Shown: piece after piece, positions 1 to 64,000 of the stretch
Numbering within the stretch: the stretch's first letter is position 1
Layout: each line of letters starts with the position of its first letter
Assembly (NCBI GenBank): GCA_900317325.1
Contig: ONGE01000001.1
Location: 161,891 to 225,890 of the forward strand
Source: an uncultured Prevotellaceae bacterium
Lineage (GTDB): Bacteria > Bacteroidota > Bacteroidia > Bacteroidales > Muribaculaceae
DNA length: 64,000 bases
Reading direction: 5' to 3'
Translations under genes and position numbers: made by a program
Notes under the pieces: model-generated
The model's database searches: none
Seen by the model: only the letters and a program-made list of their open reading frames with translations
What the model was told of the DNA's origin: nothing

Positions 1-705
1 GGTAATGGCAACAATGGCAACCATGGTGGCAACGGTCACAATGGAAACCACAGCGGCAATGGCAATCACGGCGGCAACGGTCACAGTGGTAATCACAGTG
101 GCAATGGTCACGGCCACAACGGCAACCATGGCTACAATCCCAACAACCGCTTTGACTACAGCAGCCACCACTACCGCGACGAGTTCTCCTGGAACTACAT
201 GCACCACAACTGGAGCCGTCCTCTGCCTCCTCCCGTGCGTGTACACCGCCCCGCTCCTTGGACATGGTACCGTCCCATCATTCCCGCTGGATGGCACCCC
301 TACGCCGGAGCTCCCGTTATCGACCGCGTCCTGGGTCTGGTATTCGGCACCCTCTATGAGGCTTCGCTCGACCACCTGTACTACAGCGGTTACTACATCG
401 ACGGCTATGCCGACGGCATCATCTACCTGAGAGATGTGCCCATGCTCAACCTCTACTGGGCCGACGTGATGCTCAACTATGACTACAACCGACTGGTAAA
501 CGCTCAGTTTGTATATCACAGCAGCTACTACAACATGTCGCGCTACAACAGAGTCTACAACAGCCTGACTCGCATCTATGGCCCTCCCGTTTATCGCGAC
601 GGCATGACGATCAGCTGGTACGGCGGCGACAGCAACGGATATGTGACACTGTCGATGTTCAACAACGCCGGGGACTACTACACGACTCTGTCGATCGGTT
701 ACTAA
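1..705 (+). CDS. Hypothetical protein, 5'-truncated by the window edge; Gly/Asn/His-rich low-complexity region followed by a Pro-rich linker and a Tyr-rich globular C-terminal domain
   Basis: Frame 1 is open from base 1 (GNGNNGNHGGNGHNGNHSG...) and continues in frame into the 199..705 ORF; stop at 703-705, followed by a terminator hairpin. Confidence 0.8.
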   Translation, partial: GNGNNGNHGGNGHNGNHSGNGNHGGNGHSGNHSGNGHGHNGNHGYNPNNRFDYSSHHYRDEFSWNYMHHNWSRPLPPPVRVHRPAPWTWYRPIIPAGWHPYAGAPVIDRVLGLVFGTLYEASLDHLYYSGYYIDGYADGIIYLRDVPMLNLYWADVMLNYDYNRLVNAQFVYHSSYYNMSRYNRVYNSLTRIYGPPVYRDGMTISWYGGDSNGYVTLSMFNNAGDYYTTLSIGY

Positions 706-747
706 ACAAAAACTACTCAATACATACGCACGATAATCTATCAATTC

Positions 748-780
748 GAGAGGCGGACAGCAACAGGTTGTCCGCCTCTC
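748..780 (+). terminator. Intrinsic terminator-like hairpin
   Basis: Perfect 12-bp inverted repeat GAGAGGCGGACA / TGTCCGCCTCTC, 43 bp after the stop codon. Confidence 0.7.
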
Positions 781-900
781 GTTTGCATCATCAACGTTGG
801 TAAAAATGTCCAAAAAATTGGTCAATAAACCCTATTAAAATCAATAAGAGCCAAATTTAACAATTTTTCAATAGGATTTTACAAATATTAGATACATTTC

Positions 901-933
901 CTTGAAAGAATATTGAAAATTACATTATCTTTG
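901..933 (+). promoter_or_regulatory. Bacteroidetes housekeeping-sigma promoter for the putative sRNA
   Basis: TATCTTTG (TAnnTTTG) at 926-933; near-consensus CTTG at 901-904, 21 bp upstream. Confidence 0.55.
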
Positions 934-938
934 TGCCA

Positions 939-1008
939 AGTTTTTTCATAGGATTAGATTTTTAAGGTTTAAAGTGTACGCGTGTTGGGAAACAGGCGTA
1001 CATTTTTT
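939..1008 (+). ncRNA. Putative standalone small RNA of about 70 nt
   Basis: Promoter immediately upstream, no ORF, 5' segment TTTTTTCATAGGATTAGATTTTTAAGGTTT, then hairpin TGTACGC-GTGTTGGGAAACAG-GCGTACA and a T-run; the downstream TPR gene has its own promoter. Confidence 0.5.
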
Positions 1009-1078
1009 ATCTCCTATTCTTTTTCATCAGGCAACATGCTCGACAAGGGATTGACAACAACTTGACAGTCACGAAATG

Positions 1079-1109
1079 TTTGTTGAATGGAAAAAGAATT
1101 GTATTTTTG
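1079..1109 (+). promoter_or_regulatory. Bacteroidetes -33/-7 promoter of the TPR gene
   Basis: TTTG 1079-1082, 19-bp spacer, TATTTTTG 1102-1109. Confidence 0.6.
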
Positions 1110-1141
1110 CAGTGTAGAACCCATTAACACCCGTTCGACCG

Positions 1142-3703
1142 ATGAAACAGAAACTGATACTCTTGACGATCTGCCTGTGGGCCACCCTCTGCGCCATCGC
1201 GCAGACTCAGTCACCGACTCAACAGGGATACGTAAGAACGGCCGAACGTCCCAAGCGCCCCAGTCAAGGCATCAAGGATGCCGTCATCACCATCAAAGGC
1301 AGGGGTGACGTCAAGAGCAAGAAGGACGGCTCTTTCTCATTTCCCTTTAATAATAAGAACAAACAAGAAGGTTTTAAGGTCTTACGGATTCAGAAAAAAG
1401 GCTATACGCTTGTCGATAAGCAGCTGATAGGACGCAAATATGCCTATTCAACATCGGTACCCATTGTAATTGTGATGCAGTCCGAGAAACAGGTCGCACA
1501 AGACAAGAAAGAGATTGAGGATAAAGGATTCGCCAAGGCCACAAAGAAATACGAAGCACGCATCGCCGAACTCGAACGTCAATATCAAGAGAAAATCATC
1601 AGCGAGCGCGAAAAAGAAGAACTCAGCGAGCAAGCAAGCTACGACTTTGAACAATTCATCCAGATGCTCAGCAAGATGGCCGAACGCTACGCGCTCACCG
1701 ATTACCAGGGGCTAAGCGACATCAATCGCGAAATCCAGCAGTGCATCGAGGAAGCCGAATTGGAACGGGCCGATTCTCTCATCAACAGCAAGGGCGACTT
1801 TGACAAGAGAGAGCAGGAAATCTTGATTCAGCGGAATGCCAAACAGAAATCCGAGGAAGTCACCAAGCAAATTGATGAAGAACTCAACATCAAAATCGGG
1901 GATCTAGCCAACGACTATTACAAAAAATGCACTATCCTCGCGGCCAACTACCTTAACGACTCGGCCGCTTATTTCCTGAAACGCCGTGCAGCCCTTGACA
2001 CCACTAACATTCAATGGCAGAATGATGTGGGAATGTTTTTAGCCGACTATCGTAACGATTTCCTCCAAGCACTGGATTATTACGAGCGGGGCCTGAGGCA
2101 ATCGTCGGCACAATTCGGCGAGCAAAGCGAGTGGACGGCCGATTCATACATCAACATCGGCTATGTTCATTACAAATTAGGGGACTATGAGAAAGCGCAG
2201 CCGCTCTATCAAAAAGCGCTCGACATCTTTGAAAACGTGCCGGGAATAGACAGCATCAACGTTGCAACTGCATTCAATAACATCGGTCTGATTTATTTTG
2301 AATTGGGAGATTACGACAAAGCGCTCGAGCTCCATCAAAAAGCGCTCGACATCTTTGAGAACACGCCCGAGGCCGACAGCCTTGACATCGCCACGTCATA
2401 CAACAACATCGGCAATGTATACCTTAAATTAGACAATTACTCCAATGCGCTGGGGCTCTATCAAAAAGTGCTTGAGATCCAAGAAAAAGTGCTGGGGACC
2501 GATAACCTTAATGTGGCTGCGACCAACAACAACATCGGCCTGGTATACTATGAATCCGGAGATTACAACAAGGCGCTGGCTTATCATCAAAAAGCATTGG
2601 AAATCCGACTGAAAGTGTTAGGAAGCCAAAACCTTGATGTGGCCAGTTCATACCACAACCTGGGCAATGTCTATAATGAATTAAGAAACTACGACAATGC
2701 CATGGCGTTCCACCAGAGAGCGTTTAATATTCGCGAAAATGTGTTAGGCCTCAACAACCTTGAGATTGCATCGTCCTACAGCGGCATTGGCAATGTCTAC
2801 AACAGCTTGGGGAACTACGACAAAGCCCTGGAGCACCACAAGAATGCACTCGGCATCCGTGAGAAAGTCTTGGGAAGCGAGAGCCTTGACCTGGCCGCCT
2901 CTTATTACAACATCGGTGCTGTTTACCTAAACTTGGAAGATTACGGCAAATCATTGGAGTACCTTCAAAAAGCGCTGGAAATCCGTGAGAAAAAACTCAA
3001 GCCAGAGAGTATGGCCATCACCTTCTCTTACGTTAGCATCGGTATGGTCTACAAAAACTTAGGCGACTATGAGAAGGCGCTGGAATATTTCAGGAAAGCG
3101 CTCGACATCCGTGAGAAAGCATCAGGAACCGAGAACAAGAATGTAGCCGTTTTATATGGCAGAATCGCTGATACTTACCGCGATTCACAGGAATACGACA
3201 AAGCGCTGGAGAATTACCTGAAAGAAATTGAAATCCGGGAGAAATTAACGGAAACCAACGATGATTACATGGCTTCTACTCACTGCAATATCGGCATGGT
3301 TTACTATAAACTGGAGAACTATGACTCCGCAATGGAACACTTCAAGAAAGCGCTGGAGATTGTAAAGAAAACGAGCGACGAAGACAACCTTGATGTGGCC
3401 TCGCTATACAATAACATGGGCTCGATCTACCTTGCTAAAGATGATTATGAGAATGCACTGACTGCCTATCAGAAAACGCTCGAAATCCGTGAGAAAGTAT
3501 TCGGAACTCAGAACCGTGATGTTGCCTACACATACTATGTCATCGGCGATCTTTACTACGCTCTAGGGGAGAACAAGAAAGCATTAGAGTACATTTCCAA
3601 GGCCTACGATATCTATCTGGCATTAAAAGGAGCCGAGGACCCTGACACTCAAACAGTCGAGCAATTTCTCACCCACATCAAAGAGAGCCTGAACAAACAT
3701 TAA
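1142..3703 (+). CDS. Secreted tetratricopeptide-repeat protein (signal peptide, small beta domain, coiled coil, more than a dozen 42-aa TPR units)
   Basis: 853-aa ORF; N-terminal MKQKLILLTICLWATLCAIA signal; repeats of the form A.SY.NIG.VY..LG.Y.KALE...KAL.I.EK; 126-bp DNA periodicity. Confidence 0.9.
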   Translation: MKQKLILLTICLWATLCAIAQTQSPTQQGYVRTAERPKRPSQGIKDAVITIKGRGDVKSKKDGSFSFPFNNKNKQEGFKVLRIQKKGYTLVDKQLIGRKYAYSTSVPIVIVMQSEKQVAQDKKEIEDKGFAKATKKYEARIAELERQYQEKIISEREKEELSEQASYDFEQFIQMLSKMAERYALTDYQGLSDINREIQQCIEEAELERADSLINSKGDFDKREQEILIQRNAKQKSEEVTKQIDEELNIKIGDLANDYYKKCTILAANYLNDSAAYFLKRRAALDTTNIQWQNDVGMFLADYRNDFLQALDYYERGLRQSSAQFGEQSEWTADSYINIGYVHYKLGDYEKAQPLYQKALDIFENVPGIDSINVATAFNNIGLIYFELGDYDKALELHQKALDIFENTPEADSLDIATSYNNIGNVYLKLDNYSNALGLYQKVLEIQEKVLGTDNLNVAATNNNIGLVYYESGDYNKALAYHQKALEIRLKVLGSQNLDVASSYHNLGNVYNELRNYDNAMAFHQRAFNIRENVLGLNNLEIASSYSGIGNVYNSLGNYDKALEHHKNALGIREKVLGSESLDLAASYYNIGAVYLNLEDYGKSLEYLQKALEIREKKLKPESMAITFSYVSIGMVYKNLGDYEKALEYFRKALDIREKASGTENKNVAVLYGRIADTYRDSQEYDKALENYLKEIEIREKLTETNDDYMASTHCNIGMVYYKLENYDSAMEHFKKALEIVKKTSDEDNLDVASLYNNMGSIYLAKDDYENALTAYQKTLEIREKVFGTQNRDVAYTYYVIGDLYYALGENKKALEYISKAYDIYLALKGAEDPDTQTVEQFLTHIKESLNKH

Positions 3704-3752
3704 TGCTACAAACTCAAGGGGGGCGGCTATCGAGCAAGACAAGAAAAAACAC

Positions 3753-3760
3753 TACCTTTG
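3753..3760 (+). promoter_or_regulatory. -7 promoter box of rnz
   Basis: TACCTTTG directly upstream of the ATG at 3769. Confidence 0.5.
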
Positions 3761-3768
3761 CAGTGACT

Positions 3769-4695
3769 ATGACGCGATTGGAGTTGAACATATTGGGATG
3801 CGGGAGCGCGACGATGACGCCGCGGCACCAGCCGTCGTGCCAGGTGCTGAATGTGCGCGACAACCTGATGATGATCGACTGTGGCGAGGGCGCACAACTG
3901 GCGGTGCGGCGCATGGGACTGAAACTGATGCGGCTGAACCACATTTTCATCAGCCACCTGCACGGCGACCACTGCTTCGGCTTGCCGGGGCTGGTATCGA
4001 CCATGGCGCTGTTGAACCGCAGCAACTCGCTCACGATTCACACGTTCAAGGATGGTGCTGAGCTGTTCTCGGCAATGCTGGACTACTTTTGCCGCGAGCG
4101 CCCGTTTGAGGTGCGCTTCAACGTCATCGACACGCACAAGCGCATCATCTGGGAGGATGATGCCATCACTGTGACGACATTCCCGCTGGTTCACCGCATT
4201 CCCGCCGTGGGTTTCCTGTTCTGTGAGAAGCCCAAGCTGCGCCACATCATCGGCGAAGAGGTGAAACGCCTGGGTATTCCGCACTATGCCATGAACGCAT
4301 TGCGCCAGGGCGAGGACTGGGTCAGCCCCGACGGCCTTGTCGTTCCCAACGAACAGTTGACGACGCCCGCCGACCCGTCGATCAGCTATGCCTACTGCAG
4401 CGACACCAAATTCTCGCGACGCGTGATCAAGCATGTCACGGGTGCTGACTGGCTGTACCACGAGGCCACCTACGACGAGAGCCTGCGCCTCAAAGCGCAC
4501 AAACGCTACCACAGCACCGCCCTCGAGGCCGCGACCGTGGCCCGTGAAGCCGGAGTGAAGCAGCTCATCATCGGGCACTACTCCAAGCGCTATATCGACG
4601 AGACGCTCTTACTCGACGAAGCCCGCAGCGTCTTCCCCGCCACACGCCTGGCCAACGAGGGACTGGTCATCGACCTTAATCAATCAAGCCTTTAA
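3769..4695 (+). CDS. rnz: Ribonuclease Z / RNase BN
   Basis: ILGCGSA start, DCGEG, HLHGDH metal motif, YCSDT, HEATY, GHYS; start moved to MTRLELNILG. Confidence 0.93.
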   Translation: MTRLELNILGCGSATMTPRHQPSCQVLNVRDNLMMIDCGEGAQLAVRRMGLKLMRLNHIFISHLHGDHCFGLPGLVSTMALLNRSNSLTIHTFKDGAELFSAMLDYFCRERPFEVRFNVIDTHKRIIWEDDAITVTTFPLVHRIPAVGFLFCEKPKLRHIIGEEVKRLGIPHYAMNALRQGEDWVSPDGLVVPNEQLTTPADPSISYAYCSDTKFSRRVIKHVTGADWLYHEATYDESLRLKAHKRYHSTALEAATVAREAGVKQLIIGHYSKRYIDETLLLDEARSVFPATRLANEGLVIDLNQSSL

Positions 4696-5007
4696 AAATA
4701 TTTCTTGAGGGATTAAACTTTATACCAGGCAATAAGTCCAATGGGTGGTTTTTGCCCCGGGAAGGCCAACCCACACACGGTACAAAGGGGTGAAGTGTAA
4801 TTAATTACGTTTTTTAACAATCGTTTGAGGTAAAAAGTTCGTAATTTTGTTTAAAACGCATGAGATTTCATCGGAAAAAGTCTAAAAAAGCCCAACTGGG
4901 CGCAAATTAAGTAAAAATTTCTTTATTGTTTGAAGAATTTGTATTTCCTTTGCAGTCTCAAAATTGTGAACATACATTTTTTAAATAACAGTTTAACATT
5001 TACGACT

Positions 5008-5250
5008 ATGTCAGAAATTGAAGAAAGAGTAAAACAAATTATCGTTGACAAGTTAGGCGTCAGCGAGTCAGAGGTAACTCCCGAGGCTACCTTCAGCCAG
5101 GACCTTGGTGCAGATAGTCTTGATACCGTCGAGCTGATCATGGAATTTGAGAAGCAGTTCGACATCAAGATTCCCGATGACAAATCTGAGACCATCCAGA
5201 ACGTAGGCGACGCCATCAAGTTCATCGAAGAGGCAAAAGCCGCTGAATAA
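5008..5250 (+). CDS. acpP: Acyl carrier protein
   Basis: [18 protein letters not shown]...[14 protein letters not shown] with the phosphopantetheine DSL motif. Confidence 0.97.
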
Positions 5251-5262
5251 AAAGAAACTTTC

Positions 5263-5321
5263 AGGTGGATACCATGAATGAGCTCCGGCATCGGGGTATG
5301 TCTCATGGCATCCACCTTTTT
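5263..5321 (+). terminator. Long hairpin plus U-tract between acpP and fabF (partial terminator or processing site)
   Basis: AGGTGGATACCATGA pairs with TCATGGCATCCACCT (14 of 15 bp), followed by a T-run. Confidence 0.6.
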
Positions 5322-5338
5322 AAACTTCCTATTACCAC

Positions 5339-6622
5339 ATGGAATTAAAGCGAGTTGTGGTAACAGGTCTGGGTGCCATCACTCCCATCGGTATGGACGT
5401 TGAGACCACTTGGAACAACGCCCTGAAGGGAATGAGCGGAGCTGGACCCATTACCCATTTTGACACGACACTGTTCAAGACCAAGTTTGCCTGTGAGCTC
5501 AAAGGTTTTGACCCACTGAACTACGTGACCGACCCCAACGACCGTCGCGAGGTGAAGGACTTCAAGCGCAATGACCTGTACACACAGTATGCGCTGGCCT
5601 GCGCCAAGCAAGCCGTTGAGGACGCCAACCTGCTTGCCGACGGCATCGACCGCGACGAGGTGGGCGTGATCTTCTCGTCTGGTATCGGTGGTCTGCACAC
5701 CTTTGAAGAGCAGTCCGGTGATTACGCCAGGCATCCCGAACGCGGCCCGATGTACAGCCCGTTCTTCATCCCGACGATGATTGCCGACATTGCTGCGGGT
5801 CAGATTTCGATTAAATACGGCTTCCGCGGTCCCAACTTCGGTATTGTATCAGCTTGTGCCACCTCGACCAACGCCCTTATCGACGCTTTCAACTATGTGC
5901 GTCTTGGCAAGGCTAAGGCCATCGTTACCGGCGGTAGCGAGGCTCCGTTGTTCCCTGCCGGAGTCGGCGGTTTCAACGCAATGAAGGCCATCTCGTTGCG
6001 CAACGATGACCCCGAAGGTGCTTCCCGCCCCTTCAGCGGTTCGCGCGACGGTTTCGTCATGGGCGAGGGTGGTGTGTGCCTCGTGTTTGAAGAACTCGAA
6101 CACGCACTGGCACGTGGTGCCAAGATTTACGGTGAGGTCATCGGTGGCGGCATGAGCGCCGACGCCTATCACATCACCGCCAGCCACCCCGAGGGTTTGG
6201 GCGCTAAGCTCGTGATGCAGCGTGCTATCGAGGACGCAGGCATCAAGCCCGAAGATATTGACTATGTCAACGCTCACGGTACCTCGACGCCCGTTGGCGA
6301 CCTGAGCGAGGCCCAAGCCGTGAAGGACGTGTTCGGTGAGCACGCCTATAAACTCAACGTGAGCAGCACCAAGTCGATGACTGGCCACATGCTGGGCGCC
6401 ACTGGTGCTATGGAGGCTGTCTTCTGCCTGCTGGCTTGCCGTGACGACATCGTTCCACCGACGATCAACCATGCCGACGGTGACGACGACGAGCGCATCG
6501 ACTACAAGATGAACTTCACCTTCAACAAGGCCCAGAAGCGAACAGTAAACATTGCCCTTTCCAACACGTTTGGTTTCGGCGGACACAATGCAAGCATCAT
6601 CGTCAAGAAGTACCAGAAATAA
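5339..6622 (+). CDS. fabF: 3-oxoacyl-ACP synthase II
   Basis: KRVVVTGLGAITP, SACAT catalytic Cys, NAHGTST, KSMTGH, SNTFGFGGHN. Confidence 0.97.
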   Translation: MELKRVVVTGLGAITPIGMDVETTWNNALKGMSGAGPITHFDTTLFKTKFACELKGFDPLNYVTDPNDRREVKDFKRNDLYTQYALACAKQAVEDANLLADGIDRDEVGVIFSSGIGGLHTFEEQSGDYARHPERGPMYSPFFIPTMIADIAAGQISIKYGFRGPNFGIVSACATSTNALIDAFNYVRLGKAKAIVTGGSEAPLFPAGVGGFNAMKAISLRNDDPEGASRPFSGSRDGFVMGEGGVCLVFEELEHALARGAKIYGEVIGGGMSADAYHITASHPEGLGAKLVMQRAIEDAGIKPEDIDYVNAHGTSTPVGDLSEAQAVKDVFGEHAYKLNVSSTKSMTGHMLGATGAMEAVFCLLACRDDIVPPTINHADGDDDERIDYKMNFTFNKAQKRTVNIALSNTFGFGGHNASIIVKKYQK

Positions 6623-6637
6623 TCCACTGGGCAAACG

Positions 6638-7414
6638 ATGCCGCTGAGCAACGCCATATCACTCATAAAGCTCCTTTTCGTCAAGGATAAGGAGCTTTAT
6701 GTTTTTATTCACCGCATCACCGGTTACTACCCGCGCGACATCAAGTTGTATGAGCTGGCGATGATTCATCGCTCCAAGCCGCTGAAGATGCCCGACGGAC
6801 GCTGGGCCAACAACGAGCGCCTGGAATTCCTGGGTGATGCCGTGCTCGACACCGTGGTGGCCGAGTTCCTCTACTCGACCTACGTTAACAAGCATGAGGG
6901 CTTCCTGACCTCGACACGCGCCAAAATCGTCCAGCGCGAGAGTCTGAACCGCATCGGCAACAGCTTGCATCTCGACCGCCATGTCCATGCCTTGACACAC
7001 TCATCCTCCCACAACAGCTACATCTGCGGCAACGCCCTCGAGGCCCTCGTGGGCGCCGTTTACCTTGACCAGGGTTACACGCGCTGCCGCAAGTTCATCA
7101 TCAACAGGCTGGTGAAAAAGCACTTCAACCTTAACGACCTGGTCAAGACCGAACAAAACTTCAAGTCACGACTCATCGAGTGGACCCAAAAGTACAGGGT
7201 CACCATCGAGTTTGAGCTCGTTGACAGCTACACCGATTCCAACAAGAACCCCGTATTCCGCACTGCCGTCATCCTGGGAGGCATCTATGCCAGCGATGCT
7301 GACGGCTACAGCAAGAAGGAGTCCCACCAGGCAGCGTCCAAGAAAGCACTGGACCGCCTCAAGCACGATCAGCAATTCTGTGAGCAGGTGCTGGCCACTG
7401 CCGCCAGCGAGTGA
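6638..7414 (+). CDS. rnc: Ribonuclease III
   Basis: NERLEFLGDAVL signature, NALEALVGAVYLD, C-terminal dsRBD; typical acpP-fabF-rnc order. Confidence 0.96.
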   Translation: MPLSNAISLIKLLFVKDKELYVFIHRITGYYPRDIKLYELAMIHRSKPLKMPDGRWANNERLEFLGDAVLDTVVAEFLYSTYVNKHEGFLTSTRAKIVQRESLNRIGNSLHLDRHVHALTHSSSHNSYICGNALEALVGAVYLDQGYTRCRKFIINRLVKKHFNLNDLVKTEQNFKSRLIEWTQKYRVTIEFELVDSYTDSNKNPVFRTAVILGGIYASDADGYSKKESHQAASKKALDRLKHDQQFCEQVLATAASE

Positions 7415-7617
7415 TCGCGGCGGCTGAATCGCGGCGTTGACAATGCCACACCAGGCAAGTTTCATCGCCAGTTTTCATCCGTTTCAACGGCCAATCACAC
7501 CCGCTAATAAACGTGAAAAAGTGAAAAATTTGGTTTCATTCTGGGGGCGTTTCGGTAATCTTTAGTAAATTCGCAAATCTTTGCGGTTCCTTGAACCGCC
7601 ATTAACTACAGAAATAC

Positions 7618-8271
7618 ATGAGACCGATTACCAACATATTGCTTGTACTGGCGCTCATTTGCTACGTGTTCCTGCCCTTCTACAACATCTCGTTGATGGG
7701 CACGGTCACTGGCTTGGGCTTCACTGCCGGCACTATTTCACAATTCCAATCCATCGTCAAGATAGCGATTGCACTGATACCGTTCGTGGCCTGCTTTGGC
7801 GCTATCACGCTGAACTGCCTGAGACGCCGCTGGTGGGTGCTTGGCGCCATCGCCTGCATCCTGCTGTGGCTGTGGTTCTGCAACTACACGGGCAACTACC
7901 ACGACATCGGCCTGCAGCACGCGCCCGAAGTCACCCCCGACAATGACCTGGGCGAGGGTTTTTCCATCATCGGAATGGGCATCGGTTACAAACTGTCTTA
8001 TATCCTGATCGTGTTGTCGCTCATCTCGGCATTTGTCTCGATGCTGCCGTTCAAGTTCAACGAGACCATCGAGAAAGCCGTTGATGACACCTTCGAGGGT
8101 GGTCGTCGCCATGTGCGCGAGGAATTCAAGCGCTTGGAAAACGCTCACAAGGGGCACAAGGGCCACAAGGGGCACACGTCCCCCACTCCGGCCCCGCCGA
8201 TTGATGACACCCCCGAAGAGCCCGTCGAGGAGGACAAGGAAGACCCGTCACGTTTCATGCCGCAGAGTTAG
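7618..8271 (+). CDS. Hypothetical integral membrane protein (about 4 TM) with a charged, Pro-rich C-terminal tail
   Basis: 217-aa ORF with hydrophobic segments; HKG x3 from a 9-bp repeat at 8146-8175. Confidence 0.75.
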   Translation: MRPITNILLVLALICYVFLPFYNISLMGTVTGLGFTAGTISQFQSIVKIAIALIPFVACFGAITLNCLRRRWWVLGAIACILLWLWFCNYTGNYHDIGLQHAPEVTPDNDLGEGFSIIGMGIGYKLSYILIVLSLISAFVSMLPFKFNETIEKAVDDTFEGGRRHVREEFKRLENAHKGHKGHKGHTSPTPAPPIDDTPEEPVEEDKEDPSRFMPQS

Positions 8272-8300
8272 CGGTCTTCCACACCAAGGTCACATCAAGC

Positions 8301-8333
8301 AAAACAGCCAACCCTCATGGGCTGGCCGTTTTT
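8301..8333. terminator. Bidirectional terminator-like hairpin between convergent genes
   Basis: AAAACAGCCAACCC-TCAT-GGGCTGGCCGTTTTT imperfect stem with A/T flanks. Confidence 0.5.
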
Positions 8334-8356
8334 ATATCTGTCATTGATACCTGGGA

Positions 8357-8887
8357 TCATTCGGTTGCGGGACGGTACATATCGATGCGGCGGAACGTGA
8401 GCGGCGAGGTCACTCGCAATGTGTGACGATTGGCGCCATAGAACAAGACGCGTCCTGCCAGCACGTCGTAGTTGGCCAGCACTCCATGCACCTGCTTATA
8501 CACCATGTCGCCCATGTAGATATAAGCATGATTAAGCTCCACACTGTGCAGCAATGCCCACTTGCCCGAGAACGATCCCTGCCACAGCAACTGCCACTCA
8601 TCGTGTTGGGTCGTGCCGTCTGACGACACATCGGTACGTATCAACTCGTTATAATAGCCCGTGAAAGTGCTGTCCTTCACGTTGAAATTATAGGTCAACT
8701 CGATGAAGTGGATACTGTCGTCGTATTGATATATCCATTCACCGTCCATATACTTGCGATACCGGTCGTTCAGCTCAACGGTCTCGAGCGTGGTCCAGTC
8801 GGTCTCGATGACCTCGTGGTCGCCCTCGCAAGCCACCAGCCCCAGTATTGCGGCGAGCACAAATATGAATTTGTAGTAACGATTCAT
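8357..8887 (-). CDS. Hypothetical lipoprotein
   Basis: Start at MNRYYKFIFVLAAILGLVAC (lipobox LVAC); beta-rich body. Confidence 0.75.
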   Translation of the reverse strand: MNRYYKFIFVLAAILGLVACEGDHEVIETDWTTLETVELNDRYRKYMDGEWIYQYDDSIHFIELTYNFNVKDSTFTGYYNELIRTDVSSDGTTQHDEWQLLWQGSFSGKWALLHSVELNHAYIYMGDMVYKQVHGVLANYDVLAGRVLFYGANRHTLRVTSPLTFRRIDMYRPATE

Positions 8888-9014
8888 GATGATCACCTTT
8901 TTTAATAAAACGTGAACATACTTGCAATTATTGCACACAAGCCTATCAAAAACGGCCCGGGCATAATGCTTTACGCCCAAGCCATTCCTATCACTAATCA
9001 CTCGTTTCTCATTA

Positions 9015-11609
9015 TCAGTTTCCCCTACCGCCACCGGGCGTGTTGCCAGCGCCGGTAGCGCCGGTAGCGCCGGTAGAGCCGCCGCCATTCTGCTTGCTGT
9101 TGCCGATGAGGTCATCATTCTCGATGGTCTTGCTGGTCTTCTTGACATAGGTCTTAAGCGAGCCGAAGCGGTAACTTACCGTGAGGACAAATTGCCGTGC
9201 CCATCGTCTGTTCTCGGAGCTGGACCAGCCTGTCACGTCGCCTTGGGTGGTATAGGACTTGTAGGTCATGGCGTTCCTGAAGGGGTTTGCCGCCATGAGT
9301 TGCACCGTCAAGCGGTCATCCTTGAGGAAGGAGCGCTGCAGACTCAGCCCGTGGAAGTTGACCGAACCCGAATGGCCATACACACTCGAGATGCCGCCGC
9401 ACCACATGCCGACGTAGGCCGAAGCCTGCAGTTTCCACGGCAGATACTGAGTGATGTTGGCAAAGAGGCTGCCGTTGAGGCGGTCGTTCTTCAAGTCAAG
9501 CTCGCGGCTCTTGTAATAGTCGTAACCGATAGAGCCGTTAAGCATGAGGCTGGTCTTCTGGAACGCCATCCACTGAACGAAGGCCGACAGCGAGGTGGAG
9601 TAGGTCTTGAGCGTGTTGGCATAGGTGGACACCTGCACCAGTCCCTCGGTCCATTTCATGGCCGAAATGCCGTTGCGGCTGAACTGGAACTGCGGGGTGA
9701 CGTTGAAGGTCAATTTGGGACCCACGCGCATGTAAGTCAGGCTCACCGAATGATAGTGCACGCTACCCAAGCCGATGTTACCGAAAGAACGGCTGGTGGG
9801 GCTCTCGACCACAGCAGGGTTCAGATAACTGATGTTGGGACGGTTGATGCTGGCGGCATAAGACAACTTGAGGCTGTTGGACCAGTCGAACTGGTAACGC
9901 ACGCTGGCACTGGGCACCCAATCGTTGAGATGGGCGTCGAAAGAAGGCTGTTCGCCGTTGGGGTAACTGGCACGCAGGTAGCTGTGCTCGTAGCGCAGGC
10001 CGGCACGGGCACTCCACGGGCCGCTGGTAAAGGTGTAGCTCACATAGGCAGCCCCCACTTGGGTGATGTGCCTGAAGCGCAGGTCGGTATCGGCATCAAT
10101 ACCCAGATAATCAAGCACATTGTGGCTGCGGTTCATGCGGTAGATGTACTTGACACCGGTCTCGAGGGTGTGCTTCGGGGCCAACGGGCGCGTCCAGTCG
10201 AGCTGGAAGGTGTGCTCGTTGAAGTTCTCCTTAGTGTTCTGGTCAATGCCTGTATAGGGTACCGGCATGTTGAACATGTCGATATATTGCGAGTTGTCAA
10301 TGGTCTTGCCGCGTGTAGCCGAGAGCATGTAGCTCAGCGTAATGGCTTCGCCCTTGCGGCGGGTGAGACGCTGGTAGTCCAGACGTCCGTCCATACTGTA
10401 GTAGTCGCTCTTGGAATTGCTGCCCATGCTGTAACTGTAGATGCGATCGCCTGCTGCATCGCGCATGAGCGTATTGGACATGCCGTCAACGCCGTAGTCA
10501 TAGGCATAACCGCTCAGCGAGAGCGAGACAAGGTTCAGCGAGTCGGGTTCCCAACTGGCACTCATGGTGCCGTAGTGGGCAGTCGTCTTGTCCATGTCCA
10601 TGACGCTGTTCGCCACCAATTCGGCACCGCTGTCGGTATAACGTGAGAACGAATTGCTGATGGATTTTGACTTGGATCTCGCGATATGTCCGTTGTCGTG
10701 CTGGAAGCCATAGTCGATCGAGGTCACCACCTTGTCAATCTGGGTGGTCAGGTTCAACGAACCTCCACCAGCGGCAAACTGGTTGACCATTGCCGAAGCC
10801 ATACCCGAGACGCCCTTGATGGCGGAGTGGTCGGCCATGACGATATTCAGGATGACGGTCGTGCCCTCGGCGTCATACTTGGCACCGGGTTCGGTAATCA
10901 CCTCAATGCGCTTGACGCTGCTGGCAGGCATTGCCTTGAGCAGGTCCTTGGCATTGCGCGAGAGCGAAGGGTCAGGGTGTCCGTTGCGGAAAATCTTGAA
11001 GTTGGTCTTGCCGTTGACGCGAATCTCGTCACTAGCGTCCACACTGACCATGGGCACCTTGCGTAACATGGTCAGCACGTTATTGGTTTTGCTGTCGGCA
11101 TCGGCCTCGACATTGTAGCCGATGCGGTCCACATCCTGCTTGATGAGCTGGCGCTGTGCAGTGACGGTCACGTCCTTCAGCTGGATGTTGTCAAACACGC
11201 TCAGCAGCGAGTCGTTGACCCAATCCTCGTCGTCGCTGGCAACAACGGGAGGATCATCGCGCTTCATGTTCAACGTCATCGAATAGCCCATAATCGTGAA
11301 GGCACCCTCCAGGGTGTTGCCCTTGAGCGTAGCATTGTAGGTGCCGCCGCCCTGGGGTTCGGTCACACTGATTTTATCGCCTTCGATGGTGGCATTGGTG
11401 GGCACGTCATAGAGTTGCTGCATCGGAGAGTCCATGGTCACCTTCAACTCCCCGCCTGACTGCTGGATGTGAAGCACCAGAGGAATGCTTTGCGGGCCCG
11501 CAATCATATCGCCACGCCACGTGCCGTTAAAATCCTGTGCCACCGTGATAAGACTCATCAGGGTGACCAGTGCGGCACAAAACAATCTTTTTAAAAATAT
11601 ACGTTTCAT
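9015..11609 (-). CDS. TonB-dependent receptor-like outer membrane beta-barrel protein with an extra N-terminal beta domain
   Basis: Signal peptide, LKDVTVTA box, plug-like LRKVPMVSVD and IEVITEPGAKYDAEG, amphipathic beta strands, VSYRFG near the C-terminus, Gly-rich tail. Confidence 0.88.
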   Translation of the reverse strand: MKRIFLKRLFCAALVTLMSLITVAQDFNGTWRGDMIAGPQSIPLVLHIQQSGGELKVTMDSPMQQLYDVPTNATIEGDKISVTEPQGGGTYNATLKGNTLEGAFTIMGYSMTLNMKRDDPPVVASDDEDWVNDSLLSVFDNIQLKDVTVTAQRQLIKQDVDRIGYNVEADADSKTNNVLTMLRKVPMVSVDASDEIRVNGKTNFKIFRNGHPDPSLSRNAKDLLKAMPASSVKRIEVITEPGAKYDAEGTTVILNIVMADHSAIKGVSGMASAMVNQFAAGGGSLNLTTQIDKVVTSIDYGFQHDNGHIARSKSKSISNSFSRYTDSGAELVANSVMDMDKTTAHYGTMSASWEPDSLNLVSLSLSGYAYDYGVDGMSNTLMRDAAGDRIYSYSMGSNSKSDYYSMDGRLDYQRLTRRKGEAITLSYMLSATRGKTIDNSQYIDMFNMPVPYTGIDQNTKENFNEHTFQLDWTRPLAPKHTLETGVKYIYRMNRSHNVLDYLGIDADTDLRFRHITQVGAAYVSYTFTSGPWSARAGLRYEHSYLRASYPNGEQPSFDAHLNDWVPSASVRYQFDWSNSLKLSYAASINRPNISYLNPAVVESPTSRSFGNIGLGSVHYHSVSLTYMRVGPKLTFNVTPQFQFSRNGISAMKWTEGLVQVSTYANTLKTYSTSLSAFVQWMAFQKTSLMLNGSIGYDYYKSRELDLKNDRLNGSLFANITQYLPWKLQASAYVGMWCGGISSVYGHSGSVNFHGLSLQRSFLKDDRLTVQLMAANPFRNAMTYKSYTTQGDVTGWSSSENRRWARQFVLTVSYRFGSLKTYVKKTSKTIENDDLIGNSKQNGGGSTGATGATGAGNTPGGGRGN

Positions 11610-11670
11610 ATCTAATCTAGGGTTCAGTGATTATCATTTTGCTTGTTAGACGCAACCGGGCGCCTAAAAA

Positions 11671-12255
11671 CTACACCGATTCCTGAACTTTTTGTTCAAG
11701 CTCCTGCAGCTTTTCTATTTCGGGGTCGAGAATGGGTTTCTTAGCCTTATTTTTCTTGTCAGTAAACATGATGAACCTTATCCACAGAGCGAACATGGCG
11801 ATGCCGCCCAGCACGGCAAGATACAACGGGCACCAGCGCATCAAGACCACCCCTACAAGCAATGAGACAGGAACCGACAGGCCATAAAGGCCGTATTTGC
11901 TCTTCTGTTCTTCATCTTCAAGGCAAGCCAGCATTTCCTGTGAAGTGTCGGCATGAAGAACCTTGTGGGCAACCAAAGCCTTATAACCATTAGACAATGC
12001 CCATATCAGCCAGAAGGCTACTATAAAAAACAGCTTAACCCCGTTAGAACTCACATGCACAATCAGTGCGGCAATCGAAAGGAGCCCACACATTAACGCC
12101 GATACGATATCAAACCAAAACTTAAAACGATAATTCTGTCTGATGATACGCTTGCGCATCGCTATCTGCTTGTTCAGCTTCTCTCGGTCAGCACTCATTG
12201 CCGATTGGTCCCTGACTGAACTGCCGTTGGTAATATCGGTTTTAACCTGTTCCAT
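11671..12255 (-). CDS. Small membrane protein, paralog 1 of a four-member family
   Basis: 194 aa, about 4 TM, motif ADTSQEMLACLE, C-terminal EIEKLQEL. Confidence 0.75.
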   Translation of the reverse strand: MEQVKTDITNGSSVRDQSAMSADREKLNKQIAMRKRIIRQNYRFKFWFDIVSALMCGLLSIAALIVHVSSNGVKLFFIVAFWLIWALSNGYKALVAHKVLHADTSQEMLACLEDEEQKSKYGLYGLSVPVSLLVGVVLMRWCPLYLAVLGGIAMFALWIRFIMFTDKKNKAKKPILDPEIEKLQELEQKVQESV

Positions 12256-12283
12256 GATAAAACGGTGATTTATATGTCATTAA

Positions 12284-12793
12284 TCATTTACCTTGACCTA
12301 CCAGCTCCCGCAAGCGCTTAATGTCATCGTATCGATTACGGTTCAACAAATAGATGAGAACGAACAAAAACACCAGCGCCGCCGCCAAAATCAGAAACAC
12401 CATGAGATCGTCGAGCCAGAAGTACAAGGATAGAAGAAATACCACTCCCAGGGGTATCGTATACAGATAGGTCTTTTTATTGTAATTATCAATCGCCGCC
12501 AGCAACTTGACCGGGGTCTCACTCTGTGAAACAGCCTTAACATATTTTACAGACATGACAATGGATACTAAGAAGGTGATTACCAGGACAGCATCAAAGC
12601 ATAATTTGGCGATATTCTCGGTATCCCATTGATGGGTTGAATCAATGGGGTATAAATCCCTAAAGAGATACACCATCCACATGATCATAAAAGGCACCAT
12701 CCACCATTTGGTGTATTTGTTCTGGTAACTGACAGTGTCCTTGATGCGGTCCATCAACACCTCTTGTTCGTTGTAATTAGAATCCTGTTCCAT
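12284..12793 (-). CDS. Small membrane protein, paralog 2
   Basis: 169 aa, about 4 TM, motif SETPVKLLAAID, C-terminal DIKRLRELV. Confidence 0.75.
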   Translation of the reverse strand: MEQDSNYNEQEVLMDRIKDTVSYQNKYTKWWMVPFMIMWMVYLFRDLYPIDSTHQWDTENIAKLCFDAVLVITFLVSIVMSVKYVKAVSQSETPVKLLAAIDNYNKKTYLYTIPLGVVFLLSLYFWLDDLMVFLILAAALVFLFVLIYLLNRNRYDDIKRLRELVGQGK

Positions 12794-12943
12794 ATTTTCA
12801 AACAGTTTTTAATCGTTTTTTACCTGTGAGGCGCATTCAGGCATCAAATAACTACAGTTTTCAGCCATTTCAACCCAAACAAAAACCTTTTTTAATACTT
12901 TATTACCTAGCCGATGAGTTGTTCGTCATGATGTCTCCGGCTA

Positions 12944-13468
12944 TTATTCTTTAGAGAGCAAGTCGCGCAGGCGTTCTAATTCTTTTTCAACGGGCTTCTT
13001 ATCTCCCTTGTTAAAATGGGACCATACGAGAAAACCGATAATGATGAGCGCAAGAGCAGAAAACAGCAAAGTTGTTGCCAAACTGACTTTTCCGAAATCA
13101 GAATAGATGTCATAACCTATGTACAAAACCAGCACAAACGCTGCTATGTAGCCAAAAATCTTATTAGCCTTAGTATACTTATCGTACATGTCCACCAACC
13201 GATGAGCGTCTTCACATTTACTCATCTTCTTTTTCCACCAAGTATCAAAACCAAAGAGGGCAAGAAGAAAAGCCGGTAAAGTCCATCGCGTAGACGCCCA
13301 ATCGCCGGTGACTAAACCCATGACTATATTGTACACTATAAGGAGCAGTACAAGGCCTCCACACCCGATGTTGTTCTTTGCATCAGAGTCAAACTCGCGC
13401 TTGATGTCCTCAATCAGTTCATCCTTGCTGAATTTCTCGACCCAATCTTTCTTTTCTTGTTGTTCCAT
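12944..13468 (-). CDS. Small membrane protein, paralog 3
   Basis: Start at MEQQEKK; about 4 TM, motif CEDAHRLVDMYD, C-terminal ELERLRDLL. Confidence 0.75.
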   Translation of the reverse strand: MEQQEKKDWVEKFSKDELIEDIKREFDSDAKNNIGCGGLVLLLIVYNIVMGLVTGDWASTRWTLPAFLLALFGFDTWWKKKMSKCEDAHRLVDMYDKYTKANKIFGYIAAFVLVLYIGYDIYSDFGKVSLATTLLFSALALIIIGFLVWSHFNKGDKKPVEKELERLRDLLSKE

Positions 13469-13609
13469 ATCATTATTATTTTTATTGTTTTTACTTATTA
13501 GACGCAACAGGAGCCGAAAAACTACAGAAGAATCCATGTTTTTTTACTTGGCATTATTTTTGCAGCATCAATTAACGTGAACAATAACAAATCTAATTGA
13601 ATTAAGGAT

Positions 13610-13927
13610 ATGATACTATCGACAACTCCCCAAATTGAGGGTTACAGCATCCGTGAGTACAAGGGCGTGGTTACAGGTGAGACCATCATCGGCGCCAATT
13701 TCTTGAAAGACATTTTTGCCGCTGTACGCGACTTCGTGGGCGGCCGCTCGGCAGCCTATGAGAAGGTATTGCGCGAGGCCAAAGACACCGCCATGCAGGA
13801 AATGATGGAACGCGCTCAGCAGATGGGTGCCAACGCTATCGTGGGCATCGACATCGACTACGAGACCATCGGTCAAGGCAACTCGATGCTCATGGTCGCC
13901 ACCAGCGGCACCGCCGTGGTCATCTGA
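13610..13927 (+). CDS. YbjQ / UPF0145 family protein
   Basis: [27 protein letters not shown]...[11 protein letters not shown]...[13 protein letters not shown]...[11 protein letters not shown]. Confidence 0.92.
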
Positions 13928-13961
13928 TTTTTCTACTACGAATTACGCTATTTTTTAACGC

Positions 13962-14000
13962 CAGCATCCGCACCCCATTTTTTCTGAGGTGCGGATGCTG
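13962..14000. terminator. Bidirectional terminator between convergent YbjQ and GH31 genes
   Basis: 13-bp perfect stem CAGCATCCGCACC / GGTGCGGATGCTG. Confidence 0.75.
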
Positions 14001-14032
14001 AAATTTGTACACTGCGTGAAACTTGTAGTTTC

Positions 14033-16402
14033 CTATTTTGAGATTTCAATGATTGTGGCCTCGTTGATATCGGCGATGTTGACAGGAATGGTGAGGGTGG
14101 CAGTGCGCTTGTCGTAGACCACGCCGGCAGCTTTCCTACCGTTTATTTTCACCTTGCCCTGCTTGGTCGTGGCAGGGATGATCAGGCGATATTCCTTGTT
14201 GGGGGTGTCGCCATTAATGTTACCCTTGCCCTGGATGGTGATGAAGCAGTTCTTGCCCTGAGGTGTGGCGGTGAACTGAATCTCGCGGTGCTTCTCCCTG
14301 TCGAGCGTGCCCGTGGACTGCAGGTCATCGTCAAACAGGGTGAACGTTGACGGAGTGCTGCTGGTGTAATACACGATGTCAAGTTTGTCGGGGTTGTAGT
14401 CACCCACATTATCCATCGGGTAGTTGGCCTGCGGGATGAAGGCTCCGGCGCGGACAAACAGCGGCAGTACCTCGAGCGGTGCGGCGTAGTTGACGGTCGT
14501 GTGACCTGCATAGCGCTTCTCGGGATGATTGATATCGACCCAAGTTCCCTCGGGGAAAGTGATGTCGCGGCTCACGGCGCCCTGTTGCATCACGGGAGCA
14601 ACCATCACGTCATGGCCCCACAGGTATTGATCCCAAATATTGTCATAGCGAGCGATATTCTTATCGTCCTCGTAGAAGCCCAGCGGACGCACCATCGGCA
14701 GACCGTTGCGCGCGTTTTCATAAGCCAGCGTGTAGTTATAGGGCAACCAGGTGTAGCGCTGCTTGATGATGCGCAGCGTGAGGTCGCCGAACTCGGTATA
14801 GTGATAAGGCTCGGCATGATAGGTCGAGTGGGTGCGCAGCATGGGCGAGAACAAGCCTAGCTGCAGCCAGCGGATGTAGAGTTCGCCGTCGCGCTTATTG
14901 GCAGGATCAACGGCAAAGCCGCCCACGTCGTGCGACATGTAGCCCAGACCGCTCAGGCCCGCATTGAGCATGATGGTCACCTGGGGCTGCAGACCGCCCC
15001 ACGAGCGGGACACGTCGGTTGACCAGGGAAAGACCGAATAGCGCTGCAGGCCAGCCGTACCGGCCCGCATCATGACCATCGGGCGACGGTCAGGGTAATC
15101 CTCCTTGAACATGTCATAGATGATGCGGCTCCACTCGTTGCCGTAGTAGTTGTGGTACTGCTCAGCGGTCAGGCCGTTGTAGTGGCGGATTTCCAGCGGA
15201 TGCTTCTCGGGCTCGCCAAGGTCTCCCCACCAGCCGGTCACGCCCTCGTCGGTGAGGGATTTATAACGGTTGTGCAGCCACTGGCGCGTGGCGGGGTTGG
15301 ACACGTCAAACATGCCGCCCTGTCCCACCCAGATGGTGACCGTGTGGGTCGTGTCGGCGCCGTCGGTCTTGCAGAAGATGCCTTGAGGATCCAACAACTT
15401 GTAGTTGTCGATGGCGCGGCCGTTGGTTAGCACATAGGGCTGTGAGATGGTCACCACGTTGACGCCCTTCTGCTTGAAATTGCGCAACATGCCACGATGG
15501 TCGGGCCACTGCTGCTTGTCCCACTCCAGACGTCCCATGTCCTCCTCCTTGCCGTACCAGTACAGGTCGAACACGATGCCGTCGAGCGGATAGCCCTCAC
15601 GCTTGAGGGTATCGACCACGCCCTCGCTCTCGCGCTGGTCACGGTAGCCATATTTAGAGGTGATGTAGCCCAGCGTCCACAGTGGCGGCAGCTCCTGACG
15701 GCCCACGAGCCAGGTGAAGTTCCTGACCACATTTTCCACCTTGCCGTTGCCACCGATGACATAATAGGACACCGGCTGCGGCGACGTGGTGGTATATTGG
15801 ATTTGATCGCCCAGATAGAGCGAGGACTTGCAGAAGTCGTCAAAGAAGATGCCATAGCCCTTGGATGAAATCACCATCGGCATGGTGATGCCCATCAGTT
15901 TGGTGCGCTTCTCGCCCATCTGGTAGCCATAGTTCTGGCTGTTGTAGTTGATGAGCGTATCGCCGGCCAGGTTGAACGAGTAGCCACGCTCGCCCGCACC
16001 GTAGAACGACTCCTGGCCGTAGTGCAGCAGCGTCAGCTTCGATGAGCCGCGGTCACACAGGTCGGTGATGTAATAACCATTGCGGCAGCCCACCGTGATG
16101 CTGCCCATGGTCCTGTCCAGCACCACCTTCATGCCGCTGCCGGTGCGCATCACACTCATGTCCTCCAACTCCTCGACGTTAATCTCGGCCTTGGCGGTCT
16201 TGTCCAGTGCCAGCGATGGCAGGCGTGTGCCGTTCCACCCGTCGGGCACCACATCCACACGCACAATGTCCTCGCCCACGGCAGTCACCGTTACGGTCTG
16301 GTGGCGTGTTGCGTCGTTAAACGTCATCGTTGCCTGCTGTGCCAGAGCCGTCAGTGCCAGCATCGCCACAGCGAGAATTGATGTCATCCTGTAAAGTTTC
16401 AT
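14033..16402 (-). CDS. Secreted glycoside hydrolase family 31 (alpha-glucosidase or alpha-transglucosylase)
   Basis: Signal peptide; YGAGER, LDGIVFDLYW, WWGDLGEPE nucleophile region, WSTDVSRSW acid/base region, SHDVGGF, ELYIRWLQLG, PLFVRAGAFIP. Confidence 0.93.
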   Translation of the reverse strand: MKLYRMTSILAVAMLALTALAQQATMTFNDATRHQTVTVTAVGEDIVRVDVVPDGWNGTRLPSLALDKTAKAEINVEELEDMSVMRTGSGMKVVLDRTMGSITVGCRNGYYITDLCDRGSSKLTLLHYGQESFYGAGERGYSFNLAGDTLINYNSQNYGYQMGEKRTKLMGITMPMVISSKGYGIFFDDFCKSSLYLGDQIQYTTTSPQPVSYYVIGGNGKVENVVRNFTWLVGRQELPPLWTLGYITSKYGYRDQRESEGVVDTLKREGYPLDGIVFDLYWYGKEEDMGRLEWDKQQWPDHRGMLRNFKQKGVNVVTISQPYVLTNGRAIDNYKLLDPQGIFCKTDGADTTHTVTIWVGQGGMFDVSNPATRQWLHNRYKSLTDEGVTGWWGDLGEPEKHPLEIRHYNGLTAEQYHNYYGNEWSRIIYDMFKEDYPDRRPMVMMRAGTAGLQRYSVFPWSTDVSRSWGGLQPQVTIMLNAGLSGLGYMSHDVGGFAVDPANKRDGELYIRWLQLGLFSPMLRTHSTYHAEPYHYTEFGDLTLRIIKQRYTWLPYNYTLAYENARNGLPMVRPLGFYEDDKNIARYDNIWDQYLWGHDVMVAPVMQQGAVSRDITFPEGTWVDINHPEKRYAGHTTVNYAAPLEVLPLFVRAGAFIPQANYPMDNVGDYNPDKLDIVYYTSSTPSTFTLFDDDLQSTGTLDREKHREIQFTATPQGKNCFITIQGKGNINGDTPNKEYRLIIPATTKQGKVKINGRKAAGVVYDKRTATLTIPVNIADINEATIIEISK

Positions 16403-16453
16403 CGTCTATCTATTGATTTTAATTAATAATTCTCAAGACAGCATGCATTGAAG

Positions 16454-17119
16454 TCAAGCATTGCCCTCGCTTTCTTTCAAGAGTGCCCGCAGTTGCCTCA
16501 ACTCATGTTTAGACTCTGCGTCTTCATCTCCATCTTCTCCTCCAAGTCCTGCACCAAACAACTTTTCCCCTTTAAAAACTGAAAGCATCAATATTAAAAA
16601 GCCTATTCCCTCAAGGAGGTCAAGTCCAGAGAAATAGAGGAGCGCACTCTCGGCAACCAGCAGCATCATCGCCACCCATAGCCTGAGCTTTTGGTTCATG
16701 ACCAGCCAATTAGCCACCAAGAACAACACAACGGCCAACACTTTACATGTTTTAGACACAAGGTTACCGTCGTCCAACAGGACCAAGCCGACCATAAAAG
16801 CCAGCAAAAGAACTGACTCCAAAATCCACTTCCTATCATAGACGGCCAATAATTCCTGAGGTGTTTCGGCGCGGGCCATTTTCCTGCCATAAATAATCTC
16901 AAAAAGTCCAAACAGGAGCAGACCTGCCCCAATGGTGAAAAACAGAGATGCACCCTCATAGCCATTATCGTGAATATCGAATAATAAGTAGGCCCCAAAG
17001 GTAAAAGGTAACACCGACAAGATGATGAGCCATTTGAGCTTACCATAGTTCCTGGTAATTGACCGCTGGATGCTTCCCATCAACCATTCAATCTCTTTAT
17101 TTCTTTCTTCTTCGGTCAT
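16454..17119 (-). CDS. Small membrane protein, paralog 4
   Basis: Start MTEEERNK; several TM segments, motif AETPQELLAVYD, C-terminal ELRQLRALL; own -7 box (CAAAGATA on + strand at 17145-17152). Confidence 0.75.
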   Translation of the reverse strand: MTEEERNKEIEWLMGSIQRSITRNYGKLKWLIILSVLPFTFGAYLLFDIHDNGYEGASLFFTIGAGLLLFGLFEIIYGRKMARAETPQELLAVYDRKWILESVLLLAFMVGLVLLDDGNLVSKTCKVLAVVLFLVANWLVMNQKLRLWVAMMLLVAESALLYFSGLDLLEGIGFLILMLSVFKGEKLFGAGLGGEDGDEDAESKHELRQLRALLKESEGNA

Positions 17120-17231
17120 AAAACTAATCACTGGTTATCATCGGCAAAGATAAAAGAAATATCCAATAAAACGATGACATTTTGTTAAAAAAAGAAAGCG
17201 GACTGGCCTGCAAGCCTTAGAAATGAAAAAT

Positions 17232-17266
17232 GAAGGGCTCGCCAAGGTCATTTTGGCAAGCCCTCC
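17232..17266 (-). terminator. Terminator of the DUF6717-vWA/macro transcript
   Basis: Imperfect stem GAAGGGCTCGCCAA / TTGGCAAGCCCTCC, followed by a T-rich run on the minus strand. Confidence 0.6.
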
Positions 17267-17360
17267 AATCGGGGTAAACAAGTCGGGGTGTGTTCTTCAG
17301 CCTTGTGGAGTAAAACAGTTATTCAATACTATTGGTAACCTTGAGGGTTTCCTTCCCGGC

Positions 17361-18482
17361 TCACTTGCGGAACATCTTGAGGCCGAGGATTTCCCAGAAG
17401 TCCTCAGGCAAGCAGATGTTCTCGATCTTGATGGCATCAACAAACACGCGAGCCACATCACGCACGTCGCGGCCCGCGTTGCCGCAACCCACGCGGGTGA
17501 CCAGGAAGCGTTTCTCGGGGTGTGCGGCGGCATAACTGATGAAACGCTGCACTGCCTGGGCGAACAGGATGTGGTCGCCCGTGGCGGGGATGGCGTAGCT
17601 CTGGCCCTGCATACCCTCGCCCTGGCCCTCAATGGCACCGAAGTGCTTCACGGCATGGGCTGCGGCACCGCCGGCATGGTGCCCCTCGGGATTGCTGCCG
17701 AAGACAAAGACCTCGCCTTCGGCCAGCTGATCGATCCAGTCGGGAGTGATGCGGTCGGCATAGTAGGCGCGGGCATTGGCACGACGAATGGCCATTTTCC
17801 TCTCAAGGGTTGCTTTTGAGTCAAAGTCGCGGTTCATGCGCTCATAGTAGGCGCGCTTGGACGAGCTGTCGCGGTGCCACGTGTTGGATGCGCCCACATC
17901 ATTGTGGTCGAACGCCATGACATGGTCGATGGACAACTTCATGGTCACCTCCACCACATCGTGGCACGAGCCCATGTAGGAGAAAGACCAACCCTCTTCC
18001 TTGAGGCGCTCGATGAGTTTGCGCAGTGCCTCGCCTGACCACTCGCGGGAAGCGTTCTCCAGACCGTCGGTGATGACTGTCACAACAGCAGTGGCATTCT
18101 CATCGTCCTTGATGCGCTCGTGCAGCCTGGTCAGTGACTGGCCCATGGCGTCGAACAAGGGCGTGCAGCCACGGGGTCTGTAGTCATGGAAGTCATGCAC
18201 GCCGGCGATGGGCATGGCATCGATGTGGGTGCGGACGAGAGGCACGCCGCCACCGCGTTCGTCAAAGCACACCAGTGTGAGGAAGTGCTGCTGCTTGTCG
18301 GCAAAATCTTCCTGCGCCTTCCTGATGGTGGCGATGGTCTCGTTGATGCCGCTGATGGTCACCTGCTCCAGGCCACCCATCGAGCCGCTCTCATCGACGA
18401 TGATGAGGTTGTAGATGTGGGCCTTGTCGGGGTCAACAGCCTGTACATTCCTGTTCTCGTTGTTCTTGATCTGATCGTTCAT
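17361..18482 (-). CDS. vWA domain protein fused to a C-terminal A1S_2505-type macrodomain-like domain
   Basis: MIDAS motif IVDESGSM, TPLFDA, VITDGLEN; C-terminal EVFVFGSNPEGHHAGGAA, GEGMQGQSYAIP, FLVTRVGCGNAG. Confidence 0.85.
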   Translation of the reverse strand: MNDQIKNNENRNVQAVDPDKAHIYNLIIVDESGSMGGLEQVTISGINETIATIRKAQEDFADKQQHFLTLVCFDERGGGVPLVRTHIDAMPIAGVHDFHDYRPRGCTPLFDAMGQSLTRLHERIKDDENATAVVTVITDGLENASREWSGEALRKLIERLKEEGWSFSYMGSCHDVVEVTMKLSIDHVMAFDHNDVGASNTWHRDSSSKRAYYERMNRDFDSKATLERKMAIRRANARAYYADRITPDWIDQLAEGEVFVFGSNPEGHHAGGAAAHAVKHFGAIEGQGEGMQGQSYAIPATGDHILFAQAVQRFISYAAAHPEKRFLVTRVGCGNAGRDVRDVARVFVDAIKIENICLPEDFWEILGLKMFRK

Positions 18483-18550
18483 AGCAATAATGTGTTAAAA
18501 TGTTGATGATTGTTGATTGAATGCGTCTATGAGATAAATCCTGCTTGAGG

Positions 18551-18979
18551 TCAAGCGGCAGATTCGTTTTTCTTGATGTAGAGGTACTTGGGATAGCGGC
18601 CCAGCACGAACAGCGTCACGGGGCAGAGCCAGATCTCGCGCTCAAAGCCTTCCAGTTCAGTGACGTTGTAGAACGAACCCCCTGTCAAGGAATGTTCGCC
18701 CTGAATCAGGCAAGCATAGCCGGGTTTATCGAGCGGCTTGTTGCTGGGGATGACACTGATGTGGGCAAACCTGTCGTCATCGCTCAGGAACTCGCACAGT
18801 TTGTCGGCTCCGGCCACCATCATCAGGTTGTGGTGGTCAAACGGCCAACCCGGAAAGTCAACATACCACTTCCCGTCTTCCTCGTGGTTGAACTGAAGAC
18901 TGTACTCATCACGGCGACCAAACACGCTGCGCGACATCACTTGTGCTCCATGGAGCAAATCATTGATTGAAAAAGACAT
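18551..18979 (-). CDS. DUF6717-like protein
   Basis: Start MSFSINDLL; WYVDFPGW, LMMVAGADKLCEFL, WLCPVTLFVLGRYPKYLY resemble DUF6717 as I recall it. Confidence 0.75.
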   Translation of the reverse strand: MSFSINDLLHGAQVMSRSVFGRRDEYSLQFNHEEDGKWYVDFPGWPFDHHNLMMVAGADKLCEFLSDDDRFAHISVIPSNKPLDKPGYACLIQGEHSLTGGSFYNVTELEGFEREIWLCPVTLFVLGRYPKYLYIKKNESAA

Positions 18980-19030
18980 AACAAAAAAGTTTATTAGGAT
19001 ATTAACCAAGTTTATTTCTCACCGATAGTG

Positions 19031-19153
19031 CAAAATTACATCATGTTTACATGCGGCTTCATTTTCTGCAACCTTGCCAAAATGTAATTATTACACATTG
19101 ACAAAACGAGCCGAAAATTTCAGGATCAACACAATGTGTAATATTTACACATT
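19031..19153 (-). promoter_or_regulatory. Promoter of the DUF6717-vWA/macro operon with two NrtR-type operators
   Basis: -7 box (CAAAATTA on + strand at 19031-19038); AAAATGTAATTATTACACATT 19079-19099 and AATGTGTAATATTTACACATT 19133-19153, both GT-N7-AC. Confidence 0.75.
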
Positions 19154-19230
19154 AAGCATTGATTTGCAATGTAGACCCCACCCGCTGTCACCGGGAAGAG
19201 TTCAAGTTGATTCAGTCACCTGCCACTGTG

Positions 19231-19962
19231 TCAGAATTCCAGGCGCATGCCTATCTTCTTGGCGCGGGCGTAGGCTTCCTCGTCAAAAGTGTACAACTTG
19301 GGAGAGCGGTGAGGGTTTCCTGTCACCTTTTTCCCGGTCTCCCTGATATACCCGAGTTTCAACATCTTTTTTTGAAAATTCCTTCGGTCACTGAGTTTAA
19401 TGTCATCCTCGGGCGGATCCAAAATAGCTTTATAAATATTATGTAACTGGGGCATTGTGAATTCCTTGTCAAGCAAGTGAAAACCAATGGGTTCAAAATG
19501 TATTCGTTGACGTAGTCGTTCCAGGGCCAGTTCGATGATCGCCTTGTGGTCAAAGGCCAGTTCAGGCAATTCCTTCACTGGGAACCACATGGCTTTGCTG
19601 GCATCGTCGCCGCCCTTGACGCGATACTTATCTTTTACCACAAGAGCAAAGAACGCAATGGTGATGACACGCTCACGGGGATCGCGGCCACGGTTCGAGA
19701 ACGTGTGGAACTCCTCCATATAGATGTCATCCACATCGGTCTCCTCACGCAACTCGCGATAAGCACAGGCCTCGGCGCTCTCATCCTCGGGACGCATGAA
19801 GCCGCCGGGCAGCGCCCACATATTCTTATAAGGTTCCAGGCCTCGCTGGATGAGCAGGACATTCAATTGCTCACCGTCAAAGCCCACAACCACCGAGTCG
19901 GTCGTCACGGCAGGATGCCAGTAAGGCGATTCCCATTGCTTGGTTTGCTCATTGTATTTCAT
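19231..19962 (-). CDS. nrtR: NrtR family transcriptional regulator (Nudix plus winged HTH)
   Basis: PAVTTDSVVVGFD, WALPGGF..RELREET Nudix box, RDPRERVITIA, LAFDH, FTMPQL...DRRNFQKKM...GNPHRSPKLY wHTH. Confidence 0.9.
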   Translation of the reverse strand: MKYNEQTKQWESPYWHPAVTTDSVVVGFDGEQLNVLLIQRGLEPYKNMWALPGGFMRPEDESAEACAYRELREETDVDDIYMEEFHTFSNRGRDPRERVITIAFFALVVKDKYRVKGGDDASKAMWFPVKELPELAFDHKAIIELALERLRQRIHFEPIGFHLLDKEFTMPQLHNIYKAILDPPEDDIKLSDRRNFQKKMLKLGYIRETGKKVTGNPHRSPKLYTFDEEAYARAKKIGMRLEF

Positions 19963-19974
19963 CGTCAATTACCC

Positions 19975-20049
19975 TTTGTGTATTTTTTACACTGCAAAAA
20001 TAATGCCAATTTTTCTAACCACCAAATATTTTTGTGTATTTTTTACACT
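19975..20049 (-). promoter_or_regulatory. nrtR promoter with two identical autoregulatory operators
   Basis: TTTGTGTATTTTTTACACT at 19975-19993 and 20031-20049 (GTGTA-N5-TACAC, i.e. GT-N7-AC); -7 box 19995-20002 and -33 box 20023-20026 with a 20-bp spacer on the minus strand. Confidence 0.8.
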
Positions 20050-20253
20050 TTAATAAATAACACTACTGATTTTCAATAAGTTAGAAACCTATGTCATCTG
20101 ACATGCCAATAAAGCACATGACAGCAGCTGTCATGCGGCATTCTACCCCCTTGTAAACAATGTGTCAAAAGAATGTAGATAACGGCTGTGTGCAGATTCA
20201 AGCATTTTCATTAATTTTGCACTCACGAAAAAAACAGAACCGAATTTTATATA

Positions 20254-21822
20254 ATGGAAGAATTTGAAGTAGGCAAACAGGCACGTCGCCGCACGCGCCC
20301 CACGCATGAGCCCGAAATCGTCAGCGAGTTCGGCAAGTTGCCCCCGCAGGACACCTCGCTCGAGGATGCCGTGCTTGGTGCCATCATGCTCGAGAAAGAC
20401 GCTTATAACAATGTGTGCGAGATTCTCAAGCCCGAGGCATTCTACAACCCTGCCAACCAGAAGATCTACGAAGCCATCCAGTCGCTCGCGGCCGAAGGCA
20501 AGCCCATCGACATGCTCACCGTGACCGATAAGTTGCGTGCCAACAAGGTGCTCGACGAGGTGGGCGGCGCCATCCGCATCAGCGAGTTGACAGGCCTGGT
20601 GTCAAGTGCTGCCAATGCCGAGTTCCACGCCCGCATCGTGGCGCAGAAGTACCTTGCCCGCGAGCTCATCAGCTACAGCAGCCAGGTGCAAGCACTCGCT
20701 TTCGACGACTCCATCGATGTGTATGACCTGATGCAAGAGGCCGAGGGCAAACTTTTTGAAATCAGCAAGAACACCCTCAAGCGCGACGTCATTCCCATCG
20801 AGAACGCCGTCCAGGACGCCATCAAGAAGATCGAGGAGGCCGCTAACCGCGAGAGCGGCATGAGTGGTCTGGAATCAGGCTTCTACAAGCTGGACCGCCT
20901 GACCAGCGGCTGGCAAAACAGTGACCTGATCATCATCGCGGCGCGCCCTGCCATGGGTAAAACGGCTTTTGTCCTGTCGATGGCCAAGAACATGGCTGTG
21001 GAATACAACCACCCCGTCGCCGTGTTCTCGCTCGAGATGTCGAGTCTACAGCTGGTGAACCGCCTCATCAGCAACGTGTGCTCGCTCGAGGGTGAAAAAA
21101 TCAAGAGCGGCCAGCTCAGCCAGCCCGAGTGGGAGAACCTGATGACACGCACCCGCAGCCTGAGTACCGCACCCCTGTATATCGACGACACCCCCTCGCT
21201 GTCCATCTTTGAGTTGAGGACCAAGGCACGCCGCCTGGTGCGTGAGCACGGCGTCAAGATTATCATCATCGACTACCTGCAGCTGATGAACGCCACGGGC
21301 ATGAAGTTCGGCAGCCGCGAGCAAGAGGTGAGCACCATCTCGCGTAACCTCAAGCAGCTCGCCAAGGAGCTGGACATCCCCATCATCGCATTGTCACAGC
21401 TCAACCGCAGTGTGGAGACCCGTGCCGTCGACGACAAGATGGGCAAGCGCCCGCAGCTGAGCGACTTGCGCGAGTCGGGAGCCATCGAGCAGGATGCCGA
21501 CATCGTGTGCTTCATCCACCGTCCCGAGTACTACCTGAAGTCGGGAGTTGACGCCGAGGGCAACGACATCCGCGGCATGGCCGAGTTTATCGTCGCCAAG
21601 CACCGCAGCGGTGCCACCGACACCATCAACCTGCACTTCGTGAGCAAGTATGCCCGCTTCGAGAACGACAACGAGAAAGACCTCGTGGGCGGCGAGACCA
21701 CCTACGAGTCCAAGATGAACACCGGAACAACTGGCGCCTCGCCTGTAGCCGACGGCTTCACCCCACCGCCCCCCAATGTCGATTTCCTTCAAGGTCCCGA
21801 AGACAAAGACCAACCCTTCTAG
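20254..21822 (+). CDS. dnaB: Replicative DNA helicase
   Basis: LPPQD..LEDAVLGAIMLE, IIAARPAMGKT Walker A, FSLEMS, IIIDYLQLM, ALSQLNR, SDLRESGAIEQDAD. Confidence 0.97.
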   Translation: MEEFEVGKQARRRTRPTHEPEIVSEFGKLPPQDTSLEDAVLGAIMLEKDAYNNVCEILKPEAFYNPANQKIYEAIQSLAAEGKPIDMLTVTDKLRANKVLDEVGGAIRISELTGLVSSAANAEFHARIVAQKYLARELISYSSQVQALAFDDSIDVYDLMQEAEGKLFEISKNTLKRDVIPIENAVQDAIKKIEEAANRESGMSGLESGFYKLDRLTSGWQNSDLIIIAARPAMGKTAFVLSMAKNMAVEYNHPVAVFSLEMSSLQLVNRLISNVCSLEGEKIKSGQLSQPEWENLMTRTRSLSTAPLYIDDTPSLSIFELRTKARRLVREHGVKIIIIDYLQLMNATGMKFGSREQEVSTISRNLKQLAKELDIPIIALSQLNRSVETRAVDDKMGKRPQLSDLRESGAIEQDADIVCFIHRPEYYLKSGVDAEGNDIRGMAEFIVAKHRSGATDTINLHFVSKYARFENDNEKDLVGGETTYESKMNTGTTGASPVADGFTPPPPNVDFLQGPEDKDQPF

Positions 21823-21929
21823 AAGGAATTAGAATGAGATAAACCGGGATTCTATAAGAAGATTCAAGAGTTTATACTATTTTTGCGGTCTGGAAGTTAA
21901 CATACAACCTAAACTATAGTTTAATTATA

Positions 21930-23954
21930 ATGAAAAAGATGTTATTAGCTATGGCCATAATGATGGCTGCAGTGCCTGGTGTGCAGGCACAAGTAACACA
22001 CGGCGTCACGCGCGCCGACATGGACCTGAGCGTAAAGCCGGGTGATGATTTCTACGAGTATGCCGGTGGTGGCTGGATGAAAGCCAACCCGCTGAGCAAG
22101 CATCCCGAGTATGCCAGCTATGGCGTGTTCAATGTTCTCGCCGAGGAGAACGAGAACCGCCTGCGCGACATGTTCCTGGAACTGGGCAAGACCGAGCACA
22201 AGTTTGGCACCGTGGACCAGAAAGTCGCCGACCTGTACAAGATGGCCATGGACAGTGACCGCCTGAACCGTGAAGGCGTACAACCGCTGTTGCCCGACCT
22301 GGCCAAACTCAAAGCGTTCAAGAAGGCCGACTTGACCCGTTTCATTGCCGACCAGCACTTGACGCTGAGCAACCCGTTCTTCAGCATCGGCGTGGAGACC
22401 GATCTCAAGAACAGTGACATGAACGTGATGTGGCTCGAAGCCGGTACCAGTGGTCTGCCCGACAGGGACTACTACCTGAACACCGATGCCGACAGCAAGA
22501 AGATCCAGCAGGCCTACAAGAACTTCCTGGTGAAGATGTTCACCCTTGCCGGTTACAGCAAGAAGGAGGCTAACCGCGCCTGCAAGACCATCTACGACAT
22601 TGAGTACAAGTTCGCCCAGGCCAAGATGGACCGCGCCGAGGCCCGTGACTACACCAAGCTCTACAACATCCGCACCCTCGACCAGCTGCAGGCCGACTAT
22701 CCCGCCATCAACTGGAAGGAGTACTTCAACCTGATGGGCACGCCCACCGTGGAATGGGTTATCCTGACCCAGCCCAAGGTGATGGCAGTTGCCAACGACC
22801 TGATGACCAAGCTCAACGAGCAGCAGATGCGTGACTACATGGCAGGACTGATCATCCGTGGCGCCGCCAACTACTTGAGCGACGACTTCGGTGAGGCCTC
22901 ATTTGACTTCTATGGCCGCACCCTGAGCGGACAGAAGGAGCGCAAGCCTCGCTGGAAACGCGCCTTGGGTCTGCCCAACGGACTGCTCGGCGAAGCTGTC
23001 GGTGAGGTTTACGTGAGCAAGTACTTTGCCCATGGCAGCAAGGAGAAAATGATGAAGCTCATCAACGAGCTGCGCAAGTCGCTGGCCGCCCACATCGCCG
23101 GCCTGACTTGGATGAGCGAGCAGACCAAGATCAACGCCCTGGTGAAGCTCAACGCCTTCACCGTCAAGATCGGTTATCCCGACAAGTGGCGCGACTACAG
23201 CGGCCTGCAGGTTGATCCCAGCAAGAGCATGTATGAGAACATCAAGGCTGCCAGCCTGTATGAGACCCGTCGCAACCTCGACAAGATGGGCAAGCCCGTT
23301 GATAAGGACGAATGGGGCATGACACCGCAAACGGTGAACGCCTACTACAACCCCACCACCAACGAGATCTGCTTCCCCGCCGCCATCCTGCAACCTCCCT
23401 TCTTTGACGTGGAGGCCGACGATGCCACCAACTTCGGTGCCATCGGTGTTGTGATTGGCCACGAGATGACCCACGGCTTTGACGATCAGGGCCGCATGTT
23501 CGACCAGTACGGCAACATGACCGACTGGTGGACCGAGGAGGACAGCAAGCAGTTCCAAGAGACCGCCGAGAAACTCGCTGAGCAGTTCGACCAACTCATC
23601 GTCGTTAAAGACCAGCATGCCAACGGTCACCTGACCCTGGGTGAGAACATCGCCGACCAGGGTGGCCTGCGCATCGCCTACGATGCTTTCAAAACGACGC
23701 AGCAGTTCCGCGAGGGCAAGAAGATTGATGGTTTCACACCCGAACAGCGCTTCTACCTGAGCTACGGCCGCATCTGGGCCAACAACATGACCGAGGAAGC
23801 CATCTTCCAGCAGACCAAGAGTGATCCCCACTCCATCGGTCGCTACCGCGTGAACGCCACGCTGAGGAACATCGACACCTTCTTTGACGCCTTCGGCATC
23901 AAGGCTGGTGACAAGATGTGGCTCGATCCCGCCGACCGTGCCATCATTTGGTAA
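21930..23954 (+). CDS. M13 family metalloendopeptidase (PepO/neprilysin-like)
   Basis: Signal peptide; VKPGDDFYEYA, VNAYYNP, HEMTH zinc motif, GENIAD, YRVN. Confidence 0.95.
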   Translation: MKKMLLAMAIMMAAVPGVQAQVTHGVTRADMDLSVKPGDDFYEYAGGGWMKANPLSKHPEYASYGVFNVLAEENENRLRDMFLELGKTEHKFGTVDQKVADLYKMAMDSDRLNREGVQPLLPDLAKLKAFKKADLTRFIADQHLTLSNPFFSIGVETDLKNSDMNVMWLEAGTSGLPDRDYYLNTDADSKKIQQAYKNFLVKMFTLAGYSKKEANRACKTIYDIEYKFAQAKMDRAEARDYTKLYNIRTLDQLQADYPAINWKEYFNLMGTPTVEWVILTQPKVMAVANDLMTKLNEQQMRDYMAGLIIRGAANYLSDDFGEASFDFYGRTLSGQKERKPRWKRALGLPNGLLGEAVGEVYVSKYFAHGSKEKMMKLINELRKSLAAHIAGLTWMSEQTKINALVKLNAFTVKIGYPDKWRDYSGLQVDPSKSMYENIKAASLYETRRNLDKMGKPVDKDEWGMTPQTVNAYYNPTTNEICFPAAILQPPFFDVEADDATNFGAIGVVIGHEMTHGFDDQGRMFDQYGNMTDWWTEEDSKQFQETAEKLAEQFDQLIVVKDQHANGHLTLGENIADQGGLRIAYDAFKTTQQFREGKKIDGFTPEQRFYLSYGRIWANNMTEEAIFQQTKSDPHSIGRYRVNATLRNIDTFFDAFGIKAGDKMWLDPADRAIIW

Positions 23955-23961
23955 AGTATGA

Positions 23962-24081
23962 TTCAAGGTCTGAAGCGCAACGCGCACTTCAGACCTTGAA
24001 GTTTAGAGTTTAGTGGTTAGAGTTTAGAGACGAAACTCTATACATAAGCAATCAAGTCCCGGGATTTCCGGGACTTGATTG
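23962..24081. terminator. Two strong hairpins separated by a 7-nt-period tract, between convergent genes
   Basis: 14-bp perfect stems at 23962-24000 and 24049-24081. Confidence 0.7.
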
Positions 24082-24110
24082 TTTATAGTGACTATTGTTA
24101 CTATAGATTT

Positions 24111-24881
24111 CTACAGCTTGAGGTTGAAGAGGGCGGCGGCGTTGCGGTCGGTAGCGGCGCTGACGGCCTCGGGGGAGACACCTAACGTCTTTGCGATGAA
24201 GTCGTTGATGTGGGGAATATAGGCGCTCTCGTTGCGCTTGCCGCGGTGGGGAACCGGGGTCAAGTAGGGAGCATCGGTTTCCAGCAGCAGGCGGTCAAGA
24301 CCGATGACAGGCAACAACTGGGGCACGGTGCTCTTCTTGAAAGTGACCACACCGTTAACGCCGAAGTAAAAATCCCCCCTGCGGCGGACTCGCTCAACGT
24401 CGGCAGGCGTTTCGGCAAAGCAGTGAAACACACCTCGCGGCACGGGACAGTCCAGATGGTCGATGACGTCGAGAATGTCGTCAAGGGCCTCGCGGCAATG
24501 CATGATGAAAGGCACACCCATCTCGTGACACCAGTGCAACTGGATGTCAAGAGCATGATGCTGCTGCTCGCGCCAGGTTTTATCCCAATAGAGGTCAATG
24601 CCTATTTCGCCGATGGCCACAACAGGATACTGGTCAAGCATCGGGCGCATCTTGCCGAGCACGTCGAGGTAATCGTCATGCACATCCTCGGGATGCAGAC
24701 CCAGCGTCATAGAAATGTAGTCGGGATACTGCTCATGCATCGCGGCAAGGCGCGGCACGCTCTCCAGATTCTCGTTGGGCAGGATGATGTGACGCACACC
24801 TGCTTCACGAGCCCGCTGAACGACCTCTACCCTATCCTCGTCAAATGCATCGCAATAAATATGTGAATGACTGTCGATCAT
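24111..24881 (-). CDS. tatD: TatD family hydrolase
   Basis: MIDSHSH, GLHP, AIGEIGIDLYW, HCR, HCF, LLETDAPYL. Confidence 0.93.
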   Translation of the reverse strand: MIDSHSHIYCDAFDEDRVEVVQRAREAGVRHIILPNENLESVPRLAAMHEQYPDYISMTLGLHPEDVHDDYLDVLGKMRPMLDQYPVVAIGEIGIDLYWDKTWREQQHHALDIQLHWCHEMGVPFIMHCREALDDILDVIDHLDCPVPRGVFHCFAETPADVERVRRRGDFYFGVNGVVTFKKSTVPQLLPVIGLDRLLLETDAPYLTPVPHRGKRNESAYIPHINDFIAKTLGVSPEAVSAATDRNAAALFNLKL

Positions 24882-24969
24882 CTTCTTTCATTCAGACAAT
24901 TTGGACAACATTTAACTACAAAAATCAAGCGTAGCAACCGTTGTCCTTAAGTTGTTCTGGTTGTTCTGA

Positions 24970-25935
24970 TTAATAGTTTCGTCCTGAGAGTCGATTGGCA
25001 AGGGCGATGAAGGCCGACTTGTCGTCATCGCTTATTTTCAACTGGCTGAAGGCAGCGACAGCCCGGTCGTTATAGTGGGCGATGGCATCTTCGGCCAGTT
25101 GGCGAACGCCCAGACGCTCATACAGCGATGTCACGCCATGGACCTTATCGTCGCGGATGGCATACTGGTCGTTGAGCCAGTGGCGCAGTTCATCGGCATC
25201 ATCACCCTGGGCGAGCTGCATGGTGTTGATGAGCAAGAAGGTCTTCTTGTTGTTCATGATATCGCCACCGATTTCCTTGCCGAAGGTCTCGGGATTGCCC
25301 CACACGTCCAGCACATCATCCCTGAGCTGGAAAGCTAGGCCCATGTTCACGCCGGCTTCATATATCAGGTTGGCCTGCTGTTCATCGGCATCGGCGATGA
25401 GGGCTCCGGTCTTGAGAGCACAACCCAGCAGGACAGAAGTCTTCAAGCGTATCATGTTGATGTACTCATCGACCGAGACGTCGTTGCGGTTCTCATAGTC
25501 CATGTCCCATTGCTGACCCTCGTAGATCTCGATGGCGGTCTTGTTGAACAGGTCCATCACTTGCCAGTTGGCCGTGCGCGCGATATACTGGGTGGCAATC
25601 GTGAGCATGGTGTCACCACTCAAGATGGCGGTATTGTCGTTCCAGCGGCAGTGCACGGTGGGCTTGCCACGGCGCACGTCGGCATTGTCCATTACATCGT
25701 CGTGCAAGAGCGTGAAGTTGTGGAACATCTCCAAGCCGAGGGCAGCATCGATGGCGAGAGCCGAGTCACCGCCCATCGCATCACAAGCCATGAGCGTCAA
25801 CACCGGACGAACGCGCTTGCCGCCCAATGCCATGTGATAAGCAATCGGCTCATACAACTGGTCAGGTGACGCGGGATAAGGAATGGCAGCAATAGCCTGG
25901 TTAACAGCGTCAAGATATTCTTGGAAAGTTTTCAT
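24970..25935 (-). CDS. Polyprenyl diphosphate synthase (IspA/GGPP synthase-like)
   Basis: GGKRVRP, HNFTLLHDDVMD..RRG, EGQQWDM, KTSVL, AFQLRDDVLD. Confidence 0.93.
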   Translation of the reverse strand: MKTFQEYLDAVNQAIAAIPYPASPDQLYEPIAYHMALGGKRVRPVLTLMACDAMGGDSALAIDAALGLEMFHNFTLLHDDVMDNADVRRGKPTVHCRWNDNTAILSGDTMLTIATQYIARTANWQVMDLFNKTAIEIYEGQQWDMDYENRNDVSVDEYINMIRLKTSVLLGCALKTGALIADADEQQANLIYEAGVNMGLAFQLRDDVLDVWGNPETFGKEIGGDIMNNKKTFLLINTMQLAQGDDADELRHWLNDQYAIRDDKVHGVTSLYERLGVRQLAEDAIAHYNDRAVAAFSQLKISDDDKSAFIALANRLSGRNY

Positions 25936-25977
25936 ATGTGAGTCAAGAGTTTAGTGTAAATGGAGATGAGATAAAAA

Positions 25978-26628
25978 TCATTTTAGAGCAGCCTTATAGG
26001 CATTCTCGAATGAATTGAAGTCGGCTGGCGTGTAGAGTTCACGCAGGATGTCGATACGGGCATTGATGTCGGCCATGTCGGCACCCGGCTGATTGGCATC
26101 GGCTGCAAGGGCAGAGCCCAGAGCTGCAGGACGTGACGACTGGACATAGACATTCATCTGCTCGGGCACGGGAAGGCCATCGACAATGGCTTGCATCGTG
26201 CTGTCAAAGACCTGGACATGACGTTCGTAGCCCACGGTGTAGCACAACCAGTGGATGAGCGATACATAGTCGGCAGCCGAGTCGGTGTCGAACTGACGCA
26301 GTCGCAGCAGCTCAATCATCTGTGGGCACTTGAGTTGGGCCAACTCGCGCGGATCCAGCACTATGACGTGGGCGGCCTGGGTCAACGAGTCACGACCATC
26401 GGCCAGCAAGGGAGCGGCAAAAGCACGATTTGCCGCCTTGACCTCCCACGGCCAGCGCAGGCTGTCGGCACGCAAGGCGTTGAATCGGTTCACCACCTGA
26501 TGCATCGCTGCCGTGTCGCCCCATGCAGCCAGGAACTCACGTCCTGCGGCCTCGCCGCGCTTGCTGGCGCCGCCACAGGCGGTCAACAGCATCATCAGGC
26601 CCATCAATATCAGCGGTAGTCGTTTCAT
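25978..26628 (-). CDS. Hypothetical lipoprotein
   Basis: MKRLPLILMGLMMLLTAC lipobox; helical body. Confidence 0.75.
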   Translation of the reverse strand: MKRLPLILMGLMMLLTACGGASKRGEAAGREFLAAWGDTAAMHQVVNRFNALRADSLRWPWEVKAANRAFAAPLLADGRDSLTQAAHVIVLDPRELAQLKCPQMIELLRLRQFDTDSAADYVSLIHWLCYTVGYERHVQVFDSTMQAIVDGLPVPEQMNVYVQSSRPAALGSALAADANQPGADMADINARIDILRELYTPADFNSFENAYKAALK

Positions 26629-26933
26629 TTCTTCTCGTCAGGGAAAATCGAGTTATACAATGGGCGGTCCTTCTCCTTGAGATAGGAACGGAAGGCCTCG
26701 TCAAACGCGCGCACAGCCGCCGAGTCCCGTTTCAAGGCATAGACGCTCTGCTTGGCCTTGGCATCCATGACAGCTCGCTCCATCGACATGGTGTCGGTGT
26801 GGTCCACCGCTACCAGTGCGGCGGCGGCTCTCATTCCGCTATCGCGAGCCTCGGCATCCAGCGGCGACTTTTTTTCGCCGCAAGCACTCATCAGCACCAT
26901 TAAAGCTGCCACCAAATAAAGCAGATGTTTCAT
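26625..26933 (-). CDS. Hypothetical lipoprotein
   Basis: Start MKHLLYLVAALMVLMSAC lipobox; 4-bp overlap with the next gene. Confidence 0.75.
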   Translation of the reverse strand: MKHLLYLVAALMVLMSACGEKKSPLDAEARDSGMRAAAALVAVDHTDTMSMERAVMDAKAKQSVYALKRDSAAVRAFDEAFRSYLKEKDRPLYNSIFPDEKK

Positions 26934-27090
26934 CGTCCAGAAATTGTTTTGCCACAAAATTACAAATAATTGGCACACACATCCATTCTCGCCGGTGTTT
27001 TTATGCTTTTTTTTCATAATCTGTGTCGTTGAAAAAGCGATGCAGGTTGGAATTTTTATATATCTTTGTGCTTTAGAATTGCATTTAGTC

Positions 27091-27807
27091 ATGCTGGAGG
27101 CCGGTTTATACCTGATTCCCACTCAGTTGAGCGAAGTGCCGATGGAGAGGGTGTTACCCGCTCACAACATTGAGGTTGTGCGCGGGATAAGGTATTTTGT
27201 GGTCGAGAGTGTGCGTTCGGCACGCCGTTTTCTCAAAAAATGTGACCGCGACATCGATATCGACAGCCTCACCTTCAACGAGCTCAACGAGCACTCCGAC
27301 TTGAGCGACACAGCGGCAATCGAGGCGCTGCTGGCTCCCATCGCCCGTGGCGAGGCCGTAGGCGTGATCAGCGATGCCGGCTGCCCTGCCGTTGCCGATC
27401 CCGGCGCCGATCTGGTGGCCATTGCTCAACGTCGCGGTTACAAGGTGATACCGCTCGTGGGCCCGTCGAGCATCCTGATGAGCCTGATGGCCTCGGGGTT
27501 CAACGGCCAGCGCTTTGCCTTCGAGGGCTATCTGCCGGTTGACGGTCAGGCCCGCCAAGCGCGCCTCAAGGAGATGACACGCCGCATCGAGCGTGAAGGC
27601 CAAACCCAGATTTTCATCGAGGCCCCTTATCGCAACAACCAGCTCATTGCCGACCTGGTCAAGCATCTGCCCGCCGGCATGCGGCTGTGCGTTGCCAGCG
27701 ACATCACCGGCGAGCGACAGGAAATCATCACCCGCACCCTCGGCGAGTGGAAGCGGGCACAGTATGACTATCACAAGATACCCACCATCTTCTTACTGTA
27801 TCAGTAA
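27091..27807 (+). CDS. SAM-dependent methyltransferase, tetrapyrrole methylase/RsmI-like family
   Basis: LYLIPT, GVISDAGCPAVADPG, PLVGPSSI, FAFEGYLP, QIFIEAPYRN. Confidence 0.88.
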   Translation: MLEAGLYLIPTQLSEVPMERVLPAHNIEVVRGIRYFVVESVRSARRFLKKCDRDIDIDSLTFNELNEHSDLSDTAAIEALLAPIARGEAVGVISDAGCPAVADPGADLVAIAQRRGYKVIPLVGPSSILMSLMASGFNGQRFAFEGYLPVDGQARQARLKEMTRRIEREGQTQIFIEAPYRNNQLIADLVKHLPAGMRLCVASDITGERQEIITRTLGEWKRAQYDYHKIPTIFLLYQ

Positions 27808-27820
27808 AAAACCGCACGTT

Positions 27821-28855
27821 ATGCCTGGACACAAATATAAAGGATATACCAATGACGGACGCCCGCTGAAGATCTCATTCGACGTGGACGGCGATGACAC
27901 GCCGACACCGAAGGTAGAACAGCCCACCGAAGACCAACCCTCTCGCCCTGCCGGCAATGCCATAGGCAAGGGACTGTGCTTCATCAGCTTCGGTAGCGGC
28001 AGCAGTGGCAACTGTGCCTACTTGGGCACCCCGCGTGGCGGCGTCCTCATCGATGCAGGCATCAGGGAGCCGGTGAAGTATCACCGCAAGAAAAAGAATC
28101 CCGAACGGCAGGACGTCCCCACATTTGACCAAGCACTGGCCGAACTTGAGCGCAACGGCGTATCGCCCGACATGATCAAGGGCGTGCTGCTCACCCATGC
28201 CCATCAGGACCACATGCGCACCTTGTATCCCGCAGTGAGCAGGTGCAAGTGCAGCGTTTTCTGCACGATGGGTGTGATGAGCCAATTGCTGCAACGGTGC
28301 CGCATCACCAGCCGCATCACTGACCGTCATGTCCCCATCTTCAAGGAAATACCATTCAGAATCCTGGACATGGAAATCACAGCCTTTGAGACCCTGCACG
28401 ACGTGAAGAGCGTCGGTTTCAGCATCGAATATGAGGGAGAACGCTTTGTCGTGGCTACCGACACAGGCATCATCACCGAGCGCGCAGCCCATTACATGAG
28501 CCAGGCCAATTACCTGATGATAGAGAGCAACTACGACCGTAAAATGCTGTTGGAGGGCACCTATTCCTATATGCTCAAAGACCGCGTCATGGGCGAGAAA
28601 GGCCACCTCGACAACGAGGTAGCCGCCCAATTTGTGGCCGAGCATTATCACAAGAATTTACGCAATGTGTTCCTGTGCCATCTGAGCAAGGACAACAACA
28701 CCGAGGAAATCGCCCTTAACACGATGCGTCAAGCCCTGGAGGCCAAAGGAATCACCGTTGGCGACGGTTCCAACTCCGCCGACCAGAGTACCCGTGATAT
28801 CCAGATCTGCGCTTTGCCCCGCTATACTTTCTCCGACTTCTATATCTTGGCTTGA
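27821..28855 (+). CDS. Metallo-beta-lactamase-fold hydrolase (YycJ/WalJ-like)
   Basis: FGSGSSGNC, LIDAG, THAHQDH, HD, TDTG, ESNYD, GHL, HLSKDNN. Confidence 0.88.
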   Translation: MPGHKYKGYTNDGRPLKISFDVDGDDTPTPKVEQPTEDQPSRPAGNAIGKGLCFISFGSGSSGNCAYLGTPRGGVLIDAGIREPVKYHRKKKNPERQDVPTFDQALAELERNGVSPDMIKGVLLTHAHQDHMRTLYPAVSRCKCSVFCTMGVMSQLLQRCRITSRITDRHVPIFKEIPFRILDMEITAFETLHDVKSVGFSIEYEGERFVVATDTGIITERAAHYMSQANYLMIESNYDRKMLLEGTYSYMLKDRVMGEKGHLDNEVAAQFVAEHYHKNLRNVFLCHLSKDNNTEEIALNTMRQALEAKGITVGDGSNSADQSTRDIQICALPRYTFSDFYILA

Positions 28856-29909
28856 CCTGCTTCTTATAGTTATAATTGGAATTGTAATAGGACTTACTCT
28901 TGGGCTTCTTGGGTGCCACGACTGGCGTCGAGACTGCCTTTGAAACCGTTGCGGCATTGATGGGCTCAGGCTTGATGGACTCGTCGAATATCTTATAGTC
29001 CTCGTTCTGCTTGAGCAACTGCTTGAACTCCTCGGTAAAATACGGCTCAAGTTTATCATACTCAACCAGGATCTCAATAGGAGAGCTCGAGATGCTGCCA
29101 TGCTGGAATTCAAACTTGACACCTTTCTTTGTGCAGCACACCTCGGCGGGAACGTTCAAGGCATGTTGCAGTTTGCGGTCATCGGAACGGCCACTGTTGA
29201 GTTCGTCAATCTTCTTATTGATGGTCTTGAGCAGTTTGGTCTCCTTTTCCATGTCAGGCACCAGAATGTCCAGTCGCGAGAGGACACGCTGCCTCATCCT
29301 GTCATAGTGGATGAAGTAGCTGTTCTCGGACGTCGTGTTGCCGTTGTATTCCACCTTATCGATTTCCATCACCAGCAGGCGCTGCGATGTCATGTAGGGA
29401 TAGACAAGCACCTGACTCACGTTGCCATAAACCGGCACGATAGTGGGGGCCGACGACAGCTTCTTGTAGTCGTCGCCGATGGGCTTGTTGAACGATGGCG
29501 TATTGAGATAGACATAACGCGCATCCTTCATCTGAGACTGGGTGTTGCCGAAGGCGCGCCCTATCAACTCCTTGTTGAGGGCCGTCAGCTCACCGTCGCC
29601 GTTCACCTTCCTGGGCCAGCGCACCTTCACATGCTTGATGCTCGTGTAGCGTGAACTGTTGTCACCGGGAATGCTGGGATTATCGGCAATGTAGTAATAG
29701 GTATTGTGCTGCAACTCGTCGAACAAGTCATCCTGAGACGCTGCCATTACGGTATCGGCCTCGATGACATAATCGGTCGAGTCGCGTTGTTCAAACAGGT
29801 TCTTGCTCTGGCCGCTGGCCTCGATGCGGCGCGACATATACCATCCCGCAGCCACCAGGTCAATGATGGTCAACAAGATGATGACAATGATGAGGTTCTT
29901 TTTGGTCAT
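28752..29909 (-). CDS. Membrane-anchored protein, possibly RsiV/PdaC (DUF3298)-like, with a basic C-terminal tail
   Basis: N-terminal TM helix, periplasmic-type body ending GVKFEF..IEILVEYDKLEPYF; the tail overlaps the MBL gene. Confidence 0.65.
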   Translation of the reverse strand: MTKKNLIIVIILLTIIDLVAAGWYMSRRIEASGQSKNLFEQRDSTDYVIEADTVMAASQDDLFDELQHNTYYYIADNPSIPGDNSSRYTSIKHVKVRWPRKVNGDGELTALNKELIGRAFGNTQSQMKDARYVYLNTPSFNKPIGDDYKKLSSAPTIVPVYGNVSQVLVYPYMTSQRLLVMEIDKVEYNGNTTSENSYFIHYDRMRQRVLSRLDILVPDMEKETKLLKTINKKIDELNSGRSDDRKLQHALNVPAEVCCTKKGVKFEFQHGSISSSPIEILVEYDKLEPYFTEEFKQLLKQNEDYKIFDESIKPEPINAATVSKAVSTPVVAPKKPKSKSYYNSNYNYKKQVKPRYRSRRKYSGAKRRSGYHGYSGRRSWNRRQR

Positions 29910-29964
29910 ATTATTTTTAGCTGTTAGCAGCTAGCTATTAGCATTCAGCTATATGTTTTTGCTA

Positions 29965-30843
29965 TCAGTTCTTTGATTCTGTCAATTCTTGCACGGCGTC
30001 GCTCACGCGTTGCATCAGCCAGCGCGGCGTTGACGTGGCTCCGCAGATGCCGATTCGCTCCTTTCCCTCCAGCCAGGCGGGATCGATGTCACTCTCACCA
30101 CTGACGAGGTGAGAATCGGGGTTGGCATCCAGGCATTCGGCGAAAAGGATGCGCCCGTTGCTGCTTTTTGCCCCGCTGACGAACAAGATGAGCTCGTGCT
30201 GGGCCGCAAATTCGCGTATCTGCGGGATGCGATTGGCTACCGAGCGGCAGATGGTGTCGAAACTGCGGAACGTCACACCGGGCTGCACGCGTTGCTTGAT
30301 TTCCTCGACAATGCGCTGAAACTCCTGCACGCTCTTGGTCGTTTGAGAATAGAGATAGATGTCACGCGAATAGTCGATCTTATCGATTTCACCGATGTTC
30401 TCGATGACTGTGGCCCGCCCCTGGGTCTGGCCCACGAGACCCAGCACCTCGGCATGACCACGCTTGCCGTAGATGACAATCTGAGGAGGGTTACCCTCGT
30501 TACTGTCGTTGAAGGTGGTGGCGATGCGTTGTTGGAGCTTGAGCACCACAGGGCAAGTGGCATCGATGATCTCGATGCGGTTGCGGCGTGCGGTTTCGTA
30601 GGTCTCGGGCGGCTCGCCATGAGCCCTCAGGAGCACTTTCACGTCGTGCAACTGCTCCAGCTGGTCGTGGGTGATCGTTTCCAGACCACGGCTTTCAAGG
30701 CGATCGACCTCGGCGGTATTGTGCACGATGTCGCCCAGGCAGTACAGATGCCCGGTCTTGTTCAGTTCCTCCTCGGCCTTGCTGATGGCAGTCGTCACCC
30801 CGAAGCAGAACCCCGACCCCTTATCTATCTCGATAATCGCCAT
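29965..30843 (-). CDS. ispH: 4-hydroxy-3-methylbut-2-enyl diphosphate reductase
   Basis: SGFCFGV, GDIVHN, RAHG, DATCPVV, SQTT, DTICRSV, SSNG, GATSTP. Confidence 0.96.
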   Translation of the reverse strand: MAIIEIDKGSGFCFGVTTAISKAEEELNKTGHLYCLGDIVHNTAEVDRLESRGLETITHDQLEQLHDVKVLLRAHGEPPETYETARRNRIEIIDATCPVVLKLQQRIATTFNDSNEGNPPQIVIYGKRGHAEVLGLVGQTQGRATVIENIGEIDKIDYSRDIYLYSQTTKSVQEFQRIVEEIKQRVQPGVTFRSFDTICRSVANRIPQIREFAAQHELILFVSGAKSSNGRILFAECLDANPDSHLVSGESDIDPAWLEGKERIGICGATSTPRWLMQRVSDAVQELTESKN

Positions 30844-30912
30844 TTTTAGTTTTTCAGCTTCTTGTCCCTGGACCTAAGTTTTTGGTTGGCAAACACTAAC
30901 TATTCAACACGA

Positions 30913-31614
30913 TTAACACTTGGCTCTCTCGAGGTAGAGCTGATAGAGCCACTCGTCTTGCTGCTCAAAGGTCAAGTTGGAATTGTCGAGCACCACGGCA
31001 TCCTCGGCCTGACGCAAGGGGCTCTCCTTGCGGGTACTGTCGATGCGGTCACGCTCGGTGACGTTGGCCAGCACCTCGTCAAACGTTGTGGTGGTATCGC
31101 CTTTAGCACGCAATTCGTCAAAGCGTCGCTGGGCACGCACCTGAGCACTGGCTGTGGCAAACACCTTCATCTCGGCATCGGGGAATACCACCGTGCCGAT
31201 GTCGCGTCCGTCCATCACCAGACCCTTGTCCTTGCCCATGGCCTGCTGCTGGCGCACCATCTCCTTGCGCACAAAGCCGATGGCGGCAATAACGCTCACC
31301 ACGTTGCTCACGCGCATGCTGCGGATATAGCGCTCCACGTTCCTGCCATTGAGCACCGTCACGCTCTTGCCATCCTTGGTGGGACGGAAAGTGATGACGA
31401 TGTCGCCGCGCTTGAGGTGTTCCTTGAGGGCCTTCTCGTCCACCTTGTCGCCCTTGATGAGCTTGTTGCGCAGGGCAAACAAGGTCACGGCACGGTACAT
31501 GGCACCCGTGTCCACATAGGCATAGCCAATACGCTTGGCAAGCGTCTTGGCCATCGTGCTCTTGCCTGTTGACGAATGTCCGTCAATGGCAATAGTAATC
31601 TTCTTAAGTTTCAT
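30913..31614 (-). CDS. cmk: Cytidylate kinase
   Basis: [46 protein letters not shown]. Confidence 0.96.
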
Positions 31615-31642
31615 TGCTATCCATTAATGTTGAATCTTGACG

Positions 31643-31709
31643 GCAAAGATAGTGCAAGCAGAGCGAAATGCCAAATTTATTTGAGCATTTCCGAGGCGCA
31701 GCCTATCTT
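31643..31709 (-). repeat. 67-bp dispersed repeat, copy A, ending in the cmk -7 promoter box
   Basis: Aligns without gaps to the reverse complement of 61335-61401; internal hairpin CCAAAT-TT-ATTTG. Confidence 0.75.
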
Positions 31710-31840
31710 AATAATAGTAGAGTTATAAAAAATAGTGATACACCAGAAAAAAACAACGATGCACGAGAAAAAATTGATACAGATGTTGCAGTAAAGAAAA
31801 ATTGAGTAACTTTGTGGGTAGATTACATTAATGACATTGA

Positions 31841-32812
31841 ATGATCGAACGACACATTATCATTGACAACGTTGATCCCGTCACTTTCTACGGGGTGAAT
31901 AACAGTAACATACAACTTATCCGCAACCTGTTCCCAAAACTGCGCATGGCAGCTCGTGGCAGTGTCATCACCGTCATCGGCGACGATAGCGAGACCGCCA
32001 ATTTTGAGCAGAAAGTCCATGCCCTTGCCGACTACTGCGCCACCTACAACACGCTCCCCGAGGATGTCATCATCGACACCATCAAGGGCACTCCGCCCAA
32101 GCCGCTGAAGATGGATGACGTCATCGTGTACGGCGTGAACGGCAAGCCCATCAGCGGCCGCACGCCCAATCAGCAGCTGCTGGTCAAGACGTTCGCCGAG
32201 AATGACCTGACCTTTGCCCTGGGGCCTGCTGGAACCGGCAAGACCTATCTGGCGGTAGCACTCGCCGTGCGGGCATTGAAGAACCGTGAGATACGCAAGA
32301 TCATCCTCTCCCGTCCTGCAGTAGAAGCCGGCGAGAAACTGGGTTTCCTCCCCGGTGACATGAAAGACAAGATCGACCCCTACCTGCAGCCGCTGTATGA
32401 CGCGCTCGAGGATATGATTCCTGTGGCCAAACTCAAGGAATACATGGAGAACAATATCATCCAGATTGCCCCGCTGGCCTTCATGCGTGGCCGCACACTC
32501 AACGACGCCATCGTCGTCCTTGACGAGGCCCAGAACACCACGACCCACCAGATCAAGATGTTCCTTACCCGCTTGGGTTTGGGCTCCAAGATGATCATCA
32601 CGGGTGATACCACCCAGGTCGACTTGCCGCGCAGCTCGACATCAGGACTGATTCATGCCCTGCGTGTGCTCGACGGCGTGAAAGGCATCGGCAAGGTGGA
32701 GTTTGAGAAAAAAGACATCGTGCGCCATCACCTCGTGCAACGCATCGTCGAGGCCTACGAGCGTTTCCAGGAAAATCAGATTTTGGCAGACCCGAAACCT
32801 GATGATAAGTGA
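31841..32812 (+). CDS. phoH: PhoH family protein
   Basis: GPAGTGKT, LSRPAVEAGEKLGFLPGD, APLAFMRGRT, DEAQN, GDTTQVDL; -7 box TAACTTTG at 31807. Confidence 0.94.
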   Translation: MIERHIIIDNVDPVTFYGVNNSNIQLIRNLFPKLRMAARGSVITVIGDDSETANFEQKVHALADYCATYNTLPEDVIIDTIKGTPPKPLKMDDVIVYGVNGKPISGRTPNQQLLVKTFAENDLTFALGPAGTGKTYLAVALAVRALKNREIRKIILSRPAVEAGEKLGFLPGDMKDKIDPYLQPLYDALEDMIPVAKLKEYMENNIIQIAPLAFMRGRTLNDAIVVLDEAQNTTTHQIKMFLTRLGLGSKMIITGDTTQVDLPRSSTSGLIHALRVLDGVKGIGKVEFEKKDIVRHHLVQRIVEAYERFQENQILADPKPDDK

Positions 32813-32822
32813 TTAGAAATCA

Positions 32823-33587
32823 GTGAAAACCACAAACCAAGATAACGGCAACCGGGTCGAGCAAGTGACCCCTTACAGCGACCAGACAACCGCCAAAACC
32901 GAGCAAGTGAGGCAGATGTTTGACAGCATCGCGCCAGCCTATGACTTCATGAACCGCGCGATGACCCTGGGCATCGACATCTGGTGGCGATGGCTGGCCG
33001 TCAAGCGGCTCAAGCGGCTGATGCCGACGACGATTCTCGACGTGGCAACCGGCACGGGAGACTTTGCCATCCAGCTGAACAACACGCTCCACCCGCAACA
33101 CATCACGGGCATCGACCTGTCTCAGGGAATGCTCGATGAGGCTTGCCGCAAAGTCAAAGAGAAAGGCCTGGAACAGGCCATCACCTTTGTGCAGGGTGAC
33201 TGCATGGCATTGCCGATGGAGGACGGCTCGTTTGATGCGGTGACGGTAGCCTTCGGGGTGCGTAATTTTGAGCACCTGCAGCGGGGCTACAAGGAAATGG
33301 CTCGCGTGCTGCGTCCCGGGGGCATGTTGTGCGTGCTGGAACTCTCCACTCCCACCAGTGGCCTCATCCGCTGGTTTTATGACCTGTATACATTGCATAT
33401 CATCCCCGCCATCGGCGCGATGAAAAGCGGCGACAAGAGCGCCTACCGCTACCTGCCGCAGAGCATCGCCGCAGTTCCACAAGGCGACGACATGCTGCAA
33501 CTGATGCGCAACGCAGGACTGCGCGACGCGTCATTCAGGCGCCTCACCTTGGGCGTCTGCACCATCTACACAGCCATTAAGAGTTAG
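32823..33587 (+). CDS. menG: Demethylmenaquinone methyltransferase (UbiE/MenG)
   Basis: MFDSIAPAYDFMN, ILDVATGTGD, FDAVTVAFGVRN, RVLRPGG, YRYLPQSI; GTG start. Confidence 0.92.
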   Translation: MKTTNQDNGNRVEQVTPYSDQTTAKTEQVRQMFDSIAPAYDFMNRAMTLGIDIWWRWLAVKRLKRLMPTTILDVATGTGDFAIQLNNTLHPQHITGIDLSQGMLDEACRKVKEKGLEQAITFVQGDCMALPMEDGSFDAVTVAFGVRNFEHLQRGYKEMARVLRPGGMLCVLELSTPTSGLIRWFYDLYTLHIIPAIGAMKSGDKSAYRYLPQSIAAVPQGDDMLQLMRNAGLRDASFRRLTLGVCTIYTAIKS

Positions 33588-33590
33588 GAG

Positions 33591-34835
33591 TTAGGGCTCG
33601 TACTGGTATCCCAAATCCTCGATACAATCGATGACGAGTTGATCGGGGACTGAACCTTCGACCAGTGCAGTGCCTTTGGCAAGATCAACAGTTACTTTTT
33701 CTACTCCGGGAAGGGCGGCAAGACCTTTTTCCACATTGGCCTTGCAGTGAGGGCACATCATGCCTTTTACTTTGAATTCTTTCATTGCAGTGGTTTTATT
33801 ATGGTTGATTTGATGTGATTTCCAATATTTTGCACCCAGGGCCACAATAATCATGCCAAGCAGGAAGATGCTGCACACGGTGCTGAACCACGATGCACCA
33901 TGCATGCCGTGATGCATGACATGACAAGGCAAGGCGGCAACGAACGTCTCACGCAAGCCGGGCCAGTAGTCAACCAGCAAGCCGAAACCAATCGCCCCGC
34001 CGATAATGGAGAGCAGATAGACGATCGTCGCTTTGCGGCCGAAGGCCTTGTTCACCACAAACATCGATGCCACATTGGCAGCAGGGCCCGCCATCAGCAA
34101 CACCAGCGCACAACCTGGCGACATGCCCTTGAGCATTAACGCGGCAGCAATGGGAATCGACCCAGTGGCGCAGACATACATGGGCACGGCCACCAGCACG
34201 ATGATGAACATATTCAAGAAGGGCCAGCGGGCATAGGTCGAGAAAAAGTCATCGGGCAGCAGCACGGTAATCAGCGTGGCCACAATCAGACCGAGCAGCA
34301 ACCAGCGGCCGATGCTCTGCATCATGTCGAAGAAGCCGTATCTGAAAGCCTCTGTAACCTTGTTCCAGAAGCCTTCAGGCAATTCACTGAATTCGTAACT
34401 GGCCTCGGTTGACACGTCGTCAAGCGTTCCCTTGCGTTCCCAATGGCCGACAGCCAACCCACCTATCAACGATGTCACCAACGCTGCGACTGGACGCAGG
34501 ATGGCAAAGGGCAGACCCATCATCGAATAGGTGGCCGCGATGCTGTCCACGCCGGTCTGAGGGGTGGCAATGAGAAACGATGTGGAAGCCGCTCGCGAGG
34601 CTCCGCTGCGACGCAAGGCGACTGCTGTGGGAAGTACTCCGCATGAACACAGCGGCAAGGGGATACCGAAAGCTGCCGCAGTCGCTACCGAGCGCAGCCC
34701 CGTCCCCGCCAGATAGCGGCTATAGATCGCCGACGGCACGAACGCATGCAGCACACCCGCTATCAAGAAACCCAACAACAGGTAGGGCGACATGCCGTTC
34801 AGCATCGACACAAAAGCATTCACATAGTCCATCAT
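33591..34835 (-). CDS. Permease (SO_0444/DUF318-type metal transporter) with a C-terminal HMA domain
   Basis: PLPLCSCGVLP, FLIATPQTGVDS, PMYVCATGSIP; C-terminal GMMCPHC metal-binding loop. Confidence 0.88.
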   Translation of the reverse strand: MMDYVNAFVSMLNGMSPYLLLGFLIAGVLHAFVPSAIYSRYLAGTGLRSVATAAAFGIPLPLCSCGVLPTAVALRRSGASRAASTSFLIATPQTGVDSIAATYSMMGLPFAILRPVAALVTSLIGGLAVGHWERKGTLDDVSTEASYEFSELPEGFWNKVTEAFRYGFFDMMQSIGRWLLLGLIVATLITVLLPDDFFSTYARWPFLNMFIIVLVAVPMYVCATGSIPIAAALMLKGMSPGCALVLLMAGPAANVASMFVVNKAFGRKATIVYLLSIIGGAIGFGLLVDYWPGLRETFVAALPCHVMHHGMHGASWFSTVCSIFLLGMIIVALGAKYWKSHQINHNKTTAMKEFKVKGMMCPHCKANVEKGLAALPGVEKVTVDLAKGTALVEGSVPDQLVIDCIEDLGYQYEP

Positions 34836-34916
34836 AACTGCAGGCAAAATTACGAATAATTTTTCTTTTTCGACCTGCAATCTGAGAACAAAAAGGACAT
34901 TGTCCAGGAATGGATG

Positions 34917-35849
34917 CTAGATTTTCAAGGTAATGGAAATAACTAAGCCTCCTGAGGGGGCATTCTTGGCCGAGACCATTCCGCCATGCAGCAAGACAGC
35001 ATTCTTGACGATGGCCAGACCCAAGCCTGTGCCACCCATGGATTTACTGCGTCCCTTGTCAACAGTGAAGAACCGTTCAAAAATCCGCGAAATGAGATCT
35101 TCAGGCACGCCCTTTCCATTATCCGAGATATCGATGTCCCAAAAAGGAGGGTTCTTGCGAGCAACGATTTCAATCGTCGTATCGTCACCGGCATAATTGA
35201 TGGCATTGTCAATGATGTTGCGGAACACGCTATACAGCAGTGCCGTGTTACCTGTCACAATCACATCTTGAGGCATACAGTTCCTGACGGTCATTCTGTG
35301 CACATCAAATGAATGTTCACTCTCGCTGATGATATCTGCCACCAGCATGGAGACGTTAACTCGGTCCATTTCCAGATCCTGGGCAGCATACTCCATCTTG
35401 TTTAACAGCGATATGTCCCGTAATAGTGATGTCAGGCGGGAAGCCTGCTCGTGGGTGCGGAGAATGAACTTGTGGGCAAGATCCGGCTCGATATCAGGAT
35501 TCTCGAGCAGCGTCTCGCTATAGCCGAGAATACTTGCTACAGGGGTCTTGAGCTCATGGGCAATGTTCTGGGTGAGTTCGCGTCTTAACTGGCTGTTTTT
35601 CTGCTCTTGCTCGGTGGTGATTCTCTGGTCCATGCGCTTAGCGTATCGATACAGCAAGAAGCCCAAACCTGTCATGACAACGACCGAGAACAGGAGCAAG
35701 TGCCAGTCACTCATTTCATTAAAGACGTTGAGCCGACGCCGGTCAAAATCCTCAAAAATGATGAAAATCACGGCATAAACGGCAAATATCGCCATCACGG
35801 TGAGGAACATCCTGTGCCCTTCAGTCAGTTTTTTCATTTTCATTATCAT
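34917..35849 (-). CDS. Sensor histidine kinase, PhoR-like, short
   Basis: Two TM helices, HELKTP H-box, NIIDNAINY N-box, DNGKG, FERFF..DKGRS..GGTGLGLAIVK. Confidence 0.9.
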   Translation of the reverse strand: MIMKMKKLTEGHRMFLTVMAIFAVYAVIFIIFEDFDRRRLNVFNEMSDWHLLLFSVVVMTGLGFLLYRYAKRMDQRITTEQEQKNSQLRRELTQNIAHELKTPVASILGYSETLLENPDIEPDLAHKFILRTHEQASRLTSLLRDISLLNKMEYAAQDLEMDRVNVSMLVADIISESEHSFDVHRMTVRNCMPQDVIVTGNTALLYSVFRNIIDNAINYAGDDTTIEIVARKNPPFWDIDISDNGKGVPEDLISRIFERFFTVDKGRSKSMGGTGLGLAIVKNAVLLHGGMVSAKNAPSGGLVISITLKI

Positions 35850-36519
35850 TGGTGAAATAATAACCGTAGCCGTGACGGGTACACAGGCAACGGCTGTAAG
35901 GTTCGATTTTCTTTCTTATTCGGGTGATGTTGACATCAACAGTCCTCGCAGACACGACGACCCTCGATGGCCACGCTTCGTGCATCAACTCTTCACGGCT
36001 AAAAACATGTCCACGATGAGTCATAAGCAGCCACAGGATGTCAAATTCCAGACGAGACAATTCAACAAAAGCCCCGTTAATCACAACCGACTTATCCTCG
36101 TGGTTAACAATCATTTGATCGTGGGTGACAACTGCTACAGGATGCCCCTTGCCTGAACGGGAGAGCACCGCTTTGATGCGAGCCTCCAGTTCTTTGACCG
36201 AGAAGGGCTTCGACATATAATCATCGGCACCGGCATCAAAGCCGTCAAGGATGTCGCGCTCGCTGTCCAGAGCCGTCAGGAAAATGATGGGGACAGCCTT
36301 TGCGTCCTCCCTGATGCGAATGCGGCGCGCCACCTCAATCCCGCTCATTACAGGCATCATCACATCCAGCAGCACCAGGTCGATCTGGTCGAAGTCTTCT
36401 TTCAGCGCCTCAACACCTGAATGGGCGACAATCGTTTCATAACCGGCATTGTGGAGATTGTAAGATAAAATCTCACACAAGTCGGGTTCATCGTCAACTA
36501 TAAGTATTGTCTTGCTCAT
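35821..36519 (-). CDS. OmpR/PhoB family response regulator
   Basis: IVDDE, LLDVMMP, FLTA, DDYMSKPF; wHTH with RTVDVNITRIRKK and GYGY. Confidence 0.93.
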   Translation of the reverse strand: MSKTILIVDDEPDLCEILSYNLHNAGYETIVAHSGVEALKEDFDQIDLVLLDVMMPVMSGIEVARRIRIREDAKAVPIIFLTALDSERDILDGFDAGADDYMSKPFSVKELEARIKAVLSRSGKGHPVAVVTHDQMIVNHEDKSVVINGAFVELSRLEFDILWLLMTHRGHVFSREELMHEAWPSRVVVSARTVDVNITRIRKKIEPYSRCLCTRHGYGYYFTNDNENEKTD

Positions 36520-36530
36520 GGTTCACAAAA

Positions 36531-38264
36531 TTAAGCAAAATCTCTGACTGACACCGAAGAATCACTCAACAAACGAGCTTCCACGACATTAATCACATAA
36601 TCGGCTAGCTGCTCACACTCCTCGACGATGTCATTGAACAGCGTGCCGATGGAATAGGTGGTCTTTTGTTCATCCATTGCCTTAAGGTTTTTGGATTTCA
36701 ATGAATTGCGCTGCTTGTTGATCTTATTCTCGATATTCAACGATTCCATGCTGTTCACGTTCTCACGGCGACCGCCTATCACAAGATTCATCTGGGTCAA
36801 CGATGTCTCGACAAGATCCATCATCTGCTTGAGGTCATCATGCTGGATTTCATTGAATTTCTCACCATTATCGTGAAGCCTCTTCATCTTGCGGGCCAGG
36901 CTGAAACAAGAGTCACCGATAGATTCAATCTCGTCTATTTGCCGATTCATCGAGCGGATTTTGGATTTGGTATCGGAACTCACATGGGCTTCACTCACAT
37001 GGGCGAGGAATTGGGCGATGCCAAACTCAATCTTGTCGGCCTTGTCTTCATCGGCCTCAATTCCGTTAAACTCCTTCTCAAAGTCTTTGGTATCAATGAG
37101 AACCGTGAGCATCCTTGCTCGATTGAACATGTCTTGAACATGCTTGCCGAAATCTTTCACCTCTCGCTGTGCCTGAAGCACGGCGATTTCCGGGGTCTGG
37201 ACAAGGCCTGCATTGATGTATTTGAACTGGTATTCCGACTCGTTCTCGGTACCTTCTTTTTCTTTGAGCAGGGTGCACACCAGCCATTCAATCTGTGGAA
37301 TGAACCAGACCAGCAACAGCGTGTTCAGCACGTTAAAGCACGTGTGGAAGGTTGCCAGTGCGAATGACAGTTTAATCGGATTGGGATTGGGGGCATCAGG
37401 AGCCAATCCTACCAGATTACACGACATATTCACGAAGGGATAAAACACGGCAAGCACCCAGATCACACCCACCACATTAAACACGAGATGGGCCAAAGCC
37501 GCCCTGCGCGCCTGGACGTTTCCTGTCATAGCAGCGAGATTGGCCGTAAGCGTGGTACCGATGTTCTCTCCCATCACCAGAGCAATACCCAGATAGATGG
37601 ACAGCGCCCCGCTAGAGCACAGGATCATCGTGATGGCCATCAGTGCCGCCGACGACTGCACAATGCAGGTGAGAATGGTGCCGATGGCAAGAAAGATGAT
37701 GATTGAAAGGTAGTTCGAGGTATCGAAACTCGAGAAGAAATTAACCAGCGTAGCATTGTGCGCCAGGTCCATCTCCTTGCCTGTCGCCGAGAGGAGACCC
37801 AAGGAGAAAAACAAGAATGCGAGACCGAACAGGAAATCGCCTGCAATCCTATGCTTCTTGCCGTAGATGAGGATGACGCCAATGACAAAGACCGGCCACA
37901 CCAAGTCCACGACATTGAACGAAAAGCCTGCCGACATGATCCATGCCGTCAATGTTGTGCCGATATTAGCACCCATGATCACGCTGATGGCCTGGGCCAA
38001 CGACAGCAGCTGTGCATTAACAAACGAAACCGTCATGACCGTTGTGGCCGATGAGGACTGGACTGCGACGGTAATGAGCATTCCTGAAAAAACTCCGGCA
38101 AAGCGGTTACTGGTCATGGCTGACAATGTGTGGCGCAAGTGGGGTCCACTCATCTTTTGCAGTGATTCACTCATCATGATCATGCCGAACACCAGCAAAG
38201 CCAGGGCACCAATCATCTTCACCACAAGAAACCACATCGGGTAGTTGATGGACAATAATACCAT
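36531..38264 (-). CDS. Na/Pi cotransporter family protein with PhoU-like C-terminal domains
   Basis: Duplicated QSSSAT/QSSAA and GANIGTT/GENIGTT motifs; helical C-terminal EIESIGD and EECEQLAD. Confidence 0.93.
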   Translation of the reverse strand: MVLLSINYPMWFLVVKMIGALALLVFGMIMMSESLQKMSGPHLRHTLSAMTSNRFAGVFSGMLITVAVQSSSATTVMTVSFVNAQLLSLAQAISVIMGANIGTTLTAWIMSAGFSFNVVDLVWPVFVIGVILIYGKKHRIAGDFLFGLAFLFFSLGLLSATGKEMDLAHNATLVNFFSSFDTSNYLSIIIFLAIGTILTCIVQSSAALMAITMILCSSGALSIYLGIALVMGENIGTTLTANLAAMTGNVQARRAALAHLVFNVVGVIWVLAVFYPFVNMSCNLVGLAPDAPNPNPIKLSFALATFHTCFNVLNTLLLVWFIPQIEWLVCTLLKEKEGTENESEYQFKYINAGLVQTPEIAVLQAQREVKDFGKHVQDMFNRARMLTVLIDTKDFEKEFNGIEADEDKADKIEFGIAQFLAHVSEAHVSSDTKSKIRSMNRQIDEIESIGDSCFSLARKMKRLHDNGEKFNEIQHDDLKQMMDLVETSLTQMNLVIGGRRENVNSMESLNIENKINKQRNSLKSKNLKAMDEQKTTYSIGTLFNDIVEECEQLADYVINVVEARLLSDSSVSVRDFA

Positions 38265-38304
38265 ATTTTAGAATTAATGTAATGTCAAGCAATCAAAAGC
38301 ATGA

Positions 38305-38361
38305 CAAAATTACTTTGGCAAGCAGTAACGGCTGCTATAAAATCGGTTACAATTATGTTAC
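38305..38361 (-). promoter_or_regulatory. Promoter of the Na/Pi-RR-HK operon with a candidate PhoB-type direct repeat
   Basis: -7 box CAAAATTA (+ strand 38305-38312); GTTAC at 38346 and 38357, 11-bp period. Confidence 0.45.
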
Positions 38362-38568
38362 TGTTGAACAACGTGGCCCGATGCTGTGCATGGTCGTTCA
38401 AAGCCGAAACAGCCGATGGTTTCGAGAATTATCCATGTACTTGAAAACTACCAGTCATTGTGTGCAACAAGAGAAAAAAAGCTTTATCGACGCATTAATA
38501 CAGATTTTATTTGGCTCTATGAAAAATAATGACTAATTTTACCCACAAGAAACAAAAACACCATCATT

Positions 38569-40134
38569 ATGGACATCAGACTACCTAAAAGGATGGACGG
38601 GCATCAGCCTGAAGTGCTGATTGAGTCCAAGCAGATTACGGTCATCGGAACGAACGGTTCGGGCAAAAGCCGCTTTTGCTCGGCACTTGTCGACGAGTTG
38701 GGCGACAAGGCTTACCGCATCTCGGCGTTAAAGGCACTCTTCCCCACTCCGCCCAGCACCAAGATATTGCCCGGGTCGATCGACGATCTGTTTAACCGCA
38801 TGAACGCCGCCAACCCCTTGATTCAGAACAAAGCCGAGACCGAGTTCGACAAGTTGTTCTTCGTCATGCTCAATGATGAGTTCCGCGAACTGATGAATTT
38901 CAAGGCCCACAAGCTGATGGACGAGCAGATGGAGTTCCCCAAGACCAAACTCGACGTCACGGTCAAGAAATGGCAGGAAGTATTCCCCAAGAACAAGGTG
39001 CTGCGCGAGAACGGCAAACTGATGTTCACCAGCGAGGGTTATGAGGACAAGTATCCGCTGATAGGATTGAGCGACGGCGAGAAATCGGTGCTCTACTACA
39101 TCGGTGCGGTGCTCTATGCCATGCCCGACGCCGCCATCCTGGTCGATGACCCCGAGACCTTCATCCACAGCAGCATCATGCGCACCCTGTGGAACGTGCT
39201 GGAGCAGATGCGTCCCGACTGCACCTTCATCTACAATACCCACGATGTGGAGTTTGCCAGCTCGCGCATCGACAACCAGTGCGTGTGGGTCAAGGAATTT
39301 GACCCCGAGGCGGTGGCTTGGGACTATGAGGTGATGTCCTCGAGCCGCGAGCTCGATAACGCCCTGCTCGACTTGCTGGGCAGCCGCAAACCCGTCCTCT
39401 TTATCGAGGGCGATGACAAGCACAGCATCGATTCCAGGCTTTATCCGCTCATTTTCCCTGAATACACGGTCAAACCCCTGGGCAGTTGCAACAAGGTCAT
39501 CGAGACGGTGCGTTCCTTCGGCGACCTGCAGAATTTCCACCAGCTCGAGAGCCGCGGTATTGTGGATCGTGACCGCCGGAGCGATGAAGAGGTGGAATAC
39601 CTGCGCAAGAAGAACATTCTCGTGCCCAACGTGGCCGAAGTGGAGAACATCTTGATGCTCGAAGGCGTCATCCGCGCAGTAGCGGTTTACAAACGCCGTA
39701 ACCCGGACATCGTTTTCCCCAAGGTGAAAAAACGGGTTATCGCCATGTTTACCAAGGAACTCAAGCAACAGGCATTGCAGCATGTGCGGCACCGCGTGAA
39801 ACGCGATGTGGAGAAACGCATCGACATGAAGTTCACCAGCATCAACGCGCTTGAAAACCACATGGTGGAACTGGTGAGCGAAATCAACCCGCGTGGTCTC
39901 TACGACCAGTTGTGCCGTGAGTTCCATGTCTATGAAGACAACAATGATTATGCCAGCATTCTCAAGGTCTATAACCAGAAGCTGATGCTCATCGAGAGCA
40001 ATGTCGCCGTCCTGTGCGGTTTCAAGAACAAGGACGACTACATCCGCGGCGTGCTGAACATCCTCAAGGGCGGCAAGGAAAGTGCCCGCGCCATCCGCAA
40101 GGCCATCAAGGAGTGCTTCGGCCTCGAGGAGTAA
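38569..40134 (+). CDS. ABC-type ATPase fused to a TOPRIM/DUF4435-like domain
   Basis: GTNGSGKS Walker A, LSDGEK signature, ILVDDPE Walker B, THD switch; FIEGDD..ID, IVDRD and EVEN TOPRIM-like motifs. Confidence 0.85.
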   Translation: MDIRLPKRMDGHQPEVLIESKQITVIGTNGSGKSRFCSALVDELGDKAYRISALKALFPTPPSTKILPGSIDDLFNRMNAANPLIQNKAETEFDKLFFVMLNDEFRELMNFKAHKLMDEQMEFPKTKLDVTVKKWQEVFPKNKVLRENGKLMFTSEGYEDKYPLIGLSDGEKSVLYYIGAVLYAMPDAAILVDDPETFIHSSIMRTLWNVLEQMRPDCTFIYNTHDVEFASSRIDNQCVWVKEFDPEAVAWDYEVMSSSRELDNALLDLLGSRKPVLFIEGDDKHSIDSRLYPLIFPEYTVKPLGSCNKVIETVRSFGDLQNFHQLESRGIVDRDRRSDEEVEYLRKKNILVPNVAEVENILMLEGVIRAVAVYKRRNPDIVFPKVKKRVIAMFTKELKQQALQHVRHRVKRDVEKRIDMKFTSINALENHMVELVSEINPRGLYDQLCREFHVYEDNNDYASILKVYNQKLMLIESNVAVLCGFKNKDDYIRGVLNILKGGKESARAIRKAIKECFGLEE

Positions 40135-40172
40135 TGAACCTTAATCACCTGAAACCCTAAACCTGCAAAAGT

Positions 40173-41522
40173 GTGAAAGACAACAAGGAAGCGACATTGG
40201 CACTGGGCACTCAGCCCGTGGGCAAACTGCTGTGGCAGTATGCCCTGCCTGGCGTGATAGCGATGACCGCATCATCGCTCTACAACATGGTGGACAGCAT
40301 CTTCATCGGCCACGGCGTGGGCTCGATGGCACTGGCCGCCCTGGGCATCTCGTTCCCGCTGATGAATATCGGCGCCGCCTTTGGTGCCGCTGTGGGCATC
40401 GGCGGTTCCACCCTGATGTCGCTGCGCTTGGGCCAACGCCAATATGACAAGGCCAACAACGTGCTGGGCAACATGGTTGTCCTGAACATCATCACGGGCC
40501 TGCTGGTGGGCATCATTTCCATCATTTTCCTTGACCCCATCCTCACTTTCTTCGGTGCCAGTGAGCAGACGCTGCCTCATGCCCGGGAATACATGTTCAT
40601 CCTGCTGCTGGGCAACGTCATCACCCACCTCTATCTAGGATTGAATGCCGCATTGCGCTCGGCCAGCAAGCCTCGAGCGGCGATGATAGCGACCATTGTC
40701 ACCGTGGTGCTGAACACCATCCTCGACCCCATCTTCATCTGGCCCTTGCACATGGGCATCAAGGGTGCAGCTATCGCTACGGTGCTGGCCCAAGCCGTCG
40801 TGCTGTGCTGGCAGTTGTGGCAATTCAGCCGCCAGCGCGAGTTGCTGCATCTTGAATGGCGTTTCCTCAAGCCGGCCCGCAACATCGTCAAGGACATCGT
40901 GAGCATCGGCATCTCGCCTTTTGCCATGCAGATTACAGGTTGTGTGGTCGCCATCTTCATGAATAACGCCCTGATGACCTACGGCGGTGACCTTGCCGTG
41001 GGTGCCTACAGCATTGCCAACCGCTTGGGCTTTGTCTTCTTTATGGTCATCATCGGCATCTGCCAGGGCTTCCAGCCCATCGCGGGCTACAACTATGGTG
41101 CCCACAATATGGATCGCGTGAAGCACGTGCTGCGGCTGACCATCACTGCCTCGGTCATCGCGATGACGGTGGGTTGGATCATCGGCGAGCTGTTCCCCGA
41201 GGCCTGTGTGCGCATGTTCAGCGACGATAAGGACCTGATCGACATTTCAATCCGCGGTATCCGCATCAACATGCTCGTCTTCCCCGTCATCGGCTACCAG
41301 GCCGTGGTCACCAACTTCTTCCAGACCATCGGCAAGGTGCGCATCAGCATCTTCATGTCGCTGTCGCGCCAGCTGCTGTTCCTGTTGCCCATGTTGCTGC
41401 TGTTCGCCTCGCTGTGGGGGCTCGACGGTGTATGGGCGTCCTTGCCTGCCAGCGACTTCGCCGCCTTCGTTGTGGCCGTGGTCATCATGCAGCGCTTCAA
41501 ATTGCAACATGCCAAATCATGA
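40173..41522 (+). CDS. MATE family efflux transporter
   Basis: LGTQPVGKLLWQYALP, YNMVDSIFIG, NTILDPIFI, GIKGAAIAT, QPIAGYNYGA, SLSRQ. Confidence 0.94.
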   Translation: MKDNKEATLALGTQPVGKLLWQYALPGVIAMTASSLYNMVDSIFIGHGVGSMALAALGISFPLMNIGAAFGAAVGIGGSTLMSLRLGQRQYDKANNVLGNMVVLNIITGLLVGIISIIFLDPILTFFGASEQTLPHAREYMFILLLGNVITHLYLGLNAALRSASKPRAAMIATIVTVVLNTILDPIFIWPLHMGIKGAAIATVLAQAVVLCWQLWQFSRQRELLHLEWRFLKPARNIVKDIVSIGISPFAMQITGCVVAIFMNNALMTYGGDLAVGAYSIANRLGFVFFMVIIGICQGFQPIAGYNYGAHNMDRVKHVLRLTITASVIAMTVGWIIGELFPEACVRMFSDDKDLIDISIRGIRINMLVFPVIGYQAVVTNFFQTIGKVRISIFMSLSRQLLFLLPMLLLFASLWGLDGVWASLPASDFAAFVVAVVIMQRFKLQHAKS

Positions 41523-41766
41523 CGCCATCCCCCGAAGCGCGACCGCTCTCTTTCCTCTTCTACAAACTCATAATCATAGTCGTGACGAGGCCAAGAAATC
41601 ATCGTTTTCCACAAGATGACATTGATTTTTTGGCCTTATTGTTGTTTATTGCGATAAAAACAGTAATTTTGTCGTTTGAATCTAATTTCTTGCTAATATT
41701 GCCTGACGACTCTCCAACAGGCAAGGTCAAGGGATGACATACACATGAAAATAGAAGCAATACAGT

Positions 41767-43767
41767 ATGGAAAGACTGATAAATAAATTACTGGATTTGA
41801 GATTATTCAGGTCATTTAGAGTAAGAACGACCCCTCGTTGGATTATTCTGCTGCTTGATATGCTCATTGTGCTGACGTGCTTTGTCGTGACCGTCGTTGC
41901 CGACATGTACTCCCAGCACACTGTGACCCCGTCTCAAACCATCTTGCTGAACGCCTTCATCGTCTTTGCAGTATATTTTGCCGTTTCCTACGTCTCCAAG
42001 AGTTATACTTGCGTCATACGACTATCGGTCATCGAGGACCTGTACCGCATCTTCATGGTCATTGTCATTTCGACATTGGCACTGTTCGGCCTGAATGTCG
42101 TGAAACTTATCGTGTCTGGCTCGCCATTCATGAAGTTTTGGGACATCCTGGTCATCGGCGCCTTCTCGTTCTCGCTGATGATGATTGAGCGCTTGTGTAT
42201 CAAGTACTTGTACATGCGCATGAATAGCGTCACCGAGGGCCGAAAACGCGTCCTGGTGCTTGGCACCACATTCACATCGGTGCTGCTGGCCAATGCGTTG
42301 AAGGGTGAGATCGGCGGTAAATACCTGCCCGTGGGCCTGCTCAGCATCAAGGCCGGTCAAGAGAACTCCGAGATCAACGGCTTCAAGGTCTACAGGTTCG
42401 ACCCGACAAGGATGACCGACATCTTCGCTACCGATCATATCGATGGCCTCATCTTCGACAACAAGAGCCGTAACCTGATGAACAGCGGCTTTGCCGACTA
42501 TTTCATCAAGAACGATATCGCCCTGTTGTCGATGAACAGGGTTGCCGAGTTTGAACAGGACAATGACAAGGAGGACGACAGGAACATCTCGACCTATATC
42601 AAGGAGGTGCAGATCGAGGATCTGCTGGGCCGCGATCCCATCGTGCTCAACAATTCTCTCGTGAGCGACCACATCAAGGGCTCTTGCGTCCTGATTACCG
42701 GCGCCTGCGGTTCCATCGGCAGCGAAATCGTGCGTCAGGTGGCCAATTACGGCGCCAGCAAGATTGTGTTGTTCGACCAGGCCGAGACGCCGATGCACGA
42801 CCTGGCGCTGGAGATGCGCAAAGACCATCCAAAAGCCCACATTGAGCTCTTCATGGGCGATGTGCGCAACCGCGAACGCGTTGAGCAGGCCTTCAAGGAG
42901 TTCCGTCCCCGCTATGTATTCCATGCCGCTGCCTACAAGCACGTGCCCATGATGGAAATCAACCCCACCGAGGCCATCCTGGCCAACGTGATGGGAACTC
43001 GCAACGTGGCCGACCTAGCCCTGAAATACAACGTCTTCAAGTTCGTCATGATCTCGACCGACAAGGCGGTGAATCCCACCAACGTGATGGGCTGCACCAA
43101 ACGTCTGGCCGAGATTTATTGCCAGTCGCTGTTCTATGATGCCCAGAAGCAAGGCAAGAAGACGCAGTTCATCACCACCCGATTCGGCAACGTGCTGGGC
43201 AGCAACGGTTCGGTGATTCCCCTCTTCCGCAGGCAAATCGCCGCGGGCGGTCCTGTCACGGTGACCCACAAGGACATCATCCGCTACTTCATGACCATCC
43301 CCGAAGCCTGCTCCCTTGTTCTCGAGGCCGGCTGCATGGGCAATGGAGGCGAAATCTACATCTTCGACATGGGTGAGCCCGTCAAGATCTACGATATGGC
43401 CAGGCGAATGATCTCGCTGGCCGGCTTGAAGCCCGACATCGACATCAAGATCGAGGAAATCGGTCTGCGCCCCGGCGAGAAGCTGTACGAGGAACTGCTC
43501 AACGACAAGGAGAAGACCACCGCCACCGTCAACAGAAAAATCATGACGGCTAAGGTCAAGACCTATGCTTACAAGGAGGTGTGCTCCAACATCGACCAAA
43601 TCATCAAACTGGCTAAGAACGGTGACGTTCACGGCATGATCTACGCCATGAAGGAGTTTGTTCCCGAATACAAGAGCCAACACAGCCAATTCGAAACCAT
43701 CGACAAGGAAATCGAGTCTGACGGCACGAGCGCGGCACCAAGCAAGTCCCAGCCCAATGCCGAATAA
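41767..43767 (+). CDS. CapD/PglF-type nucleoside-diphosphate-sugar dehydratase with membrane N-terminus
   Basis: IEDLLGR, TGACGSIGSE, FHAAAYKHVP, ISTDKAVNP, TRFGNVLGSNGSV, GLRPGEKLYEELL. Confidence 0.94.
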   Translation: MERLINKLLDLRLFRSFRVRTTPRWIILLLDMLIVLTCFVVTVVADMYSQHTVTPSQTILLNAFIVFAVYFAVSYVSKSYTCVIRLSVIEDLYRIFMVIVISTLALFGLNVVKLIVSGSPFMKFWDILVIGAFSFSLMMIERLCIKYLYMRMNSVTEGRKRVLVLGTTFTSVLLANALKGEIGGKYLPVGLLSIKAGQENSEINGFKVYRFDPTRMTDIFATDHIDGLIFDNKSRNLMNSGFADYFIKNDIALLSMNRVAEFEQDNDKEDDRNISTYIKEVQIEDLLGRDPIVLNNSLVSDHIKGSCVLITGACGSIGSEIVRQVANYGASKIVLFDQAETPMHDLALEMRKDHPKAHIELFMGDVRNRERVEQAFKEFRPRYVFHAAAYKHVPMMEINPTEAILANVMGTRNVADLALKYNVFKFVMISTDKAVNPTNVMGCTKRLAEIYCQSLFYDAQKQGKKTQFITTRFGNVLGSNGSVIPLFRRQIAAGGPVTVTHKDIIRYFMTIPEACSLVLEAGCMGNGGEIYIFDMGEPVKIYDMARRMISLAGLKPDIDIKIEEIGLRPGEKLYEELLNDKEKTTATVNRKIMTAKVKTYAYKEVCSNIDQIIKLAKNGDVHGMIYAMKEFVPEYKSQHSQFETIDKEIESDGTSAAPSKSQPNAE

Positions 43768-43797
43768 CAGAACCCTTTATTTAATGTTAAGCCGCCA

Positions 43798-45837
43798 ATG
43801 AAACGCTTTATTTTATCTCTTCTCGTGCTGGCAGCAGTCAGCATGATGGCTCAACCCGTTGTCCAAACCAAAGAAGAACCCACCAAACGCAAAAAAGTCG
43901 CCGTCGTGTTGTGCGGCGGCGGTGCCATGGGAACGATCCACATCGGAGCCCTCAAGGTGCTCGAGGAGGCCGGCATGCCCATCGACATGGTTACCGGTAC
44001 ATCAATGGGCAGCATCATCGGCGGCATGTATGCCGTGGGCTATAATGCCACCGACATCGAGAGCATCGTCAACAGCATGGACTGGGGAGACATCCTGCGC
44101 GACCGTCTGTCGATGAGAAACCAGACGCTTGACGAGCGTGAGAAACAAAACATCTACTTGTTTGACTACCGTATCTTCCTGGACAAAAGCCAGGACACGC
44201 TGGCCGGTGGCTTCATCCGCGGCATCAACGTCGAGAAGACCCTGCGTCACTACCTGCGCCAGCCCGAGGAGATTGACTTCAAGTCGTTGCCACGCCCCTT
44301 CGGCTGCATCGCGACCGACCTGACTACCGACAGCGAGGTGGTGCTCGACCATGGCTCGCTGGCCAGAAGTATCCGCGCCAGCATGGCCGTGCCCGGCGTC
44401 TTCGCTCCCGTGAGAATGGATCCCTATATCCTGGTTGACGGCGGCACCAAGAACAATTTCCCTGCCGACCTGGCCCGAAAGATGGGCGCCGACATCGTGA
44501 TCGGCATCCGCACCGATCTGGGTCTGAACAAGAACTACTACTCCACCTCCGACATCCTGGAGCGCTCGGTTGGAGCCGACATACATAACCGCAGCGACGA
44601 GAATGACAAGTATTGCGACCTCATCATCCGCGTCCCCGTGAGAGGTTATTCGGCGGCCCACTTCTACAATTCAGCCATCAAGGAGCTCATCAAGCGAGGC
44701 GAGGAGGCCACACGTGAACGCCTGGACTCTATCATGATCCTCAAGCGAATGGCCGGAGTGCCCGACGACTACAAGCCCGACTACAGCATCATCAGCCTGA
44801 GTGACATTGATAATACCCAGGCCGGCAAACTTGTGAGCGAGGAGAATGCCAAGAATTCCATCAAGGCCAGTGTGGGTGTGCGCTATGACAACGAGGAACT
44901 GGTAGCTGCCCAGATTGGCGCAACCTATTACTTTGGCAACAAGCTGGACAAGACGCTCGACCTCACCCTCAGGCTGGGTAAGCGAACCATGGGCCGCCTG
45001 GCATGGAACATAATACCCAAGCCTCACAGCAAGATTGGTCTGTCTTACGAAATCTGGCACGAGGACATCGACATCTATCAGCGCAGGCACCGTTCCGACA
45101 ATTTGAAATTCATTTACCAGAAGGCCAATGCCACCCTGCTCTCCTTTGACGCGCTCAACGTGAACGTTGACGTGGGCGTTGCATGGGAACATTACCACCA
45201 CTATGATGTCTTGAGCAGCGAATACAGCGTCAGTGAATTCCAGAAAAACGTGCACTATTTCAATTACCATGCCCGTGCGCAGTACAACAGTGAGGACCAC
45301 TGGTACTTCACCCACACGGGTATGAGAGCCGAAGCCCAGTATGCCTACTATACCGACAACTTTGCCCAGTGGAAAGGCCATGCAGGCTTCAGCGAAGTGA
45401 GTGCCCGCTGGCGCATGACAATCCCACTCACCAGAACCACTCATCTGCAGCCCATGGTCTATGGACGACTGTTGTTCGGAAAGGATGACATGCCCGCGAC
45501 CATTGCCAACATGATGGGCGGCAATCGCGGGGGCATTTACTACGAACAGCAGCTGCCCTTCTCGGGCTTTGGCAATTGCCATATCATGGAAAAGAATCTG
45601 CTTGTGGGCGGTTTCAAGCTGCAACAACGCCTGTACAAGGAGCACTACCTCATGGTCAAGGGGCACGTCGCCGAGCAGAACTACAAATTCGGTGACGTCT
45701 TTAACGGCAAGCCCATCTGGGGCGCTCAACTCGCCTATGCCTACAATAGCATGTTTGGTCCCCTGGGCGGCTCACTGAACTGGAGCAACTTCAACAAGAA
45801 GGTCTCCATCTACATCAACCTGGGCTTTGAGTTCTAA
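43798..45837 (+). CDS. Patatin-like phospholipase with C-terminal outer-membrane beta-barrel (PlpD/type Vd-like)
   Basis: GGGAMG, GTSMG nucleophile elbow, DGG motif; beta-barrel ending YINLGFEF. Confidence 0.9.
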   Translation: MKRFILSLLVLAAVSMMAQPVVQTKEEPTKRKKVAVVLCGGGAMGTIHIGALKVLEEAGMPIDMVTGTSMGSIIGGMYAVGYNATDIESIVNSMDWGDILRDRLSMRNQTLDEREKQNIYLFDYRIFLDKSQDTLAGGFIRGINVEKTLRHYLRQPEEIDFKSLPRPFGCIATDLTTDSEVVLDHGSLARSIRASMAVPGVFAPVRMDPYILVDGGTKNNFPADLARKMGADIVIGIRTDLGLNKNYYSTSDILERSVGADIHNRSDENDKYCDLIIRVPVRGYSAAHFYNSAIKELIKRGEEATRERLDSIMILKRMAGVPDDYKPDYSIISLSDIDNTQAGKLVSEENAKNSIKASVGVRYDNEELVAAQIGATYYFGNKLDKTLDLTLRLGKRTMGRLAWNIIPKPHSKIGLSYEIWHEDIDIYQRRHRSDNLKFIYQKANATLLSFDALNVNVDVGVAWEHYHHYDVLSSEYSVSEFQKNVHYFNYHARAQYNSEDHWYFTHTGMRAEAQYAYYTDNFAQWKGHAGFSEVSARWRMTIPLTRTTHLQPMVYGRLLFGKDDMPATIANMMGGNRGGIYYEQQLPFSGFGNCHIMEKNLLVGGFKLQQRLYKEHYLMVKGHVAEQNYKFGDVFNGKPIWGAQLAYAYNSMFGPLGGSLNWSNFNKKVSIYINLGFEF

Positions 45838-45968
45838 TCGGCTTATCTTCTACAACAACTTAAAAAATCGAGAATAGAGTTCTCGTCAAACTCACCTTAA
45901 ATACAAAAACAAGCCCTATGTTTGATTTTACGATACAAACATAGGGCTCGTCATATCCTCTTCATGCG

Positions 45969-47333
45969 TCAGGACTTGCGCATGAGCTGGACGATACGGC
46001 TCATCTGGTTGGGGATGCGTATCTGCTGCGGACACTTGGACAGACAGGCTTCGCAATCGACACATTGGTTGGCACGGGCATCGGCAGGCAGAGCCTGGAG
46101 ATAGCCTGTGAGGAAGCGCTCCTTGCGCTCGGCATAGTCGGGTGCAGCAGGCACCGGCAAGGGCAGGATGTGCTGATTGACGGCCTCGTTATAGAAACTG
46201 AAGTTGCCCGGAATATCCACGCCGTAGGGGCACGGCATGCAGTAGGCACAGGCGGTGCAAGGGATGACGGGGATACCCGCCATGCCGTCGGCGATTGTCT
46301 CGAGCAGAGCGTTCTCGGCATCGCTACAGGGGACAAGCGGCGAGTGAGTGCGCACGTTCTGCTCCAGGTGCTCCATCTGATTCATGCCGCTGAGCGTGGT
46401 CAGGATATTGGGATGGGAACCCACCCAGCGAAAGGCCCACTCGGCCGGCAAGGCATCGGGACGCAAGGCCTGCAGCTGCTTGGCATACTCGTCGGGCATC
46501 TTGGCCAGCGCACCGCCACGCAGGGGCTCCATCACCACGACCTGGATTCCCGCTTTCTCGAGTTTATCGTAAAGGTACTCGGCATCGGCGTCCTGCTTCC
46601 AGCCCTCTTTGTTGAGCGAGGCATGGCGCCAATCGAGGAAATTCATCTGAATCTGCACGAAGTCCCAGTGATACTTGTCGTTATTGTCGATAAGCCAGTC
46701 AAACACGCGCACGTCGCCATGATAAGAAAAGCCCAGATGGCGTATGCGGCCCTTCTCGCGCTCGCCGACGAGGAAATCGAGCAGGCCGTTGTCGATGAAA
46801 CGGCTGTTCAGGTTGTCCAGTCCACCCTGCCCCACGCCGTGCATCAGATAATAGTCGATGTAATCCACCCGCAGTTCCTTGAAGGAATTCTCGTACATCT
46901 TCTTGGCCTCATCAAGCTGCCACAGGCGTTCGTTGTAGTTCGACATCTTGGTCGCCACATAGTATTTCTCGCGGGGATGGCGACTCAATGCGGTGCCGGT
47001 GATGCCCTCGTTAAGGCCGCCGCCATACATCGGGGCCGTGTCGAAGTAGTTCACGCCGTGAGCTATGGCATAGTCCACCAATTGATTCACCAGTTCCTGA
47101 TTCTCACGGGGCAAACGCATCATGCCGAAACCCAACAATGACACGTGCTCGCCCGTGCCGTGCTGCACACGGTAGGTCATGTGTACGGCCTCGTCAGGGA
47201 CAGTGCCCGGGATTTGACGGCTGCCGACAGTCGTGGCTGCCAGCGAACTTAACGGCTCCAAAGCCGCCATCGCCGCTGCCGAACCTGCAGTGATGCCGAG
47301 ACGGCGCAGGAATTCACGTCTATTAATGTCCAT
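45969..47333 (-). CDS. Tat-exported aldo/keto reductase with a C-terminal 4Fe-4S domain
   Basis: NRREFL twin-arginine, LGFGMMRLP, YFDTAPMY, MEPLRGG, CTACAYCMPC and CVDCEACLSKC. Confidence 0.92.
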   Translation of the reverse strand: MDINRREFLRRLGITAGSAAAMAALEPLSSLAATTVGSRQIPGTVPDEAVHMTYRVQHGTGEHVSLLGFGMMRLPRENQELVNQLVDYAIAHGVNYFDTAPMYGGGLNEGITGTALSRHPREKYYVATKMSNYNERLWQLDEAKKMYENSFKELRVDYIDYYLMHGVGQGGLDNLNSRFIDNGLLDFLVGEREKGRIRHLGFSYHGDVRVFDWLIDNNDKYHWDFVQIQMNFLDWRHASLNKEGWKQDADAEYLYDKLEKAGIQVVVMEPLRGGALAKMPDEYAKQLQALRPDALPAEWAFRWVGSHPNILTTLSGMNQMEHLEQNVRTHSPLVPCSDAENALLETIADGMAGIPVIPCTACAYCMPCPYGVDIPGNFSFYNEAVNQHILPLPVPAAPDYAERKERFLTGYLQALPADARANQCVDCEACLSKCPQQIRIPNQMSRIVQLMRKS

Positions 47334-47428
47334 AGCTGTAAAAATTTATAGTTTCTATATAGAAAAGCGTGTAGCAGGGCAAGCGTAGATACCCTGAAGA
47401 AAGGTTGTTCGTGTTGTCTGAGACAGAG

Positions 47429-48280
47429 TTAGAAGTCGCTGAAGAAATTCGGGCGAATCAAAATGCCGATGCGCAGGCGGCAGTGGTACTTGTTGTAGTC
47501 GAGCAGGTTCTCGCCGTAGCCGTCATAGAAGTGCAGCATCAGGTACTGGTTGTCCCTCTTGCTGAAGCGGAATCCCACATTCAGGATCGTGTTGAAGTTG
47601 AGGTTCCATCCCTTGCGTTTCACAAAGGTGACATCGGCCACCCAACGCCTGTCGGCCGAGATAAACTGTGAACCCACCTGGAAGATACCGCAGTACTTGA
47701 GAATGTCTTTGTTCTGCTGCCCGTCGATGATGGGAATCCAACTCTTGGCATACACCTCCAGACAAGGGTCAATAACCGCAGCATAGCCGAAGGTGACCTT
47801 ATTCCAGCTGCGCGATGCCTCGCCGTCACGTCCGTTGGACTCATGTTCAAGCATGATAGTGGCATTGCCCACAAGTTTTCCGTTATGCACAACCAGATTC
47901 TGGACACCGATACCGGGATTAAAGTTCAGGTCATGGAAGGGCAACGACTCCTCAAACACGTTCCAAATTGCCTTCTGTGAGTATTGCAAGAACAAGTGGC
48001 TGTGGAAGGGCAGGATGGACTTGGTGAGCCTGTGGCGGAAGCTGATTTGGAACTTCACGTCGCTGTTGAACTCGGTGGGTTTGGTGTTGAGTGCCGTACC
48101 ACCGACAAAGTAAGTGTCCTTGTAGATTCCAAAGGCGGGGCGGCTGTCAAAGTCATTGATAACGCTGTCCACATTGATTTTTTCTCGCTCCACGCCTTTT
48201 ATTGACGTAACTATCTGGCCCATCATAGGTAAACCGACCAGTGCCAGAATGACAAGAAATAATGCTCTCGTGTATTTCAT
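47429..48280 (-). CDS. pldA: Outer membrane phospholipase A
   Basis: VKFQISF, YSQKAIW, NFNPG, HESNG catalytic motif, SRSWN, YGENLLDYN. Confidence 0.9.
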   Translation of the reverse strand: MKYTRALFLVILALVGLPMMGQIVTSIKGVEREKINVDSVINDFDSRPAFGIYKDTYFVGGTALNTKPTEFNSDVKFQISFRHRLTKSILPFHSHLFLQYSQKAIWNVFEESLPFHDLNFNPGIGVQNLVVHNGKLVGNATIMLEHESNGRDGEASRSWNKVTFGYAAVIDPCLEVYAKSWIPIIDGQQNKDILKYCGIFQVGSQFISADRRWVADVTFVKRKGWNLNFNTILNVGFRFSKRDNQYLMLHFYDGYGENLLDYNKYHCRLRIGILIRPNFFSDF

Positions 48281-48322
48281 AACTTCAATTTTGTGATTTT
48301 TATATCGTTGTTTCTATTATCG

Positions 48323-49348
48323 CTAAAGTATTGTAAATCCTGCCGGAGAGATATCAGTATAGGTCATGATGATCTTGCCGTTCATCCACAAGTGAGTCCG
48401 AGACTTATCAGTATCGTTGTTATACTCATGAGTGAGCAAATACACATCATCGCCATAGGAATGGACCTCAACGGCATGTGAAGAGGTGCATTCCCATCCC
48501 GACAGGAAGTGTTCGGGAACACCATCGGTCCACATGGTAGCGAACGATTTATTGTTGTAATCATATTCAAAGCCTGCAGCATAGATGCGGTCGTTGCATT
48601 TCGTCACCGACTGCACGCTCCCAATGATGTACTCGCCTGCTTCCAACTCCCTGGGATAGCTGACAGGATAAATCTCATATTCCTTGTCGACCCAGACGGC
48701 AGGCAACGCCTCGATAAAGCCACCGATGATGGTGTGGTCACGGTCATAGGCATAGATAGCATGGCACTCGCCCGTTATGGCAGCCCCGGGCATGGGCAGG
48801 AACTCTTTCTTGTAATTGGTGTACAACACCGGCAAATAATGACCATCTGCGTCACCATTGTCACCGAAGCCATAACCGATTACATAGCATTTGCCTTCAC
48901 TCACAGCGAGCGCATGGGTGGCGGGAATGAAGTCATGGAAATCCTCAAGCGGGAAGATGCCGCTGTTCTTCAGCACGTTGGGAACATCCAGCAAATAGAG
49001 ATAATAATCCCATTTGCCGATACCGTATGTCCAGTGGTCCACATCATCGATAAAATCGACATGCAGGGTGTTCCACTTGCCGTTTTTCCAGTAACCTACA
49101 CGGCCCTTGGAATGGTTACCCGACACAAAATAGTCATCACCATCGGAAATGATTTCAGCGGCAAAAACACAATACGGCAAGTGCGCGACAGTATCACCGT
49201 ACTGGTCAAGGACATCGCCACTGTGGGTCAGCACCAGCACCGTGCGCTCGTCAACCGGCTTGATGGGGTTGACGGGTTCATCGTGCGAGCACGACGCGAG
49301 TGACAACAAAGTGATAGCCACAGATAAGCTATAAAAAACATATTTCAT
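48323..49348 (-). CDS. Hypothetical lipoprotein with beta-propeller-like repeats
   Basis: LASC lipobox; repeated YWKNG / VWVDK / MWTDG / LWMNG elements. Confidence 0.75.
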   Translation of the reverse strand: MKYVFYSLSVAITLLSLASCSHDEPVNPIKPVDERTVLVLTHSGDVLDQYGDTVAHLPYCVFAAEIISDGDDYFVSGNHSKGRVGYWKNGKWNTLHVDFIDDVDHWTYGIGKWDYYLYLLDVPNVLKNSGIFPLEDFHDFIPATHALAVSEGKCYVIGYGFGDNGDADGHYLPVLYTNYKKEFLPMPGAAITGECHAIYAYDRDHTIIGGFIEALPAVWVDKEYEIYPVSYPRELEAGEYIIGSVQSVTKCNDRIYAAGFEYDYNNKSFATMWTDGVPEHFLSGWECTSSHAVEVHSYGDDVYLLTHEYNNDTDKSRTHLWMNGKIIMTYTDISPAGFTIL

Positions 49349-49452
49349 GATATAACTAATTTATTAAGCATTTATCTTTTATTAGTTAGCGGTACATGTG
49401 TCGATAAAACCACGGTGTTCAAATCCATAGTTTCATTTCATCCATGAACGAT

Positions 49453-50838
49453 TCACTTAGTTCCTCCACCGAGGGCGATATAAAGGGCAATGATGGCTTG
49501 GGCACCATTGTACATATTTGTCGCTTCGTTGAGTTGGGCATTCAGGAGCGTTTCTTGGGCCGTCAGCACTTCCAGGTAACTGGCCTTGCCGTTGTCCATG
49601 AGTTCATGCGTTCCCTTGTAAGCGTCTTTTAAGACTGCTACCTGGCGGTGATAATAGCCATGCTTCTCCACCGCCGCCTGGCAGTCGGCCAGCGCATCAT
49701 TGACCTCGCTACCGGCTTCGATGACGGTCTGTACATACTTGTTCATCAAGTCCTCCTGGGTCAACTGGCTGATTTTCAGATTTGCCTTCAGTTTGCCCTG
49801 GGCATAGATGGGCTGGGTGAGCGATGCCACAGCATTGAGCAGTATTTTACCAGGATTTACCACCATCGAGCCCGCACTATTGGTCCATCCTGCCAGGCCC
49901 TGCAGGCTGATGGAGGGGAAGAATGCGGCACGGGCTGCCTGGGTGTTATAGAAAGCCTCTTCCATAGCCAGGTCGGCCAACTTGATGTCAGGTCGATTCT
50001 GCAGCAACTGTGCAGGCACACCAGTGATGAAACGCCTGGGCAGAGCATAGGTGCCCAAACGGCTGCGCTCGATATGCTGCGGGGTGATGGCCAACAGGCA
50101 GCACAAGGCATTCTCCATTTGGCGAATGTTGTTGCGCGTGTCCACAATCGATGTTTTCACGCTCAGGTAGGAAGACTCCATCTGATTAACGGCTGTGGAG
50201 TAGGACTTGCCGTTTTCCCACAGTATCTTTTGGGTCTCAAGCGAGATTTTCCACAGACTATCGGTTGCAGTGAGGATTTCCAGCTGCTGGTCGAGCAGGA
50301 GCAAGGTGCTGTACTGCTGGGCCACAGCCGAGATGATATTGGCACGGACGGCCTGCTCGGCAATATGAGCCTGCTTGAGCACCGCCTCAGCCTTACGTTT
50401 TTTACTCTTGATGGAACCAAATGCGTCAACATCCCAGTTGACCTGCAGCGGCAGGTTATAGGTCCAGGACGCAGCACTGCCTCCGAATGACCCGACCGTA
50501 CCCGATGGCGCCAAAACCACCGACGGGAAGAAGGCCTGCTTGGCAGCAGACAACGAAGCCTCGGATTGTTGTATGGCAATGCGCGCCGAATTGATGTCGG
50601 TGTTGTGCACGAGAGCGGTATCAATGAGCCGCTGCAGCAACGGGTCGATGAAAAACTCACGCCACGACAGGTCGGCGGCGGTCGTGCTGTCAAGCGTCAT
50701 GTCTACCCCCCTGCCGAAAACATCGCCGGGGACTGTCGCTTCGGACTTGTACTCGCTGTGTAAACCCTTGATCGTGTCGCAGCCAGACAGCGATAGCACT
50801 GCTACACACAAGGCGATTATCTTGATTGTTGTTCTCAT
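49453..50838 (-). CDS. TolC/OprM family outer membrane efflux lipoprotein
   Basis: LSGC lipobox, WREFF.DP.L..LI..AL..N, LLQNRPDI, YLEVLTAQ, LYIALGGG. Confidence 0.94.
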   Translation of the reverse strand: MRTTIKIIALCVAVLSLSGCDTIKGLHSEYKSEATVPGDVFGRGVDMTLDSTTAADLSWREFFIDPLLQRLIDTALVHNTDINSARIAIQQSEASLSAAKQAFFPSVVLAPSGTVGSFGGSAASWTYNLPLQVNWDVDAFGSIKSKKRKAEAVLKQAHIAEQAVRANIISAVAQQYSTLLLLDQQLEILTATDSLWKISLETQKILWENGKSYSTAVNQMESSYLSVKTSIVDTRNNIRQMENALCCLLAITPQHIERSRLGTYALPRRFITGVPAQLLQNRPDIKLADLAMEEAFYNTQAARAAFFPSISLQGLAGWTNSAGSMVVNPGKILLNAVASLTQPIYAQGKLKANLKISQLTQEDLMNKYVQTVIEAGSEVNDALADCQAAVEKHGYYHRQVAVLKDAYKGTHELMDNGKASYLEVLTAQETLLNAQLNEATNMYNGAQAIIALYIALGGGTK

Positions 50839-50874
50839 TGTCAGTTTTCAATTATTCTTAAGGTCCTTAAGACA

Positions 50875-53800
50875 TCAAAGTCCTTCCTGATTGCTGATTT
50901 CCGGCTCCTTGACGGTAGCACCTTGGAATTTCTCATGCAACCGCTGGAACACGATGAAGAACACGGGCACCACAAACAACAGGGCAAGTGTACCCACGGC
51001 CATACCGGCGGTCACGCCGAGGGCCAGCACGCGGTTACCGTTGGCTCCCGCACCACCGGCGATGATGAGAGGAATCATACCCGCAATCATCGTCACGACA
51101 GTCATCAAGATGGGACGCAGACGTTCCTCACAGGCGGCAAAGGCCGCATCGCGGATGCTCATGCCCTGGGCACGTCGTTCAGCGGCAAACTCGGTAATCA
51201 GGATGGCCGTCTTGGCCAGCAAACCAATGAGCATGATGACACCCGTCTGCAGGTAGATGTTGTTCTCCATACCCGGCAGGTGGAGCAATGATACCAACCA
51301 GATGGCGCCGAACGACCCCATCAGTCCGAAGGGCACGCTCAGCAGCACGGCCCACGGTGTGAACCACGAGTTATAGAGGGAAGCCAAGATAAGGAAGATG
51401 AGAATGACGCAGATGACATAGATCAGAGCCGTGGCATTTGAACCTGCAGCCTCCTCTACCTCACGCGACATGCCACCGTACTCGTAGCCGTATCCGTTGG
51501 GCATCTCCTGCTTGAACACCTCGGCAATGGCCTTGTGGGCATCGCCCTCGGAGTATCCGTTGGCAGTCATTACAGCGCAAGTGATGCTCTGGTACAGGTT
51601 GAAGTGATCAACCGATGCCGAACCGACGATTTCCTTTAAGGTAACGAACTCTGAAATCGGCGCCATCTTTCCACCCTGCACGCGAACAAAGATATTGTTC
51701 AGCGACGAGGGGTCAAGACGATACTCGGGCGCAGCATTGGCCATGATGCGATACACCTTACCGAACTGGTTGAAGTTGCCCACATAGGAGCCGCCGCAAT
51801 AGGCACCCATCGTGCGGAGCACTGCAGCGGGCGTCACACCTGAACGGTCACACTGTGTCGCATCGATGCTGACCTGATACTTCGGGAAACGTTCCGAGTA
51901 GGTGGACATCGCCAACATGATTTCAGGCCGTTCGTTGAGTTTCGCCAGGAACTTGGTCGCATCGGCATTGAACTCCGACATGGGGCGGTCCTGCATGTCC
52001 TCCAGCACCAGGTTCACACTGTTGTTCGAACCGTAGCCCGGCACCTGAGGCATCTGGAAGGGGATGACAATCGCATTCTTGATTTCCTTGCAATCCATGG
52101 CGAATCGTCCATACACCAACATGATATTGTGATTCATGCCGGAGCGGTCGTCCCAGTTCTTCAGGCGGATGATGAGCGTGGCATAGCAACTACCCGAGCG
52201 TCCAGCCATAATACCGTAGCCACTGATCACAGCATAGTTCTCCAGTTCGGGAATCTTCTTCACCTTCTCCTCCACCTTCTTGACGATTTCCTGGGTCTCA
52301 TGCAGGGTGCAACCCTCGGGGGCGCGCACCTCGGCAAAGAACACGCCTTGGTCCTCCTGCGGCACCAGTCCTGACGGCAGACCGCGCATGAAGAACACCA
52401 GCAGCACCGCAGTGATGGCAAGCAGAATCCACGCCAACTTCGGGCGCTTAATGAACTTGCTGACGCTCTTCTTGTACTTCTTGAGGATAGCGTTATAGCT
52501 GACTGTATAGGCCTTCTTGACGTAATAGTTCAGGTTCTTGCGCTCTTCCTTGGCATCGGAGTACCTCAGCATGATGGCGCACAGGGCGGGACACAGCGTC
52601 AGTGCCGATACACACGACAGACCCACTGCCGAAGCCAGCGTGACACCGAACTGCGTGAAGAACGAGCCCGACGTGCCAGGCATGAAGGCCACGGGGATGA
52701 ATACAGCCATAAATACGAGCGTACACGAGATGACGGCGATCGACACGTCGCTCATCGCCTCGCGGGTAGCACGGCGGGCATCGGTGATGCCGCCCTCCAT
52801 CTTGGCCATGACGGCCTCGACCACCACAATGGCGTCATCGACCACTGTACCGATGGCGAGCACCAGTGCGAATAGTGTCAATATGTTTAGCGAGAATCCC
52901 GCAAGCGACACAATGGCGAACGTGCCCAGCAGCGACACGATAATCGAGAGCGAGGGAATCACTGTCGCCTTGAAGTTCTGCAAGAAGAAGTAAACCACCA
53001 GGATCACGAGGATGATGGCGATGATCAGGGTCTCCACCACATTGTGGATAGCGGCAAACAGGAAGTCGTCGCTGGTCTCCAGAATCTCAAACTCCAAGCC
53101 TGCGGGCATCGTGGGCTTGAGTTCATCATACAACTTCTGGATGCGGGCATTCACCTCGGTAGCGTTGGCTCCGGGAGCCTGGAACACCATGTAGATGGTG
53201 CCCGGCTGGCCATCAATGTTGGACGTGAAGTTGTAGCTCACGGCACCAATCTCCACCTCGGCCACGTCGCTCAGGTGCAGCAAGTGGCCGCCTTCGCTGG
53301 TGCGCAACACAATATCGTTGAACTCCTCGACGGTTTTCAGCGTGCCCTTGTACTCCATCGAGTACTGGTAGGAATTCTCGGACTGCTCTCCCAGCGAACC
53401 CGTGGCAGCGACAAAACTCTGACCGCCGATGGCAGCGAACACGTCGTTAGGTTCCAGTCCGTACTGTGCCATCACATCGGGTTTCAGCCAGATGCGCAGG
53501 GCATAGGTGTTACCCAGCGATATCACGTCACCCACGCCGGTGATGCGCATCAGTCGGGGCTTGACGTTGATGTCGATGTAGTTGGAGATAAAGTCGGTGT
53601 CATACTTACCGTCCACGCTTTTCAGGGCGCCAATGTGCAGGATGTTACTCTGCTGCTTCATCACCTGCACGCCCACCTTCGTCACCTCGGCCGGCAACAG
53701 GGCTGTAGCACGGCTGACACGGTTCTGCACGTTCACTGCAGCCAGGTCGGGGTCGGTACCCTGCTCGAAGAATACCTGGATCGAGACATCGCCCGATGCC

Positions 53801-54051
53801 GAAGCCGAGCTGGTGATATAGGTCATGCCCGGCACACCGTTGATGTTCTCTTCGAGCGGCTGAACCACCGCCTTCATGATGGTGTTAGCGTCGGCACCGG
53901 TGTAGGAGGTCGACACGCGCACCGTAGGCGGCGCAATGTTCGGGTACTGCTCGATGGGCAGCGTGCTCATGCAGATGAGGCCCACCAGCGTGATGACAAT
54001 CGCTATCGCGCATGCCATCACGTATCGGTTAATGAAGATGTTGTTCTTCAT
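50875..54051 (-). CDS. RND efflux permease, HAE1 (AcrB-like)
   Basis: IFINR, LPIEQYPNIAPP, GTVVDDAIVVVE, PQEDQG, RLRPILMT. Confidence 0.95.
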   Translation of the reverse strand: MKNNIFINRYVMACAIAIVITLVGLICMSTLPIEQYPNIAPPTVRVSTSYTGADANTIMKAVVQPLEENINGVPGMTYITSSASASGDVSIQVFFEQGTDPDLAAVNVQNRVSRATALLPAEVTKVGVQVMKQQSNILHIGALKSVDGKYDTDFISNYIDINVKPRLMRITGVGDVISLGNTYALRIWLKPDVMAQYGLEPNDVFAAIGGQSFVAATGSLGEQSENSYQYSMEYKGTLKTVEEFNDIVLRTSEGGHLLHLSDVAEVEIGAVSYNFTSNIDGQPGTIYMVFQAPGANATEVNARIQKLYDELKPTMPAGLEFEILETSDDFLFAAIHNVVETLIIAIILVILVVYFFLQNFKATVIPSLSIIVSLLGTFAIVSLAGFSLNILTLFALVLAIGTVVDDAIVVVEAVMAKMEGGITDARRATREAMSDVSIAVISCTLVFMAVFIPVAFMPGTSGSFFTQFGVTLASAVGLSCVSALTLCPALCAIMLRYSDAKEERKNLNYYVKKAYTVSYNAILKKYKKSVSKFIKRPKLAWILLAITAVLLVFFMRGLPSGLVPQEDQGVFFAEVRAPEGCTLHETQEIVKKVEEKVKKIPELENYAVISGYGIMAGRSGSCYATLIIRLKNWDDRSGMNHNIMLVYGRFAMDCKEIKNAIVIPFQMPQVPGYGSNNSVNLVLEDMQDRPMSEFNADATKFLAKLNERPEIMLAMSTYSERFPKYQVSIDATQCDRSGVTPAAVLRTMGAYCGGSYVGNFNQFGKVYRIMANAAPEYRLDPSSLNNIFVRVQGGKMAPISEFVTLKEIVGSASVDHFNLYQSITCAVMTANGYSEGDAHKAIAEVFKQEMPNGYGYEYGGMSREVEEAAGSNATALIYVICVILIFLILASLYNSWFTPWAVLLSVPFGLMGSFGAIWLVSLLHLPGMENNIYLQTGVIMLIGLLAKTAILITEFAAERRAQGMSIRDAAFAACEERLRPILMTVVTMIAGMIPLIIAGGAGANGNRVLALGVTAGMAVGTLALLFVVPVFFIVFQRLHEKFQGATVKEPEISNQEGL

Positions 54052-54054
54052 AAT

Positions 54055-55227
54055 TTAGTCTTTCTTTTTAGCGGCGGTCGGGAACAAGACGCGCTGTCCT
54101 TCCTGCAGGTTGTTGGCGCCCACGGTCACAATGCGGTCTCCGATATTCAGGCCTTCAATCACGATGACATCCTTGCCGTTGCCGGCAGCGGTCGTCTTCA
54201 CGGTGACAGCAGTAGCAGTGCTGTCGGCTTTTACCTTATAGACCAGGTATTTGTCCTGCAGACGCACGACAGCAGTCTGGGGAATGACCATCACATTTTG
54301 GTGGCTATAAGGCAGCACTACCGTGCCCTGAATACCAGAGTACAGGACACCATTAGGGTTGGGGAAAGTGGCTTTGCATGCCAGCGAACCGGTTGTGGCA
54401 TTCACCACGCCAGTCAAGGTCGAGAAGCGTCCCTTGAGAGGATACTCGGTACCGTTCTTCATGATGAACGTCACGTCGGGCAGGTTGGCAAGGTTTTTGG
54501 CCTTATCAGTCTGGGTGTAGCCCGAAGACACTCCCGCCTCGAGGACAGACTCGGGAAGCGAGAATTCTGCCTCCATCTGCTGGTTGCCGCTGACGATGGT
54601 CAGCTGGGTGCCAGGCGATACCATGTCGCCGGCAAAAACAGAAATCTCGCCAACAACACCCGACACCGGTGAGGTAAGCGTGCAGAAGCCAAGATTCACC
54701 TTGGCGCGATTCAAGGCTGATTGCGCTTGAGAGACAGATGCCTTGGCCTGACTGACAGCAGCTTGTGCCTGCTTGTAACTGTTCAAAGAGTTCTCAAGCA
54801 TATAACTGCTTACAATTTTCTTATCGAACAAGTTTTTATTGCTTTCATACTCCAATTTGGCACTATTTGCTTGGGCATTAGCAGCCTGGAGGTTGGCTTG
54901 GGCGGCTTGGAGGTTGGCCCTTGCTGCCTCTACCTCATGCTGGGCATTGCGCGAGTCGATGACGAAAAGGGTCTGCCCTTTTCTCACTTGCTGACCCTCG
55001 GTCACGCAAATTTTCATCAACTGGCCGCTCACCTGGGGCGAAATCGTCACGTCGGCGCGTCCTTTCATTTTGGCGCTGAATTTCATGGGAGTCTCGATGT
55101 CGGTAGTGTCCACCACCATCGTTTCAAAAGACGACTCCGTCTCCTTGGGGATGTCAACACCGCAAGCGTTCATTATAGCAACCACGATGAACAGGGCCAT
55201 CCATTTCAAAACATTGTTTTCTCTCAT
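54055..55227 (-). CDS. RND efflux periplasmic adaptor (MFP)
   Basis: Lipobox MNAC, PQVSGQL, VRKGQTLF, helical hairpin, SPVSGVVG, IPQTAV, GLNIGDRIV. Confidence 0.93.
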   Translation of the reverse strand: MRENNVLKWMALFIVVAIMNACGVDIPKETESSFETMVVDTTDIETPMKFSAKMKGRADVTISPQVSGQLMKICVTEGQQVRKGQTLFVIDSRNAQHEVEAARANLQAAQANLQAANAQANSAKLEYESNKNLFDKKIVSSYMLENSLNSYKQAQAAVSQAKASVSQAQSALNRAKVNLGFCTLTSPVSGVVGEISVFAGDMVSPGTQLTIVSGNQQMEAEFSLPESVLEAGVSSGYTQTDKAKNLANLPDVTFIMKNGTEYPLKGRFSTLTGVVNATTGSLACKATFPNPNGVLYSGIQGTVVLPYSHQNVMVIPQTAVVRLQDKYLVYKVKADSTATAVTVKTTAAGNGKDVIVIEGLNIGDRIVTVGANNLQEGQRVLFPTAAKKKD

Positions 55228-55367
55228 AAAAGTATTTAGTTTAAAAACAAACCTTAATGTAACTTTCACATCTATATAAATTACAAAAGTAGTACCTTTT
55301 TTATTATCTTACGGAACAATCGCCACAAAAATCACCAGTTTCAGTAAAAAAACAAAAAAAAATAAGA

Positions 55368-55398
55368 AATGCGGGAGTCGTTTAGGGACTCCCGCATT
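55368..55398 (-). terminator. Terminator of the ior-aminotransferase operon
   Basis: 12-bp perfect stem AATGCGGGAGTC / GACTCCCGCATT followed by a long T-run on the minus strand. Confidence 0.8.
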
Positions 55399-55448
55399 GA
55401 ACGTGCGTGTATCAAATAAAATACAGTTTCTTAACAGGTCATAGTCGA

Positions 55449-56765
55449 TTACTCGATGGGATTGTTCTCGGCAAAGATGGCCATGCGATCGTCAAGGATT
55501 TTATACTGATGATCCTGGATGAACGAGGTGCAAACGCGCAGACCTTCCTGCCACGAACCGGTGGTGGCAAGGCAGATGGCACTCACGCCGTAGTACATCA
55601 GCTCGCGTGCCAACTGGCCACTGGTCATGTTACCGTAACCGATGGTGAAGTAGAAACCGTCGGCAATGGGCTTGTCACCATCCATACCGTAAACGATGCG
55701 GAAGCCGTGGCGGGTGAAAATCTCTTTCAACTTGTGAGCTCGCTCACCGTACACGATGACGTCGTCACGGAAGTGGTACTCGCCGTTGCTGGCAGCGTCC
55801 ATGATGGCGGCAAGCGCATACTGGGCGCTGTGGCTCGTGCCCGATGACAGGGCATAGAGCGTGCGGGTGATGAACACCTTACCGAAGGGCAGTCCATCGT
55901 AACGGGCCGACAAATCGGGATAGTGGCGGTTGAAGATGGCCGGACTGATGCAGGTCATCGCGATGCGCTCGCCGGCATAGGAGAATGCCTTACTGCCACT
56001 GATGTGCATGATGTAGTTGTCGGTATACTTTGCCACGCTGGGCTGGAAGGGCGGCTCAAAGGGCTTGCTGATGTCCAGACGGAAGTCCATGGCGAAGTAA
56101 GCCAGGTCCTCAAGCACGATCACGTCATACTTGGTGGCCAGCTCACCGATGTCACGCAACTCGTCGTCGGTCAGGCAAATCCAGGCAGGGTTGTTGGGGT
56201 TGCTGTAGATGAGGCAGCAAACATCGCCCTTGGCCATATATTCCTCGAGTTTGGCGCGCAATTTCTTGCCGCGGAACTCGTAGATGTCGAACGTCTCGTA
56301 GGGGACATCCTGAATCTCCAGCTGAAGCTTCTGCACGGGGAAACCGGGGTCGATGAAGAGGGCCTTGTTCTTCTTCTTGTTGCTTTGGGTGATGGTGAGC
56401 AACGAGGCGAACGTGCCCTGCATCGAGCCGACGGTGGGGATGCAGCACTCGGCGGGAATGTCAATGTCGATAAAGGCCTTGATGAAACGGGAAGTGGCCT
56501 CCTTGATCATCGGCTCACCGGGCAAGGCGGGATAGAGGCGGGCGCAACCGTTCTGCAGCGCCTTGATCTGTGCCTCGACACCGATCTTGGCAGCGGGCAG
56601 ACCGGGAATACCCATCTCCATCTTGATGAATTCCTGTCCCGACTCGCGCTCGGCGCGCTCGGCGATGGCCTTCACCTCACGGATGGTAGCGTTGGCATAA
56701 TCGATGATGCCATACTCGTCAATCGCGCGGTCGATGATCTCGCGGCTAATGGGGGTCGGTCTCAT
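55449..56765 (-). CDS. PLP-dependent aminotransferase, class I/II
   Basis: NPNNP, LEDLAY, SGSKAFSYAGER PLP-lysine motif. Confidence 0.92.
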   Translation of the reverse strand: MRPTPISREIIDRAIDEYGIIDYANATIREVKAIAERAERESGQEFIKMEMGIPGLPAAKIGVEAQIKALQNGCARLYPALPGEPMIKEATSRFIKAFIDIDIPAECCIPTVGSMQGTFASLLTITQSNKKKNKALFIDPGFPVQKLQLEIQDVPYETFDIYEFRGKKLRAKLEEYMAKGDVCCLIYSNPNNPAWICLTDDELRDIGELATKYDVIVLEDLAYFAMDFRLDISKPFEPPFQPSVAKYTDNYIMHISGSKAFSYAGERIAMTCISPAIFNRHYPDLSARYDGLPFGKVFITRTLYALSSGTSHSAQYALAAIMDAASNGEYHFRDDVIVYGERAHKLKEIFTRHGFRIVYGMDGDKPIADGFYFTIGYGNMTSGQLARELMYYGVSAICLATTGSWQEGLRVCTSFIQDHQYKILDDRMAIFAENNPIE

Positions 56766-57334
56766 CGTTGAGCCTCCTTTCCGATGGCAAGTGCCTTGAG
56801 GTTGGCATCCACTACAGCGTCACCCTTGCGGCCAAAGACGCGGCGGATGGCATTCTCCAGCTTGTCATACTCGATACCGAGGGCCTTCTGAGCGGCACCC
56901 AGCAGGATGACATTAGCCGAACGGGGAATCTCGTTATCCTTAGCCAACTGCTCGATGTCGAGCGTGATGACGTTCTTCACCTTGGCAAGGTCGGCCATCA
57001 CGGTATCAATTTCGGGGTAGTTGGTGATGTTCACAAAGGGCTTGCTCGAGGTGATGATCCAGCCCTCCTTGCTCAGGAAAGGCAGATAGCGCAGGGCCTC
57101 CATCGGCTCCATCGAGATGATCACGTCGGCCGAGCCTTTGGCGATCAGGTCGCTGTGGATGGGGTTGCTGCTGATGCGCAGGTTGGACTGCACGTCACCG
57201 CCACGCTGCGACATGCCGTGAACCTCGGCCTGCTTGATATAAAGATTCTCGTGCATGGCTGCTTCGCCAATCACGGTAGCGATGGAGAGGATGCCTTGTC
57301 CTCCCACGCCGCACAAAATGATATCGGTTTTCAT
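56762..57334 (-). CDS. iorB: Indolepyruvate:ferredoxin oxidoreductase beta subunit
   Basis: MKTDIILCGVGGQG, EVHGMSQRGGDV, EPMEALRY, NVILLGA. Confidence 0.95.
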   Translation of the reverse strand: MKTDIILCGVGGQGILSIATVIGEAAMHENLYIKQAEVHGMSQRGGDVQSNLRISSNPIHSDLIAKGSADVIISMEPMEALRYLPFLSKEGWIITSSKPFVNITNYPEIDTVMADLAKVKNVITLDIEQLAKDNEIPRSANVILLGAAQKALGIEYDKLENAIRRVFGRKGDAVVDANLKALAIGKEAQR

Positions 57335-58941
57335 TGCTTTGCCTCCTGTGCTTTCTTTTGTTTGAGATGACGTTGTAATGTTTGCATGCACTCGCGGCGC
57401 GGGATAATCACGCTGGTGCCGCGGTAGTTGATCTCGTCACGCATCACTTGCGTGATCTCGGGCATGTTCTTGGGCAGGGGAACAACCACCTTGAGGTGCT
57501 CGTCGGTCATACCCAAGCCACGGCAGATGGCCTCAAACTTGTTGGTACCTGCCGAGTCCTGACCACCCGTCATACCGGTGGTGAGGTTGTCGCTGATGAT
57601 GACGGTGATGTTGGCGTTCTCGTTGATGGCATCGAGCAGACCCGTCATACCCGAGTGGGTGAAGGTCGAGTCGCCGATGATGGCAACGGCGGGCCACTGA
57701 CCGGCATCGGCGGCACCCTTGGCCATAGTGATGCTGGCACCCATGTCAACACACGAGTGGATAGCCTTGAACGGGGGCATGAAGCCCAGTGTGTAGCAAC
57801 CGATGTCGCCAAATACGCGGGCATTGGGATACTCCTTCAACACCTCGTTCAGGGCAGTGTAAACGTCGCGGTGGCCGCAACCCTGGCACAATGCAGGGGG
57901 ACGCGGAGCCACGTTCTCGCAGCTGGGATAGCCTTCGCTCACGGGCAGACCCAGGGCCTGCTTCAAGGCGTCGGGGCTCAACTCGCCCGTGCGGGGCAGT
58001 TCGCCGGTAAGACGGCCCTTGATGACGGCATTGCCGGGCATCACGCCACGCACCAGATCCTCGACGAAGGGCTGGCCTTCCTCGGCGATGAGCACGGCGT
58101 CACAGTCGGCGGTCATGCGGCGGATGAGCTCCTTGGGCATGGGATACTGGCTGATCTTGAGCACGGGATAGGGGCAACCGTCGGGGTAGCACTCCATCAG
58201 GTAGTTGTAGGCAATACCTGTGGCGATGACACCCAGCGAGTGGTCGGCACCGTCGATGTACTTGTTGTACTCGCTCTTGACGGCACGGTCCTCAAGGTCG
58301 GCCTGCTGGCCTGTTACCGTGATGTTGCGCTTGATGGCGTTGCCAGGGAGCAATACCCAGTGGCTGGCCTTGGCGTCATAGTTCAATTCGTTCTCGGCAC
58401 GCGGTGTCTCTTTCACCTCGACCACGGCACGGCTGTGGGCCATGCGGGTGGTCACGCGCATGAGCACGGGGAGGCATACCTCCTCGCTCAGTTCGTAGGC
58501 CTTCTCCATCATGTCGTAGGCCTCCTGCTGAGTGCTGGGCTCCAGCGTGGGAATCATCGCGAACTTGCCATAGAAGCGGCTGTCCTGCTCGTCCTGCGAG
58601 GAGTGCATCGAGGGGTCATCGGCCACGAGGACCACCAGACCGCCGTTCACACCCGTCATGCCTGAGTTAACGAACGGGTCGGCGCACACGTTCAAGCCCA
58701 CATGCTTCATGCAGACCAGCGCACGCTTGCCCATGAAGGACATACCCAGGGCAGCCTCCATAGCCGTCTTTTCGTTGGTACACCAGCGGCGATGAACGTT
58801 GCGTTCCACCGCTAACTTGGAATTCTGAATGTACTCCGTGATCTCGGTCGAAGGAGTACCCGGATAGGCATACACGCCGCTCAGACCCGCGTCAAGCGCG
58901 CCCTGGGCGATAGCCTCATCACCTAAGAGTAACTTTCTCAT
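57331..58941 (-). CDS. iorA: Indolepyruvate:ferredoxin oxidoreductase alpha subunit
   Basis: LLLGDEAIA, YPGTPSTE, KHVGLN, DDPSMHSSQ, LCQGCGHR, GDIGCYTL, IGDSTF.HSG, DN.TT.MTG.Q. Confidence 0.95.
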   Translation of the reverse strand: MRKLLLGDEAIAQGALDAGLSGVYAYPGTPSTEITEYIQNSKLAVERNVHRRWCTNEKTAMEAALGMSFMGKRALVCMKHVGLNVCADPFVNSGMTGVNGGLVVLVADDPSMHSSQDEQDSRFYGKFAMIPTLEPSTQQEAYDMMEKAYELSEEVCLPVLMRVTTRMAHSRAVVEVKETPRAENELNYDAKASHWVLLPGNAIKRNITVTGQQADLEDRAVKSEYNKYIDGADHSLGVIATGIAYNYLMECYPDGCPYPVLKISQYPMPKELIRRMTADCDAVLIAEEGQPFVEDLVRGVMPGNAVIKGRLTGELPRTGELSPDALKQALGLPVSEGYPSCENVAPRPPALCQGCGHRDVYTALNEVLKEYPNARVFGDIGCYTLGFMPPFKAIHSCVDMGASITMAKGAADAGQWPAVAIIGDSTFTHSGMTGLLDAINENANITVIISDNLTTGMTGGQDSAGTNKFEAICRGLGMTDEHLKVVVPLPKNMPEITQVMRDEINYRGTSVIIPRRECMQTLQRHLKQKKAQEAKQ

Positions 58942-59065
58942 TATTATAAGGTTTAACTAGTATTGTTTCAATAAATTAGGTGTATTAGAAGTAAATTTCA
59001 ACTCACAAAGTTACACATTAATCTATACCCCACAAAATTTTTAAGCATTTTTGACCATTATAATG

Positions 59066-59099
59066 GGAAAAGGGGGCAAAATCACTGCCCCCCCTTTCC
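59066..59099 (-). terminator. Terminator-like hairpin downstream of the MalY-type gene
   Basis: GGAAAAGGGGGCA / TGCCCCCCCTTTCC stem. Confidence 0.55.
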
Positions 59100-59124
59100 A
59101 CTATTGAATTGATGTCTGATGGGA

Positions 59125-60312
59125 TTATTTCAGTGCATTGACGGCGGCCTCGAGTTGATGCATGGCCTGTTCGAGGCGCCCGCGTGGAGTTCCCACATTC
59201 AGTCGCATGTGGCAATAGCCGGGAACACCATAAATTTCACCATTATTGAGAGCAAGATGTGCATCTTCGGCAAAGAAACGCACCAGTTCGGCATGATCAA
59301 GCCCTAATCGTCTGCAGTCGAGCCACATCAGGAACGATGCTTGCGGCTTGATGGCATAGATGCTGGGGATGTGTTCTTTGCAGTATTGAGCAACATAGAG
59401 AACATTCTGCTCGATATATTGCTTGCAGGCCTCGAGCCAAGGCTCACCAAGACGATAACCCACCTCGGTGGCGAGCAGTGCCGTGATATTGGCATTGCAC
59501 AACTCGTTCACCTCTACCCAACGATAGAATTCCTGACGCAATTCCGGGTTCTTGATGACCAGCCAAGTGCTTTTTACACCTGGAATGTTGAATGTCTTTC
59601 CAGGTGACCCGCAGGTAATGGTCACAGCTGCTGCATCCTCGCTCACTGTCGCCAGCGGGATGTGCTTGTGTCCAAAGAGTGTCATGTCGCCGAACACCTC
59701 ATCGCTGAAGATGATCACATTGTGCTTGCGAGCCAGTGCGGCAACTTGTTGGAGTTCTTCTTTCTTCCACACGATGCCTATAGGATTCTGAGGGTTGCAA
59801 ACGATCATGAGTCGCGGTTTCTGCTCAATGAAAACACGCTCCAAGTCGTCAAGGTCCATTCGATAGAAATGGTCACCAGTGGGTACAAGGTTGTTACGCA
59901 CCGCTAATCGACGGTTCCCTTCAATGACATCCTTGAAGTCGTAGTACACAGGCTCCTGCAACACCACGCGATCACCGGGATTGGTGTAAAAGTTGAGGAC
60001 CATGCCCAGGGCAGGCATTCCACCATGCATGAATGTCATCTCTTCTCGACTGATTTCAAAGCCGTTGCGACGACGTTGCCAGTCGATAATCGATTGCCAA
60101 TACTCGTCATACGGAAGCGTGTAACCGTAAATGGGATGGTCACCGAAACGCGATACCAGTGCATTACTGATTTCGGGACACACAGGGAAATCCATGTCAG
60201 CAATCCACAAGGGGAGCAAATCGTGACGTCCAAAGAGCTCATCCAACATGTCAACTTTTTTACAGTGGGTGCCACGTCGGTCAATGCATTCGTCAAAATT
60301 ATACTTTGGCAT
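59125..60312 (-). CDS. MalY/PatB family cystathionine beta-lyase
   Basis: LPLWIADMDF, HPIYGY, CNPQNPIG, SDEVFGD, SPGKTFNI, SFLMWLD, RLNVG. Confidence 0.92.
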   Translation of the reverse strand: MPKYNFDECIDRRGTHCKKVDMLDELFGRHDLLPLWIADMDFPVCPEISNALVSRFGDHPIYGYTLPYDEYWQSIIDWQRRRNGFEISREEMTFMHGGMPALGMVLNFYTNPGDRVVLQEPVYYDFKDVIEGNRRLAVRNNLVPTGDHFYRMDLDDLERVFIEQKPRLMIVCNPQNPIGIVWKKEELQQVAALARKHNVIIFSDEVFGDMTLFGHKHIPLATVSEDAAAVTITCGSPGKTFNIPGVKSTWLVIKNPELRQEFYRWVEVNELCNANITALLATEVGYRLGEPWLEACKQYIEQNVLYVAQYCKEHIPSIYAIKPQASFLMWLDCRRLGLDHAELVRFFAEDAHLALNNGEIYGVPGYCHMRLNVGTPRGRLEQAMHQLEAAVNALK

Positions 60313-60417
60313 TAGAATCGTTTTTTGATTTAAGGAACAATGTTCATAATTCTAGCGGCAAATGTAGAGTATTTTTCTGAATTATGATTAATTTTGCAGA
60401 CCTTATTTCATATTGTG

Positions 60418-61242
60418 ATGAATCAGACAATCCATTTTATCAAGATGCATGGTGTGGGAAATGACTACATATTTGTGGACACATCCCAATATCCGATAGA
60501 GGACCCCGAGGCGGTAGCCATTGCCTGGAGCCGTTACCACTTTGGCATCGGCAGCGACGGTCTGGTGCTTATCGGCAAGTCCCCGACCCCTGATGCCGAC
60601 TTCACGATGCGCATTTTCAACGCCGACGGCTCCGAAGGGCTCATGTGCGGCAACGCCAGCCGTTGCATCGGCAAGTTAGTGTACGAGCGTGGCATGACCG
60701 ACAAGCGCCAAATCCGGCTGATGACGGCATCAGGCATCAAAACGCTCGACCTGAAGGTGGGCGACGACAACACGGTAGAGAGCGTCACAGTGGACATGCT
60801 GGCACCTGCACTGGAAGATCAGCGGCTGTTCCTGACTGACGGCGAAGCCCTGCCCGACGGTGTTTTTGTCTCGATGGGCAACCCGCATTATGTCATCTTT
60901 GTGGATGATATCGAAGCCGTGGATGTGGCGCGCGAGGGCTCACGCCTCGAGCACCATCCGCGATTCCCCGAGCGCTGCAACATCGATTTTGCCCAAGTCA
61001 GGGAGGACGGTATCCGCATGCGCGTGTGGGAACGCGGCAGCGGCATCACCATGGCTTGCGGCACAGGCGCCTGCGCCACCGCCGTGGCTGCGGCTGTCAC
61101 CGGGCGCTGCGGTCGTCAATCACACCTCATCATGGACGGCGGCACCCTCGACGTCGACTGGCGCGAAGCCGACGGCCACGTTTACCTGAGCGGCCCCGCA
61201 ACCATCGCCTTTGAAGGCACGGCCAAGTTGCCCACCCGGTAA
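60418..61242 (+). CDS. dapF: Diaminopimelate epimerase
   Basis: [51 protein letters not shown]. Confidence 0.96.
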
Positions 61243-61334
61243 TTGAGTCCTAAGCCACTCAGCACTTTTTCAACTATCGTTGAACTGCAGTTGTGGGTTA
61301 TAGGAATTTTGATTACCTTTGCCGCGTTGCGGCT

Positions 61335-61401
61335 AAGGTCGGCTGCACCTCGGGAATAGCCAAATAAATTTGGAATTCCCCTCGACTTGCACTACCTTTG
61401 C
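61335..61401 (+). repeat. 67-bp dispersed repeat, copy B, between two TACCTTTGC promoter boxes
   Basis: Homologous to 31643-31709; TACCTTTG at 61314-61321 and 61393-61400. Confidence 0.75.
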
Positions 61402-61476
61402 GGCCAAATTGAGAGAACATAAACCAAAGATTTGAGACGCGAGATTTTGCGTCTCTACAAAAACAAAAAATAAAAA

Positions 61477-63493
61477 ATGATTAACCAGCAATTACTGAAT
61501 CCTAAGAGTATTGTCGTCATTGGCGGCAGCAACAACGAGCAGAAGCCCGGTGGCGCTATCGTGCGCAACCTCAAGCAGGGCGGTTTCAAACCCCAAGGAG
61601 GACGTGGTACAAGGCATTCAGGCCCACCACGACATGAAGGACCTGCCCAATGCCGACCTGGCCATCCTGGTCGTGGCAGCAAAGTACTGTCCTGAGTATG
61701 TTGACTACCTGACCGAGCACAAGGGCGTGCGCGCTTTCATCATCATCAGCGCCGGCTTCGGCGAGGAGACCCACGAGGGTGCCCTGCTCGAGCAGCACAT
61801 CCTGGACACCTGCGAGAAGTATGGTGCCGCGCTCATCGGCCCCAACTGCATCGGCCTGTTGACCACCAACCACCACAGCGTGTTCACGAAGGGAGCCGAC
61901 TTCATCAGCGGCTCGGGCGCTACCGCCGTGTTCATCATCGACTCGGGCGTCAGCAAGGGCTTGCAGTTCAACAGCGTTTGGTCCATCGGCAACGGCAAGC
62001 AGATCGGTATCGAGGACGTGCTGGAATACATGGACGAACACTTTGACCCCGAGCACGACTCCAAGGTCAAGTTGCTCTATATCGAGAACATCTCTCACCC
62101 CGAGCGCCTGCTCAAGCATGCCCGCTCACTCATCAGCAAGGGTTGCCGCATCGCCGCCGTCAAGTCGGGTTCGAGCGAGAGCGGTAGCCGCGCCGCATCC
62201 AGCCACACCGGTGCCATCGCATCGAGCGACACCGCTGTCGATGCCCTGTTCCGCAAGGCCGGCATCGTGCGCTGCTACTCGCGCGACCAGCTGACCACCA
62301 TAGGCTGCGTGCTCACCCTGCCCGAAATGACCGGCAAGAACGTCGCTATCGTCACCCATGCCGGCGGTCCCGGCGTGATGCTGACCGACGCCCTGAGCAA
62401 GGGTGGCATGAACGTGCCTCTGCTCGACGCCAAGATCGGCGAGGAGCTCAAGGCACAGCTCTATCCCGGCTCATCGGTAGCCAACCCCATCGACTTCCTG
62501 GCCACGGGTACTCCCGAGCACCTGGGCATCTGCATCGACTTCTGCGAGAAGCGCTACGACAACGTGGACGCCATCGTGGTCATCTTCGGCACACCGGGTC
62601 TGGTACCCTGCGACGATGCCTACGCCGTGCTGCATGAGAAGATGCTCACCTGCAAGAAACCCATCTTCCCCGTACTGCCGTGCTTGAACATCGCCGGCCG
62701 CGAGGTGAAGGAGTTCATCGACAAGGGTCATGTGAACTTCGCCGACGAAGTTGCCCTGGCCGAGGCGCTCATCCGCGTGAGCAACACGCCCAAGCCTGCC
62801 ACCGCCGACAACCTCTGCCCCGAGGTGGATGTCAAGGCCGTGCGTGCCATCATCGACGGCATCAAGGAGGACGGCTACATCGCTCCCGACGACGTGCGCG
62901 CCCTGTTGCAGGCTGCCGCTATCCCCGTCGTGCCCGAGAAGGTATCGGCCAACCGTGACGAACTCGTGGCCGCAGCGCGCGAGATGGGCTATCCCATCGT
63001 GGTCAAGGTCGTTGGCCCCGTGCACAAGAGCGACGTGGGCGGCGTGACGCTCAACGTCAAGGACGACGCCCAGCTCGAGGCCGAGTTCGACCGCATGATG
63101 CAGATTCCCGATGCCACCGCCGTGATGATCCAGAAGATGATCAGCGGCACCGAGCTCTTCATCGGCGCCAAGTTCGAGCCCACCTTCGGCCACAACGTGC
63201 TGTGCGGCTTGGGCGGCATCTTCGTCGAGGTGCTCAAGGACGTGCAGTTCGGTCTTGCACCCCTGTCGCAGCCCGAGGCCGAGCACATGGTGCGCTCCCT
63301 CAAGGGTTACAAGATCATCCAGGGTACCCGCGGCAAGCAAGGTCTTGACGAGGCCACCTATGTGAAGATCATCTGCCGTCTCTCGACCATGCTCCACTAC
63401 GCTCCCGAGATCAAGGAGATGGACATCAACCCGCTGCTGGCCGGTCCCGACCACGTCACCGCCGTTGATGCCCGCATCCGCGTCGAGAAGTAA
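61477..63493 (+). pseudogene. Acetate-CoA ligase (ADP-forming, fused alpha/beta) family gene with a frameshift
   Basis: The N-terminus MINQQLLNPKSIVVIGGSNN...GGF is in a different frame from NPKE...GPNCIG...SHTGA...NPIDFL...VHKSDVGGV...EMDINPL; junction at 61588/61589. Confidence 0.8.
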
Positions 63494-63509
63494 AATATCA
63501 CCACCAAGA

Positions 63510-63608
63510 CAGAGCCCTGGCCCACAGGACACCACGACTGCAGCCTGCCCAATACGGCAGCCCTCGCACGACGTGTCCCGTGGGCCGGGGCTCTGCCCCT
63601 TTTTTTTG
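63510..63608 (+). terminator. Long nested hairpin plus U-tract after the ligase gene
   Basis: CAGAGCCCTGGCCCACAGGACAC pairs with GTGTCCCGTGGGCCGGGGCTCTG around an inner CTGCC-CAATAC-GGCAG hairpin; T9 follows. Confidence 0.65.
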
Positions 63609-63754
63609 TTGTATAAATGCGGTGGCCGAGCGCCAATTCCAGTCTAGCATGTTGAAAAAACATTTTGATTTTTTTGCATTTTTCAAGTAAAATGTGTTAT
63701 TTTGCAACAATCAATTTAACCATTTATTATTAACAACTAAAACCTAATAGAATT

Positions 63755-64000
63755 ATGTGTGACGAGATTAACAATGGCTACGACATCGAAGGTGGTGAGC
63801 TGACATGCGACGCCCCCAAAATCAGTTGGGATTGGAATCCCGGTGATGTCGGACAGTATGGTGACGGTATCCTGACAATCACGGCCAAGGGTGACGGTTT
63901 CGTTATGATAGAGGCTGACGAGCGCATCCGCACCGGAGAAGATGAGGCCGTAATGATTATCAAGGCTGAGTATGGCCAGACAATCATTGCCGAGGCCTAC
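63755..64000 (+). CDS. Hypothetical protein, 3'-truncated by the window edge
   Basis: ATG at 63755 after an AT-rich leader; open to the end of the window (MCDEINNGYDIEGGELTCDAPKISWDWNPG...). Confidence 0.6.
   Translation, partial: MCDEINNGYDIEGGELTCDAPKISWDWNPGDVGQYGDGILTITAKGDGFVMIEADERIRTGEDEAVMIIKAEYGQTIIAEAY

Follow-up and report, generated by a model that had tools for sequence, protein, structure and literature searches.

It is well documented that bacteria defend themselves by cleaving NAD+ and that toxins attack them by ADP-ribosylation. To our knowledge, very little has been learned about the sensing and repair of this damage, and there is one published proposal. Iyer et al. (2022; Viruses 14:1977, section 3.8; PMC9503650) predicted computationally a group of 'ARG-centric' host systems that counter viral ADP-ribosylation, with a glycohydrolase core, regulators of the Nudix-HTH type, vWA proteins as chaperones and macro domains as accessory parts. 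Phosphatases are frequent in these systems, whose reported hosts are actinobacteria, planctomycetes and proteobacteria (Iyer et al., 2022). Regulators of the NrtR family have characterised regulons that serve NAD synthesis or salvage or pentose use, and in Streptomyces a glycohydrolase gene lies beside nrtR (nrtR-draG) (Rodionov et al., 2008; PMC2330246). In Bacteroides, the NrtR-family repressor BtAraR (BT0354; PDB 5bs6/5dd4/5deq) responds to L-arabinose (Chang et al., 2015; PMC4666351). Orphan hydrolases serve as protective immunity against ADP-ribosylating toxins, as a PARG of bacteria does against RhsP2 (Lu et al., 2025; PMC11833690). Here, we describe a three-gene cassette from an uncultured Prevotellaceae bacterium, found in a stretch of 64,000 nucleotides that was analysed as a whole (the window).

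The cassette encodes an NrtR-like repressor, a DUF6717 protein and a vWA-macro fusion protein. With a probability of roughly 55%, we take it to be a self-contained accessory module that is repressed by NrtR, induced by ADP-ribose and erases foreign ADP-ribosylation; here we infer both the effector and the enzyme activities. Like the ARG-centric systems, it combines a one-component repressor of the Nudix-HTH (NrtR) type with a vWA 'chaperone' and is not linked to an ADP-ribosyltransferase, while Macro and, among its relatives, NADAR occur as the ADP-ribose-processing parts. In both, gene content varies between close genomes, and some relatives of the cassette carry the glycohydrolase. The window's own cassette, however, has the repressor, the vWA part and the macro domain but lacks the core gene, the ADP-ribosylglycohydrolase, as well as any phosphatase. 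Its type has the vWA-macro fusion as constant core, plus DUF6717, a family unmentioned in the article of Iyer et al. (PMC9503650), and it occurs in Bacteroidales. A reading of the sequence alone (the sequence-only reading) had known of no description of this architecture. That statement has to be narrowed, as the type was already predicted (PMC9503650; nrtR-draG, PMC2330246) and the novelty lies in the glycohydrolase-less, macro-centred variant with DUF6717.

All three genes are on the minus strand. The first, nrtR (19231..19962), encodes a protein of 243 aa with a Nudix and a winged-helix DNA-binding domain; its start is the ATG at 19962 and not the TTG at 19968 (orthologues begin MKYNE). The gene for the DUF6717 protein (18551..18979; 142 aa), a small beta-rich domain, comes next, followed by the gene for the vWA and A1S_2505 fusion (17361-18482) and by one strong intrinsic terminator on the same strand (17231..17267; a 15-bp stem with 8 GC pairs, then a T run). 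Open reading frames, profiles and hairpin are therefore in line with the three co-oriented genes and single terminator of the sequence-only reading, which was also right that no NAD synthesis or salvage gene is found among the neighbouring open reading frames (a GH31 glycosidase, a small membrane protein, DnaB and an M13 peptidase). The open reading frames listed for 14000-24000 include no integrase and no phage structural gene and show no repeat boundary, no ADP-ribosyltransferase or phage gene is linked to the cassette, and the region holds no Rfam element. A 198-aa open reading frame on the plus strand (17223-17819) runs antisense inside the fusion gene and was taken as spurious. No PADLOC-DB 2.0 model matches the DUF6717 or the vWA-macro protein and no system was assigned; the sole match in the cassette is a weak Nudix match of NrtR to PDC-S07 (1.4e-8).

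Four predicted operators of the form rTGTAw-N3-wTACAy, with GT-N7-AC within each, lie in two pairs on the minus strand. Upstream of nrtR, the distal site O1 (20034..20048; GTGTAAAAAATACAC on the gene strand) is spaced 56 bp from the proximal site O2 (19978..19992), which was found by motif scan and overlaps the expected nrtR transcription start, suggesting autoregulation. The two-gene operon is preceded by the distal site O3 (19136..19150; GTGTAAATATTACAC) and by O4 (19082..19096; GTGTAATAATTACAT), with a spacing of 54 bp. The consensus of the Bacteroidetes -7 promoter element is TAnnTTTG. A candidate box of this type, TATTTTTG (19995..20002, minus strand), was read in the nrtR promoter and ends 3 nt before O2, and a putative -7-like box, TAATTTTG (19031..19038, minus strand), stands 52 nt upstream of the DUF6717 start codon. 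The operator motif occurs 4 times in the window, where 100 shuffles give an expectation of 0.00, and 4 times in the whole 3.47-Mb genome, all at the cassette, and allowing one mismatch adds only 6 scattered singletons. The GT-N7-AC palindromes first noticed upstream of nrtR and of the two-gene operon thus correspond to four sites unique in the genome. In related loci the same motif precedes nrtR and vWA-macro or glycohydrolase genes (L032-L040, L042, L069, L077, L078, L080), and pairing like that of O1 and O2 recurs in L069, L038, L039, L040 and L077. In half-site and spacing the predicted operators (GTGTAA-N3-TTACAC) match the crystallised BtAraR operator (GTGTTA-N3-TTACAC), whose sites also come in pairs.

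The nrtR product has the NrtR-family architecture of an N-terminal Nudix domain (PF00293, 4.5e-20) and a C-terminal winged helix (NrtR_WHD, PF21906, 2e-18) and aligns over its full length to BtAraR and SoNrtR. It has the two-domain build, the GT-N7-AC-type palindromes and the predicted autoregulation in common with the described NrtR regulons, whereas its own regulon contains no gene for NAD synthesis or salvage or for pentose use (compare Rodionov et al., 2008). It is a member of the NrtR family but not of the NCBIfam equivalog NF050029 ('ADPR responsive transcriptional repressor'), for which it scores 132.5 bits against a cut-off of 400. It is the sole Nudix-wHTH regulator in the genome, where tblastn found no second wHTH paralogue, and a Nudix-only protein of the same genome is 49% identical to its Nudix domain. 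The best solved homologue is BtAraR (2.7e-40), followed by SoNrtR (6.7e-27), and the DNA-reading residues R/K-R-N-x-x-K, conserved in BtAraR, are retained. The NrtR identity proposed from the sequence alone consequently stands at the level of the family (Nudix domain, wHTH and operators), but the nearest sequence relative is an arabinose sensor and not the ADP-ribose-sensing SoNrtR, so that orthology does not support ADP-ribose as effector. It is the pocket residues and the gene context that point to ADP-ribose. The regulator retains (in RDPR) the residue by which SoNrtR contacts the diphosphate of ADP-ribose, Arg98, and its Nudix box REUxEE is close to the canonical form, which several orthologues match perfectly; BtAraR has Gly at the Arg98 position (RDPG), a degenerate Nudix box and a filled nucleotide cleft. 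Among the three pocket positions that separate the sensors, one agrees with SoNrtR, Leu44 resembles the BtAraR Phe36, and Glu76 agrees with neither.

The vWA domain covers about residues 20-200 of the fusion protein (17883..18425, minus strand) and has a complete MIDAS (DESGS, T107, TDG), whose residues D30, S32, S34, T107 and D139 do not vary among 31 homologues. Pfam gives no match for this region in the window protein and the TIGR02442 vWA region is reached at 2.5e-4, below its cut-off; the family profile matches TRAP vWA structures at 2e-3, and homologues about 80% identical to the fusion protein carry PF00092. The macro-fold domain (about residues 256-373; 17364..17717, minus strand) matches NF049995 (A1S_2505) over residues 258-362 with 118.5 bits, above the cut-off of 45. 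Its AF2 model (pLDDT 92, pTM 0.88) was compared with the PDB by Foldseek, and almost every one of the best 50 matches is a macrodomain or a designed protein ranked between macrodomains, with TARG1 first and with DarG, Poa1p, PARP and viral macrodomains also present (TM 0.55-0.66, probability about 1.0). The loops FVFGSNxxGxHxGGAA and FLVTRVGCGNAG contain conserved N-x4-H-x-G-G and G-C-G-x-A-G patterns, which we take to resemble the two ADP-ribose-binding loops of macrodomains. By its model, the C-terminus is a divergent macrodomain with both glycine-rich, predicted ADP-ribose-binding loops, as the sequence-only reading had supposed in calling it macro-like. A LOG/SLOG-like fold, also considered, is unsupported by these matches. 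Fold comparison alone succeeded: the fusion protein has no match to Pfam Macro (PF01661), and neither a search with the protein nor a 61-sequence macro profile found a macrodomain among PDB sequences. The domain thus has the fold and both glycine-rich loops in common with TARG1 and DarG-type hydrolases, but differs from solved macrodomains in the lack of sequence-level similarity, its smaller size (about 120 aa) and its fusion to vWA. The protective orphan hydrolases follow the same logic as the cassette in having no cognate transferase (PMC11833690).

The comparison set consisted of 17 related loci from five families of the order. The gene nrtR adjoins in 12 of these, DUF6717 in 7, and an ADP-ribosylglycohydrolase (PF03747, 1e-37 to 1e-40) is part of the operon in 5. 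NrtR-type operators lie upstream of the vWA-macro gene in all 5 loci with nrtR elsewhere. For 4 of the 5 loci without adjacent nrtR, each genome examined has one NrtR orthologue elsewhere, and two of these stand-alone orthologues, in the window's genus, have operator-like sites upstream. The co-occurrence expected from the single locus is hence confirmed, with nrtR adjacent in most loci, operators in the rest and a glycohydrolase often in the operon. Fusions of glycohydrolase and macro domain were also found (P0193, P0204), and in G050 NrtR stands alongside a macro-DUF1810 fusion and DUF6939, which weakly matches NADAR-DarT1. The single glycohydrolase of the window genome is on another contig and has no operator. 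About 10 of 201 genomes from the family have the cassette, 4 of 400 from the order (window genome excluded) and 0 of 400 from elsewhere in the phylum. It is accessory, because two closely related genomes (G207, G202) have an empty site; in G211 the same site is occupied.

In the proposed mechanism, NrtR dimers would occupy both operator pairs in the resting cell and hold expression close to zero. The level of free ADP-ribose, or of a close derivative, would rise when TIR or other NADases cleave NAD+, when foreign ADP-ribosyltransferases from phage or interbacterial toxins are active, or when basal hydrolases free ADP-ribose from modified targets. Binding in the Nudix pocket would then release NrtR from the DNA. 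The macro domain of the induced fusion protein may bind, and would probably remove, ADP-ribose on modified macromolecules, while the vWA domain might hold the protein substrate or a partner. DUF6717 could work in the same step or complex, as a subunit that confers specificity or acts as adaptor, or by means of a cysteine-dependent activity, and clearance of ADP-ribose would restore repression. Related regulons also recruit an ADP-ribosylglycohydrolase or a NADAR-like protein, which suggests a variable module to 'erase foreign ADP-ribose'. Several results speak against the ADP-ribose-induced eraser: the best solved relative of the regulator senses L-arabinose and only one of the three pocket positions agrees with SoNrtR, the NF050029 score is far below its cut-off, Pfam Macro and the sequence profile search of the PDB both missed the macro domain, PADLOC-DB gives no more than the weak Nudix match, no ADP-ribosyltransferase or phage gene is linked, and DUF6717 has no informative fold match.

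The most serious alternative, though improbable, is that the macro domain deacylates sirtuin-derived O-acetyl-ADP-ribose or dephosphorylates ADP-ribose-1''-phosphate, with NrtR tuning this to free ADP-ribose as a piece of normal NAD housekeeping and no role in conflict. Classical NrtR regulons are metabolic, a sirtuin is encoded in the window genome, a sirtuin-like gene follows the stand-alone nrtR of G120, and some phage macro homologues bear the annotation O-acetyl-ADP-ribose deacetylase. Sirtuins, like NAD turnover, are universal, however, whereas the cassette is absent from most family genomes, leaves an empty site in close relatives and differs in gene content between close relatives; the fusion to a protein-binding vWA domain and the pairing with ADP-ribosylglycohydrolase moreover point to macromolecular substrates. 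Somewhat less probable still, the macro domain may degrade or sequester signals derived from ADP-ribose, such as its cyclic or glycosylated isomers, or clear up once TIR or SIR2 has been activated, and so reset or damp the cell's own defence instead of undoing foreign modification. The window genome has six TIR-domain matches, a TIR protein is convergent to the vWA-macro gene in L039, the occurrence of the A1S_2505-type macro family in phages would fit signal degradation, and macro domains were predicted to act on TIR products (PMC9503650). Against this, TIR is next to the cassette in 1 of 17 loci only, the recurring partners are ADP-ribosylglycohydrolase and the NADAR-like protein, glycohydrolases have been argued to favour macromolecular adducts (PMC9503650), and the vWA fusion suggests a protein target.

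That the cassette is a captured remnant of phage counter-defence (macro domain and DUF6717), selfish or neutral to the host, seems quite unlikely, even though the macro family has 264 phage records, mostly N4-like, bears the NCBIfam name 'phage non-structural protein', and DUF6717 homologues occur in Cellulophaga phages and a cyanophage. The open reading frames listed for 14000-24000 show none of the phage hallmarks named above, the dedicated host-type repressor has operators conserved across five families, and the proteins are conserved at full length, undisrupted, at 44-95% identity. We give least credence to an AraR/XylR-type sugar-responsive repressor whose operon is unrelated to ADP-ribose and whose target only by coincidence has a macro-like fold. 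The kinship to BtAraR, the almost identical operator and Leu44 at the position where Phe36 fills the phosphate site of BtAraR agree with it, and the Bacteroidetes members of the NrtR family known so far control pentose use. Nevertheless, no ara gene and no other sugar catabolic or transport gene lies under the motif, which is confined to the cassette, the pocket has RDPR and the Nudix catalytic helix is kept, and the targets across the 17 loci are proteins of the macro, glycohydrolase and NADAR-like kinds.

The cassette is a minimal version of the predicted systems, with a single repressor, four operators and two structural genes but no further members in its regulon, and it comes with natural presence and absence variants at one chromosomal site in a gut bacterial lineage, which makes the idea of ADP-ribose repair directly testable. 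A likely fold and ligand can also be named for the A1S_2505 family, which is large and spans phages and bacteria, and DUF6717 gains a place in the ADP-ribose network. More tentatively, DUF6717 might be a new ADP-ribose-linked domain around an invariant cysteine, forming with the vWA-macro protein a glycohydrolase-independent, ADP-ribose-induced module in gut Bacteroidales that recognises foreign ADP-ribosylation and repairs it. If so, an NrtR-family protein would serve as a dedicated danger sensor with the module as its entire regulon, and the cassette would offer a first tractable case in which host immunity to ADP-ribosylating phage proteins or interbacterial toxins is inducible. The protein matches PF20475 at 3.9e-23, and its single invariant cysteine is in the W-x-C motif. 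Foldseek against the PDB gave no informative match (TM <= 0.33), the family profile found nothing among PDB sequences, the neighbourhood of a phage homologue was uninformative, and a literature search found no paper under the name DUF6717. By size and topology, compared by description, it seems to differ from the ARPP and TY-chaperone families of Iyer et al. (2022). A plain substitute for the glycohydrolase it is not, as both are present in L076. The family comprises about 1,000 clusters at 50% identity. Pfam detected no second domain in ten long DUF6717 proteins, and by BLAST two of these are vWA-macro or macro fusions; the DUF6717 fusions are P0117 and P0369, which are DUF6717-vWA-macro proteins, and P0405, in which DUF6717 is joined to the macro domain.

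The locus carries three co-oriented genes on the minus strand that are closed by one terminator, as the sequence-only reading had described. The first encodes an NrtR-like regulator of 243 aa (19231-19962), in which a Nudix domain (PF00293, 4.5e-20) is joined to an NrtR-type winged helix (PF21906, 2e-18); its start is placed at the ATG at 19962 because the orthologues open with MKYNE. A spacer of 251 bp separates it from the gene for a DUF6717 protein of 142 aa (18551-18979; PF20475, 3.9e-23), which is followed after 68 bp by the gene for a 373-aa fusion protein (17361-18482). The C-terminal part of the latter matches the NCBIfam model NF049995, 'A1S_2505 family phage non-structural protein' (residues 258-362, 118.5 bits, cut-off 45), while a probable vWA domain takes up the N-terminal half. 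The MIDAS residues D30, S32, S34, T107, and D139 are unchanged across 31 homologues, a search with the family profile matches TRAP vWA structures at 2e-3, and PF00092 is present in close homologues. The terminator, a 15-bp stem with a T run, lies downstream of the vWA-macro gene (17267-17231, minus strand). Neighboring genes encode a GH31 glycosidase, a small membrane protein, DnaB, and an M13 peptidase; no NAD gene is found among them, in agreement with the earlier remark that biosynthesis and salvage genes are missing here. An ORF of 198 aa antisense inside the vWA-macro gene (17223-17819, plus strand) is regarded as an open frame that arose by chance in the GC-rich coding sequence.

The palindromes that had been noticed upstream of nrtR and of the two-gene operon are captured by the pattern RTGTAWWWWWTACAY, which has four matches in the window (20034, 19978, 19136, and 19082), where 0.00 are expected from 100 dinucleotide shuffles. 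These are the only matches in the 3.47-Mb genome, where a tolerance of one mismatch brings in six more, all scattered singletons. The operators form two pairs, one upstream of nrtR (20034/19978, 56 bp from center to center) and one before the DUF6717 gene (19136/19082, 54 bp), the members of the latter lying 98 and 44 nt upstream of a TAATTTTG box. The nrtR-proximal operator starts 3 nt past a TATTTTTG box, which we take to be a promoter element of the Bacteroidetes -7 type, and thus covers the expected transcription start of nrtR. In half-site and spacing the cassette operators equal the operator crystallized with the arabinose sensor BtAraR, GTGTTA-N3-TTACAC, in which GTGT is read by K179, R180, N181, and K184 (Chang et al., 2015, PMC4666351); the corresponding residues in the cassette NrtR are R-R-N ... 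K. A tblastn search of the genome found no second Nudix-wHTH protein. Since the operators are unique to the locus and no other such regulator is encoded, the predicted regulon is exactly the cassette locus. The same search returned a Nudix-only protein of 174 aa on another contig, outside the window (C4:11270-11794), which lacks the winged helix, is 49% identical to the Nudix domain of NrtR, and is possibly a housekeeping ADP-ribose pyrophosphatase related to the sensor domain of the regulator.

The closest solved relative of the cassette NrtR is BtAraR (2.7e-40) rather than the ADP-ribose sensor SoNrtR (6.7e-27). Three of the positions listed as closing the nucleotide cleft in AraR (Chang et al., 2015, PMC4666351) were compared with the cassette NrtR and all its orthologues. 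Arg98 of SoNrtR, which contacts the diphosphate and ribose, is Gly in BtAraR and Arg (RDPR) in the cassette protein and all orthologues; Lys76 is Leu in BtAraR and here the canonical Nudix glutamate (REUxEE); Asn43 is replaced by Phe in BtAraR and by Leu or Ile here. The Nudix box is perfect in several orthologues and, together with the pocket residues, this suggests a ligand site suited to a nucleoside-diphosphate sugar rather than a free pentose. For ADP-ribose itself, one of the three positions clearly matches, one is neutral, and one speaks against it, which leaves ADP-ribose as no more than the best guess for the effector.

To place the cassette in a wider context, 17 loci were compared that each encode a full-length vWA-macro protein: the window, nine from the sample of 201 family genomes, one metagenome contig, two genomes of the genus, and four from other families of the order, one from each. 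The counts are descriptive and carry no statistical test because the genomes are relatives. NrtR adjoins the vWA-macro gene in 12 of the 17 loci and DUF6717 does so in seven, sometimes before and sometimes after the fusion gene, so that the expected co-occurrence in other genomes is borne out; an ADP-ribosylglycohydrolase (PF03747, 1e-37 to 1e-40) stands within the operon in five. One locus (L076) combines NrtR, DUF6717, glycohydrolase, and vWA-macro. In the other five loci nrtR is not adjacent, but operator-like sites still stand upstream of the vWA-macro gene, and the four of these loci whose genomes were searched each have one NrtR orthologue elsewhere, preceded by operator-like sites in the two genomes that belong to the window's genus. 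Fusion proteins also join these components in single chains: DUF6717-vWA-macro (P0117, P0369), DUF6717-macro (P0405), and glycohydrolase-macro (P0193, P0204).

Several of the compared genomes show further arrangements. A second ADP-ribose-type neighborhood, found at L044 (G050:C9, 3729-7062) and L045 (G133:C3, 4071-6837), shares a DUF6717-like protein, DUF6939, and A1S_2505 macro proteins with other partners. In L044, the only one of the two with NrtR, the regulator stands beside the DUF6717-like protein, a macro-DUF1810 fusion, and a DUF6939 that weakly matches the NADAR antitoxin associated with DarT1; in L045, DUF6717, DUF6939, and a macro-domain protein adjoin one another. At L058 (G120:C18, 608-1306, minus strand), nrtR is apart from the vWA-macro/DUF6717 operon and is followed by a sirtuin-like gene, recognized by eye from the motif GAGISAESG...FRD, which would place an NAD-consuming deacylase within the same small regulon. 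A TIR-domain protein (PF13676, 2.6e-20; ThsB-like PADLOC matches) is convergent to the vWA-macro gene at L039 (G062:C195, 7211-8209, minus strand). The window's own genome has six TIR-domain matches (contigs C16, C26, C27, and C40), and hence several potential NADase sources of ADP-ribose in the cell. At L033 (G112:C18, 7397-13063, minus strand), the vWA-macro gene is followed downstream by five or six co-oriented genes, including P-loop proteins identified by eye and one protein with weak matches to LeoA/LeoBC (dynamin-like defence), which together may represent a defence island.

The macrodomain relation of the C-terminal domain is invisible to sequence methods (Pfam, and a 61-sequence profile against PDB sequences). 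An AlphaFold2 model of residues 236-373 (mean pLDDT 92, pTM 0.88) shows a macro fold, as had been proposed: a Foldseek search of the PDB returned almost exclusively macrodomains, with designed proteins interspersed. The top match is TARG1 (E 2.3e-3, TM 0.62-0.66), and the others include DarG, Poa1p, the macro domains of PARP9/14/15, macroH2A, and viral macrodomains. When 61 homologues, both stand-alone and fused, are aligned, two conserved loops stand out, FVFGSNxxGxHGGGAAxxA and FLVTRIGCGIAG, presumably similar to the macrodomain loops for the distal ribose/diphosphate and for the phosphate.

DUF6717 is modeled with fair confidence (pLDDT 85) as a mainly beta structure, for which a search of the PDB found no structural relative. 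Residues invariant across distant members, the phage protein among them, are mostly hydrophobic or glycine, apart from a single cysteine within a W-x-C motif (C119 of the 142-aa protein). At 50% identity the family falls into ~1,000 clusters; the majority of its members stand alone, with lengths of 110-160 aa. As fusions of the two exist, DUF6717 would act together with the macro domain. More distant paralogues (~43-50% identity) have a second conserved pairing: in four family genomes (L046, L050, L053, and L056) they always adjoin an unrelated, unannotated protein of ~295 aa, with no macro or vWA gene beside them.

The location of nrtR beside draG in Streptomyces, and reversible ADP-ribosylation among the NrtR-linked pathways, have been noted before (Rodionov et al., 2008, PMC2330246). 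Glycohydrolase-centered neighborhoods with Nudix-HTH or WYL repressors, phosphatases, chaperones including vWA proteins, and accessory Macro and NADAR domains were proposed to be induced by ADP-ribose and to reverse ADP-ribosylation imposed by phages (Iyer et al., 2022, PMC9503650), and an orphan hydrolase can protect against an ADP-ribosylating antibacterial toxin (Lu et al., 2025, PMC11833690). The cassette fits this logic. However, it lacks both glycohydrolase and phosphatase, its constant core is the vWA-macro fusion, it includes DUF6717, and it belongs to Bacteroidales. The architecture, of which the sequence-only reading knew no description, is therefore of a predicted kind, but the glycohydrolase-less vWA-macro/DUF6717 form is a new variant of a system type so far known by prediction alone. 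The interpretation as an NrtR-controlled, possibly ADP-ribose-inducible operon is supported at the computational level. Gene content, the operators and their uniqueness, the macro fold, the conserved linkage, and the accessory status have been shown in this way; ADP-ribose as effector, a hydrolase activity, its substrates, and the part played by DUF6717 are putative.

The cassette is accessory. In two species of the genus with 91% identical DnaB (G207 and G202) the gap between the GH31 gene and dnaB is ~180 bp and the cassette site is empty, with no full-length vWA-macro gene anywhere in either genome, while G211 carries the cassette at the position it has in the window. The fusion gene is present in ~10 of 201 family genomes. 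Of 400 genomes drawn from the order, the window's own excluded, four have it, and it was found in none of 400 drawn from the remainder of the phylum. The macro family occurs in 264 phage records, mostly N4-like, a few labeled by depositors as macrodomain or O-acetyl-ADP-ribose deacetylase, and DUF6717 homologues occur in Cellulophaga phages and one cyanophage. Between the GH31 gene and the cassette, the window encodes a multi-pass membrane protein of 225 aa (16454-17131, minus strand), with paralogues reported at 11671-13468 by the sequence-only reading. It is missing at this site in G211, with the cassette, as well as in G207 and G202, without it, and is thus a separate variable insert.
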